Shown here: one piece after another, positions 1 to 64,000 of the stretch
How positions within the stretch are numbered: position 1 is the first letter of the stretch
Layout of the letters: each line of letters begins with the position of its first letter
DNA from: Ginglymostoma cirratum
Lineage: Eukaryota
DNA length: 64,000 nt
Reading direction: 5' to 3'
Assembly: GCA_024137785.1 (NCBI GenBank)
Contig: JAHRHZ010000046.1
Coordinates: forward strand, 31,917,940-31,981,939
Made by a program: the position numbers and the translations under genes
Notes under the pieces: model-generated
The model's input: only the letters and a program-made list of their open reading frames with translations
Told to the model about the DNA's origin: nothing
Database searches by the model: none

Positions 1-104
1 AAACCTTCATTTCTGATGAAGGGTTTAGGCCCGAAACGTCAAGTTTTCCTGCTCCTATGATGCTGCTTGACCTGCTGTGTTCATCCAGCCCCATGCTTGT
101 TATC
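1..104 (+). mobile_element. Penelope-like element terminal repeat (pLTR) fragment
   Basis: Reads ctgatgaagggtttaggcccgaaacgtc...tgctgcttgacctgctgtgttcatccagc...gttatc. The same family occurs at 26057 and 37501, and a related copy at 7636-7793 is joined to an ORF remnant. Confidence 0.7.
9..44 (+). ncRNA. Minimal type I hammerhead ribozyme motif, intact core
   Basis: CTGATGA (13-19); helix II GGGT/GCCC with TTAG loop (21-32); GAAA (33-36); palindromic ACGT; GTC cleavage triplet (38-40); helix I ATTT(9-12)/AAGT(41-44). Confidence 0.7.
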
Positions 105-109
105 TCGTA

Positions 110-954
110 TCAATTATGTGCCTTGTTAGACTTGGCGAAGGAAACGTAAGAGTTTTGTCTCCATGAAGCCACCCACCCAGCTCCCAGCAGTCCAAGCAAG
201 GGTTCTTCAACCCAACTGGTAACTGCTCGTGCCTTCCCCAATTTAGAATAATTATTTATTCTGACAGTTCCAAGGCTGCTTTCTATTTCGAGGGATTGCT
301 GTGGCCCCTGACCTGCCTCAATAACATCCAAGTGGTCCAGCTGCATTCGGAACCTGCTCATCCCAGGAAAGGTACAGGTGATTAATTCAGAGGCGTCCGA
401 AGGATAAGTAGCTGCTCCCAGTCTGGCTCTTGACAAAGGTGAGCTCGAAACACTCTTTTGGTCCCAAAGCTTGCGAATAATCTGCTCTTTGAGACTGCAA
501 AGTAAAGCATGAATAACTGTAGCTGAAACTTCACAAACAGGCAGTGCACATCATGACGGGGATTTTCCGAGGGGCGGTGATCCCACACATTCGGACTCCT
601 TTCTTATGAGAGAAATGAGCTCTGCATTTCTGAGAGGAGATGCCACTCAGATATCCTTCAGAAATGCAGAACCGTACTTCTATTCTGACTGTTCCTTCAT
701 CACGCCGAACTGTCAGAGAAGGCAAAGCGGTCTCCTTTTCACAGGGGTCAGTTGCCGTATCCTGACATTAAAAGACCCTTACCGGCACACAAGTACATTC
801 ATCAGGGCTCTTATAGAAGGCCGGGGTTGAAGTCGCACGCTTGCTTGTGCACCCTGACAGGATCCTGTGGGTGCTTCTTTAGAGGTGGATATGCACCTGA
901 GGATTTTCAACACTGGCCTCCTTGAGCTAAAAGTTTGTTGGGTGTTGCTGGTGC
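110..954 (-). other. Unidentified CpG-rich coding-like segment
   Basis: A single minus-strand frame runs from an AG acceptor at 955-956 to the stop at 110 with five internal stops and a ~147-codon open stretch. About 22 CpG in 121-840 versus about 6 in 961-1680. No recognised homolog. Confidence 0.3.
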
Positions 955-1021
955 CTGCATGACAGAAGACAGAGAATTAGTTGTCTAAGAGGGGCAAAAG
1001 ATTGTGCACATTGGGATTGAG

Positions 1022-1790
1022 TTAGCAGTGATTCCAATAGGAGAGCAACGCAGCACAGCATAGTGCAGCATAGGCTTGGTTGGCTACTGGCGGCTCCTTT
1101 CTCCACAAGTGGTCATGCTCTTCTCCCACAAGATCCAGCACTTTCTCTTCATAAGGAGTGAGGAACAGGATGTCTGTCATCACCAGATCCACACACCCCC
1201 AACCCATGCCCAACCCTCCCACCTCTAACTCCACCAGTCTTAGCCCTGTCAGCTCAGTTGCTCTGTCATGAGACAAGGGAAATGATTGAGTATGAGGGAA
1301 GTTGATGGAAGGTCAGCAAGTGGTGATGCAGGAGAGGTGGTGACGTTTCACCAGTGATTGGGAAGAAAGTACACAGAGAGGGAACCTTTGGTGGTTTGGA
1401 AAGATGAGGTGGATGAAAGCCATTGAATGAGAATTGTACTCCATGAGTCTTGGTAAGACATGTACGAAACAGCAGAATTAGAGCGAGTGGTGACCCTAGC
1501 AGAAAGAAGATGGTGGCACTTTCTCTTGCAGTGTATGTCAATTCAATTACCTTATTCCTGCACACCAGGCATCCTGCTTCACCTGAAACATAGTACTCAC
1601 CCTGGGCTGCAATGTATGCCAAGGCTGGCACGGTCTGGTAGAGCAGTTTCCTTTGACAGTCAGCAAGAAAGAAGATACTCTCCTCTGCTCCATCCTGTCC
1701 ACAAGAACCATCAGGACCCCATCTGTGAAGCAGAGAGTGAGCTTTGCTTTCCTCTGGCCTTGTCCTTGGTGATGATGTTCAAACAGCACA
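1022..1790 (-). pseudogene. Decayed PIF/Harbinger Myb/SANT-like DNA-binding gene (two exon remnants)
   Basis: Translations RKAKLTLCFTDGVLMVLVDRMEQRR, YIAAQ...CRNKVIELT and N*ADRAKTGG...LTPYEEKVLDLVG resemble the Myb/SANT-like protein encoded by Harbinger elements. Frameshifted. Confidence 0.65.
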
Positions 1791-2959
1791 ATGTGAGAGA
1801 CAGTTCTTGGCTTGAAGCATCTCAACTGGTGTGCAGCCAGACCTTAAATATGGCAGTGACAGTGCGAACGCTGGAAATCCTTCAACCTCTCCTCCTTCTT
1901 TTTGGCTCCTAAGAGCCCAGTTGCACAATTAGTGAGGTCACTAGCAAAAGATTGTATGAGAAAATACATGCCAAGCGATGGCAGACCCAGGTGCAATGAA
2001 TGTTATTCAAAAGAAAGGTTCAACTGAAAATGGGAATATTCCACCCAAGGTATTTTAAGCATAAGTTGCTTCAGGTCAATGAGTCTTTTAAATTTTAGTA
2101 CTTAATCAGTTTGAAGTTTTCCACAGCAAATGATTCAATGATTTGCCATGTCATAATGAAAAGATTTGGAATTCACAACTTAGATAGGGAACTTAATTCA
2201 GGGAATTTTCCATTGGAAGACATTCATACAAAGGTTAACGGACTCATTACAGACTTTTCTCATTGTACATGCATCATTTTCAGAACTTTATGCTTCACAA
2301 CCTCTATCTAATTTGAAAAGAACAAATTAAATTAGCATAAACATGCATTTAATCCAGTTAACATATAACTGAAAAGGGATAATTATTACTACATGGGTCT
2401 TACACATTTGCTGAAAGCAAATGGTTGAAAAGGTTCAGTTTTCAACTTAATGCGTGTATTTGTTGAGACAGGAAATGGTTCTCCAGAATTGTAATTGTTC
2501 TACCATGGTGATCTATTTGATGCGCCTCTCCATTCTTTGTGGAGATAACATATATACACTCTAAGAATTGCTAATGCAGTTACCGTTAGACTTCCATTTC
2601 ACCACATTGCAAGTTACAGTATATTTTAAAATCACATTTCATCTGATACCTGGTAGGATGGCATCCAGTGGAAGAGGCACTCTCACAATTCCGAAAGCAT
2701 AACTCCAACGCAGTCGCAAAACTTGTTTCAGAGTATTCTGGATAGTCTCTGTACAAAACCACTATCGTTTTGAGAAATTATCTGTTTCACTTTCAAAACA
2801 TTTAAAGTTTTTAAACTGCAGATTTCTGACCCAATCATAAGAATTCAATTCAGACAGAACAATACAGTAGAGACAAAGTAGTACCTGGATTGAACTGTTT
2901 TATCACGCAGAACCTGTATGAGGGTCTGGATGTCTTAAAACAATGGTACAGGAGATTGG

Positions 2960-3490
2960 TGAGAACGTAAGTGGAGTACTGTGCATAGTTTTGGCCTCCT
3001 TATTCAAGGAGGGATATATTAGTATTGGAAGCAGTTCAGAGAAGGTTCATGTGACTGATTCTTGGGAATGTAAAGGTTGTTTTATGAGTAAAAGTTGAGC
3101 AGGTCTCATTAGTGTTTAGAAAGTTGAGAACTGATCTAATTGAATCATTGAAGATTCTAAGGAAACTTGATATGATGCTGTGAGGATATCACCTCTCATG
3201 TGGGAACATAGAACTGGCAGTGGTGGAAGTGGGGTGGAAATCAGGTTGCATATGAGTGGTTCCCATTTAAGATGGAGAGGAGTAGGAATTCTATCTCGGT
3301 AGGCTACTACTCTTGGAAGTCTCTTCCACAGAGAGCAAATGAGACTGTATTATCCAATATACTCAAGGCTGAGTTACACAGATTGTTGATTGACACAGGA
3401 GCTGAGGTCTATGGGAAACAGCCATGATCAGATCAGTCACAATCTCATTGACTGGTGAAGGGACAAATGGTTTATTCCTAAACCTATTTC
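2960..3490 (+). mobile_element. CR1-type LINE 3' fragment, degenerate
   Basis: Decayed ORF2 C-terminus (EYCA*FWPPYSRRDILVLEAVQRRF-like) followed by a CR1-type 3' UTR. Confidence 0.75.
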
Positions 3491-6400
3491 TAATTACCTT
3501 ACCAATTTCAGCTCAATAATTTTTGCAAACCCAATTTTGCATGGCATTGTCAATCTATTTATTTGAAAAATCAGTGCGCACTTAACTTTAATGTTGCACT
3601 AAGTTATAATACCTGATATTATTATTTGAGGAAATGTGTCTACTTAAGAGTTCATGACGACAGTAATGGCTTAAAATTCTATACTATATCAGGCGAACAT
3701 TCAATGGCAGCTAGCCAAATCTCTTCTTTCAACAGATTTCTATTTTCTCAGGCAAACTAGAAAATATTACCATATATCTCCTTCTGAAAACTGCTCACTA
3801 AATATTTCAGTACATTTCCAGTGGGTCTCCGTCTGTTTGCGTATGAATCTTTTCTCTTTGTAATGTGTTCAGTTTGTCAACAGCTATAAAGGCTGCTATT
3901 TAAATCTCTGGAGGCTTGAAGGAAACCAAATGCTCAACATATTAGTTATTTTTTTCATTTGCACTGAAGGGAAATATTACTGCATAGAGTAACATTTAGT
4001 GCACATTTAAACCAGCAAGGAGAGTTCTGCTTGTCAGATTTAGCAAAGAAGCTTCCATTGTTTGTACTCAAGGGTATCAGCAAATATGCTTTCTTTTCAC
4101 TTTTCTAATTAGTGGCTGAAATAACTCTCTGGGTTGTTGTTACGACCTTAGTTGGCACAATAAAATGTTATTTCTGCCTTATAAATCAATGCCTTCACAT
4201 ATTCCCCAACCACTTCGCCGCCTGTCAGGTTTTCTCTGTAATTCTTTTATGTACCCTAAGAGATCCTGAGAGCCAACGTGCAGCTTTGAAATGTGATGTT
4301 CAATTCATGTGGCTGGGTCTATTGTGAATTACTATATCCCATTAGATGAACTGGAGGAAAAATTATGTCAAGTACTGAGTTTTGTTTCTGCTCTGATCAT
4401 TTGTCGTTTTTTTGGTGGAACTTCCACAATGCTTTACACGTATACAACAACCTAACTTCTCCCAGCAATGTGCTATATTGAATATTTGAATATATGATTG
4501 CTCAAATTAGGGGAAAAGGTCGAAGTAATTTTCTCTGGTATTCCTAAAAAAATGACTTAATTTTTGTATTCAAAGGGATACTTAAGTTAGAAAATAATAT
4601 AAACACTAATTTCTTGTAAAAGCTTTTTGTTTGGTATGACCTGGCTATTCTTTATGTGACGTGGTTGAAAAATCTATCCATTTTCAGACGTGCAAATGGC
4701 AGAATAGAACGAAGAAGTTAAAAGATCCTCCCCGGATGGATCACAAATGACACAAAATTGTACAAGAGCTAAAGACGATCCTGTCTCAAACCAGAGTGGT
4801 TATGACTGCCCCATAATCGATGCCTCTGGAATAAAGTCCGATGCTAAAGCGATTTCCCACAAATAGGGTATCATGTCTCTTAGTGCAATTGGTTTCGTTG
4901 TTTGAAGGACAAAATTTCACACTTTTATTTGTGCTTGCATGATTTTATTATTGATCTTTTTGGGGCATTAAAATGGAAAGTGACACAACAGAGCTGAATA
5001 GTTGAGTTGAGACATATTTATCTACCCATGATCAGCAGCAATAGCTGTCTTCTCTGATGGTTCATTTTCTTCATAAGGCTAGTAAATAAGATGTTAAAAT
5101 CATGTGACAATGATTCCTTTTATGTGAGTAAATTTGGCTGCCTGATTTTGAGGTAGTTATTCTTTTAACGTAAATTTGGTATGCAGGCCAAGTACAATTG
5201 TTTGCTTTACAATTGATGAGCTTGTAAACCAGTTAAAACGTCACTACTCCTTTTCACTTGCTTACCAGTGCTGGATTGTAATGACGACCCTAATTTCAAT
5301 GTTGCTTACGCAATAATGAAGGAAAATAAAACAGATGACATATTTATTTTATCAACAATCCCATTGTAATATAATAACCAAATGTTGGGAGACAGGTACG
5401 GTACAAATTCTGTCCTGATACAATCCTAAATATAGGCACTGAGGGACAGAGAGAGAGTTTCTCATTATCTGTTATCAGAATTCTCATATTGAAAACTTCT
5501 CATGACAACTTGATTTCTTTCCAGTTTAAATTTAGGTGAATAAAAACGTACACACAAAACACAAAATAAAAATCATCACTGATATTACTCACATCTAATC
5601 CAGATTCATTACTGTTATTTCAGTTGGTGAGTATATTGTAAATACCACAAGTAAAACTATTTTTATGATATAATGGTGCTATTCTTCCAAATAAGGTTGG
5701 ATAATTTACAGTTACATGTGGTTAATGAAGATTAACATTTTAATTCTTCTTAATCGGCCAAGGGTGCCTTGGGATAGTGGGAGGGTTGGATTTTCAAATA
5801 AATTTATTCTCTTCAACTAAGTAAAACAACCTCAATATAGCTTAATATCTCGGGGTGAAAGAGTGCACAGACAGGAATGTTGAAGTATTTTAATACCCCA
5901 CTGTATTTATCTCCTGCAGTGTGAATATCCATCCCACATGAATGACATCCCATTATCTCTCTCCCCACCTTGCTATAAGTTCTCATTTTCTGTATTTCTT
6001 CCCCTCTCCTTTCACCCTTTGTCTCCCTCACGGCAACGAATAAAACGCTTACCTCCACTGTCAATAACCCCATTTTGGATTTCTCTCTTCCATGGACCGA
6101 AGTCACTCCCAATATTTAGAACTTATGCTAAGTATTATAAAAAATTTGACATCACATTTATTTCCAGGGATGACATCACTTGGAAGAGATTAATATGTAT
6201 CAACTTCTGTTGTGCCAATTCATGCACATTAAATATTTCTTTAAAAATCTCTTATTTAAACCCACATATTCTACATATTCACAAATAATGAAATGATTGT
6301 TCATAAAGTGAGGAAGCTGTATTTGTTAAAGCAATAGATATTTCCTTACCGATGAAAATTGATCACATTACAATCAAGTGATACACAAAGTGCCATTTAT

Positions 6401-6819
6401 GGTTTTCATGCCATTTGTTCGATAAGATTTCATCCTGGAAAATGAACAATAAATGCAACATCAGTTCGCCCTTCGACATGTAGCCTTAACAGGTTTCTAA
6501 TTTCAGTCATATCTGGTGTTACTTTGTCCTCTGGCTCCAGCTCTCATTAATATATTCATGTAAGTGCCATGGCTTGTGCCAATTGAAACAGCTTTGCAAG
6601 CAGATTGGCAAAGGCCCATGACTCCTTCAGGGTTATATTAAAGAGATTGGTTGCCCCAGCAGCCAGCGCTGCATTTAATTTCAGTGTAGAAACTAAATCA
6701 AGAGATGGAAATAACCCAGCCTTGGTCACTACCATGGGGTCTTTAAGAAGTTAAAGGTCTGAAATAGTGATCAGTGTTCCATTGCTTGAACTGCCAAATC
6801 TAAAAAAAAATTTTGGGGG

Positions 6820-7230
6820 ACTTTGGCATTGTCCGGCTGGGATATGAATGCTTTCCCTTGCTCTTGCTTCCCCTATCTTCATTAGTGGTGAACATCACAG
6901 GTTTGGGAGGTGCATCTGAAGAAACCACAGCAAGCTGCTGGAGTGTAATGTGTAGGGAGTCCACATGGATGGTCCATTGATGGTTGAGGAGGTGGATGAG
7001 TCACTCATGACAGGATATCGAGCTTTTCATCTGCGACAGTAGCTCTGACCTTTATATGGCAGCTTAAGCACAGTTTCTGGTCATTAGTAGCCCCGGAATG
7101 TTGATGGTAGGAGGCTCATTGGAAGTAAAGCCACCAAATGTTAAGGGAAGTAGTTACACTCTCTTTATTAGAAAGGGACGATACCTGTAACTTCTGTGGC
7201 ACCAATGTTATGTATCATCTATCATGATAA
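6820..7230 (-). mobile_element. LINE 3' fragment, same family as 20700-21510
   Basis: Degenerate similarity to 20700-21510 (ggtttgggaggtgc..., gtttctggtca..., atgtta). Confidence 0.5.
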
Positions 7231-7249
7231 CTGGGAATATAGGTTGATG

Positions 7250-7793
7250 GTCAGCAATTGGCTGAGGTCAAGTGTACACATATGACGTCTCATGGCAGTG
7301 ATCATGGATCGCAGCATGCGACGGGAACAGCAGCCCAAGGAACGTTGTATGTCCTGGAGATACTTGTAATCCTAGGTGGATTCAAAACACGAAGGGTGAA
7401 ACCTGAGTTGAAATCTATGTGAGGTAGTACTGAGTCACTGGCAGTCGCTGAGAAAGGAAACATGGCTGTGAATGTGAGTTATGGCAAACACCTTGTCTAA
7501 CACCGGCAGTGAATGGAAAGCAACAAAAATGTACCCTGTGAAAGAGACGACAAGAATTCCTGTCGTAGGGAAGAGTAAAATTTCTTCAGGGTGAGCATTC
7601 CTTGAAGAGATGTGGCAGTCAATTTAACACAAAGTAGGAGCAAATTATTGCAGATGCTGGAATCTGTACTGAAAACAAAAAATGATGGGGATCACAGCAG
7701 ATCAGGCAGCATTCATGGAGAGAAAGCAAGTTAATGATTTGAGTCTAGATGATGCTTCATCAGAGCTTCCAGCATCTGCAATAATTTGCTCCT
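7250..7793 (-). mobile_element. Penelope-like element 5' fragment: pLTR with degenerate hammerhead, ORF N-terminal remnant and 5' inverted duplication
   Basis: Perfect 27-bp inverted repeat 7636-7662/7767-7793. Minus strand has a CTGATGA...gactcAAA hammerhead relic, then an ORF remnant HSHVSFLSDC..FQLRFHPSCFEST*DYKYLQDIQR..CSRRMLRS. Confidence 0.6.
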
Positions 7794-10479
7794 TTAGTAA
7801 TTGGCTGGATTGAAGTATTCTTGCTTTTTGTCAACAAAACACAGTTGGACAATTTTTCATAGTATTGAGTATCTGTTAATGTTGCCGAGTAATCCAGAGG
7901 CCCAGACCAATGCTCTGAGGGCAGGAGTTTCAATCCCTTTGAATGTAAATTCAGTTCATAATAAACGGCCTCAGTTCAGTCACAATGTATGAGTGCAATG
8001 AGACAAACAACACAGGCCGCATATCCAGACTTCTTTCTTCATTCCAAGGTCAAAACTGGTGCCAGCATTGTTGGTCTGGGAATGAGGGAATCATCACGAA
8101 GTAGTTTCATTCACCAGTGGCCTCCTTAAGACTGTCAAAAGAATTTATAGCCTAAGGATTGCTTGCCCATAATTTGGGCTGTTGAGCAGTGGAAGAGTCA
8201 ATCTTTATTACATTAACAGATGACTTTCTGGGAAAATGTCTGTTCGGGTCTTCCAGATATCCAGTAAGATGAAGGATTCCACTGTTAAAGATTCCCTGGG
8301 AGGTTGGACATGGAAAAAAGCAGAGTGCTCAGGTGTCTGATACCATCTTAAGAATGCCAGTAGAGCAAGCAAAAAGCAGGTGCCAAATGATCACTGCACC
8401 TCATGGGAAGATGAGCAACATAAATCTGACTGTTTGGTTGGTTATTAGATATCTAGCAAATTGCAGAGTTGCAGGAAAATTGGAAATTAGGCATTCAGTT
8501 GGAAAAAATGTGTCAGAGACAGCTAGCCTTCCATAGGGAAAGATGATAGAGAGACTGAATGCTACACCTGCTGTGATTGATAACTGTGTCAAAAGATTTT
8601 ACCCCAACAGGATTGGTTAATGTAACTCTTATGTATAGTGTTAGGTAACTTTTTTTCTTTTCTTTTAAAATATGTTCTGCGGCAGTCACACTCTGTACAT
8701 TCATCTGACCAACAAACTACACATTTTGCTTAAAAATATAATCAGGCAGGCCAGGTGTAAGGTTGGATGTACACACATTGAGTAGAGCAGACAGTAACAG
8801 CTCCAATCATTGAAATTTACTTTCTTCATTAATTTTCTCATAAAAATCACAGATATACAGACACTGCAAAGGCAGTGGAAATGTTGCATAGCTGCTCTGA
8901 ATTTATTGAGCAAAGAAATCACAATAAACAAATCCAACAAGGAAAAATGGTCCTATAATTGGGCAGAGCTTTTCTGGCATCCCGTCAGAATGTTGGGAGG
9001 AAACTGGCAGTATCCCCAGAGAAAGAGTATGAAGAACTGAACTTGCAATTCTTGTGTATAAGCTTAGTATCTTAATCACCTCAGTTCTGTTATACCATTT
9101 CTCCTGGGCCTCCTCCATTCTCCTTAACTTATAGCAGAAGATAGTGGAATCCTCATGTAATTTGTTGGCATTTTTGTTGTTTTCCATTCTGGTTTATGAG
9201 ATGCATTACATAACAGAACAAGAGAAAGTGCGTTAGGAGGCTTGCATTCCTACTTAAAACTGCAGAGATCCTACCAGAAAATATGCTATCACTCGGTTCT
9301 GAAGGTGAAGAAACACATAACGCTTCTGATACATTGTCAGTAATGGGGAATCATTTAAGTGAAATCTATCACTGACGTAACAAATTATTTATCCCAAAAA
9401 TTATCTCAACTTGGAAATCTGTGTGCAGTGTTGTATGACAAAAGCAAAGCTGTGAATCATTAAATCCTGTGCTGACTAACACATATAACGTTTCGCAAAC
9501 TAGGAAAAATAGATCAGAATTCTATTTCAATTGTGAGGATTTTAATGTCATTGCATTTGAACCTGTGTCTTTAAATTAGTGTGAGATGAAAAGCAACATG
9601 TGACCTGTTCTGAAGTTGCCTGACAGCAAGCCTAGGTGTTTTGATTGGCTGAGATTAAAGGGCACCAGGCTCTTTTACTGGGAAGAAGGTGCACGTTGTT
9701 TACACTTGGTCACAACAGCAGCATGAGTGCTTATAGTGGATGGGTTGTCAGTCTGAGAATCTCAGGTTGTAAGCTCTCCACTCACTTTCAAGGTGAAGCA
9801 GAGTTGGGCTCTCATCGATAACTAACTAGGATCGCCACCTGGATACAAAGGCCCACAAGTTTCCCACTGTCCTCATGATAGGCTTTGAGATGATATTGGT
9901 ACAGAGGGACATTGTGAAATTGTGTTACAGCCTTACTGAAAATGGCACTGTCAGACTTTCAGAGTACAGAAATGAGAGCAGCCAGAGGTTGAAGGCCACA
10001 GTGGTTCACTATGGTGGAACGAGTTCAAGGTAATGTTCAGATTCAAAAGACCAAATTCACGAGGAGTTAAAATGAAGCTAGATGAACCTTATGCTAAAGG
10101 AAGGATTTCCAGTAATACACCATGAAGGACAGCTATGCACTTTGATATTACCAGGCTGAGAAAGTGAAAGAACAGAAGCAAACTCCTGGAAGTTAAAAAT
10201 TATTTTGGACCGTGGAAATTGAATATCTACTCAGTGGACAGTGACTGTATACATCATTTTATTTTCTCAGTTGTTTCCCTGACAACTTTTTTTTCTGCTA
10301 GAGTTATTGGAAGAGAGAATTTCGCAGAACAGTCAGGTCTAAAGGTTCAACATTATCCAGCCATGAGGTGTTATGGGCCATCAGCAGCAACAGAATTGTA
10401 CTCCACCACAATCTGGAACCTATGGCCCAATATTAGTCCCTGAACAGAGAATGATGGTATTGTTGGATTCAGAAGGCAC

Positions 10480-10860
10480 CGCTGACCAGAAATTGAACTG
10501 GACTATCCACATAAATACAGTGGCTATAACTGCAGGTGAGGCAAGTAACTTACCTTCTTATTCCCCAAAGCCTACTTTCAACCACCTACAAGGCACAAGT
10601 TCGGAGTGTGATGGAATACTTCTCACTTGCCTCGGTGTGCAGTAACAAAAACATTCAAGAAGCTTGGCACCATCCAGACATCCAGATCAAGGAAGCCTGC
10701 TTGATTGGCACCAGATCCACAAATATCCATTCCCTCCACCACTAATGCTCAGTAGCAGAAGTGTGTACCATCTACAAGAAGCATTTTCGAAATTCACCAA
10801 GGCTCCCTTCCGAACCCATGAACACTACTGTCTAGAAGAGCAAGGGCAGCAGTTACACGA
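10480..10860 (+). mobile_element. LINE (CR1/L2 group) RT C-terminal fragment
   Basis: DQKLNWTIHINTVA and STTYKAQVRSVMEY translations match the element at 20700-21510. Confidence 0.7.
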
Positions 10861-11550
10861 AAACTCCTTTCTTAAACAATGGCACAACATTAACCACTTG
10901 TCAGTCCTCCAGTACTCCATCCGTGTTTATAGATGCTACAAATATTTTTATCAAGGGCCCCGTAATTTCCTTTCTAACTTCCCACAATGTCCTGGGATAC
11001 ACTTGATCAGGTCCTGGAGGTTTATCTGCCTTGATGTTTTCTAAGACATTCAGCGCTTCCTCTTCTGTAATGTGAACTGTTTTCAAAACATTAATATTTA
11101 TTTCCCCGAGTCCATTTCTTTCTCAACAGTAAAAACTGACATGAAATATTCATTTAAAATCTCTCCCATCTCCTCAGGTTCAACTCAAAGACAACCTCAT
11201 TGATCTCTAAGAGGTCCAACTCTCTCTCTAGTTGCTCTCTTGCTCTGAATGTATTTGTAGAATCATTTTGGATTGTCTTTAACCTTATCTGCCAAGAATA
11301 TCACATATTTGCCCCACCTTTGCTTTCCTGATTTCCTTCTTAAAAGAATACATCTACATTCTATATACTCTTCAAGAGATTCTGTTGATCCCAGTTGTCT
11401 ATATCTAATATATGATTTATTTTATTCTTGACTAGAACCCAAACATCTTTATTCATCCATTGTTCCCTAATACTACCAGCTTTGGCTTTCACTCTAACAG
11501 GAACACAATGCCTCTAAACTCCCGATATCATATTCTTGAAGGCTTCCAAT
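10861..11550 (-). mobile_element. CR1-type LINE ORF2 internal fragment
   Basis: ORF 10901-11086 LENIKADKPPGPDQVYPRTLWEVRKEI contains the CR1 K-x-PGPD motif. Confidence 0.8.
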
Positions 11551-11559
11551 GGAACATCA

Positions 11560-12300
11560 CTGTGACTAGTGCCTTCCAGATGACAACAGATGACCTGCGT
11601 GGTATCTCTCAGTCTTTGGTGCTGCAGCCTGGACAGTAGGATGCAGAAACTTCATTGGTTTCCCCCAAGTCATGGTGCCATCAACTGCATGTACGGGGCA
11701 TTGAGAGGGCAGAATTCACCAAAAGGAAGGGGCTGTATTCAATTAATGTTTAATTCATGCTTTCTGATGACCATTACCAATTCCTGGAGGTGTATGCCTA
11801 TCACTGCCCCAGCAACTGCTATGACTTTTATATCCTGAAGTATTCTCTTGTACCTAGTCCATTTCAAAGACTAGGTGCTTTACAAGGCTGGGCACTGGGA
11901 GAACAAAGGCTATTCAGCGTGGGCTCATCCCACAAGCCCCTGACTCATGTGAAGTGCAAATACAATGCTGCATATACTACTGCAAACAGGACCCTGGTGA
12001 AGCAGAATACAGGACTGCTGCTTGTAGCAGTCTTGCAGGGGATGGGGGTGGGGGGGGGTTGTTTCCTGTACAGTCTGGACAGAGTGTGCCACAACATCCT
12101 AGCATGTTGTCATCTGGACAATCGGAGCTGGGAATGAGGTGATGTGCTGGATGCTGAGAAATAGGGAGAGTGGGAGAAGATGTCTAAGGAGGAAGATGGA
12201 AATACCAAGGAGGACGAAGCTTTCCTTGTCTATGACAGAGCTCAGCTGTATCAGGTACTACAAGCCCAGGCAGAAACCTGATTGACACCCATTTGTAACA
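11560..12300 (+). pseudogene. Decayed PIF/Harbinger (HARBI1-like, DDE_Tnp_4) transposase
   Basis: FIGFPQV.GAINCMY, TKRKGLYSINV, PSNCYDFYIL, GWALGE, KYNAAYTTANRTLVKQNTGLL and CHNILACCHLDN are collinear with Harbinger nuclease motifs. Acidic tail follows. Confidence 0.85.
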
Positions 12301-13221
12301 GTTTGAAAATTGGGTGCAGCAGCAATTCACCTACTGCAAAATAGTCATTGGTCATAACACCAGCATGTGGTTTGGTTTGCACTGTGGGGCAGACTGCAGA
12401 CTTTACTGGTTCTGTTTGCGTTTCCTTTTTCCATCAGTAAATAAAGTCTTACATTTGTTCTTGACCAATTGCCTGCTTGTATGTGACGTGTTTCTATTCG
12501 ACACAACAAACCGTAGGTCTACGTTAGGCACTGGGGACAGGAGAGTACTTACTTTGATGGTTTTCAGATGCATATAGGTACAACCAGGTAAACGGAGTAC
12601 AATATCCTTTTTAAGCTGCATGGCTGTCTGCTGATCATGGCATGACTTCTAGTTTGGAGACCCGTGTCGCTGGTAATAAAATTAGAGTCAACACTGACTG
12701 CATGCCATGGTTATTAACAGTGACGATCGTGAGAGAAAGGGGTTGTATACATGAGGAAGTGTTAGCCATGCCAACTGTGTGCCATGACAAGCATGGCTTT
12801 GTGGCTGCTGTGTCAAGATATTGGCAGAGGGGGTAATGCCAGGTTTCCAACACTTGTCTGGGTAAACAATGGTTTTTTCAAAGATGGTGCAGGCACAAAG
12901 GCTGCTAATGTTTTGACAGATATTCCCAAACAATTATGAAGCGGAAATCAGCTTTAAAAGACTATCCCCTGCAGGCCAGACCATCACGTACCAATTCAGC
13001 TGATTTATATGAGCAGTCAGTCCTTTCATTGAGACATCAGATAAAAAAGCCACAGAATGTGAACAAAACTTGCAATTAAACTAATGCTGGCCAGCTACAT
13101 ATGGCAAGTATTTTTCTTGGTTGAAAAAGCATGTTCACTTGGGATGAAGTCTGATTTTGGGGCTCATTGTTCTTTCACTCAAGTTTTCTGATGTCATCAG
13201 AGATCTACAGGACAATAATGC

Positions 13222-13400
13222 GAACTGAAACAAACAGAGAGAATGCTGCAGAAATCTGGCAGTATTTGTGGAAAGAGAAACATGTTTAATGTTTTGTATC
13301 CTGGATGACTCTACTTCAGGACTTGAAACATTAACTCTTTCTCTCTCCACAGATGCTGCCAGGTCTGCTGTGTTTGTCCAGCATTTTCAATATTTTTCTT
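13222..13400. mobile_element. Penelope-derived fold-back (two inverted pLTR halves)
   Basis: gaatgctgcagaaatctggcagtatttgtggaaagagaaa is mirrored by tttctctctccacagatgctgccaggtctgctg. A degenerate hammerhead relic lies at the centre. Confidence 0.6.
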
Positions 13401-13959
13401 TTATTAAGTAAGGGCAAATGTGGTACTCATTATAATCCTACACTTCTATTCGATGGATGTCATTAAAGTGATATCTCCATTTGTACCTATATCAGTCATT
13501 TTCCATATTCCCTTCTTGAATGAATGAAATACTCATGGATTCTTGGATGCTAAGAAAATCAAGGAAAATAGAGATAGAGCAGAAGGAGTTGAGATGGAAA
13601 ATCAGATATGATCTTATTAGCAGTCGGGACCATGTGGCCAACTCATTCGCATTTTCCATGTTATTATGAGCTGTAGGCATCATAAAAATATAAGGGGTGC
13701 ACGCATGCAGATGAATCCACAACTAGGATATTACAAGTTACAGTGGACATCAGTGCAGACTGATGTTAAAAATTTGCCTAGTGAGTTTCACCTACACTAC
13801 ACTTCAGTGAAGTGGAAAATCTGGCAAGGTGACCATTTTATTGTAGTGATGTGGGAAAATTTGATAAATCCTTGATTATGTTCGCATGAAGACATTTGGG
13901 CCGTACTGTCACTTTTGATGTGAAAGGATTAAAAATCCAGCTGCAAGAAAGTGCATTGA

Positions 13960-14400
13960 AGTGCCTTTGGTAGCACTCTGACCTCCTCATTGCAAGGTTC
14001 CAGGTTCAAGTCTCACTCAAGGGCCTGGGCACAAAATCATGGTTGACACTCCAGTGTAGTACTGAGACAGTTTTGTACTGTTGCAGTGTCATCTTTTAGG
14101 TGACATGTTAAAATGAGGGTCCCCTGCTTGTTCGGGTCAATATGAAAAATCCCATGGCATTATTTCCACAAAGACCAGGCGAGTTATCCCCAGTGTTCTG
14201 GCCAATACTTATCTCCCAGCTAAAATCACAGAAACAGATCTCATCATTATCACATTGGGGTTTGTGGGGACTTGCTCTGCATAAGTTATCTTCTATGTTT
14301 TTCTACATTACAATAATAACTGCCCTTCAAAAGTACTTCATTGACTATAAAGCTCTTTGAGGTAGCTGGTGGTTGTCAAAAGCACCACATGAATCCAATT
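13960..14400 (+). mobile_element. Deu-domain SINE (SacSINE1-like)
   Basis: tRNA-like head (ggtagcactct...ggttcaagtctcact), Deu-like core (gtactgag...catcttttaggtgacatgttaaa...aaatcccatggcatta) and family tail. Confidence 0.7.
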
Positions 14401-14699
14401 CTTTGGCTTCTTTCTCCCATTGTGTTAGTATTTCTTCTGGGACCATCAACCATGGCAACATACCAGCCGTGAACTGCTGCTTAGTTCGTCAAACACCACA
14501 AGAAATATCACGCAAAACCATGACATTGTGTGCACTCTTCTTAAAGATTCATGGCACATTTTTCTTGAAAATTAACAGCAAAAAGGGCCAAGTTATCTAG
14601 GCCGAGGTTGCTCCTTGACAGTTTGAGGTTTGTGAGTGAGATCATCTGTAATGGAAGCAGAAAGGGAGAATGGATTCAAACAAAAAATTGTTGCTGCTT

Positions 14700-15250
14700 T
14701 CTTGAATAAGAGTAGCATCAAGAACCACAAAATGAAGGCACCATGGCTGCTACCCGAAAATGTGCCCTGATATGCACAATGATAATTTCTCCAATTGAAG
14801 ATAAATCTTTTCTGTATTGTAAATCTGGATGTTTATATTAAGAGCCCTGATACCAACATAGGTGTCATCAACAATGGCCCCACTGAAAGGAATTCTGTCC
14901 CCAATGACAGCTGTAACACGATGAAACAAAATGATAAAGGTGCCACCTGTTGTAAATACGGCATTTTTCAATTACCTGACACAGCTGTAGACTGCAGCAG
15001 CAGATGTCTCCATGTGTTGGATTGGAAAGAAGCAGAGGCAAGGATGGCTTTGTGCTTTGGCAAGCTTCCATTCGGTGGGAAGAGCTGTCTCTTTTCCAGA
15101 TGCTCCATGTAGGATATCGAACAGCAGATGGTGAAATCCTGTCAGCACCCCCTGTGAAGCAGAGGTGATGAAATCCAGTCTCCTCTAACTTGTTCAGATG
15201 GGTAGTTTTGGAAGAGACAACAAACAGCGTTCAGCACAGCGATGCATCCA
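14700..15250 (-). pseudogene. Decayed PIF/Harbinger transposase, N-terminal two thirds
   Basis: HGDICCCSLQL, GAIVDDTYVGIRA (GAIDCTHV-like) and TFSGSSHGAFILW (PGS.HD-like) in shifted frames. Confidence 0.65.
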
Positions 15251-16749
15251 GACCAAATGTCATTGGGTATCAAAGCACTTGCACGTGCCAGTGTCTCTCA
15301 AATTCTGCTCAATTGTACAGCATATTCCGATCATCAAAAGAGTATATATCTGGAAGGTTTTTTTCACAATCTAGCTTCTTTTCATTTCATATCACCCAAG
15401 ATTTTCTAAATGAAATATTTAGCACAGCTGATCCTCCCAGCACATAATTGTTTTATTGTTGATAGATACTCTTGTAGTAATTAATAAGCATCAATTTTAT
15501 TGCCACTGTAAATGTCAAATTGACAGGTTTATAATTCATTGGATTACCTTTTGAAACCTTAAGTGTCAAATCAAAAATCTTTCTTTCCCATGGGTTTTTT
15601 TATAATCTTTCAGATAGTCTCTCTCACACCTTTCAACACACCCCATATTTCACGACTGCACGGTGACTTTTTCCTGCTGCTCCACATTACACAATGTGTT
15701 TCTGACCTATTATTTTCTACAACTGCTCTCAAACCACGAGCTACAGCTGCCTATTGACCTTCCTTGCCGGGTGTAGCTTGTCCCTGGTCTGTCTGTTGGA
15801 ACTTGGTGACATGTCTCATACTCTCTGCCACCACCTACTGGCATCAAACATCACTTTGTCAAATATCTGTTAAAAACCACAATGAAAAACTTGAGATATG
15901 GAAAAGAGTCACTAATATATTGCTCTTTCTAAAATTCCAGGAGATAGGAAAGCACTGCAACAAGAAAAGCTGCATTTTATGCTATTTTTGTTGCAAATCC
16001 AAACGTCAGTTTATTTCTCTGTATTCATGCAAAAATTGTCACAAACAGATTTAATCAAAATTCGTACTGGGGAAAGTTCACTGAAATCAACTTCAAGACA
16101 TAGCTGCATATAACGCACAGCACAAAAGTGACTCTAGAGTTTACAGCTTCACAATAGCTACACACATTTGGTAGAGATAATCACATTCTGCTAACTAACA
16201 GTGTTGAAGTTTTCAGTCTGGTGATCCCGTTATGACTTTTTGAAATACTGAAGGCTATATGCTGACCTGAAGAGACACATTTACATTCATCAGAACAGAG
16301 ACCTCCCAAGTGAGGGATTAATTCTAGGAAAAAGATCAAAGACATTCGATCATATGTAACCTGCACTCTATTTTCGCAGAAATAACTGCTGGTGGGTACC
16401 AGATCCAGACTTTTTGAAATGTAACCCATTTCCAGTTTTTGGGGCATGTATCCATGTATTGTAAAGCTCCCTGCTGATATTTAGATGAGAATCATTGCCA
16501 CAGAATGAACTCCTTCAGCAAGTTGTGGTATGAGCAGACAGGAAGGACTCTGCAGTAGTGCCATTTAGAGATTTCATCTACTTCAGAAAGGTTGCTACAT
16601 GTTGCTCCTTTTAGGTGACTGGCTAACATCTCGACACTTACTGCCTCTTTTTGGTCCTTTATGACCGATTGATAACTTCTGCTGATAATTTTCTGCTAAT
16701 GTTGGAATTTTCTATCTCAGTCCAAAAAAGCTTGGCCTCAGCTGGTCCT

Positions 16750-17401
16750 GAGAAACACCTGTGGTACTGGAGGATGACGAGGGGAAGCTACTTGGAAGAA
16801 CAGAGAGGGCAAGGAACATCTGGGAGAAAGAGGAGGATGAGTATGACACTCCACAGGAAAGCACAGCTGTATCTTTCTCTCACCTCAGCTTCACATTGGA
16901 GCAATGTCTAAGATACTGTGATTCACTAAAGATGCTGTCAGTGAGCTGTGACACAGTTAGAGCTCTGAACGAGAGCAAAGTCAGTATTACCTGCAGTTGT
17001 CAAAGTCGTTGGGGTCCTTAACATTTATATCCTGTTGTCATTCCAGGCACCAACAGGTGACATCAGAAATATCTCCAAGTTTACTGTCCGCTGTTGTAAA
17101 AATGAGCTGAATGTGGCTTCCAATCTGGGGAACAAAGGCAACATTAAGCTTCAATTGCATTGTAGGCTTCAGAAGGGTCCAAGGTGCTTGTGACTGCACC
17201 CACATGGTTTGCTGGCCCGCTCAACAGCTGTGCAACATTTTTCTGAAAAGGAGAATCTGGCCATCCCTCAATCTCCAACATTTCTGTGACGACAGACAAT
17301 GCAGCATGCAGATCTCTGTCCATTTTCCTGACAGTTATTCATTCGTCCTATACTGTTCTTCTGTGCCACGTTTGTTGCCTGGCCATCAGGGCATATGCTA
17401 A
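16750..17401 (+). pseudogene. Decayed PIF/Harbinger transposase
   Basis: ORF 17111-17401 GFRRVQGACDCTHM...FLKRRIWPSLNLQHFCDD..MQISVHFPDS corresponds to the GFPxVxGAIDCTH, NRKGxHSxNVQxxCD and PGS motifs. Confidence 0.85.
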
Positions 17402-17479
17402 TTCCAGGCTTACATTGTAATGCAATGAGGCTGCAGGCAGGAAGGCGTGAGCAGGAAATGAAAAAGTTAGGAATCTTAC

Positions 17480-17682
17480 CTTGACAAATTTTGGGAGTTC
17501 TTTTTACTTTTTCCCTGTATCACTGCCAAATACTGCAACTGAAGCTGTCTGCATTGATATCCACTGTAACTGCTACCCATTGGTGAGAGAAATATTTCCC
17601 TCAGTGTTTACTGCTTGCTGACCCACCTGGGTTCAGTCATCAGATAGGCAGTGGAGAAGCTTGGGTTCTCATACGCAGCCAT
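17480..17682 (-). pseudogene. Decayed Harbinger Myb/SANT-like gene exon 1, convergent with the transposase
   Basis: MAAYENPSFSTAYL... and WVAVTVDINADSFSCSIWQ*YREKVK, ending at a GTAAG donor. Confidence 0.55.
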
Positions 17683-18096
17683 TTCTTTGTTCAAGTTGTT
17701 CCTTTGCTTCCTACAGCCAGAGTGAACCTTTAAGAAGTAGCTGTTGCCATCAAGTGGTTGTAATAATTCCTACAGCGTCGAGTTGCTAACAAACAGTGAG
17801 TAGGCCTGGGCGAACACCTGACTTATTGGTAAATAACTGATGGCACCAATTTCACATCACTCCTGTCACAAGACATCAAGTGTGTGAGCCTTACCCCATG
17901 TGGCGATTTCCCAGCACAATCAATTTGCTGTGCCATGATTTCTAATTCACACTTCAGTCAAGAATATTGTGTAATGAACTAAATGAACATTTAAGCAGCT
18001 CAGAAAAAAAGTAATGATTGTGCTTTCAAGAGCATTTTATTTTACAAACTGTGAGGGAAATGGTTGCAATGTGATGAAGAAAGCACTGGAGTAATG

Positions 18097-18365
18097 CGCT
18101 GCAACAAGGTGATATATCAACAAAGTGATATATTCTCGTGACAACATACTGAACAAGGTGATATACTGCACCAAGATACTATCGTGAATAAACGTAATAC
18201 ACTACATCAAGTTTATATACTGTACCAAGGTAATATAATGTACAAAGGCAAAACACTGTTAAAAGGTAATAAAATACTGCACCAGGATAATACTTGCATA
18301 CTGAAAAGTAATAGAATTACATAGCAGTTAACAGAATCAAGATAATACCTTGCATCAAGGCAATA
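18097..18365. repeat. Degenerate 18-bp minisatellite (about 12-14 units, consensus tactgcaccaaggtaata)
   Basis: Units include tactgcaccaagatacta, cactacatcaagtttata, tactgtaccaaggtaata, cactgttaaaaggtaata and tactgcaccaggataata. Confidence 0.7.
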
Positions 18366-18385
18366 AACCGTTCCCATTTAATATG

Positions 18386-18502
18386 AAACTGCAGATGCTG
18401 AAGACCTAAAACAAAAGCAGAGGATGCTGGAGAAACTCAGCACATCTGTGGACAAAGAAATAGAGTTAATGTTTCGAGTCCAGTGACTAGGACCGGATCA
18501 AA
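18386..18502 (-). mobile_element. Penelope-derived pLTR fragment
   Basis: gatgctggagaaactcagc...gagttaatgtttcgagtccagtgact. Flanked by a possible TSD ttaatatg (18378-18385, 18503-18510). Confidence 0.55.
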
Positions 18503-19392
18503 TTAATATGTTGCTTGGAGACCAGGAAACTTGTCAGGCATCAGTCATGTTTCAAGTGAGAGAATATGCAAACAAAGAAATAAACTTTGTGTTACTTGCA
18601 TCTGCTCACACAGACAACATCAGAAAGCTTACCCTGTATCGATACATTTCCACTTTATCTAAAACGTGTATAACACCACACGCATCAATTGTGACAACCT
18701 GTGACACAAAAGCAAGACAGTAAAAGAAATTTGTAATTTCTTCAGAATATCAGTGGAATTTGTGATTGTTTTTAATTGTTTGAAAATTACTTCAATAAGT
18801 TATCAGCAATTGCAAAGAGAGAAATTTTAATTTCCTTGGTTAAGAATAAATACTGGTTTATAGTACCAACAGAAAGGAAGTGACAAAAGAAGCTGGGTAG
18901 CTAGCATGTAAAAAAGAGAATAACAAGCAGAGTGGCTGAAAGATGACAGCAATCACTGCACAAATGCAGACACAAAAAGAAAGCAGACAGAGACAGGAAA
19001 AGGAACACAGAAATTCATGTGAGTAAAAGAATGGAATCAATCTCTGCAAAAGGTCAGTCTTTCCATAGATAGAAAAGGGGACAGGATCTCACGGAGACAT
19101 AGTGCAAGCTAGCTCAAAAGTGTCTGAAACCTGGAAAGCTGTCCGTACATTTCAGAGATAATAAAGAACTCGGTGCTTTCCTAGAGGCAGCCAAACAAAA
19201 ATGCAGGGGTTTTATTGGTTGGTCAGCTGGAAAGGAACACTGGAAGCCAATGCCATAAGCACTGTCAATGACACAATGGCAGAGGGTTTGCCTTGAATGT
19301 GCCTTGCTGATGGTAATCCTTCCCTTGAAACTCTGAAGGTGAACACAGTCATCAGACAGGATACATGACCTACCCTGTGTGAATTAAGAACA

Positions 19393-19575
19393 GGAGTGGC
19401 ATGGTGGCTCAGGTGGATTGGCAATGCTAAATTGCCCGTAGTGTTCAGGGATGTTTAGCTTAGGTGGGTGAAAGGGGGATGGGTCTGGGTGGGATGCTCC
19501 AAGGGTCAGTGTGGGCTTGTTGGGCCAAAGGGCTTGTTTCCACATTGTAGGGATTCTATAATCTATGAATATCTA
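19393..19575 (+). mobile_element. HE1-type SINE with internal deletion
   Basis: The 5' end ggcatggtggctcag is joined directly to gtggattggc...gggattctat, compared with the full copy at 41697-41991. Confidence 0.75.
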
Positions 19576-19899
19576 TACAGTGTATTGTGAAACTGTGTAG
19601 ACATGCAGTGTCACAACTATGTGGGGAGTTATGGAAGCACTTGTGTTTGCCTAAGGTGTAAATTTGTTAAATTGACTATTTAAAAGTGAAATTTAAATTT
19701 TTATTTGAAATATAATTTGCCTGTAATTTATATTTAATTTGCATTGGTTTTGATTTGTGTTGAAGCAAAAGCTACAAAGTGTGGAATCTTGCTGCCTATT
19801 TTCCTGAATAGGATGGTGAATGGGAGGCAGCCGATTGAGGCTATGGCCTTGGAAGATTGCTGAGTCAGACTCGTACCAGCAAGTGGGAGTTCAAGCCCT

Positions 19900-20340
19900 G
19901 CATTCAGTCCTAGTGTACCCTCTCATCACTGTACCCCTCTGCTGCAGTGAGACCTGGATGGTGTACCAGTGGCAAATCTGAGCGCTAGAGAAATTTCAGT
20001 GTGAACAGATTCCAGCATGTCCTTCTTGAAGCTAACTGTACAAGCTTTCAGTCCAAATACTTGCAAAACCAATGGACTGGGCACTGTGTCCTGACGGCTG
20101 AAAAGGTCTTTCCTCCTATGTCCTGTTTCTCAACTCGCGAATAGCCAATGTTCCAGGAGAGGAACAAAGAAAATGCTACAAAGACTCACTGAAGTTCTCA
20201 TTGAAGTGTGGTAGCACTGACATCAATGGCTAGGAGGACGTAGCTCCCAATCGTTTAAATTCGTGACAATCTGCCAATCAAGCTGCACCTCACTGAGTTG
20301 AATTAATGAGGCAGAGTGGCAGCACAGAAAAAAGGAATTG
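19900..20340 (+). mobile_element. RTE-clade LINE 3' fragment
   Basis: QWTGHCV, SQLANSQCSRRG and QRKCYKDSLKFSLKCG..W/*EDVAPNR match the RTE ORF C-terminus pattern. Confidence 0.65.
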
Positions 20341-20699
20341 GTAGTTAATCCTGTGTTGAAGGAGCCACTCACAGCAGGCCCCTTGTTCTAAAGGAAAACT
20401 TTGCAAAATGCTCATCTTAAAGATGAATAAAAATCGTGCTCAAAATGCTACCATCAACCCCTTTTGTAGTAAGGTTGTACCTGTATAAAGGTTATGAATA
20501 CTAAGTAATGAAGGATGACCAGGTGGAAGTCTTGGTAGAAAGGTTGAATCTTGAGTAGGAAATTAGCAGTTTACAGTATTGTAAACTAGAAAACTACATA
20601 ACAAGGTAAGTAATGTTGAATCTCCGACAAAATTGTAGCTCAGTCTAAGATAAATGATTACAGATTTTAGGGTCTACCTTTTATTTTCTATTCAGTTTT

Positions 20700-21510
20700 T
20701 TTGTAGGATGTAGGCGTCGCTGGATGGCCAGCATTTCTTGCCCATCCCTAGTTGCCCTTGAGAAGGTGGTGGTGAGCTGCCTTCTTGAACCGCTGCAGTC
20801 CACCTGCTGCAGGTTTACCCACAATGCCAATAGGGAGGGAATTCCAGAATTTTGACCCAGTGACACTGAAGGAATGGCAATGGATTTCCAAGTCAGGATG
20901 GTGAGTGGGTTGGAGGGAAACTTGGAGATGGTGATATTCCCTATGTCTGCTGCCTGTGTCCCTCTAGATGGAAGTGGTTGTGGGTTTGGAAGGTGCTGTC
21001 TGAGGATCTTTGGTGAATTTCTGCTGCGCGTCTTGTAGATAGTATACACTGCAGCTACTCAGCGTTGGTGATGGAGAGAGTGGATGCTTGTGGATGTTGT
21101 GCCAATTAAGTAGGCTGCTTCGTCCTGGGTGGTATCAAGCTTCTTGAGTGTTGTTGGGGCTGCAGTTATCCAGGAAAGTGGGGAGTATTCCATCACACTC
21201 CTGACTTGTACCTTGGTGGACAGGCTTTGAGGAGTCAGGAGGTGAATTACTTGACACAGTATTCCTGGCTTCTGACCTGCTCTTGTAGCCATTGCGTTCA
21301 AGTGGTGAGCGCATTCGAGTTTCTGGTCAATGATAACCCCCAGTATGGTGATAATGGGGGGATTCAGTGATGGTAACACCATTGAATGTCAAGGCCTGGT
21401 GGTTAGATTGTCTCTTATTGGTGATGGTTATAGCCTGGCATTTGAGTGGCGTGAATGTCACTTGCCACTTGTCAGCCCAAGCTTGGATATTGTCTAGATC
21501 CTGCTGCACC
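20700..21510 (-). mobile_element. LINE (CR1/L2 group) 3' portion
   Basis: MQQDLDNIQAWADKWQVTF and ILGVIIDQKL...QVRSVMEYSPLSW..LKKLDTTQ form the RT thumb region. The 3' UTR ends near 20700. Confidence 0.85.
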
Positions 21511-23299
21511 TGCAGACCGAAGCAGATTCACTATCCACCCAGAGGCAATCACCCATATATTCATGGAGAGAGCTATTCCAAAGCTTTCCAGTTAACCCTT
21601 TCAAAGCAATTTCCTTATGCAACATCTTACTGTCTAGATCTCACCAGCTTATGGAATACCCTGCTCCATGTGCCCAAAGGCCTGAGAGTTAAAGGCTGGC
21701 CTGTTCATCTGCCACATGAAGATCCATGATACAAACTCATCACCCTGAGGAGACATCACCTTTAAATCAAGAATAGTTAAAGGCACCTTAACCTCAATGT
21801 CTTTATGACGTTTAGAAAAATTGAACTTCATTTTCCTCAAAGCTGAAATCTTTCTACTACACACATTGTTTTTTTGAAATGGCAGCTTAGCCCACTTGCT
21901 GATATGAGACAAGAAAATTGTGATGTTAAGCCTCACTCCAAGGTGACCACCTCATCTTGGCTGCCATTTATGTGCAATGCTGAGGGAGTACTGGTTAGTT
22001 TGACATGCCTCTATTTCAATGAGATGTTAAGCAAAGCTCTCATCTGCCTTACATAACACTTCTATTAGATGCTGTAAATCTCATATCATCACTTAAAGAG
22101 CTAAAATGTTGCTAGTTCAAATCTCTCTTGGAACTAGATTGACTTAAAATCAGTGGAATTGAAGTTAGACAAATATTTATACACATTTCAATAACTACTC
22201 TTTCTTTACCTCCTCCTTCACCAACAGATAGCTTTTGTGATAAATAAAAAGTTCTAAATTTATTGATGATATTTTTTATAGTCTGTTCCAATTTGAGAAG
22301 GAAAGATTCCCGCTAAGTGCAAATTACCAATGTTTTCCTCCTGAAACTTGAACTTGCCTTTGTGCAAATTTTCTCTTAAATTAATCCCACTCGCTGAACA
22401 AGCTACCTTAAACATTGCATTGCAAGCTTGCTGCTCTAGTGATTGGCTGAGTGCTCACTGTGTGGCAGTGGAATGTCAAGGACAAGAATATTAAACCAGT
22501 GGCATCCAAAGATCGCTTGTTTCCTCAAGCAAAACAGATAAACACAATTTCCAGCTGAAAGGATTACAAAAATCCATGTGGATTGTAGTTTTTAATTTAT
22601 AAAGAAAGAATGAGGCTGAGAAGTAACAAAAATAATGAATAATGCATCATCGTGTAGGAGATAAATGTTCACTGTCAAGCTACTGGAACATACAGTAGGT
22701 ATTTCAAAAGGTCGAACCAATGTTAGTCACATAGAAATTAAGAACATTGCATTAAACAGACCATGCAATATTCAAGAAGATAAAACAGTCAACTTGTACC
22801 TTCAACCAATGTAAGCGTGGATAATAGAACATTTTTGAGGCATTGCTAATTATTTTAATGATAAAACATTAAAAGATGTAAACATTGCAAATGATTATGT
22901 TTAAAATACAAACAAATAGCATTTACCTAACAGTCAAGCAAAACATTATTTTTCATATACAACTATTTGGAATTATATATTTGTCAGTAAAACAATGAAT
23001 AAAGGAAAAATTAACCCAAGGATGAGCACTGCAGAAGGGGGAGAAAAAAAACAAAGCAATTTCATGAAAAGGGATCTGACTACATAAACACTTACTTAAG
23101 TTTCCATGGCAGCTCATCATGCCTAAAAAGGATTGAAAGTAACTCTTCTAAGGTTGAATACAAAAGAGATCTTATGTAAATGTAATTTCAGTAGAAATTG
23201 TCTATTCAGAACACAGGTAAATATAGATGCAAACATTCATTTGGCCCATTTTAAAATCACCTGTCTAGAATACCTGGAATTAGTATTAGTATTACATAA

Positions 23300-24000
23300 C
23301 TTTACAAATTATTTACAGCTCAGAAATAAACAATCCAATCCAAAAAGTCCATACCAGTTTTTACATTCCATGCAAGGTCCTCCCTCACCCACCCATGCCA
23401 TTTCAACTAAATCCATTGTCATATCCTTATATTCCTTTTTTTCCCATGTGCTTATCTAGGTTTCCTTTGAAAGAGTCAATGCCATTTTCTTCAAGTTTTC
23501 TTTGCTGTAGTGATTTTTACTCTATCACTCTCTGGGTAAAGGAGAATCTCCTGAATTCCCCGATGATTTTATTAGAGTTTATCTTATATTTATAGTCCGA
23601 ATTCCAGTCTCGCCCATAGCTAGAAACTCTGTTCTGGGCTACATCTTATCAAACTATTTCATAATGTTGAAGTTCTCTACGAAATGGATCACTCAGTTTT
23701 CTTTTCTAGAAGAAAGAGCATCAGCCTTTCCAATCATTCTTGAGAGATATAACATGTAAATTCTGAGATTATTGCAGTTTTTTTGTACCTTCTCCTCTAC
23801 TTCTTTATTCCAATTGAGTTCTAACCAAGGTTCATATATATTTAATGGTACTCCACAGGTTTTCAATTGTATGCCTCTTAAAAATGAGCCCCAGTTGCTT
23901 TGTTTGCTATTCGTATGGCTTTAATAAGATTGATTCCTCCTTCAACTGATAGTGTGTCTAAATCGCAAAGATTTCATTTTCCTCTACCCATTGTATCTTG
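23300..24000 (-). mobile_element. Highly decayed CR1-type LINE 3' fragment
   Basis: Resembles the reverse-strand CR1 3' regions at 29260 and 37855. Confidence 0.5.
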
Positions 24001-24115
24001 TGTTATAAAGTAGAGGTTGGCTATGCCCACCTCCCCCACTCCCAAGAACAAAACCCAAAACACCCAAAGAACAGCACTTTATCCTATAATATATTAGAAG
24101 GAGGATGAAAAGGGG

Positions 24116-24881
24116 TGTAACCTGTCTTGCAGCAACTTCTAGTGGTTAAATCAAATAAATCCCTGCCATTCACTTTACAATCAACAAGTAACAATTTATT
24201 TATCTAACTCTAACAGTGAACAAAATAACTAAACTATTAACAAACTGAACAAATTCTTTCTAACTACTAACTATTCCTGAATAATCTAAGATTCTAATGG
24301 TATGCTGTTCCAATGAATACAAGTGCCATTTAAATAACAAAACAATAGAATTTAGTCTCTCAAAATTACAGCTAGGTATGATCTGTGTCTTCTCCATCAA
24401 TTCTTCTGTCAGGAATGCTTTCTCTGTCAATTCTTATGTCAGGAATCTTCGCTAGGAGTGTCGAGGTACCATTTTGAATAGATGGTGTTTTCTCTACGAG
24501 CGGAGAGCTTTTATCGCTACCAGATGGCAGTTAGCTCTGCCAATTTTCCAACTGCCACCTTCTTTATACCCCGATGACATATCAATTTCTTACAATCAGA
24601 TTGGTCCTAGGTTGTCTAAACCAACAGACTCAAATTTGATAGATTTTTGGTATCTATGTGCTTGGTTCAAATTGATTGGCTAAATTCAACAACCTGTCAT
24701 CTTGGTTAAAGTGCTGCTTGGCCTGCTAACGGTATGGCCTTTCAATATAACTGTTTCAATTCAGGTGCCCTCTGTACTTGGAAACTTTCAAGCTGCTCAT
24801 AGACATCTCCAAGCATAGTAAAAGCACAACCTTTTAAAAGAGACCTCGCAATGCTCTCCCCACCCATCCTAGCATTTTACA
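24116..24881 (-). mobile_element. Solo LTR-like element
   Basis: TG...CA ends (tgtaac...ttttaca). Minus strand carries TATA-like (tataaa) and AATAAA signals. A 30-bp internal tandem duplication lies near 24397-24450. Confidence 0.55.
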
Positions 24882-25656
24882 AACACCAATATTTTACAAA
24901 CACCAAATTCTAATGTCCTGCCTCCCAATCCACAAATACTCTACCCAACTTTTCAACACTAGTTCAATTAAATATACCACCTCACACTGAGCGACAGTGA
25001 AATCATCCTCACATCAGGTATAAATAACACAAAACAAATAGACAACTGGAGAAAACTGATAAATCCCATGGCCTGAAAGTATTAAAAAAATAGTGCTGGG
25101 GGCCATCTTTAAAAATTCTATGATTTCTGGAACGGTTCATTCAGATTGGAAGGTAGCAAATACAGCTCCACTTTTACAAAAGGAGGGAGAAAGAATAGAC
25201 CTGTTAGCTTGACATTGATAGTAAGGAAATGCTGGAATCTATTCTAACGGATATGATAATTGAACACTCAAAAAAGAATGATAGGATTGGGCAGAGACTG
25301 TATGAATTTATCAAAGAGTAATCATATTTAACAAACCTTTTGGAGCTTGTTAAAGGTGTGGTTCACAAATTGTTTGGGGAATTAGTGGATGTAGAAAGTT
25401 TGGATTCTCAGAAGGCATTCAATAAGATTTGACACAGGAGACGAGTAAACAAAATTGCAACACGTGATTGGAGTTATACAGCAGAATGAATTGAGAAATA
25501 ATTAATGGATAGAAAATGGAAAGTAGGAATCACATGAGATATTCTCAGGTTGACAGGCTGAAACTAGTAAGGTACCACAACAATCAACCCTTGGACCTTA
25601 GTTATTCACAATCTATATCAATTTGGGATGTAGGGGACCAAATGCATTATATTCTA

Positions 25657-26056
25657 NNNNNNNNNNNNNNNNNNNNNNNNNNNNNNNNNNNNNNNNNNNN
25701 NNNNNNNNNNNNNNNNNNNNNNNNNNNNNNNNNNNNNNNNNNNNNNNNNNNNNNNNNNNNNNNNNNNNNNNNNNNNNNNNNNNNNNNNNNNNNNNNNNNN
25801 NNNNNNNNNNNNNNNNNNNNNNNNNNNNNNNNNNNNNNNNNNNNNNNNNNNNNNNNNNNNNNNNNNNNNNNNNNNNNNNNNNNNNNNNNNNNNNNNNNNN
25901 NNNNNNNNNNNNNNNNNNNNNNNNNNNNNNNNNNNNNNNNNNNNNNNNNNNNNNNNNNNNNNNNNNNNNNNNNNNNNNNNNNNNNNNNNNNNNNNNNNNN
26001 NNNNNNNNNNNNNNNNNNNNNNNNNNNNNNNNNNNNNNNNNNNNNNNNNNNNNNNN
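25657..26056. other. Assembly gap (400 N)
   Basis: Run of N. The ORFs that span it are artefacts. Confidence 0.99.
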
Positions 26057-26143
26057 AAGGGTTTAGGCCCGAAACGTCAAGTTTTCCTGCTCCTATGATG
26101 CTGCTTGACCTGCTGTGTTCATCCAGCCCCATGCTTGTTATCC
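26057..26143 (+). mobile_element. 3' end of Penelope-type insertion (body lies in the gap)
   Basis: Identical to 19-104 over 86 nt. 14-bp TSD tgcattatattcta at 25643-25656 and 26144-26157. Confidence 0.8.
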
Positions 26144-29100
26144 TGCATTATATTCTAGTTTGCTATTGACACAAAATTAGGTGAGAATGAGAGTTGTAAA
26201 AAGGATGCAAAGAAATTTTAGATAAATGAGAAAGATTAAGAGATTCGGCGAGGTCATGGCAGATGGATTATTCTGTGGAATAATGTGAAGTTATCCATTA
26301 GGTTCTGAAATGAAGAAATGCTGAGTATTTCTTAAATGGTGAGAAATTGAGAAGTGTTGACATCCAAAGGGACTTTGGCATCCTTGTTCATAACTCAGTG
26401 AAAGTGAACATGGACAACAAACCTGAAGTACCATGTATAGTTTTGTTTCCTTACCTAAGGAGGGATATGCTGACACAGACAGAGTGCAACAAAGGTTCAT
26501 CAGACGGATTCTTTGGATGATGGGATTGTCCTATAAAGTGAGATTGAGGAGAACAGCCCTCTACTTAAGAGTCTAGAGGAGTGAGAGGTAATCTCATTGG
26601 TGCAGATCAAATTCTTATTGGGCTCAACGGGATAGATGCAGGAAGGATGTTTCTCCAGGCTGAAGGTGAATCTGGAAACCTTGGATACAATCTCAGAATA
26701 TGGGTCAGGCCATGAGGAGGAATTTCTTCATTCAGAGGACAGTGAACTTTTGGAATTCTCTACTCCAGAGGACTGTGGGGATCCAGCCATGGAGTATATT
26801 AAAAACAGATAGCGATAGGATTTTTAGATTAAAGATATCAAAGGATATGGGTATAGTGAGGGAAAATGGAATTAATTTGGTCAGCCATCATCTAGTTGAC
26901 TGATGAGCAGGCATGAAGGGCCAAGTGGTTTACTCATAAGTTCTTCTCTGTTAAATAAGTTCACAGCACTGGCTTCCATTCCCCTTTCCAAAAGTCAAGT
27001 TAATGCTTTGCTTATGTTTTGCATGAAGTATTTGCTGATATCATCTTAAATATTTCCTTTGCCAGTTTGAATCCGTACACTGTCACCAATTGCAAATGTT
27101 TACTTTGAAGTATAGATCCGCTAAATTTGCCTTTTATACTTTTTAATGTCTTCATACATGCTCAAAATTCTTCATCTGTTGTTTCCAAGAATGAAGACCC
27201 CAGTATTCTGTGGATTTTTCTTCATAAATACCTTCCTCCAATACTCAAGATAAGCCTGGTCCTTTTTTGTAATGCCTCCAGGGCTTTAATGGTTTCAGTT
27301 CAAAATCTTCTAACTTTTCCTGCTTTGATGGTTTACCACGATGGGTCAAAATTTCTATTTGATGTCACTTGGCAATGGTTCAGCAGATTAATTATTGAGT
27401 CTGTGAACATATATATAGCTGGATTTCAGCTTTACTGTTTGGGCTATGTATGGTGCCCTTTTTCTTCCAATATGCAATATCCTATACCTAAGTACTTTAA
27501 TGGATTGATTGTTGGGAAAATTGCACATCACGTTTAAGGCGGATAAGATGATAATTTAAGCAATTAAAGCAACAAAGTAGTAAGATTCTTAAGCAGCCTT
27601 ATGTTCCTCGGATCAGCATATCAAATTTCACTGTCCAAAAAAAATCTCAATTTAGTGTTGAACTTTTTTTTTAGCTCTAATTGGCCAATTTTCAGACCAG
27701 TCAGAGCATTATATATATTTCAAGAGGGAAAGAAAAACAAAACGAGTCAATTTTGTCCCAGAGCCAAGTTCAGAATATTGTTTGTTGGCCATCAGGAAGG
27801 AAACAGCAAGTGAAAACATTTTCCAGTAGGAGAGAACCATGATGATCCACAAATTGGCTAATTAAATGAGGTGTGGAGGTTACAAATACGATAACGCTAA
27901 TACTAACCTTTCCCGCTCTTCTGCAGCTATGTTCATGCTTGGGTATTGTTGAAGACAGAGCACACAATGTCCACCAATACTCCTAATGCCTTTAGGGAGA
28001 GGCAGGCAAAGCACAGAATACAGTGCTTTATCTCCCCATCCAATTACATTTTGATTGAGCCCCTCCCGTTCTCCCTACCTCTCCCTCACTTTTGATGGTT
28101 TGCATTGCCGTTAACAGAATTTACATGTAAATATCCAGTTAGCCACACGAGTGATTAACTGGATTGTAACTAGAAACATTAAAAGTGATGCCACAGTGAT
28201 TTGGTGATGGGAAGAAAAGCATTTGGTTGTGTATAAAAGAAACAAAACACTTACTTATCAATAGTAATGTGTGGTTTTACAACAAGGTGATGAGGAAGGA
28301 TTGGCTTCCCTGATATTAACTTCCTCTCGAACAGTCACTTAAATATTTTTATTTCTATTTTGGTGTATAGCTGTCACACTTCAATCAAAGCATCATCAAG
28401 TCAAAATGAATGAGCCAAATTAACAAGCCATGTGATTCCTGGGTGAAAGAGGGAGAAACCTTAGAATCTGCTACACCTCAAAAATTAAAAAAAACCCCAA
28501 ACATAGATATCACACTTAAAAAGAAAGGAGTGTTTCTAGTACAGAGAGGAAGATACAGACAATTGCATCTGCTTAGAATTATTGGGTCAGAATCCCATCT
28601 ACTTAGCTATTGTTTCCTTTCTTCAGCAGCGGTGAAGTCGGTAGATATCCTTGAATTTTCAGTGAACGGTTGTTTTTCCCAAGTTTCTTTTTCACTCGAC
28701 GCTGGCTTTGAGGTTGAGACGAACAAGGGGAGACAGATTTACAGTTTCTTCCCATTATTAATTCGTATTTCATGCTCTCCCTTGTTCCTCAAAAGCTGTT
28801 GGTTAAAAAGATGATCTTTAGCAGATTTTCGTGTTTGGAATCAGTGTTTTTTTTCAAAGCTGGATGATGTGTAGGTGACTATCATCTCAATAGGTAACTT
28901 TCAGAAAGTGTGACTCCATCAGGAGATACAAATCTAAATTTCAGTGACTACTATTGCAATGTTAACCTCAGCTCCGACTGATCCTTGTTTATTTTTGATC
29001 TCATGAGTTTGGCTTCATTGAGTGAGGTGATCACAGCAGCTATTTTTGGTCTGTATTTGTCCTTTTCAAAAATCACTAATCCTGGAAGATCTCAAGTATT

Positions 29101-29259
29101 AACATTAGATAATGGAGGTTGAAAATCAATAGTCCACGTTGACCATTATAATAACAGTGATTAAAAATAGAAATGCCCAGCCAAAGTGAAAAAAAATCCC
29201 AGTGAACACTTAATTCCTTATTAATAAGGTTAACTCTATGATCAGACTATAACATATAT

Positions 29260-29735
29260 GAGGACGACGACAACATTTGGGCATTGATTCTGCTGTGCCA
29301 TTCAACAAGTTTATGGCTGACATGAAAGGTTCAACTCCACTTTCCTGCCTTTTCCCATCAGCCTGGATTCTGTTATTGATTTTAAAAAACTGTCTATCTC
29401 AGCCTTGAATATACTGAACGACCCAACCTTAACAGCCCTCTGTGGTAAAGAATTCCACAGATTCTCTACCCTCAGAGGGAAGAAATGCTTCCTCATCTCT
29501 GTCCTATATGGGTGACTCCTTACTCTAAGATTATACAGTTCTGAGGAAGGGTCGCCAGACCCGAAACATTAATGCGGATTTCTTTTCACAGATGCTGCCA
29601 GACCTGCTGAGCTTTTCCAGCAATTTATATTTTTATGTCTAAGATTATACTGTTTGGTCCTAGACTCTCCTACAAAACGAGACAATCTATCTGTGTCTAT
29701 CCTGTCAAACCCCTTAAAAATCTTCTATGTTTCAA
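29260..29735 (-). mobile_element. CR1-type LINE 3' end
   Basis: ORF 29311-29496 MRKHFFPLRVENLWNSLPQRAV..FKAEIDSFL. Confidence 0.85.
29537..29637 (+). mobile_element. 101-bp Penelope-derived insertion carrying a hammerhead motif
   Basis: 13-bp TSD tctaagattatac (29524-29536, 29638-29650). Motif: CTGAGGA, GGGTC-gcca-GACCC, GAAA, CATT. Confidence 0.8.
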
Positions 29736-29744
29736 GATTCTTCG

Positions 29745-29862
29745 AATTCAAATATTAAATTTGAATATGCCATAGTGGGATTCAAACCCAGGTCTCCAGA
29801 ACATTACCTACTTCTCTAGATTAATAGTTCAGCTACAAAACCCCCAGGCCATTGCCGCCTCA
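29745..29862 (-). mobile_element. tRNA-derived SINE head fragment
   Basis: Minus strand gcaatggcct...ttaatctagag...acctgggtttgaatcccact, with a B-box-like GTTTGAATCC. Confidence 0.5.
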
Positions 29863-30318
29863 GCCTGAGAACAACCTGCTCAGTCACAATTATTCCAAGG
29901 ATATACCTGCAAACATTACATTGAAACTCCCTTTATAATGTCAGTTATCTTAAACCTTTGCCAGTGATAACTGAGGAGGAACAAATGAGAGGTCTAGAAT
30001 TTTGAGAGGCTGAATGCAACATCCCTGTTTTTGGAGGAGCCGTAATTGAAACATATTGTGGATGAACATCAAAATGCTATTTCGTTCAACATGCTTGAAC
30101 TTTTGTTGCTGGAATACGTTCATTCCATGTTCGAATCACAATGAAAAAGGAAATTTGTCTACAACCAAAATGCGGGAACATTGTTTTTCACAGATGCCCA
30201 ATTTCAACATCCACTTTCAGTGGAGCCCAATGGGCATTGTGATGAAAGGCCTGTCAAATATATCAAATTTTTGCAATTTAAATTTAAGAAAACAGGAAAA
30301 GTAGATGTGGATTGGTGC

Positions 30319-31177
30319 TGTGGAGGGATTTTTTGTTAAAAAGAAGAAGGGTCAGAAAACCATTCTGGAAAGTGTTTTAAATATACTAGTTCCAAGAAGA
30401 TGTGACTGACATCAAGAGTTTGTGTGAACCCCTGGAGTGTTAATGGAATCAAAGGATTATACTTGTGCGTTTATGACAGACAGTGTAAACACATCAAGCC
30501 ATTAATTCTGTGCTCAGTTCAGTCCACAAAACCCCAGAATTTTACTTGAGAAAAATTAAGAGTTGAATTCAGAAGTACGTTTGGTTTCTCTCATGGCAGG
30601 GTACAATTGAAAAGAGAACAGTTTCTTTCCAAGCAGGATTTAGTTCAGTTCACAGGAAGCCAGTCATTATAGCAGCAACAGAGTTTTTCTAGTTTGTGAA
30701 GCTTTCCAAGCTGGGAGAGTTTGAGATAGAAATCTTCAAATTGTAAAGATTCGACCATCAGAATTTTGAAAGGCTCAGAATCAAAGAGGAATCGTAATAT
30801 TGTCTCTACAGTTCTAGAAAAAGAAACTGGAAGGAGTCAAATAAGTAGAAACTTATAGAGTTGAGTTAGGAGCAAACTTTTTCTGAATTTGCATCTCTAT
30901 AATGAATAGTGTTAGGAAATAAGTTGTAACTTTATTTTAATGTTTGTATTAATATATTTCTGTCTATAATGCATATATAGTGTGGCTCGTGTGTTTTCTT
31001 TCTTTTGCGTAATGAATTTATGTTCAGCTGTTAACGAATCTCTGGAGCCTTGTGTGAATATGTTAATTGACTAAGCACCCATTAACTAACTTAAAACATT
31101 AACTTTATGATCTATCAAACCAAGTTCCATTCTGATATCTGATTTGCACAGTAGTGCCATTAGCTGACACCACAACA
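30319..31177 (+). mobile_element. Solo LTR-like element
   Basis: TG...CA ends (tgtggag...cacaaca) and LTR-like organisation. No clear TSD. Confidence 0.45.
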
Positions 31178-31209
31178 GCATGCTAGACTCACCTTCCAAC
31201 TGGTCATTT

Positions 31210-31850
31210 TATTAGAACGTCAGAAATTGATGTGAGAACAGACCACATGGCAGGCTTAAGGAGCATTCAATAAGATATGGTTGGACTTCTCTTCCCTGCC
31301 CTATCCCTATCCCTTTTTATTCCATTAATTCTGAAGAATTCAATCTGTCTTGAATGTATCATTGACTGAGTTGACAATGGCCTTTAGGGTCGAGAATTGC
31401 AAAGATTTTCAACCTCTCTCCTCCTTCAAGTCTGAAATGGTTGCCCTGTCAATATGAAATTTTGTTTGTTTTAGACTCTGCAGCCAGATGAAACAAGTTC
31501 TCAGCATCTACCCTGTCAACCTCTGTCAGAATTTTATACATTTCAATGAGGTAGTCTTGGATTCTTCTAAACTCTGCAGAATTTTGATCCAGTCAACTAA
31601 ATCTTCCTTCATAGGTAAGGTTACACAACCCCAATCAATCTAATGAAGCTGTACACAAACCCTCACAATTAAGTATATTCTTTTATCAGAAAGGAGACAA
31701 TGCACAGTTCTCCAGGCTAAAGCTTGATATGACTGTACTAAGACTGCCTTACGCAAATACTCCACCCCACTTGCATTAATGCTGAATACACCATTTGCCT
31801 TTATAATTGCATGCATGTTTAATTTCTGTTTTTATGTACAAGATCAATTT
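31210..31850 (-). mobile_element. Decayed CR1-type LINE 3' fragment
   Basis: Similar to 29260-29735 (gcatctaccctgtcaa..., ttcttctaaactc..., caccatttgcct). Confidence 0.65.
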
Positions 31851-33029
31851 TGGATAAGTACACTCAGACTGTATGGTTTAGGATCTGTCAAAATACCTGT
31901 AGGGCATCAGAACAGATATCCTGGCACAATATAAATGACAGGTCTTTTTCACATCTGTGAGATGATATGGGAAAATTACTCTGTGTAAGTAGATAAATCA
32001 CTGATGGGTGGAAATGTCATGCATAAATGTTTACGAGATTCGTTTCCGAACGATACAGGATAATAGAAACAGCAATAATAACACAGCAATAGTAATGGCC
32101 TCATCATGGTACAACTCAGAGCGGCACTGAATTTTTGTATCCTGCTGCACAGTCAGGTCCTTTACTTGAGTATTATTTTAAATCATCTTTGCTGACGATA
32201 ATGCCACAAATATTGGTCCATAGTTCAATACTGCATAGTTAATTTCATTTATTGATCTAGTCACATCTTTACGCATATTTCCAGGATATGATACATCACA
32301 ACTTTCCTTTGAAAATTTGCAAAGAGGTTTAATTTAAACTGATATGATGTGAAAACATTACCACCTTTGGTGCACTATTGTTTAATATGCTTTTTCCCTT
32401 CAAGTTCAAACAGCTAGGGTTGAAAACAGCAGAGAAATCAAAGTAGAGAAATTACTCATCAGAATAATATGACCTCTTACATTTTCTTCTGTAGTTTAAG
32501 CAGCTTCAGTGACACCTTTACCTGGAAACTGCAGCTTCCCTGAAAGATGTGTACTTACAAATGATGCTTTTTCTTACAGCAAGTTTGTGCGAAGGCAGGG
32601 TGGGGGAAATGGAGCAGTTGGTCCAGCAGCATTTGATCCAGAACTTCTCAGAATAGCAAGTGTGAGGAGCTATCAAAACGATTCCCAAAGGCTATGTCTC
32701 CCTGAGCTATAGAAATAAAGGAATTTCAAAAATCACAGCTTTATATAATGGCTTTCATGTCAACCAGATGTTTCAAAAGAACTGATTTGAACCTTTCTTG
32801 TTTGGTAGAAGCTAGGCAGACAGACAGTTAGCCTTGCCTAGGAAGTTACCTTTTCTTTCTCTTACTGCAAAGTTTAATTCTGAGCCTTCTCTCCTGGGCA
32901 GCTAGCAAGGCCACCAGCTAGGAACAGATCAGGCTATATTTTGTTCTTGGGATCCAGCTGCTTTGTTAAATGTAAACCCAAGTTTAAAAAAAGCAATTGT
33001 AGATTTGCGCCAAGTTCACTTAGAGAGAC

Positions 33030-33360
33030 CTGGAGTCAGATGCCACCTTTCAGATGAGAATGTAAATTCAGACTGCATCTGCCTTTCAGATACCTATAAA
33101 AGATGCTTGGCACTATTTTAATTATAATAGGGTAGTTAACTCTGGCATCTTGACTAATAATTATTCATCAAATCAACATCACAAAAAACAGATTATCTGA
33201 TTGTTATCTCATTAATGTTTGTGAGAGCTTGCTGTGCATCAATAAGTTGCCACATTTTCTGCATTACAACATTGATTACACTCCATAAAAATTACTTCAG
33301 GAAAGCATTATGAGACTTGCTGCAATTGTGAAAGGCAGGATATAAATGCAACTCTTTCAC
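33030..33360 (+). mobile_element. Deu-domain SINE fragment
   Basis: gatgccacctttcagatgagaatgtaaa...acagattatctg...gcttgctgtgca, as in 13960-14400. Confidence 0.7.
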
Positions 33361-34354
33361 TTTTTCTTTCTTCCATGTCACAATTCTTTGCCTCACAATT
33401 TACTTGAGCTGGCAGTTTGAAAAGTTGATTCAGTCCAGATTGGGATGTGGAAACTGAAGCAGCCTGCTTCAATTTACTGATATTAAGCCAAAGAAAATTA
33501 CAGCTTCTCCACGATTCAGTGGCTTATAGGGAATTGTACAGAGTAGTAAGATCTTTGGAATTGAAAGAGGAGATTGAGCAGTAGAATGAAGCACATACTG
33601 GCACAGGAGGCGATGTAATGTCAACAGTGTAAGTGTCAAAAATGGAACAATGAGAGATCAATGCCACAGAGATGGACATGAAAGAAAGCTCTTTCAGGAG
33701 AATTAAGTCTTCCAAAGTACAATACAGTGCAAAGGATGAGGGTGATAACAAGTAGTACAGAAAGCTGTCTTCATGGACACAAAATGTTTTTAAGAACTTT
33801 CCAGTGATTGTAAGGCTTTGTTGATAGCTTGTATTAAGAAACATTTGGCTTTGTATTGAAAACGTGACGTGGCGGGTTGTTGGGAGTTGAGGTTCGGAGA
33901 AACTTCTGAATTACTGTAACAGAGTTTGTGTTTCATTAGCAGACAGAGTCCAACATAATTAATTTGCTGGAATATTATTCAATGTATGTGAATTGAGAAG
34001 CCTGATTTCTAATTCCCTCGCACACATAACTAACCCCTGCACATTAAGAGCAGTATAATTACAAGCTTGAGGTTTTTCATTTGAAGGTGTAAGCTGCACC
34101 AGAGACAGATTTTATGAAGAGGTTCTCTGATCAGATTACTGATTTATGAAATTTGTTCATCCCACAACCAGATTGAAGACATTGTATATTATTAAGTGGT
34201 TATTTAAATGCTTGAGAAAACCAAAAGAGCAACAGTGAATGCAAACTGCAGTTGTTTAGCTGTCCATTACCATTAGTAAATGTGTACCTCACAGGTTTAA
34301 CTGGAGAAAACAGCTCCTAACTACAATTTTGATTTGTTAAAAAAGTTATTGCAT

Positions 34355-34790
34355 AGCATGTAGGTGTTGCTGCCGCCAATTATTTTGCTCATTCTAATTG
34401 CCCTTGTGATGGTGGTGGTGAGCTATCTTCTTGAACTGCAGCAGCCAATCTGGTATAGATGCACAAAGAGAATTCTGAATCAATGACCCAAGACTGTAAA
34501 ATAATGTTGACATCGTTCCAAACAGGGATGTTGTTAGACTTGAAGGGAAACTTGCAGGTAGTGTTGTTTCGATGCCTTTGTTACCCTTGACTTTCTAAGG
34601 TGCTGTCAAAAGGAGCCTTGGGAAGTTGCTGCAATGCATCTTGCCTATGGTACACACAAGTGCCACTGTGCCTTGGAGGATGGAATGAATGTTCATGTTG
34701 GCGGATGAGGTGTCAACCAAGCTGTGCTCGATTGTTTTGAGATTTTTGCAGCTGCTAGGTCCTGATTTAGTCAGCAAGGGAAGTATTCTT
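34355..34790 (-). mobile_element. LINE 3' UTR fragment (family of 20700-21510)
   Basis: taattgcccttgtgatggtggtggtgagct...cttgaactgcagcag. Confidence 0.65.
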
Positions 34791-36629
34791 TCCAAAGGAA
34801 GAAAACTGGTCCTGCTGAGATAATTTTGTAAAATCAAAATGGTAATTTAGCTAAAAATACTTTAAACAAAAATTTTACTCTAACTGTCGGCAATATTCCT
34901 TTCATGCACACACTTAAAGCATTTGAAGCCAGTCTGTTTCACTTCAGGAACGTTATTCATATTTATCCTTGAGCATCACCCCTGTTCTTTTCAATCTGCC
35001 TAGTGTCAGATAAGACTGATGCAATATTTTGTATTGCATCAATTTTAGTTATGTGTGGAGAGCCACATCATTTTCTAGGTCACTGCATCAATACTGCATT
35101 GAAATATTTTGTTCTATTTATCTTTTCAAGGTTTGTTAGGGTTACTGCAGCATCCTGTTATCACTGCTATAGCTGCGTTAGACACAAATCTCTTTTTCTG
35201 TTCTCAATATAATACTTGGAGATTTGATTCATGGAGACAAGAACCTGTTAAATCGTTTTGTACAGCTCTTGATTTCATGAACTGAAGTAAACTGATTAGC
35301 TGGCCATTGATATTTGTCTTGGGCTTGATCAAATGGGAAATGGGATTAGACTAAAAGGAAATGGGATTAGAACAGACAGCTCAAGTTGGAAAGCTACAAC
35401 TGACAAGAGGTACCGTAGACCGCAAAATCACAGGTTGTTCTAAGAATTCTATGATGCAAAATCAGATTAGTGTTCATTCCTGAAACAGAATTTTAGTTGA
35501 TTGCATTCTCACTATTATTATATAATTTTTTATACAATTAAATAACTCATGCATATCCGTCACAAGTTTTAACTTACAGCTCAGGGTGCAGACCAAACCA
35601 GTTCTAGATTATTAATGAAGGTTTTCTGCCATGTATTATTTTCAAAAGAGACATAAAACCGTGTGAAATTCTGTAAGGTAATTGAGAAAGGAAATAAAAA
35701 AAAGTGAAGGAACACAAATCAGAAGTATAAAGTAATATAATACAGATAAAATTTCAATTATCACAAAAACAAAGTAATGTATTAAATAAAAACAAAAGTC
35801 AGATTATAAAAATGTTAATAGTGTATTAGATTTTGTACAGCTGTAGAATTGTACAGCATGAAGAGGGGCTGGATGGCCCAGTACCAGTATCAGTACCAGC
35901 TCTGTGAATGAGCTATCTTTTCAAAAAAGTCTTTTTCAAATATTTATCAACTGCATTTTAAAAGCTATATAAATTCTGTGTACTTCACTGTTTCAAGTGA
36001 GGTAATTGCTGTTCAAAACAGTGTTTTGAAAACAGAAAATTTAAAAAGTTCTACATTCCTTGTTTCATTCTTTTGTTAGTCTTAAGTTAATGTCTTTTTG
36101 TCAGTGATACATTTTCTGGTTCTAATTCCTGGTACACTCTTCCTCTCACATTTTATACCCTTTTCTGTCACCCTTCAATTATCGTTGACCTTTTCACTAC
36201 CTGCACCATTGTTCATTTGTTTCTTTTAGATTTTTTAAACTTCCCTTCAAGTGAACCCTCTCTCCCAACTAATTAGTTTAAAGTCTGACCTATGACCTTA
36301 TTCATACGATTTGCCAGAGCATGGTTCAAATGAAGTCTGTCCTGATGGGCCTCTCTTACCCCAATACTGATACTAGTACTTGGAGACCTCTTCCCAGGTT
36401 TCTACTTTTGGTAGCATTTTTTGAGTCCCCAAGTTGTTAAATCCCAAGGCATCACACTTACTGAGCATTTCCATCATTTCTCCTTTATTCTTCATGAGAT
36501 TTCCTTGTTCATGTGTGCCTTTTCATTAAGCATTCCTTTACTTTTTATGTGCTCGATGCTGCTCTCGCCTGTAATCTGCAGTCATAGCCTCTCTCCTCCT
36601 GTTTTCATTTTGTGATTGTTAACCTTCAA

Positions 36630-36870
36630 TCAGTGGCAGCACTCCTGGCTTCTGAGCAGAAGGTCATGGTTCAAATGCTGTTCCACATCATTTGAGCTGT
36701 CACTTTGAACATCATTGAGGGGCACTGCATTGCTAGAAGTGTCATCATTTGGATGCAATGTCAAGCTGACATCCCATCCGCCTGCTCAGGTAGACAAAAA
36801 AAAAAATCCACAGCATATTTCAAAACGCAGACAGCTTCAACCAATGTCACTGTCTTGGATAATAAGTATT
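36630..36870 (+). mobile_element. Deu-domain SINE fragment
   Basis: cagtggcagcactcctggcttctgag...ggttcaaat...ggcactgcattgctagaagtgtcatc. Confidence 0.55.
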
Positions 36871-37550
36871 AAATATTTGTCAATTCAGCATTCACAGAGG
36901 ATCCCATGTTCCTTGTTAATCCATGTCCCACTCTGATATATGCTCACCCACTCCCCTTCATCACTAATTCACTTTGACACTAGCAAGACCATGTCCTGAA
37001 ATATATAAGTCTAGAATCCTTCAGCCTCCTCAGCGAAAATGTATCAGCATCTAATCCTGAAGCTTAGCAATTTGAAATTTGAACACAAGCTGTTGCAGAT
37101 GCTTTATGCATGTATTCAAAACACACAGGGCCTCACCCATCATGCAGAAATCTTGCTTCACACTTTTCAACTTCCCCTGAATCTAAATGAAATTGTTTTT
37201 ACCTTAGAGACTGAAGCCCACAAAGAATAATTTTCAATGAACACTGTTAGAAGATTAAAGTCAGATTTAAAATCTCTGCAAAGCAGAATTCTATATCTCT
37301 TAGCCCTTTCTACTTCACTGCTCAAACTATTAATTTGCTATCAACCAATATTGAACAATAATCTAACTGATATAGGTAGGCCGCAGCCAATTAAATAATA
37401 ACTAATTGGATCACCTACGTCAGTGGTTTCCAACCAGCGTGCTGTGGCAAGGTGAGAAATATGCTGCAGAATGTTTGGGAAGCAGCACCAGTTTACATGG
37501 TAACACAGTGTGGAGCTGGAGAAGCATAGCAGGCATCAGAGAAGCAGGAA

Positions 37551-37586
37551 AGTTGACGTTTCGGGTTGGGACCCTTCTTCAGAAGC
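37551..37586 (-). ncRNA. Minimal type I hammerhead motif within a Penelope-derived fragment (37501-37625)
   Basis: Minus strand gcttCTGAAGAa-GGGT-ccca-ACCC-GAAAcgTC-aact. Core, helix II and GUC triplet are intact; helix I has one mismatch. Confidence 0.6.
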
Positions 37587-37854
37587 TCTTCTCTGACTCC
37601 AGCATCAACAGTTCTTATTATCTCTGAGTGAGTTATAACACTACTTTACGTGAACTTTGAGTCTGTGTCTGTGCTTCTGATCTCTTCCTCCAGATTATTA
37701 AAGGCTGTACCCACTGACAGCAGGCAGTCCTATCCTCTGCGTATGCGTAAGCCTCCAGTGCTGTGCACGTGTAGACCTTCAATACCACCCATGCACCATA
37801 CAGATATTCAGCACCACATGTATGTGGCCATTCATCTGTGCTGTAGAATTGTTA

Positions 37855-38835
37855 ATCACAGAGTCATACAGCACAGAAACAGACCCTTCATTCCAACTCA
37901 TCCATGCCAACCAGATATCCCAAATTAATCTGGTCCCATTTGCTAGCATTTGGCCTATATCCCTCTAAACCCTTCCTATTCATAAACTCTTCCAGATGCC
38001 TTTTAAATGTTGTAATTGTACCAGTCTCAGCCACTTCCTCTGGCAGTTTGTTCCGTACACACATCACCCTCGGTCCTTTTTAAATCCTTCTCCTCTCACC
38101 TGAAACTTATGCCCTCTAGTTTTGCACTCCCACACCCCAGGGAAAATATCTTGGCTTTTCACCCTATCCATGCCCCTCATGATTTTATAAACCTCTATAA
38201 GGTCACCCCTCAGATTCTGACGCTGCAGGGAACAAAGCCTCAGCCTATTCAGCCTCTCTGTATAACTCAAACCCTCCAGTCCCAGCAACATCCTCACAAA
38301 TCTTTTCTGCACCCTCTCAGGTTTAGCAAAATCCTCCCCATAGAAAGGCGATCAGAATTGTACGCAGTATTGTAAAACTGGCCTCACCAATGTCCTGTAC
38401 AGCCACAACATGACATCCCAACTGCTACACTCAATGTTCTGACCAATGAAGGCAAGTGTGCCAAACACCACCTTCACCACCCTGTCTACCTTCGACTCTA
38501 CTTTCAAGGAACAATGCAGCTGCACCCTTAGGTCTCTTTGTTCGGCAACAATACCCTGGGCCCTACCATTCAGAGTATAACTCTGCTTTGGTTTGCCTTA
38601 CTGAAATGCTACATCTCACGTTTATTTAGACCAAACTTCAACTGCCACTCCTCGCCTCAATGGCCCATCTGATCAAGGTCTCTTCGTACTCTGCAATAAT
38701 CTTCTTCACTGTCCACTACACCACCTATTTTGATGTCATCTACAAACTTACTAACTATACGTCCTATATTCATATCCAAACAATTTATATAAATGAGGAA
38801 AAGCAATAGAGCCAGCACCAATCCTTGCAATGGGC
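37855..38835 (-). mobile_element. CR1-type (HER1-like) LINE 3' ~1 kb
   Basis: PLQGLVLALLLFLIYINCLD..SKFVDDIKIGG and QKRFVRML.GLEGLSYTERL..LRGDLIEVYKIMRG, plus the family 3' tail. Confidence 0.9.
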
Positions 38836-38974
38836 ATGACACTGAAAAGGGTGGGAACCACTGACCGATGTAACTAATCTATTTACCTACTACTGGATGA
38901 AACTAGTTACACATCAGACACCAAGGAACTAGTTTAAATAATTTCAAGGTTAAGCGGCTAAAATTAAATGAACA

Positions 38975-39098
38975 CAAAGAAATGTGGATGCTGCAAATCT
39001 GAAACAAAAATAAAGTGCTGGAAAAACAGAGCAGAACTGGCGGTATCTGTGGAGAAAACAGAGTTAACGTTTTAATCCCAGCATCCCTTCTTCAGAAC
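38975..39098 (-). mobile_element. Penelope-derived pLTR fragment with degenerate hammerhead
   Basis: Minus strand gttCTGAAGAaggg...AAAcgTTaactc...ccacagataccgccag. Confidence 0.6.
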
Positions 39099-40059
39099 AA
39101 TTGAATGGATTCAGTTGCACACAAGTCAAAAAACAATAAGATTATTATGTCAAAAGGTATAGTGGTCAGACCCAATCACAGCCACCATGACAAACACATA
39201 TGGATTCAATGATTGCTGCTTCTTGAGCAGAATCCTTCAAATAGCTGCGAACTTTATTTATAATTACAGACACTAATGGAAAACAAAGCAAAACAACATT
39301 AAAGTTGCACGCATCATAAGATACAAGGACCAACTGCCAAGACCTTGAACATCACACAAATGCATTGGAAAACAGCAGCCATATACTTGTTATTTTTCAT
39401 CCATTCTGAATGTGAGGTCTTTTTGTCACATGGCAGGTCAACTTTAAAATGTGTGTTAATAATGTGAGAAGACTGTTTGAGCTTCAATGCAAATATGTGA
39501 ATCTCAGAATGTCTTATCACAGGCAGGGCAAGGTGAATTTCTCATCACTATTTTATTCTTCATTTTACATCATTTTAGCACAAAGCCACATCACATTTCA
39601 TTACTGTCACTGTGCAGTAGCTATTTCTACGGAACAATTCAATTCAATGGCAGAAAATAATAAGACAAATTGAATTCTATGATTTTTTAAATACAAATTT
39701 AGGAGCCTTTAGCTTAAATTAAACTGTTAGATTGATCAATTAATGTATTTACATTTAAATTATCTAATTTTCTATCTAATTTATTCATATTTATCCAATT
39801 TTTATGAAGCTATATTACAATTTCTCATTTTCAATTATTTCTTAATTATTAATTCACTTCTAATTTAGAATAAAGATACAGCATTTTGGAATATTTAAAT
39901 CAAAAAAGTTAAAATTGGAAGCTTTCCATGCTTAATCAATCCAGCTTAATTTATGCAGGCACTTCAGCATGGATGGGTATCAGTTTGTTTGTTTACCTGT
40001 GATATTCTGAGGATCCAGGCATGCGCTAGTCCTTTCATTTAAATGCTTCCCTTCAGAGG

Positions 40060-41250
40060 CATCGTCCAAAAACACAGTGTCAGCTTCTGCAAACTCACTG
40101 ATGACATGCAGCTTTACCTCATCATCTCCTCTCTCAACTCACCTACTGTCTCTATCTGTCAGACTGATTTTTCATCTAGTACTGAAAATGGGACAAAGGT
40201 TTTCTTCAATTAAATACTGGAAAGACTGAAGCCATTTTCTTTGGTATCCTCCTCAAACACTATTCGTTCACCACCGTGTCTACTCCTGTCATAAATAACT
40301 GTCTGGAACTGAAGGAGATGGTTTGCTACTTTGGTATTGTACTTGACCATGAGGTGAGCCTTCAATCACATAGCCAATTTGTACAGAAATGAGAAGAAAT
40401 TACTCAAACGGTTGAGATTCTTTGCAACTCTTGGGTTACAAATGCTCCATCATTGATTACTTTTCATGCAGTGACAGAGGGACTTCTGATCTCTGAAAGA
40501 ATGATGGGAATGGAGAGTGGACAGGGAAATGGAGCTGTAGCTATGATTGTGCTGAATGGTAGAGAGGCTAAATGATCCACTCCAGCTCCTATTTTTTATG
40601 TTCTTAAGTGGCTGCACTTTGACTTAGATTTCCTGTTTGCACCCCTGTGACATCACCTGACTCTATTCTTCCTCAGATCTTGTCCTGCTGTTCGGCTCAA
40701 CCATGAGAATGTTACCTCGAACATACTGCTGGTTGGTTTCTCAAATTCTACCCTAGTTTAACTTGAGGACATCCAAGACTCTGCTGCTCATGTGCCAAAC
40801 TGCATTACATTCCATGCTCACTGACCTAGAGTAGTCTCTCAATTAAACACCATCTTGATTTTAAAATACTCATCTCTCATTTAAAACCTTTCACGTCCTC
40901 ATTGCTTTCAATCTCTGGAATCTCCTATGGCTCTACAGCCCTCTGAGATTATCTTGGAGAAGCTTCTCCAATTCCAGTCTCCCGAGCAGCCCTATTTGAA
41001 TCACTGTACTGCTGGTGGTCATGACTTCAGCTGCCTGGACCTTCAACTCTGGATTCACTCTCTGAACTTCCTCCGCTCTTTCGTTACTTTCCTCCTTTAA
41101 GTTACTTCTTAAAAACTCTTTTCAATAAAAGTTTTGATCATCTGTCTGAATGTCACAACTGGCTCAGTATCATATTTTGACTTACAATGTCTCTGTAAAA
41201 CACCTGGTACATTACAGTATATTAAAGTTGATATTCAAATACAAATTCTT
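40060..41250 (+). mobile_element. L2-clade LINE 3' portion with nested CR1 3' end (~40383-40606)
   Basis: LTDDMQLYL (YADDTQLY-like) and FLQLNTGKTEAIFFG motifs, followed by an L2-like tail. Confidence 0.7.
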
Positions 41251-41696
41251 GTTAGACATTCACAATGATATGATTATTAAATTATGTCCATTTGCTATGT
41301 ATGGAAAAGTTTGATTGGTATCTATCAATCAACAATTGTTTATAAAGAAGACAAATCTAGTTTTTAATCTTCTAAGAAACAAAGACAAGATATTAAAAAA
41401 GCAATTCTTAACAGCCACAACACTTTCCAGTGTTACGATGACAGCTGATGGCAATGCTGAACAAGTCAGATCCCAGAATGAAATCTGGGTTTATAGATCG
41501 TATGTTTTATTTTTGTACTTGGTTACCATGGAGGTTAGTCACAGAAGACTATCAACATGCTTTAACAGAAAGATACAAGTTTATACACAGGAAAATAATA
41601 AAACTCTATGTAGAAGATAGCTTCGAAAGATCTCAACATAAACAGTAAAATAAAATTTCCAATCTGTTTCCCAACAATATTCTTTACAGACACTCA

Positions 41697-41991
41697 ATCC
41701 ATAGAATCCCTACAGCGTGGAAGCAGGCCATTCAGCCTATCGAGTCCACACCGGCCCTTCGAAGAGCATCCAACCCACCCAATCCCTGTAATCCTGCATT
41801 TCTCATGGCCAATCCACCTAGCTTGCACATCTTTGGACTGTGAGAGGAAACAGGAGCACCCAGCAAAAATCCAAGCAGACACGGGGAGAACGTGCAAACT
41901 CCTCACAGGCAGTGACCCAGGGCTGGGGTTGAACTAGGGTCCCTGCCATTGTGAAGCAGCAGTGCTTAACCACTGTACCACCATGCTGCCC
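41697..41991 (-). mobile_element. Full-length HE1-type tRNA-derived SINE
   Basis: Minus strand gggcagcatggtggtacagtggttaagcact (A box), gttcaacccc (B box), gagtttgcacgttctccccgtgtctgc core and a LINE-derived tail ending gggattctatg. Confidence 0.85.
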
Positions 41992-42049
41992 TTTGAGTGG
42001 CACTTTTAATTCTTTCACTTCTTACTTAACTGACCTTTCTTTTTCCCCA

Positions 42050-42374
42050 GATTAGATGGCCTAGAGAAATTTTTTCCAGTTCTTGTTTTCTGTGTGTGTG
42101 CTTGTGAGAGTAGGGGCATTTAGAAAGGGTTAAAATTTCAACTATTAGAGTTGTAGATTGACAGTTCATAGTTGTTTATTTGTGGTTAGAATCTATTTAT
42201 TTGTAATAGTTCTTGTTGATTACAGAAAGCTGGTCCATGTTTCTATAAACTTGAATCATTCTGACAGGTAATTTGGGGATTTTGGACACATTGATAAAAA
42301 TGTTTTAACTTTTGTGATGACTCCAGGAATAGCAGAACTTGATTTCCAGTATGCCACCCCTGTCAAGTAGAACA
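42050..42374 (+). mobile_element. LTR 3' fragment
   Basis: U5-like end ...gactccaggaatagcagaacttgatttccagt...gtagaaca. Confidence 0.4.
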
Positions 42375-42899
42375 TTCTCAAGATAAGTCCTGTGGCTGGT
42401 CTCTAGCCCAGATGACACATTTAGTCTTGAACACCTTCTTTGGGAAGGATTCCTCCTTCTTCCATTCTTGCACTAAGTTTTTCAAGGAACACCAAATCCC
42501 TTCATTGCAGCAGTGTTAATTGTCAAATATTACAACTTTCAGATTGAAATCGACTTCAAAGTTCATTTTTTTTTTGCTTGAGGACTCATTTCTATTTGTC
42601 ATGCACCATCAAGTCTATCTTGCATGGATAGGTCTGACAACAGAGCCCATATCACTTGCATAAACCCATTTACCAACTTGGAAGGAGAATAAAAGGTGCA
42701 TTTTCAATGGTGAAAAATTGAGGCCAACTCCCAATGCGATACAGCATTCCTTTTTGGCAGAGGGAGGTTGTCGTTTCAGAAAGACTGTAAGTCTGAACCA
42801 GAATTTTGTTGCATTCTTTCATACTTGTTGATTTATATCCAACTTAAGGCATTCAGAATGCAGAAAACACAGCAGCAAAGTTGTGCAAAGCAGAACCAA

Positions 42900-43200
42900 C
42901 AATGGGGTAAAGATAAGATGATTTATTTTAGTGATGTTGACCAAGGCTTAACTATTAGCCAAGACAATAGAGAGAACTCAAAAACTACTACCTTTTGAAT
43001 AATGCAATGGAATCTCTTACCCACAGTTCAGCACAAAGAAAGCACTGCGATTTAACATTTCATCTGAAAGATTGTACCTCTGATAGTACTGCTGTTCCTT
43101 AGCAAATTGTCTCCTTGAATTTGTGCTCAAGTCTCTGAAGTGGAGCTTGAACAAACAACTTTTTGATGGAGCAACAGGAATGGTACCAGTGAACCACAGC
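42900..43200 (-). mobile_element. Deu-domain SINE fragment
   Basis: tttaacatttcatctgaaag...ttgtgctcaagtctctgaagtggagcttgaac is the reverse complement of the 13960 family. Confidence 0.6.
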
Positions 43201-43432
43201 TGACACCTGGACTAATTGCAGTAAAAGTAGCAGCAAAATACTGATTGGAGTCCTGAAGGACATATCTCGATTGCAAGTTGAAATGCTACTTCCCACTGAG
43301 AGAAAACTAAATTAATTTCAGTGTGCTGAATTACTCTGTTAATTTGGGAATGAAGTGCTGTTTCTGACCATCACAAAGAATTGAAGAGAATTCAAAGTGA
43401 CAATATAATCTATACATGCATATCAATAAGTT

Positions 43433-46347
43433 ATTGCCTGTTCTCTATGGAGTTCTACCACAACTTGCTCCAAAAAAATCTCGTAGACATCCCATGAATT
43501 CCTTTTCTTGGGATCGGCTACCAACCTGATTTAAGACTGAGGGTGTTGCACGTAAATGCACACAGTATAAGAAACAAGGTAAATGTGCCAATCTTGTGGC
43601 CAAGATTGAAAGTGGCAGGAACAATGTTGTGGGTATCACAGAGATGTGGCTGCAAGGGGATCAAGGCTGGGAACTAAATATCCAAGGATACACATCCAAT
43701 CGAAAAGACAGACAGATGGGCAGAAGGGCAGTGTTGCCTTGTTAGTAAGGAATTTAATTAAATTTACAGCAAGAAGAACTGTAGAGTTGGAAGGCGTAAA
43801 ATCCATGTGGGTAGAGTTGAGGAACTACAACGTCAAAAAGACATTGATAGTAGTTATGTACAGTCCTCCTAACAGTATTCAGGACGTGAGGCACAAAATA
43901 AATCAGGAGACAGAAAATGCATATAAAAAAGACACCATGACAACAATCATGGGAAACTTTGATATGCAGGTGGACTGTGAAAATCAGGTTGGTAGCAGAT
44001 CCCAAGAAAAGGAGTTCATAGGATGTCTACGAGATGTTTTTGGAGCAGATTGTGGTAGAACTCAAGAGAGAACAGGCAATTCAGGGTTTGTTGATGTGTA
44101 ATGAGGCAGACTCAATTAGGGAGCTGAAAGTGAAGGAACCCCGACGGGGCTGTGACCATAATATGATAGAATTCATCCTGCAGTTTGAGAGGGAGAAGCT
44201 GGATTCAGATGTAACAGTATTACAACTGAGTAAAGGTAACTACAAAGACACGTGGGAGGAGCTGGTCAGAGTTGACGGGAAGGGGAGCTTAGTCGGGAAG
44301 ACAGTTCGGCAGTAAAAGCAAGAGTTTCTGGGGCTAATTTGGGAGGAACAGCAGAAATTCATCCAAAGGAAGAAGCAGCACTTTGAGGGGAAGATGAAGC
44401 AACCATGGCTAACCAGAGAAGTCAGACAGCATAAAAGCAAAAGAAAAAGCATACATTGTGGTGAAGATTAGTGGGAAGCTAAAGGATTGAGAAGGCTTGA
44501 AAAACCAGCAGAGGATAACTTAAAAAATCAGGGAGTGGAAGAAGATAAAATATTGAGAGCTAGCTAGCTCGTAATATTAAATAACATTGCAAGAGTTTTT
44601 TTAAGATATCTAAAGGTAAGAGAGAGGCAAGAGTGGACATTGGACTGTTGGAAAATGAGGCTGGAGAAGTCATAATAGGGAACACAGAAATGGCAGTGGA
44701 ACTGAATCAATACTTTGCAGTGGGAGACACTGCAGCATACCAGAACTTCAAGAGAATCAGGGGTCAGTGGTGAACGCATCATTACGGAGGTGCCAGGGAA
44801 GCTGAAAAGGGGTCTCTGAAGGTGAATCAATCACCCAAATCAGATGGCTACATCCCAGGGTTTGAAGGAGGTAGCTGAGGAGATTGTAAAGGCATTGCTT
44901 GTGATCTTTCAGGAATCACTGGAATCAGAGTGGGTCCCAGAGGTTTGGAAAATAGCTAATGTAACACCCCTGTTTAAGAAAGGACAGGGGCAGAAGTCAG
45001 TAAATAATAAGCCCGTTAGCCTGACCTCGTTCATTGGTAAGATTTTACAGCCCAATATTAACAATGAGAACTGAGGGTGTTTGGAAGTGCATGGTAGAGT
45101 AGGGTGGCAGTAGGGTGGCATCAGCATGGCATCATCAAGGGGATGCCATACCTGACAAATCTGTTCGAGTTCTTTCAGAAGGTAACAACAAAGTTAGATA
45201 AAGGAGAAACGGTAGAGTGATCTATTTGGATTTCCAGATAACCTTTGATAAGCTGTCACACAGGAGGCTGCTGAGTAAGACAAGGGTACATGGTGTTAGG
45301 GGCAAGGTACTGGCATGAAGAGAGGATTGGCTGACTGGCAGAAGGCAGACAGCAGCTTTAAAAAGGTCTTTTTCAGGTTGGCTGCTAGTGACTAGTGGAG
45401 TTTGGCAGGGGTCAGTGTTGGGACTACAACTAGTCACGTTATATACGATGAAGGAATTGAGGTATTATTGCTAAATTTGTAGATGACATAAAGATAGGCG
45501 GAGGGACAGGTAGTGTTGAGGAAGCAGGGAAGCTGCAGAAGGACATGGACAGGCTAAGGGAGTGGGCAAAGAAGTGGCAGATAGAATACAATGTAGGAAA
45601 GTTTGAGGTTATGCACCTTGGTAGGAAGAATAGAATGGTAGACTGTTTTAGAATGGGGAAAGGATTTGGAAAACTGAAGCAGAAAGGGACTTCAGCGTCC
45701 CAGTTCAGGATTCTCTTACGATTAACTTGCAGGTTCGGATGGCAGTTAGGAAGGCAAATGCAATGCTAGCATTCATTTTGAAAGAATTAGAATACGAGAG
45801 CAGAGATATACTGTTGAGGCTGTATAAGGCTCTGGTCAGACTGCATTTTGAACATTGTGAGCAGCTTTGAGCCTTGAATCTAAGGAAGGATACGCTGGCT
45901 TTGGACAGTGTCCAGAGAAGGTTTACAAGAATGATGCTCGGAATGAAGGGCTTGTCATTTGAAGACTCTGGGTCTGTACTTGCTTGAGTTCAGAAGGATG
46001 AGGGGGATCTCATTTAAACCGACTGAACATTGGGAGGTGGACATGGAGATGACTAAGACCCAAGGACACAGCCTCTGAGAGAAGGGATGACCCTTTAGAA
46101 CTGAGAGGAGGAGAAATTACTTCAGCCAGAGACTGGTAAATTTGTGGAATGCACTGCTGCAGAAGGTTGTGGAGGCCAAGTCATTGAATATCTAAGGCAG
46201 AGATAGATAGGTTCTTGGTTAGTAAGGGGATCAAGGATTATGGGGAGAAGTCAAGGAAATGGGTTGAGAAATATGTCAGCCACGATTTAATGGAGGAGCT
46301 GACTCCATGGGCCAAATGGCCTCATTATGCTCCTGTGGTCTATGGGT
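43433..46347 (+). mobile_element. CR1-type LINE with near-complete decayed ORF2 (APE endonuclease + RT) and an inverted 5' segment
   Basis: VVGITEMWL, GSVALLV, MYSPPN, IMGNFD, GCDHNMI (endonuclease); WKIANVTPLFKKG, KPVSLTS, YLDFQ.TFD, KFVDDIKIG (RT). Probable TSD atctatacatgcat/atctatacatacat at 43408-43421 and 46348-46361. Confidence 0.92.
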
Positions 46348-46566
46348 ATCTATACATACATTACCCTTGAAGTTGCTTGCTGCTTACCTTCAAGCAAGTC
46401 TCCTCAGCTTATGTGCTGTAAAATTGTTATTTACAATGGTATATAGCTAATAAAGTACAGCTCTCTAGTGTCAGCTTGTTTCTATCTCTTTACAAGTTCA
46501 TTCTAAACTCCTATCTTAGTAATGTCAGTCACGTAATCACAGTTATATTCTGATTTGCATTTTTTA

Positions 46567-47320
46567 AATTCATTCATGGGATGTGACTTCACTATCTGGG
46601 CCATCATTTATTGCCCATTCTTAAATGCCCTTAACAAGCTGTCTCCTTGAACCATTGCAGTATATTTGGTGTTGGTCAACCCAATGCTGTTGAGGAGGAA
46701 ATTCGAGGATTTTAACCCTGAAACACTGATATAGAATGGCAATGTATTTCTAAGTCAGGATGGGGAGTGGTGCAGGTGGTGCTGTTCCCGTGTATCCGCT
46801 GCAACTGTCCTTATAAATGGTAGTGGTTATGGGATTGGAAAGAGCTGCCTGAGGAGCTTTCAGGATGTGCAGTACGCCTTGCAGATAGTACACACTGCTG
46901 CTAGTGAACATTAATGAGTAAGGGAGTGAATGTTTGTGGATGCTTTGATCTGGATGGTATTAGGCTTCTCCTTGAGTGTTGTACGAGCTAGACATCCAGA
47001 TGAGTGTGGAATTCATCACACTCCATACTCGAACATTGTCGATGGACAAGAGGTTTTGGGGAGGCAGGAGGTGAATAATTTACTGCTGGATTCCCCACCT
47101 CTGCCTTGCTCTATAGCCACTATATTTGTATATGCAATTCAGTTCTGTTTCTGGTCAATAGTAATCCCAGAATATTGAAAGTAGTGGTTTCAGCAATGAC
47201 CATGCCAGTGAATGTCAAGGGGCAATAGTAAGATTCTGTATTGTTGGAGGTAGTCATTCCCTGGCACTTGTGTGGTGCAAATGTTGCTTGTCAGCCTGAG
47301 CGCAGATACTGTCCAGGTCT
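46567..47320 (-). mobile_element. LINE 3' portion (family of 20700-21510)
   Basis: ttcatgggatgtgac...ttgcccattcttaaatgccct...cctggcacttgtgtggtgcaaatgtt. Confidence 0.75.
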
Positions 47321-50030
47321 TGAAGAGGAGGATAATGAATCTCATTGTATTACATCACTCCAAATTTCTCTCCACTTAGTAAATAGTTTTTGTAACCTTA
47401 AATGCCCTTATTACCCATTATCACCCTTTCTCTGCTCCCCTTCAAAGGCTGATTCTCACAGGTCAAGATGATCTAGACACTGACTGGACATCTTGCTGAA
47501 GCTCAACACGAAGGTAATGGTGGTGTAATTTGTTTGTAGCACTCTGTACATCTTCCGTAGTTGTATAGATAGGACTGCCCAATGTCCTATAATAATTAGA
47601 TTCAGTGTCACTTCTTGCCTGAAGTGAGATCAATGCCTTCCTGTTTCCCCAAATGCCCTTTCAGTTGCTCTGACAGTACAATATCTTGTAATATCTATCG
47701 ACAAATAGTTCAACCTATTATTAGTGACAATGGCTTTTGAATTATTGTCCTTTAGCCAGGCTTTCAGCCATGGCTTTAAGGTCGACAGATTTTTTAACCC
47801 TGTTTTTTGAATTGAACCACATCTGCTCCTTTCTGCTCTTTTCTCCAGTTGTTTTACCTAACTGGGGGAGGAGGGGTGTGTTTTGATAGGCTATGTTTGG
47901 CCTGAGTTGTGTTCTGAGGCTGGCTCACTGGAGGTGACAGATCTAGTGAGAGAAACAGCACTGACAGTGGACCCAGCCAGTCAAAACAGTGGGGAAAGGG
48001 AATTCTGCAGAGCCCAGAGATCAAAACAGGATATCAGGAATTAAAAGTGAGTCCCTGCAGTAGAAGGAGACGACAGGCCTTTTATGAAGCAATCACCCTG
48101 TTGTGGCAGCAATGAGTCTTTGCTGATTCACAGGGCTCATTGATATGGAGCCCCATTTTAAATCAACAATTGACTAATTCAGTCCATGATCTCCCAGAGC
48201 CTGCGCCAAAAATGACCGAAGCACTGCTGCAGGAAAGTAAATGTTGATGGACTCCAGAACACTACAAAGAAAGTCTGACTGAGTCAACACCTCATAGACA
48301 ACCTGACAAATGCTCAACAGACAGGAACCACAGAACCCAATGCGCTCTTAAATCAATCATAGGCAGCACCTGTGAGGAGACTCTAGATTTCCCAACCAGG
48401 AAACATCAGATCGGTTTGATAAGGATGAGCAGGAGACCCAGGAGCTACAAAATGAGAAACAGACATTTCTGAAATAGAAGTACCAGCAAAACGCAAGGAA
48501 AAGAAAGCAGGTCTGCAGACAAAAGAAGGCCAATTTCCACCAAAAAAAAAATCAATAACCTAAGGAAGAGATGGAATAGGATGGAAAGAACACAGGAAAT
48601 CCAGCAACTCACTGTCATTGTGTTATGTCTGCATTCTTCACAGGAGTCAAACCATCTATAGTCCAAACATGCAATACCATATCTCGCTGAGATCTAAGAA
48701 CAGAGCACCTATCCTTTCAATATTCCTCTGTGACACAACGTGCTGACAATCTTTCCTGTTCCAGGAGTTCTATAAATGAGAATTTTTTTTTATTACTGAA
48801 CTTTATCAAACAGGGTGGGCACTTCATTTTTGTTGACATTTAAACTCTACCTGTATTTTTTATGTTTATAGAAAAATCATTAGTGTGTGAATAATTCATA
48901 ATCAGAAAAACAGCTGAGAGTTTGCAGTATTCAACAGAACTTTTCTGAGCCAGTTACTTCCTCCTTTTTCTCTTTTAATTACGCAGCACAAAAATATACC
49001 AAACTTCAATGGGCAGATGTCTGGGTCTCTTGTCTCCTGTGATGAAAAACTATTCATTTTGTTCAGTGCACCACTGACCACCTCAAACCCTGTTGTTGAA
49101 ACAATTTCATTACTTTATTATAGATTTTTTTGTTGTTATTCAACCAAGTTTGCAGGTACATTGGGGTGGATCAATACTTTTCAGTCTGTGATTTTCTTAC
49201 AAATTTGAAGACCTTTTCCCCTTCTCCTTTAGAAGTTATTTGCTTTGACACTTCAGTGGCATCAATACCAGAGCGCAGTGCATCACTGTATCTTGCAGTT
49301 TACCATTTGTGGTTAGCTTTCCAAATTTCTGTTGATAGGGTCAGCAGGACTCTAACTGGGAGACAATTCCCATTACATTCTTTCCAGAAATGCATCTCTC
49401 TGTGAATTCAGCAATGTAGCTAACAAGGGGATTAGTTATTGCTGCGTGGGATTTTGACATTGACCAGTGTAATTCGAGTATGTCTCTCAAGTTGTGAAAA
49501 AAAGGATGTGGTCATTGCCTTGCATGTCAATAGATGTCATTTTAGTGTCTGGTTAGATCTCTGTAACTTGGTTAATCACAGGCTAGAGCTCCATCACAGT
49601 AACCAAGCTGACTCTTGAAAATCAATGACAGCTTTGCTCATACACTTTGCTGTGAGACACATAGCTATGGACTCAAGATCCACTGCAGAACCTGAATGCA
49701 TTAACTAGATTGACGCACTGTTGAATTATTGAGGGAATGCTATTCTTTGGATAATGAATTAAACAGAAGCCCAATACAGACGGTGGTGCACATTCAGACC
49801 TGACGTGGATGTGTGAAGACAGTTTGTCCTTGTCCTTCAAACAATCAAGAAAGTTTTGATCATCCGTCTCTTAAGGGACTTGTTAACAATAGTTAAAATT
49901 GCTGCAATTACAATCTTAACAATTAACACGACACTAGAAATTCTAGATCACATTAAATTGAGAATGGCAGCATGCATTTCGAGTAATTCAAAACAAATTG
50001 TGTGTCTGATAATAAAATGACTGCAACACT

Positions 50031-52350
50031 TGTTCCTGGAGGTGGCACTAGCGTAGGTATTTTTGATGTTACCAATTCTGCTGTAAGTGTACTGATGATG
50101 TCACGTAGGCATTTCAGAAGTTTAAACTAAAAGTCCTTCTTTCATTCAAAAGTTTTGTTTTTAAAGGCACTGGTAAACAGAAAAGGGCCAGTTGCATCCT
50201 TCTGTGGCCAGGAGAGAACAGGCTTACTTTGTTTTACGAACTCGGAGCTATTTGGGAGTGGCAATTAGAACTCAGACAAAATCTTTTAAAAATGAATCCC
50301 ACATCTCCAGGTAAAAACCAAATCACTGGATCCACCAGTACCAATTTCAAAGCCTGAGGCAGAAAGCAAACAAGATTGAAACATGTTGCCAGACAATGTA
50401 AATTCAAGATGGTCACTAACAGTAGCTCATTTTGGGCTCTCCACACCCTGAAGCACAAAAAGACTTCATTAGAAGGAACAAGTTAATGATATTGTAGATT
50501 GTAGACACGGCAGTCACGAGAAAGGTTTTAGGATTAATGCAATGAGCCAGCAACAGGACTACACATTAGACAGCGAGAGAGAGAGGCAGGAACTAACCAC
50601 ATAAATTCACAGATTGAGGGAAATGTTTCACAAACTGAATAGCTTATGGAAAATCCAATCACTGGAAAAAAATTCTGCTGACAAAGAGAGAAGTTATCAG
50701 AGACAAAAAAAAAGAGCCAATGAAGACAGAAAGAAACCAATACAGGAAGGAAAGAAACCAATAGTCATACCTTGAATTATGGCAATGAGTTTGAGTACTA
50801 AATAGGGAGTGGAACCACATGATTCCATGAAATGGCTGGATGCAACATTTCTCAGAAAAAAATTCTCACATCCATTTATATTCAGGAAGAGAATGAGAAA
50901 TAAGTCCACAACACTAAATTTGAAGTTTGATCATGGAACATGGAGTAATATTATTATGCTCTGGCTATACCAGAAGGTCTTTCCTGAAAATCTGATAGAA
51001 AATTAATACCCAAGGAAAGATGCTCTGAAATTCAAAAACATTATGTTAATGTCTCATAATTTTAGAGCTAAGAATAACCTACTCAGCGACAGACACAGAA
51101 CATACAGTTAGCATCTTTTCCTCGATGTCATTGAAACAAGTGTTCCTGCTATCTTGGGTTTAAGCAGTTACAAATAGCTGTGACTTATCAAAATAAATTA
51201 ACACGTGAAGGAGACAATACTGAAGATTAAGGTGGTACATGCATTTAAAAGTACCCTCCTGCAATCAGAAGTGAACAACATCTGGTACAAATACATCTAG
51301 TGTTTTAATAAGATGATTGGATACTTTGAAGATTTTGTGTGTCACATTGCTATTAATTCAGTGTAGAAGTTAGTGATTTAACCTCCAAGTAAAGTTCCAA
51401 TAAAATTAAAAGAAAAACTTGAAAGACAACTCCAAATAATGAAGAAAAAGGAAGTGGCTGGCTCAGTCAGAGCTGAAAGATTGGGTAAGTTTATTTGTGG
51501 CAAGACACAACTCAAATGAATGGCCAAGAATTTGCCTGGCTCCAAAGATGGCTACCATGCAATAGAGAAAAATTATTATTCTACTTCAACATAGAAAGGG
51601 CACTGGCAGGGCAGAACAGGTTCAGCAAACTTAATGTCAGAAATGGCTTCTGAAACATGTAGCTGGATAAGGAATCTTCACCATTGATAACATTCAACAC
51701 ACATCAATTAGGTTTTGGCTTTAAAGTGAGCTGGAATATATTCCAACAGTAAATAGATGAGGCAAACAGAAAGAAGCAGTTATAGATGCCATAACAGATG
51801 ATATCCAGATATATGATGTCGACAAAAAAAAAACATGTTCGGCATCTTCCTGAAACCATGAAGAGAACTAAGAAAGCCGGGATCAAGCTATATAGTCAAA
51901 TGCAGTTGGGAGGTGACAGAAATCAGTTCTGTGGAATGGTGTACACACCTGACTGAGTCAAACTTAGTCCTGAAAAGTTCACAGGTATCTCTGACATGGA
52001 AGCTCCAAGAGAGACAAGAAAAAGTTGAGGAGTTTCCTTAATTAGATCCAGTACACGAATTCCTTCAAATTTAATGTCAGACACACAGCAAGCCTATATA
52101 AGCCCATGAGAGATTTGCTTAAGTACCAACAGTCAGGGTCACATGAGAGAAGTTTCAAAAAAAATCAAAGTAGGAGGACACAACAAAACAGGCTTGCCAT
52201 ACCACAACAGAAAGAAACCTAGCACTCTGCAAATAACTGTTTCTGCACAAGAAACCTGCCAAAATACATTCAGACTTTTCAACAACATTCAATGTCAATT
52301 CAGACCTAGAAAAACGAGATTGGAATAAGTGGGACAGAGAAATCAAGACA
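50031..52350 (+). mobile_element. Decayed Gypsy-type LTR retrotransposon (possible short LTR and PBS, protease-RT remnant)
   Basis: 51040-52130 translate to VPAILGL, PPSKVPIKLKEKLERQL, DWVS..RICLAP, FSKLNVRNGF, LITFNT, AITDDIQIY, KAGIKL, FCGMVY and LRSFL, which are Gypsy RT motifs. LTR and PBS-like tggtaaacagaa at 50171 are tentative. Confidence 0.8.
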
Positions 52351-52439
52351 ACTCAAAAAAAAACAATAAATTATCATAAACAACAATTAAAATCTAAATG
52401 AGACAACAAACCTTTTATAGAGAATTTTCAGTGCTAGAG

Positions 52440-53020
52440 ATGTTTGGTATGAAAGGTAAGAAACTAGACTGACAAGAAGTGGGAAATGATATTTACAAGA
52501 ATGGATTATGGGACCCTGTTGTTCATCATTTACATAAATGATTTGGACAGGAGATTTGGACATGTAAGTACAAAATTTGCAGACTTTGAAAGTGGGCACG
52601 TGAGTGAAAATGTTTCAGTATAGATAAATGTAAAATTAAAGATTTTGGTAGGGAAAACAAACAAGCCACATGCTCCTCAGAATGCAAATTTGTAAGTGCG
52701 ACAGTGAGACAGAGGAATCAGAAAACACGAATCACTAAAGGTAGCAATGGGGTTCATGACCAGGGAGGTTGAACCATACAGCAATTATAGAAAAGGATAA
52801 GAACGCGCTGGAAAAGGTGAAACAAGGTGTAATATAATGGTACCAAAATTGAAAAGCTACTGGAGAACTTGAACAAGCTGAAGCTCTTTTGCTCTATAAA
52901 AAGGTAACGTGACACGAGTGTCTGAGATTGCCATGAGACTCGATAGAGTAGACATAGAGATGTTCATAGTTATGGGGAGACCAGAACTAAGGGCCATGCA
53001 AACGTTAGTCACTAATAAAT
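52440..53020 (+). mobile_element. Decayed CR1-type LINE fragment
   Basis: GPCCSS/LFIIYINDLD..KFADF remnants. Confidence 0.6.
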
Positions 53021-55079
53021 CTTAAATCGGAATCTTATCTCCCGGTCCCTGCAAGAAATTTCAAAAAGATGGTTCAGGATCTTTACAGTGGCATGAACGT
53101 GAAAGGCTAGTCCCACCCTTAGTAATTCTACCCTTGACAAATGTAAAGTTACACTTAAAGCCAAATAATATGCTAGTTAAATAGTGAAAATGCTGGCATG
53201 TGAAGACCAGCAAAAGCATAAATATTGCAATATTTTGAAATAAAAGAGTTCATCCCAATTATGCACAACACCTAACAAATAATGAGAAATCAACATCCAC
53301 TCAATATCATCTCTTATGTGGCATAGCAATAGCATGCAACAAGGGGTAAGCGAATGTCTTTAACAAAATAGACTTTGGGAACTGCCTTGAGGAGTTAGAA
53401 GTATTTGGAAAATTTTGATTGGCACTATTTCATGTAAAATAATATGTAAAATATTCACCAGCTGGAGTGTGAGCTCTATGAGAACAGGTATCACTTAAAG
53501 TATCAAGTCAAGTTTGTGGCAATGATTTATGTCTGCATTTATTGTGGGTTTGAATGTATCCAGTGCCAAGACGTAACATATGGGTGAGAATTTCTTACTT
53601 TACAAATGGAGAATTAACAAAATGGTTATTACTGGTAATGATATTGATGATGAGTGTTACTGACGAAAATGAAAAACACAAATGAAGGGATGAAAATATA
53701 CTGCAAGATAATGAAGCAAATTCATTTAGACAAGGTAAAATTGGTCTGGCCTTCCAATTCTAATCACTATCCAATGATCCTTATTAAAGTACAGATATAT
53801 GAAACACAGTGTCGGGTTGCGTTGTGTCATTACAAACAACATCATCTTCAGATTAAAATAATGATAAGATATCACCTGGAGAAGTAACACTTTCATGAAA
53901 GAGGGAAAATGGAAAACAAATAATAGAAAATGCGCACAAAGGAAAAGTGGATTGAATTCAAACCTCAGAAAAATAATTAAAATCTGATAAACCAATATAA
54001 TACCAGCTGTAGTATATATACAGAACTGGTTATTCCCTGATGGGGGAACCCTAAATTGAATGTTGAAGGCTGCAATTTTAGAAAGTAAATCTTTCGCCAA
54101 GCAAAGGAGCTTCACGGAAGATAAACAACTAAATACAAGAACAGACAATGTTTGCATGCTAAAATGCTCAAGCTGAGAGGATATTTTGAGGTCCCTCAAT
54201 TGCAAACTTATTTATCAGAAAATTGTTAGTCAAGGCATCCGACAGTAAGATGAACACATGCATCTTGCACAGCAAGTAGTTATTCACTGTTACAGTTGTT
54301 AACTGCTAGCAATGTTTTTGATGAATTATGAAAGAATTGCTATCATTTAGATCAAAGTTGTTATTACCACATTATAGTCTGGAGCATTTAACCACGCGCT
54401 AGCCTTGACAACTATGCTTGTGGCCAGTATCATATAGGTATCTCAGGTGTCAACAAATCAACTTACATTTATAAACTGTAATTAACTTAGTAAAACATCC
54501 CAAGGCAATTGCAGATCACAGGGCATCTTGGTGGCATCCACTGAAGTGAACCTTCCAGTAGTGGTCCCTGGAAACCATGAGAAATGAGGATTCTGACTGA
54601 CTTTGCTTCAGTAAACTCAGTTGATGTTGGATGAGCTTGGGAAAATGGCAGCACTCGTACTCACATACATATTACATCCATTTTGTGATGGCATTCGTCA
54701 AAGCAAGTACACCATAATGGACTCAATGCGCAACATTTTGGATTGTTGTGAATACTAATTTTGTTCAGAAAACTAAAAGATTAAGGTCATTTAGATTTAC
54801 TGTATAGTATGCAGGCTGAGGCAGTAACTGTAAATTATGCTCTTACAGAACACGACTGAAATTAATTGCTGCAATTTATTACATTTTGTTTAAAATCAGT
54901 TTGCACTTTACAATGTACTGTGATCACACATCTGCGAACAGATATAATAAAGGACCAAGACCCAGATGGAATTTCTTCACTGACATAATAAATGGTGCAG
55001 GATTATTCATTTGCAAAATGCTAAACCTTTTGTTTTGCAATATAGTGCAATACAAATGCGTTTGACTAATAACATTTTG

Positions 55080-55420
55080 TCAAAATGTTGCCCTGATTCT
55101 CCAGCAGGTAACATTCATGCAAAGCAGTAGTCTTTAAATGTGAAGTTTCTGCTGATTGCAACACTTTTTTCTTCCATTTTGTGGCATGTCGCTCTTCTGA
55201 TTATCAGAAGCTAGGACAAAAAGCCTGTGCGATCTCAATAATATCTCATCCAATGTGATGGTTTTCTTCAAAAGACCTTCAGCACATTCCTTGACCTTGT
55301 GCTACATTATGAACAGTTCTGCCATACTGAAGGAAACTTCTTCACCGTCATCAAGAAACAGATTAAGTTGAGGATAGAATTTTTCCCAAAGAAACTGTTT
55401 AGGGTAACATCAACCCTGGC
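55080..55420 (-). mobile_element. Possible L1/Tx1-clade ORF2 linker remnant
   Basis: KFYPQL...*HKVKECAEGLLKKTITLDEI resembles the FY..LY...P.V...L..PITLxE pattern that precedes the Tx1/L1 RT domain. Confidence 0.35.
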
Positions 55421-56281
55421 TGTACCAGAAGCTCTGTAATGGTAGGCTCCCCTCTCAAGTTCATTGAACTACTTGTTCAATATTGGACAGAACATTCTTC
55501 CTGCTTTGTGCAAAGTCCCAACACAAGTTGGAACAGGATTCCGACAACACAACAGAGCTGCACACAGGACTTTGTTGGCTGATCAGAGCATTTATTCAGT
55601 AGTCCTAGACTCTGAAGTAACTAACCTAACAGGCTATCTTCTGTGATCATGACCCCAAGTAAACTGTTCTGTCTCCTCCACGCCGAAGCCTAATATGCCC
55701 ATCAACTCATAAAGCACCATATAGAAGTTGTAGCTATTTGGTAATCAATTTCTACATTATGCACACAATCCCAGTTTACCTAGACTAACACTCAGTACAG
55801 TAGGTTAAACATTAGCAACTTGCATTTATTCAGTATCTTGAAGTTTGTAAAATGTCCAAAATTGCTCTACAGAAGCCTTATCTAAGCTAATACGAGGAGA
55901 GATTAGGCCAGTGACCAAAATTCTTTCCAAAGAGATAGGTCTTAAGTAGCTTCATAAAGGAGGAGAAGCAGAGATTAACACAGGAAATTCAAGAGCCTTG
56001 GTTATCAATGATGGAGTGATTAAATTTGGGATGCACAACAGGCCAGAACAAGAAATGTGCAGAGACCTTGGAGGGTTTAGATTTGCAAAATACTTCCATG
56101 AAACAAATAAATGGCAATACAAGTATGTCAATGGAACACTGCTTTGAGTGCTAGAAAACTTAAGTCAGCTGCATTGCAGCAGATTCTTGACAAATGCAAA
56201 TGCAAGGTTCAGGTGATGTTGTCCGTGAATGTAAAAGGCTCATTTAAGAATCTGCAATTTGAACAAATTACACAGAATATT

Positions 56282-56287
56282 TTTATT
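56282..56287 (-). terminator. Candidate distal polyadenylation signal of TBC1D22B
   Basis: AATAAA on the minus strand at the far end of a repeat-poor ~3 kb stretch following the stop codon, followed by TG-rich sequence. Confidence 0.3.
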
Positions 56288-58089
56288 TGCATATTAAGTC
56301 AGCATCACCATAAACCAAATCTGAGAACTAGTAAATAACAGCACTGTTCCCGTCAACGATGTGCCATCATTATTCTGCTAGAAGCCTTGAATTCATACTT
56401 CTAAGTTAGCTTTTTAACTGTCTATTAATCCAAAAATATATGTATATCAATTTTACTTGGTGCAAAAACAGCAACTTAGTTTTAGAAAACATTGCCATAA
56501 AGCTTTCAGTAATGTTTTACAATGAGATACTGCTCAGGGATATACTTTTTAATACTTGTGTAAAAATGCTTCTTTCAACAATTCTTCACTTTGACAATGA
56601 AGAATAGCTTTTTCTAGCTATTGAGAGTTCTGTATGATTGCTATTTTGCACATTCAATTTCAGAAGGGATTAAGTATGTGCTACTCTGTGCTTTAGAATT
56701 GCACTTTTCCATTTTATATGCTGTAAAAATATTACATCTGTAATTGCTTTTACTGCACCAGGTGTATTTAGTATTCATACTCCAGTGAGTATTAAAAAGA
56801 TGCATTTCACAGATTAACCTGAAACACATCCGATACTCTTACAATTCCCAAATACTGCAAAAAGTGCCGTGGCAATGAATGCCCATTTGGAATACTTTGA
56901 ACACAAAGTTGTTGAAATGAATTGCACGCTCCTATTACATAGCAATCATGAAGCCAAAAAGAGGACATTACAAGAGTTTCCTACACCTGAAGGAGTGAAA
57001 CACCAATCTTTTAACAATTGATCACGTTATTGTTAAACATAAATAACAAAACACTATAAACTAATTCTAAAAAGGCTTTTCTGATAGTTAAGAAAAAAAG
57101 CTTCTTCTGAAAATCTCTCGATCATTCTGAACTTTCACAGATGATGCCATGTTGTTGATCGTGAACTTTAATGAGTAATTGTTTGTGTCTCAAACAGGGA
57201 TCCTGGAATGACAATATTTTGATGTTCTATTCTGGAACATGAATCATTATTGCTTATTTTTACCGCATGACAATGGAAGTAAACATTTGAGCACAACCTT
57301 TCAGCAAACCTACCTTAAATTAAAATTAAACAGATTTTGATTGATTAAAAACAATTACAAGGAAATTGTCTTCACGTATTGTTTTGTGCTTGTTCAGTAT
57401 TTAAATATATTGGTTTTATTGATATTGCAGACTGAGCACAGTTTCAGCTTTTCAAACATATTCTAGCTGCCAGTAATCATCTCAAAATAATTGTTACTAA
57501 AAACATACATCAACTTCCATAAGGCATTTCTCCAAATAGCGGTAGCTTGATAAGGAACGTCAAGACATTAGGTGAAAATTTGCTGAACAAAGATACTTTG
57601 TTGACATTTTCCATCGATTTAAGAGGGGGCTGGGGCAGAAGGGTTCAACTGTAATCAAAAGGGTCTTTCTGATCCACAAATGCAATATCAAGATCAAAAC
57701 AAACACCCTCAAGCAAAATGATCAATCATCTCAGTCATCGATTTTTTTCCTGGGTTGATAACAGGCAGACTTGAAACATAATGGAACCCAGGATAAATAC
57801 TCTAAAGCTGGAACAATGTGTGGAAACTCCATCTAAAATGCCTGTCAAAAAAAAATTGGCGTCATTTATACACCACTAATGTGTTGAACGTAGCGAAGAA
57901 ATTTGCCTGTAGTATCTGTTAAATGCAGACATGACATTCCAGCATTTGTTAACTGGTCTGAAATTATTGCACAAAATTCTCAGCACTTTTTCCCCCAGAA
58001 GAGAATTCGAGCAACTTATGCCAAAATAAAATCAATGAATTTGTGAGGTTAAACCACCATTTTTAAACACCAAAGATTTTATCCTGTGG

Positions 58090-58123
58090 TTTATTTCAGT
58101 TACAGATCACAGTAGTATTTACA
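58090..58123 (-). terminator. Candidate proximal polyadenylation signal with an upstream Pumilio element
   Basis: Minus strand TGTAAATA (58123-58116), then AATAAA (58095-58090), then GT/T-rich sequence (tctttggtgttt). Confidence 0.45.
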
Positions 58124-59195
58124 ATAATGTAAGTAGTATATCACAAACAGCCTCAGCACTGCACAATTCCTAAACTGAACTGTGAATGTTTAACTGCAAT
58201 GGTTAAGTATCTGAATCACTTTAGCAGAAAGCAGACCTTCGGGCCTCTCTGATGTTGTCCCTGGGGGAAAGAGAACAAAAGACGACCATGGCATGACAAA
58301 GACTGTATTTTACAATTCCTGTATGTGAGACAGCCACAGAGAAAAGGCGCAATGATAGTGTCTTTGGTATATTAGAGCACGGTTGAATGACTGAGCATCA
58401 CTGTAACTGGAAAGAAACAATCCAATAGAAAACTAATTAATTTTCAACCTTAAACCATTCTATACAAGAAATATTACATAATTGATCTTAAAACAACATT
58501 TCATTTGAAGACAAATATTTCAGATATTTAGCAATAGCAGACTTTAATAGAGAGGTCATAAATAGTTCACTTATGGGTACATTTCATTAATGTCAGGCAC
58601 TATTTCAACTTCTGTAAACGGCCATAGGAAATCAACAGTGATTTTATAATCTTACTGCCTGAAGTTAGTTTTCTTTTCTGGATTCAAATAAGTTATTTTG
58701 AAGAGTGTAGATGACGATACTTTGTGATTGGGCTGTTTCCTTGAATTTTGACAACCCAAAAGGTTTTTCAACTTCCTATATTGCGTGGCACAATTATATT
58801 TGCTATGGCCTGAGTTAAGGCAGAATCTTGAGCTCCAAAGCATCCTGACTAAAAATAAGAAGGGCCAAATAAAAATAAAGCCAATCCTCAAGGATATTTG
58901 GAAAGCCTCAGATACCATTATATTCAAAATATCCTATTTTTAAGCAAAAGAACTTGACTATCTCTTCATCATTAGTTTACCCTTTAGCAATGGCAGCTTG
59001 CCTGCAGTTTGATATAATTGCGGTGAAAAATTTACATAAAATTGATACTTCTTTTGTTTCTAAATCAGCAAAATAACTCAATTACTGCATTAAATACAAC
59101 ATGCCAAGTCCAAATGAATGGGGTTAAAGTTATAACAAAGAATTGAGATACAGATGAAAAATTAGCACTTTCATATTTAAATTTCATTCTTCTTT

Positions 59196-59324
59196 TCATC
59201 GTTTGTAGTGATTTGGTGCATCTGCAAATGCATATTTCAGTCTGTAAGCCTCTGCGAGAAGAACACTGATTTCCTCGTTCCCCCAGTGCATTGTGGGTAA
59301 ATTCTGAAGAAGAATCATCAGTCC
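59196..59324 (-). CDS. TBC1D22B: TBC1 domain family member 22B (Rab GTPase-activating protein), last coding exon; upstream exons lie beyond the window
   Basis: Acceptor tcttttcctgttgcag followed in phase 0 by GLMILLQNLPTMHWGNEEISVLLAEAYRLKYAFADAPNHYKR*. This matches the TBC1D22 C-terminus; GL..LLQNLPT.HWGNEE and RLKY favour paralog B. Confidence 0.88.
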   Translation of the reverse strand, partial: GLMILLQNLPTMHWGNEEISVLLAEAYRLKYAFADAPNHYKR

Positions 59325-59999
59325 CTGCAACAGGAAAAGAAAAGCAGAATGAATAACAGTGGCAGAAACTGTGAGATTCTTCAGAGCAGAAATGGTTCGG
59401 GAAATCTTAGAGTTGCATATGTTGCAATTTGAGCTCAAAATCATGAGTGTGTGCAAACTGAAGCAAAAGATTCATACGTGAAATGTGCAGAAAACTACAT
59501 CCATAGCGATGTAATTTATAGAACCAAACATTTAGGAAATAGTCACAATCTGAAAAAATCTGAATGCTGAAATGATGCTGCGTGTAAGGTATTAGCCTGA
59601 ATTCAACCTTCAGCATCCATGTGATATATTTCTTGACATTGCTTTTGTTTTTCAAATACCAAGAAAATTCAAAGTTGATAACTACCATATTTTTCCATGA
59701 TGAAATGTAACAGCAGCAATGGGCCATTCGGCTCTGAGCCTGACACATTAATATGCTGATCCTCATCTCCATGGAAGAGTCTTGATAAACAAATGGCTTT
59801 CTGCAAATTGCACCACCCAGTGTTATCAATGCTAACATAAAGTTGAAATATTTCTGTGTCATTTACTTGCTGTGTTCATGAGCTAGACAGATGATCAATT
59901 AGAACATCTCTAAGTTAGACTATCAGCAGTTCAGAGTGACAAGCTTTTCTGCAAGTCCCAATTAAAATTTCAGTCTATTTTACTCATTTGCTCTCATTA

Positions 60000-60830
60000 C
60001 AATGAATCATATGGAATATATAAGACAAACACAAAAAATTATCCTTTTTTGGCCCATTCCAGTATTTATGTTTGAAGCTCTTCCCAGCTTCTTCATTTAA
60101 TCATTATACTACAAATCTTATATTCCATCCTTTACTATTTATCTAGCTTGCCCTTACATGAAACTATTTGCCTCAACTACTCTACAATCTGAGCACATTT
60201 TGCGTAACAGTTTCTTTTAACTTCCCTTTGGATTTATTGATCATTGTTTCATATTTATGAATCTTGGTTTTGGACTCCCTGCACATCTACATTAATAAAC
60301 CCTTTTGTACCCTTGAAAATCAATCAGGCTATCCCAAACTTATTTTTTATTTAAAAAGAGGAGTCCTATAGCTTGTTCAAACCTTCCAAATAGGCATAAT
60401 CTTGCAACCTGATATCATCTTTGCAAACTGTTTTTGTACCAGTGTCTACATCTTTATGACACTGATGAAAAAAAAAGCTTTAAATGATCATTTGCCAAGA
60501 GCAGACGATTAGAGCAAACCTACATGGAATTCAGAAAGTACATGACATGTCTGGCCAATTTACTGGATTATTTAAAGGCTAAAAACATAGTGGATAAGGA
60601 TGAAACAATGGGCATTATCTAGATTTCAGGAAGACATCTGACACTGTCCTACTTAACAGACTGATTCACAAGGTAAATGACCATGACAAAAGATCACAAA
60701 GTATTACACTAAATTCATATGTTGCTGAAAGATCGACTAAGGAGGCTTGTGGGTCAGGAAAAGGAGGCAGAGCAGAAAAATTATTAGTAGCCATTGTCAG
60801 GACCAGTGTTGTTTATGCTTTCTTTACAAC
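60000..60830. mobile_element. Two highly decayed CR1-type fragments (minus ~60000-60450, plus ~60480-60830) in the TBC1D22B intron
   Basis: YLDFRKTSDTV-like remnant near 60617 and CR1 3'-region similarity. Confidence 0.45.
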
Positions 60831-61329
60831 TTGAGGGGAAGAAATATTCTAAAATGGTACCTTCAAGTACAAGTGGGAATGTCACAGTAAATGCTGACAG
60901 AGCAGAAACAATTCATGAAGAGGTTCAGTGATCACAGGTAGTGAAGCTGGTGAGGTCACATTGAGAGTACTGGGTTTATTTGTCACTTTTTTCGATCAAA
61001 GGAAATTGTTTCCAAGATGATGAATGCAGGCCTATTATTTTGAGAATCACTGCAGGTGGTTTGTACGAGTAGACTAAACAGATCAATGCTTCTATCCGAA
61101 AGTGGTAGTATATCACAATGCAATGTACAGACAGATCTTTGGACCCCAGTTCACTAAGGAATTGAAATTTATGTTTCCAGACTGTTCCTTCTTTAACTCA
61201 CATTTCTACCATAACAGATCACAGAAAGAAGCTACCATCCACCCACTCCTACCCCCCATCCAAACTGAAACATCTGTGTAATACATGTACTCTGCCATTC
61301 TGTTCAATGTGAGAGGCCTCTGTCTTAGC

Positions 61330-61960
61330 TTAGTGGCAGCAATCTTGTCCCTGAATCTGATAATTATAGATTTTTGCTCTGTACTAGAAAGTTTAGAATA
61401 TAATCTCAGCCAGCATTGAAGGCAATGTAGCACTGTTAGCAGTGCTGTCTTTCAGATGAGATGTTAAACCAAGATTGCGTCTGCACTGTCAGATGGATGT
61501 AGAACATCCCAAACAAATTTGAGCGCGCACGCCAAGGAAGCTCTCACAATGTTCTCTGCATCAGTATTCCTCAACCAATGTCACTAAAGCAGGAAAATAA
61601 AACAATGAATGACAGATGCTCAAGATCTGAACTAAACAAAAGCTGGAGAAACTCAGCAAGTCTGACAGCGTGTGGGGAGAAAGCAGAGTTATCATTCCTA
61701 GTCCAATGACCCATAACTGTATTCTCTCCACAGATGCTGCCAGACCCGCTGAATTTCTCCAGTGATTCCTGTTTTTGTTTGTTTCACTAAAGCAGGTCGT
61801 GGGATCAGTTATTTAATTGCAATTAGTGGGGAGTTTAGTGCATGAAAATTAGCAGTTACACTTTCTACAAAACAACAGCAAATACACTTCACTGTAATTT
61901 AATTTGTTGCAGTGTGTTTTGGGAAGCCTTAAGATCATGAATGGCACTAGACAATTTCAA
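61330..61960 (+). mobile_element. Deu-domain SINE interrupted by a Penelope-derived fold-back (61594-61783)
   Basis: SINE core gtgctgtctttcagatgagatgttaaacc. The insert is flanked by a perfect 13-bp TSD tcactaaagcagg (61581-61593, 61784-61796). Confidence 0.8.
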
Positions 61961-64000
61961 TTTCTTTCCGGGACTGCACTATCAATCCAGAAGCAGCATT
62001 ATTTAAGCAGTGGGAAGGTAAGCAGAAATCTCAGTTTGGGAAGTTCCATTTAGAAGTTGGAAAGAATGTAAAAATCTCACTCAGTTGAGGCTATATTAGT
62101 CGATAACCACGCTGTGACCTAGTCAAACAATCACTCGACAGCACTTCCTGCCAACGAAGCAGATGCAAGTTTAAAATTCTATGGTGACCTGTCATTATTT
62201 GTAGGCAAGATGATGATGGTAGGTTCAAGTGTCCAATTCTCCATGCTCCAGGATTGATAAGCAAAATGTTTTTAATCGATAAAAGTTTGTTCATTGCTAT
62301 TAAGATTGCTACTGTTTTTTGTCAATTTTATTGGGCGTTTCCAACTTTTCTACTAAGTGGACTCCTGAACTAATTATGATGACTATCTAGGAATAGTTTC
62401 CATGCCACCATTTACTAAAGGAAGTTAATAGGGAGATGGAAGAGATGTAGTGTTTACCACAAATTATAGAGTTGAAAGGTTAAAAAGCTGCCACAATACA
62501 TTCACCTTAGCTGAGTGAAAAGCCGAACAAGGAATGTGACAAAATAAATGGATTCACTGTCAGTGCTGACTTCTTTAGACCTGTGCTATCTATTTGAAAA
62601 TGTTCGATGTATTGCTTTTTGTATGAATTCAATGATGAAGGTGCAAACACCATCTTGGGGAGTCTTGTTTCTTATGCAGTTCTGTACAACAATTTTAATT
62701 TAAAGAGCTTCTTCAGGTAAAACTACCCATTGCATACATTAGACATCCTTGACTTATGATCTCCATCCAGTATGGAGCAAAAGCACAATAATTACAATGT
62801 TGAGAATTTTCCAAGTATTAGAAACTGACAAGTCTCTGATTCTGAACTTTCAAGCTTTGCAAAATAACTACAGCACCATCTGTTTTAAAGCAATTGTGAT
62901 ACAGCTCGCTTTATTAGCATTTTAAATAAAACTTCTAAAAGCTTCAGAATAGCGGTGACTCACTAAAAGTCAGAACTAATTAATCAACCAGAGCACTAAA
63001 AGTGTTTAAAATATTGCTACTGAGTGTAACTGGTGGATTAAACATGTTCAGTTACTGATGAAGCAGCAGAGCTGCAGAGGGACCGACTGCCAGCGTTGAA
63101 ATGTCATGCCTCAGCACTCTGATCTCAGAGACGACCACTTTGATGACAAATATAATAAGAGAAAAGAATTTTTCAACAATCAGCATGGGTAATAAAATAT
63201 TCAAAGGAAGAGTTAGTGAGCCATATCCAAGTTGGCTCCTTTAAAAGCAAGTATTCATAATAATGTACAAAACAATTACAATTATGTAAAAAAATTAGCA
63301 ACATTAATGGACATGTATGATTTCAGGATTGGTTCTTGAATTTTCAATGTTAGCATGGTGTTGCAACTATCGTACTGCTGCTGATACAATAGACTTTGAT
63401 CTAATTAATGTAAAAGATCAATTGTTATCCAAATAAACAAAAATGTATTTTTCCAATATATTCTTAAATAAATATAGCTGTTTCCTTTTGTACTAAGTGC
63501 CAACACCAGCTGTAAAAGTGAGACATACATGAAGGACTAAGAACAGACAGGTCCAGTATGTAACCAATGGACACCTCATTCAAACACAAATCTCTCTAGG
63601 CAAAGCGCAATTGTATAGCGTGAGGGATGTAATATTTGTTCCGTGAACATCAAACAATTTCAAAGCCAATACAAGTATACTGATGTCCAACAAAATCTAA
63701 TCAAAGAGCTTCAAAATTTTAATTAATGGACTACAAATGCATGATCTGCAAGCCACTATTGTGTTATACAGGATCTTTCCATTACAGTAATAGTATAAGG
63801 TATAAATTGCCTTGGTTGAGCAAACAATTACACCAATTTTATTGATGTCAATCAATATTTCCAATTGAATGTTCAATGTATCTAACAAAAGTAACACTAA
63901 CAGTCATACATCATATTGCGAACACACCCTTAAAAATTTCTACAAAACAAACACATTCGGCAAAATTTCAGCAGCAGTCGCAAAACCCACCTTCATACTT

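Follow-up and report, generated by a model that had tools for sequence, protein, structure and literature searches.

A minimal hammerhead motif carried in the terminal repeats of a young and highly abundant Penelope-like element of Ginglymostoma cirratum

A 64,000-nucleotide stretch of Ginglymostoma cirratum DNA (contig JAHRHZ010000046.1 of assembly GCA_024137785.1, forward-strand positions 31,917,940 to 31,981,939; hereafter the window) begins with what resembles a hammerhead ribozyme. This locus raises the question of which element carries the motif, how its copies arise, and whether the ribozyme acts in their formation or in host transcripts. The plus-strand segment 9-44, which belongs to a young Penelope-like element (PLE) family, follows the type I order CUGANGA...GAAA...UH and is a minimal type I hammerhead by sequence and descriptor match. 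It consists of helix I (ATTT at 9-12, AAGT at 41-44), a core made of CTGATGA at 13-19 and GAAA at 33-36, an extra A, helix II at 21-24 and 29-32 (GGGT and GCCC around a ttag loop), and then CG and TC. A palindromic ACGT spans 36-39, and cleavage is predicted after window position C40; unit position p being window position p+10, the predicted cut lies between +30 and +31. Every element of the complete type I core that the original prediction had described at this site, with its predicted cut after C40, was thus present.

Within the window, the bare pattern CTGATGA-N8-25-GAAA was not significant, with 2 matches against 1.82 expected. The full descriptor with paired helices matched 2 sites (13 and 29541, both on the plus strand) and none in each of 40 shuffles. 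The Rfam hammerhead models, proposed in the original prediction as a check, did not recover the motif: none of the 9 Rfam matches obtained in the window at E≤10 was a hammerhead. Beside this absent covariance-model match, the motif at 9-44 has no stable helix III, and its positions 15.2-16.2 are palindromic. They read CG in 132 of 152 descriptor matches and CA or TG, which are CpG-type changes, in 18 more. The unpaired base between 9 and 10.1 is A20, and the G10.1-C11.1 pair is G21-C32, a pair that was invariant in 10/10 hand-picked variants. We rejected the possibility that ATTT is a mere junction artefact, as it is native to the full-length element.

Minimal hammerheads (min-HHRs) were described in the terminal repeats (pLTRs) of metazoan PLEs by Cervera and De la Pena (PMC4209133), and dimer cleavage of PLE hammerheads is treated in the same study and in a review (PMC6765202). 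All four non-random traits listed in the available part of PMC4209133 were found here. The likeness extends to the CUGANGA/GAAA/UH core, the extra base between 9 and 10.1, the G10.1-C11.1 pair, the short helix I, a palindromic 15.2-16.2 whose CG matches the supplement's fish rows, the location in pLTRs, and the mass dispersal of single motifs in several families. Conversely, helix II has 4-5 bp here, unlike the 7-8 bp of the Schistosoma min-HHR in that source. Every sequence feature testable here places the motif at 9-44 among the min-HHRs carried by metazoan PLE pLTRs. The searchable supplement of PMC4209133 gave no match to 'shark', and another supplement file may list more species.

The parent element was visible in twenty longer stretches. 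At locus L070, a 130-nt unit lies on either side of a 1049-codon open frame (1037 aa when counted from the ATG), whose product matches RVT_1 (32.6 bits) and, at its C terminus, GIY-YIG (23.4 bits), both above the Pfam gathering cut-off. This protein also contains a DKG motif and a CX4CXXC linker between the reverse transcriptase (RT) and the endonuclease. In two loci the 130-nt unit runs into the ORF start; the ATG lies at +169, downstream of the ribozyme and of both clusters of 3' ends described below. Direct or inverted pLTRs, partial tandems and a 30-40-bp tail were present, as in EN+ PLEs. The hammerhead makes up the 5' portion of the pLTR in a young, autonomous EN+ PLE. Since the same 130-nt unit flanks an intact RT and GIY-YIG ORF, the Penelope origin and the minimal-hammerhead identity advanced in the original prediction are both upheld.

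A search of the PDB with the PLE protein returned 0 matches. Its motifs suggest that the element likely belongs to the Neptune clade, the linker being also common to Nematis and Naiad in the available text of PMC8557442. The portions at hand of two studies of EN+ Neptune PLEs (Craig et al. 2021, PMC8557442; Arkhipova et al. 2013, PMC3846280) report the same type of linker (CX2-5CxxC) and the DKG motif, as well as partial tandems, inverted 5' copies, a one-sided tail, assembly trouble and solo pLTRs. Poseidon of Anolis carolinensis, PAc, as presented in the accessible part of Frangieh et al. 2024 (PMC11167929), likewise combines an RT with a C-terminal GIY-YIG domain. Unlike PAc, the protein described here has the Neptune-type Cys linker; furthermore, in PAc the start of the ORF falls within the ribozyme and the priming sites fall within the ORF, whereas here the ribozyme and the 3'-end clusters lie upstream of the ATG.

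Several additional features were observed around these loci. At L005 and L134, young copies lie beside or inside older PLE ORF remnants that are 33-53% identical to the intact protein, which hints at nesting. Three open frames of 284-324 codons were found downstream of a PLE copy (L066:3929-7001). The pyrimidine-rich 3' UTR in L070 carries an opposite-strand AATAAA and an acceptor-like TTTCAG, located some 25-35 bases upstream of the 4404 unit; RNA depth falls steeply over this stretch of the UTR, which could end or splice host transcripts.

Young intact cores numbered 46,336 in the 4.36-Gb genome, and a further 32,702 cores are intact but carry a different base at position 7, with 0 in the reversed control in both cases. 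The genome thus holds at least 79,038 intact cores, compared with approximately 4,000 in coelacanth and 9,000 in Xenopus according to the available part of PMC4209133. A 30-mer of the unit had 58,970 exact genome matches. The best 40 genome matches to window positions 1-110 were 98-100% identical, and young copies were 97-100% identical to the autonomous pLTR with both their 5' and 3' ends variable. N runs, often 400 long, lie between inverted halves and adjoin 17 of 30 young copies (L001-L030), so the genome counts are lower bounds. Such palindromic insertions seem to be a main cause of assembly gaps. In a blind sample of eighteen 10-kb stretches, 12 were all N, and the remaining 6 supplied the density of 15 matches in 59.2 kb. 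Another minimal-hammerhead family, unrelated to this one, was seen at L118, L155 and L170 (4 descriptor matches); its helix I is self-complementary (TGCA/TGCA or nearly so) and its helix II has 5-7 bp.

A profile built from genomic copies gave 11 matches in the window, grouped into 9 insertions, where about 8 copies in 64 kb had been estimated. Penelope-type copies were confirmed at the sites listed in the original prediction, which missed a head-to-head pair at 61613-61781. Its statement that pairing and core are kept was correct between family consensuses and incorrect for most individual window copies: both core boxes were kept in only 3 of the 11 profile matches (9-44, 29537-29573 and 37551-37586), and only 9-44 is complete.

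The first insertion (8-107, plus strand) is a short pLTR copy that begins at the 5'-end cluster of the family and stops at the shorter preferred 3' end (unit position 97). It is preceded by a likely remnant of an inverted partner copy (1-7, minus strand), and bases 4-11 pair with 15-22, which is predicted to block the core. Another young plus-strand copy, at 26057-26142, is cut by a 400-N gap and equals 19-104 at 86/86 bases. We rejected an assembly duplicate of the first copy because this one has a 14-bp target duplication of its own (25644 and 26144) and is therefore a separate insertion. The older-family pLTR at 29537-29642 (plus strand, 13-bp target duplication) has a 5-bp helix II and a G at position 7, and has lost the helix III palindrome (CA for CG). 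At 37494-37625, a minus-strand pLTR with an intact core at 37551-37586 and a helix I of only 2 bp is joined head-to-head to a plus-strand tail piece. GAAA was lost from two minus-strand copies, an old pLTR at 38981-39098 and a decayed older-family pLTR at 7647-7766, the latter with an inverted tail copy near 7756-7793, and an old minus-strand pLTR at 18388-18483 is truncated inside helix II and has no CUGANGA. Old head-to-head pairs, each involving both strands, occupy 13225-13398 and 61613-61781. In the former the cores are decayed or truncated, the relic at 13285-13320 being the minus strand with a 5'-truncated plus-strand partner; the latter has a 13-bp target duplication. Directly after the pLTR at 7647-7766, the minus strand contains a decayed 5' part of the PLE ORF (7261-7598) that includes stops and matches the intact PLE protein at 36% over 84 aa and 50% over 28 aa (E=5e-8). 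The relic at 7729-7766 thus places an older family beside an ORF remnant in the window itself.

The window also contains other repeats. An inverted repeat of 100 bp (43433-43532 and 43981-44080, 92% identical) lies beside a 163-codon open frame at 43610-44101, which we take to resemble a piece of a LINE endonuclease. Dispersed repeats at 10542-10852, 20704-21503, 34354-34722 and 46599-47322 are 66-77% alike and are probably old LINE fragments.

In the part of the report available, non-LTR retrozymes (Li et al. 2026, 10.64898/2026.07.22.740005) share with the present copies a type I hammerhead and a PLE derivation, and include one chondrichthyan case. They are tandem arrays of at least 2 consecutive ribozyme units. 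We found no tandem array of two or more ribozyme units in the window, where copies are dispersed and either solo or in inverted pairs, and we rejected a tandem retrozyme identity on this ground.

We compared 277 copies that retained the 5' part, 233 of which fell into four clusters defined by downstream sequence only. Three family consensuses had an identical core (11/11) and matched one another downstream at only 38/59 to 50/59 positions; in the fourth and oldest family (6 copies), the core matched at 10/11. Position 7 is mainly T, G or A depending on the family, position 17 is C or U, helix II has 4 or 5 bp by family, and helix I changes on both sides between families (ATTT/AAGT vs AGTT/AACT). 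Among 10 hand-picked variants, 5 of 8 pairs changed on both sides, compared with 0 of 500 shuffles, a test that is partly circular as the copies were chosen by a pairing descriptor. Compensatory changes were also seen in the clusters defined by downstream sequence only. The covariation anticipated in the original prediction was therefore found as paired changes between families, with the exception of one family (cluster 5, 12 parsed copies) in which helix I pairs poorly. That families retain the core as position 7 and both helices diverge points to selection on master elements. The excess conservation of the core that had also been anticipated held between family consensuses and failed for inserted copies of the older family, which decay like their flanks (core mismatches 39/330 vs flank 210/1887). 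In the young cluster the core was better kept (13/488 vs 384/2870), an advantage that mixed subfamilies measured against a single consensus could explain. Selection is evident from these comparisons for master elements and not for inserted copies.

To map the ends of copies, we used 30 loci picked only by unit positions 38-67. The 3' ends fell into two clusters, with 18 at 77-100, 0 at 101-123 and 12 at 124-147. These clusters are the PLE tail, which in the anole element matches two internal priming sites; the accessible part of PMC11167929 describes two preferred 3' ends approximately 35 nt apart for PAc. At the 5' side, 28 of the 30 loci were readable: 11 continued into the native 3' UTR, 7 ended at -4 to -1, none at -55 to -5, and 10 further inside. 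In a second sample, the first 100 matches listed, read by eye and obtained with a search pattern that favours copies with native UTR, 58 continued into the native 3' UTR, 20 ended at -4 to -1 and 22 inside.

Genome-wide, 2,730 matches had ends at -4 to -2. Among the first 100 matches listed for each site and read by eye, the base before these ends was G in 49/100, compared with 22/100 at +31 (Fisher p=1e-4), some of the G's coming from an inverted partner copy. Without the 11 fold-back rows in which G comes from the inverted partner, G was found in 38/89 (p=0.003). Where a junction G was accompanied by a resolved adjacent duplication, it lay outside the duplication in 5/5 loci. Furthermore, in several partial tandems (e.g. 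L057, L061 and L205) an ORF fragment is followed by an A-run, a G and then the unit, and an ORF-G-unit join occurred in 48 RNA reads. The 5'-end site at the edge of helix I presumably fits the initiator consensus. The pile-up of 5' ends at the first helix I bases, where an additional G is frequent, is likely the mark of a capped transcript start. An extra G is a mark of capped, full-length L1 insertions in the part of PMC11702581 available, and the accessible text of PMC2377424 reports an internal promoter in the Penelope element of D. virilis. The available parts of PMC8557442 and PMC3846280 do not mention 5' ends tightly clustered at the helix I edge with an added G; the second of the two reports head-to-head (inverted) pairs for PLEs. 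Such pairs, with target duplications, were common among the copies analysed here.

If the hammerhead cut the element RNA to produce the insertion template, cut RNA would be a normal intermediate and copies should begin at +31, the base after the cut. Apparent 5' ends at +31 did exceed those nearby, with 330 compared to 44 two bases upstream (+29) and 101 two bases downstream (+33), they made up 15 of the first 100 rows listed (by eye), and L068 and L140 are single clean cases. However, a matched control at +9 with the same AAG start gave 505 ends, a model of A-rich junctions made the rates at +31 and +33 alike (360 vs 311), and many of 30 inspected loci with +31 ends were inversions, A-rich joins or small indels. 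These observations leave no convincing footprint of cleavage, and we rejected the +31 ends as such a footprint. The 330 ends represent less than 1% of the 58,970 copies, and 96 of the first 100 copies listed span the cut site (by eye). The absence of a cut footprint agrees with the anole element, whose ribozyme mutants insert normally in vitro and whose ribozyme needs protein, as stated in the part of PMC11167929 available; there, uncut RNA is the main template and, as here, no ends are indicated at the cut site. Junction counts thus largely refute the cut-template route for the young family, and we regard it as very improbable.

We therefore favor, with a probability of roughly 80%, the reading in which the motif serves as minimal type I hammerhead to an EN+ PLE that is young, present in very many copies and likely of the Neptune clade, and in which the scattered 100-135-bp copies are likely short products made by the element's own RT from uncut RNA. 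Transcription would start at the first helix I bases, yielding an RNA that is presumably capped. The RT would prime at internal sites near +95 or +130, in the way demonstrated in vitro with the anole element, and run to the cap, leaving the extra G. The cDNA could then be joined to the target or to a second cDNA, giving head-to-head pairs, or jump to the 3' end of another element RNA, giving partial tandems. Judging from published relatives, cutting by the ribozyme would require either dimer formation through the ACGU palindrome or the help of the element protein; the ribozyme would be selected in master elements, inserted copies being mostly inert.

The short units could otherwise be a self-propagating non-autonomous family, SINE-like or retrozyme-like, that is transcribed from a promoter of its own and relies on the PLE protein to copy it in trans. 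This would accommodate the target duplications at solo units, the far greater depth of the unit than of the ORF in polyA RNA reads (approximately 5,500 vs 200 per direction), the internal position of PLE promoters in the accessible part of PMC2377424, and the older families, for which no intact partner was found. Nevertheless, the young copies match the autonomous pLTR at 97-100%, both of their ends vary, 58 of the first 100 copies listed extend (by eye) into the native 3' UTR, ORF remnants lie next to older families too, and the window holds no tandem array. Fixed ends and a diagnostic sequence of their own, the hallmarks of non-autonomous families, were not found in the young family. We consider this alternative unlikely, and the non-autonomous derivatives invoked in the original prediction are not needed to explain the young family.

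Copies do occur in host RNA. In one polyA RNA run with the same species label, 22,679 reads matched and 89% of them ran on into unlike sequence, with equal depth in both directions and hence no strand information; a second RNA run gave 3 reads only. Some inserted copies might thus act as ribozymes in host transcripts and be kept for that, all the more as the genome has at least 79,038 intact cores and many copies could meet in trans through ACGU. However, the older-family cores show no excess conservation over their flanks, most window copies are broken, and head-to-head pairs put their cores on opposite strands, leaving one core per transcript. Folding predictions also argue against activity of the window copy: helix II forms in 9-44 alone while the core mispairs, and with the flank included, bases 4-11 pair with 15-22 and the probability of helices I and II is ≤0.01, so that this copy is predicted to misfold through its own flank. 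A double-hammerhead dimer was predicted at -5.1 kcal/mol compared with -28.8 for the best dimer fold; an active-like dimer being far less stable than other folds, function is either weak or dependent on help. The polyA reads listed no accumulation of molecule ends, which this type of library would show poorly. Retention of inserted copies for cleavage of host transcripts therefore appears quite unlikely, and the suggestion in the original prediction that some copies may still cleave transcripts reading through them finds little support.

As a ribozyme find, the motif is ordinary, minimal hammerheads having been known in PLE repeats since 2014. A literature search limited to listings with few subscription papers showed no entry describing the young PLE family or a cap-G signature in PLEs. 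We tentatively propose, at somewhat less than even odds, that the transcript begins on the first hammerhead base and that the short copies are strong-stop-like cDNAs: the RT would prime approximately 95 or 130 nt from the capped 5' end, copy the cap as a G and jump to a polyadenylated 3' end, thereby building the pseudo-LTR. If so, the pseudo-LTR would be built by first-strand transfer like that of LTR retroelements, and the ribozyme could remove only the capped first 33 nt, acting as an off switch for translation or packaging rather than as a template maker. The young family, which has an intact ORF and tens of thousands of nearly identical insertions, offers an in vivo record of RT copying. 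This record lends support, in a second clade, to the anole finding of an uncut RNA template, and it opens two questions to testing, namely the way in which pseudo-LTRs form and the purpose of the PLE hammerhead.
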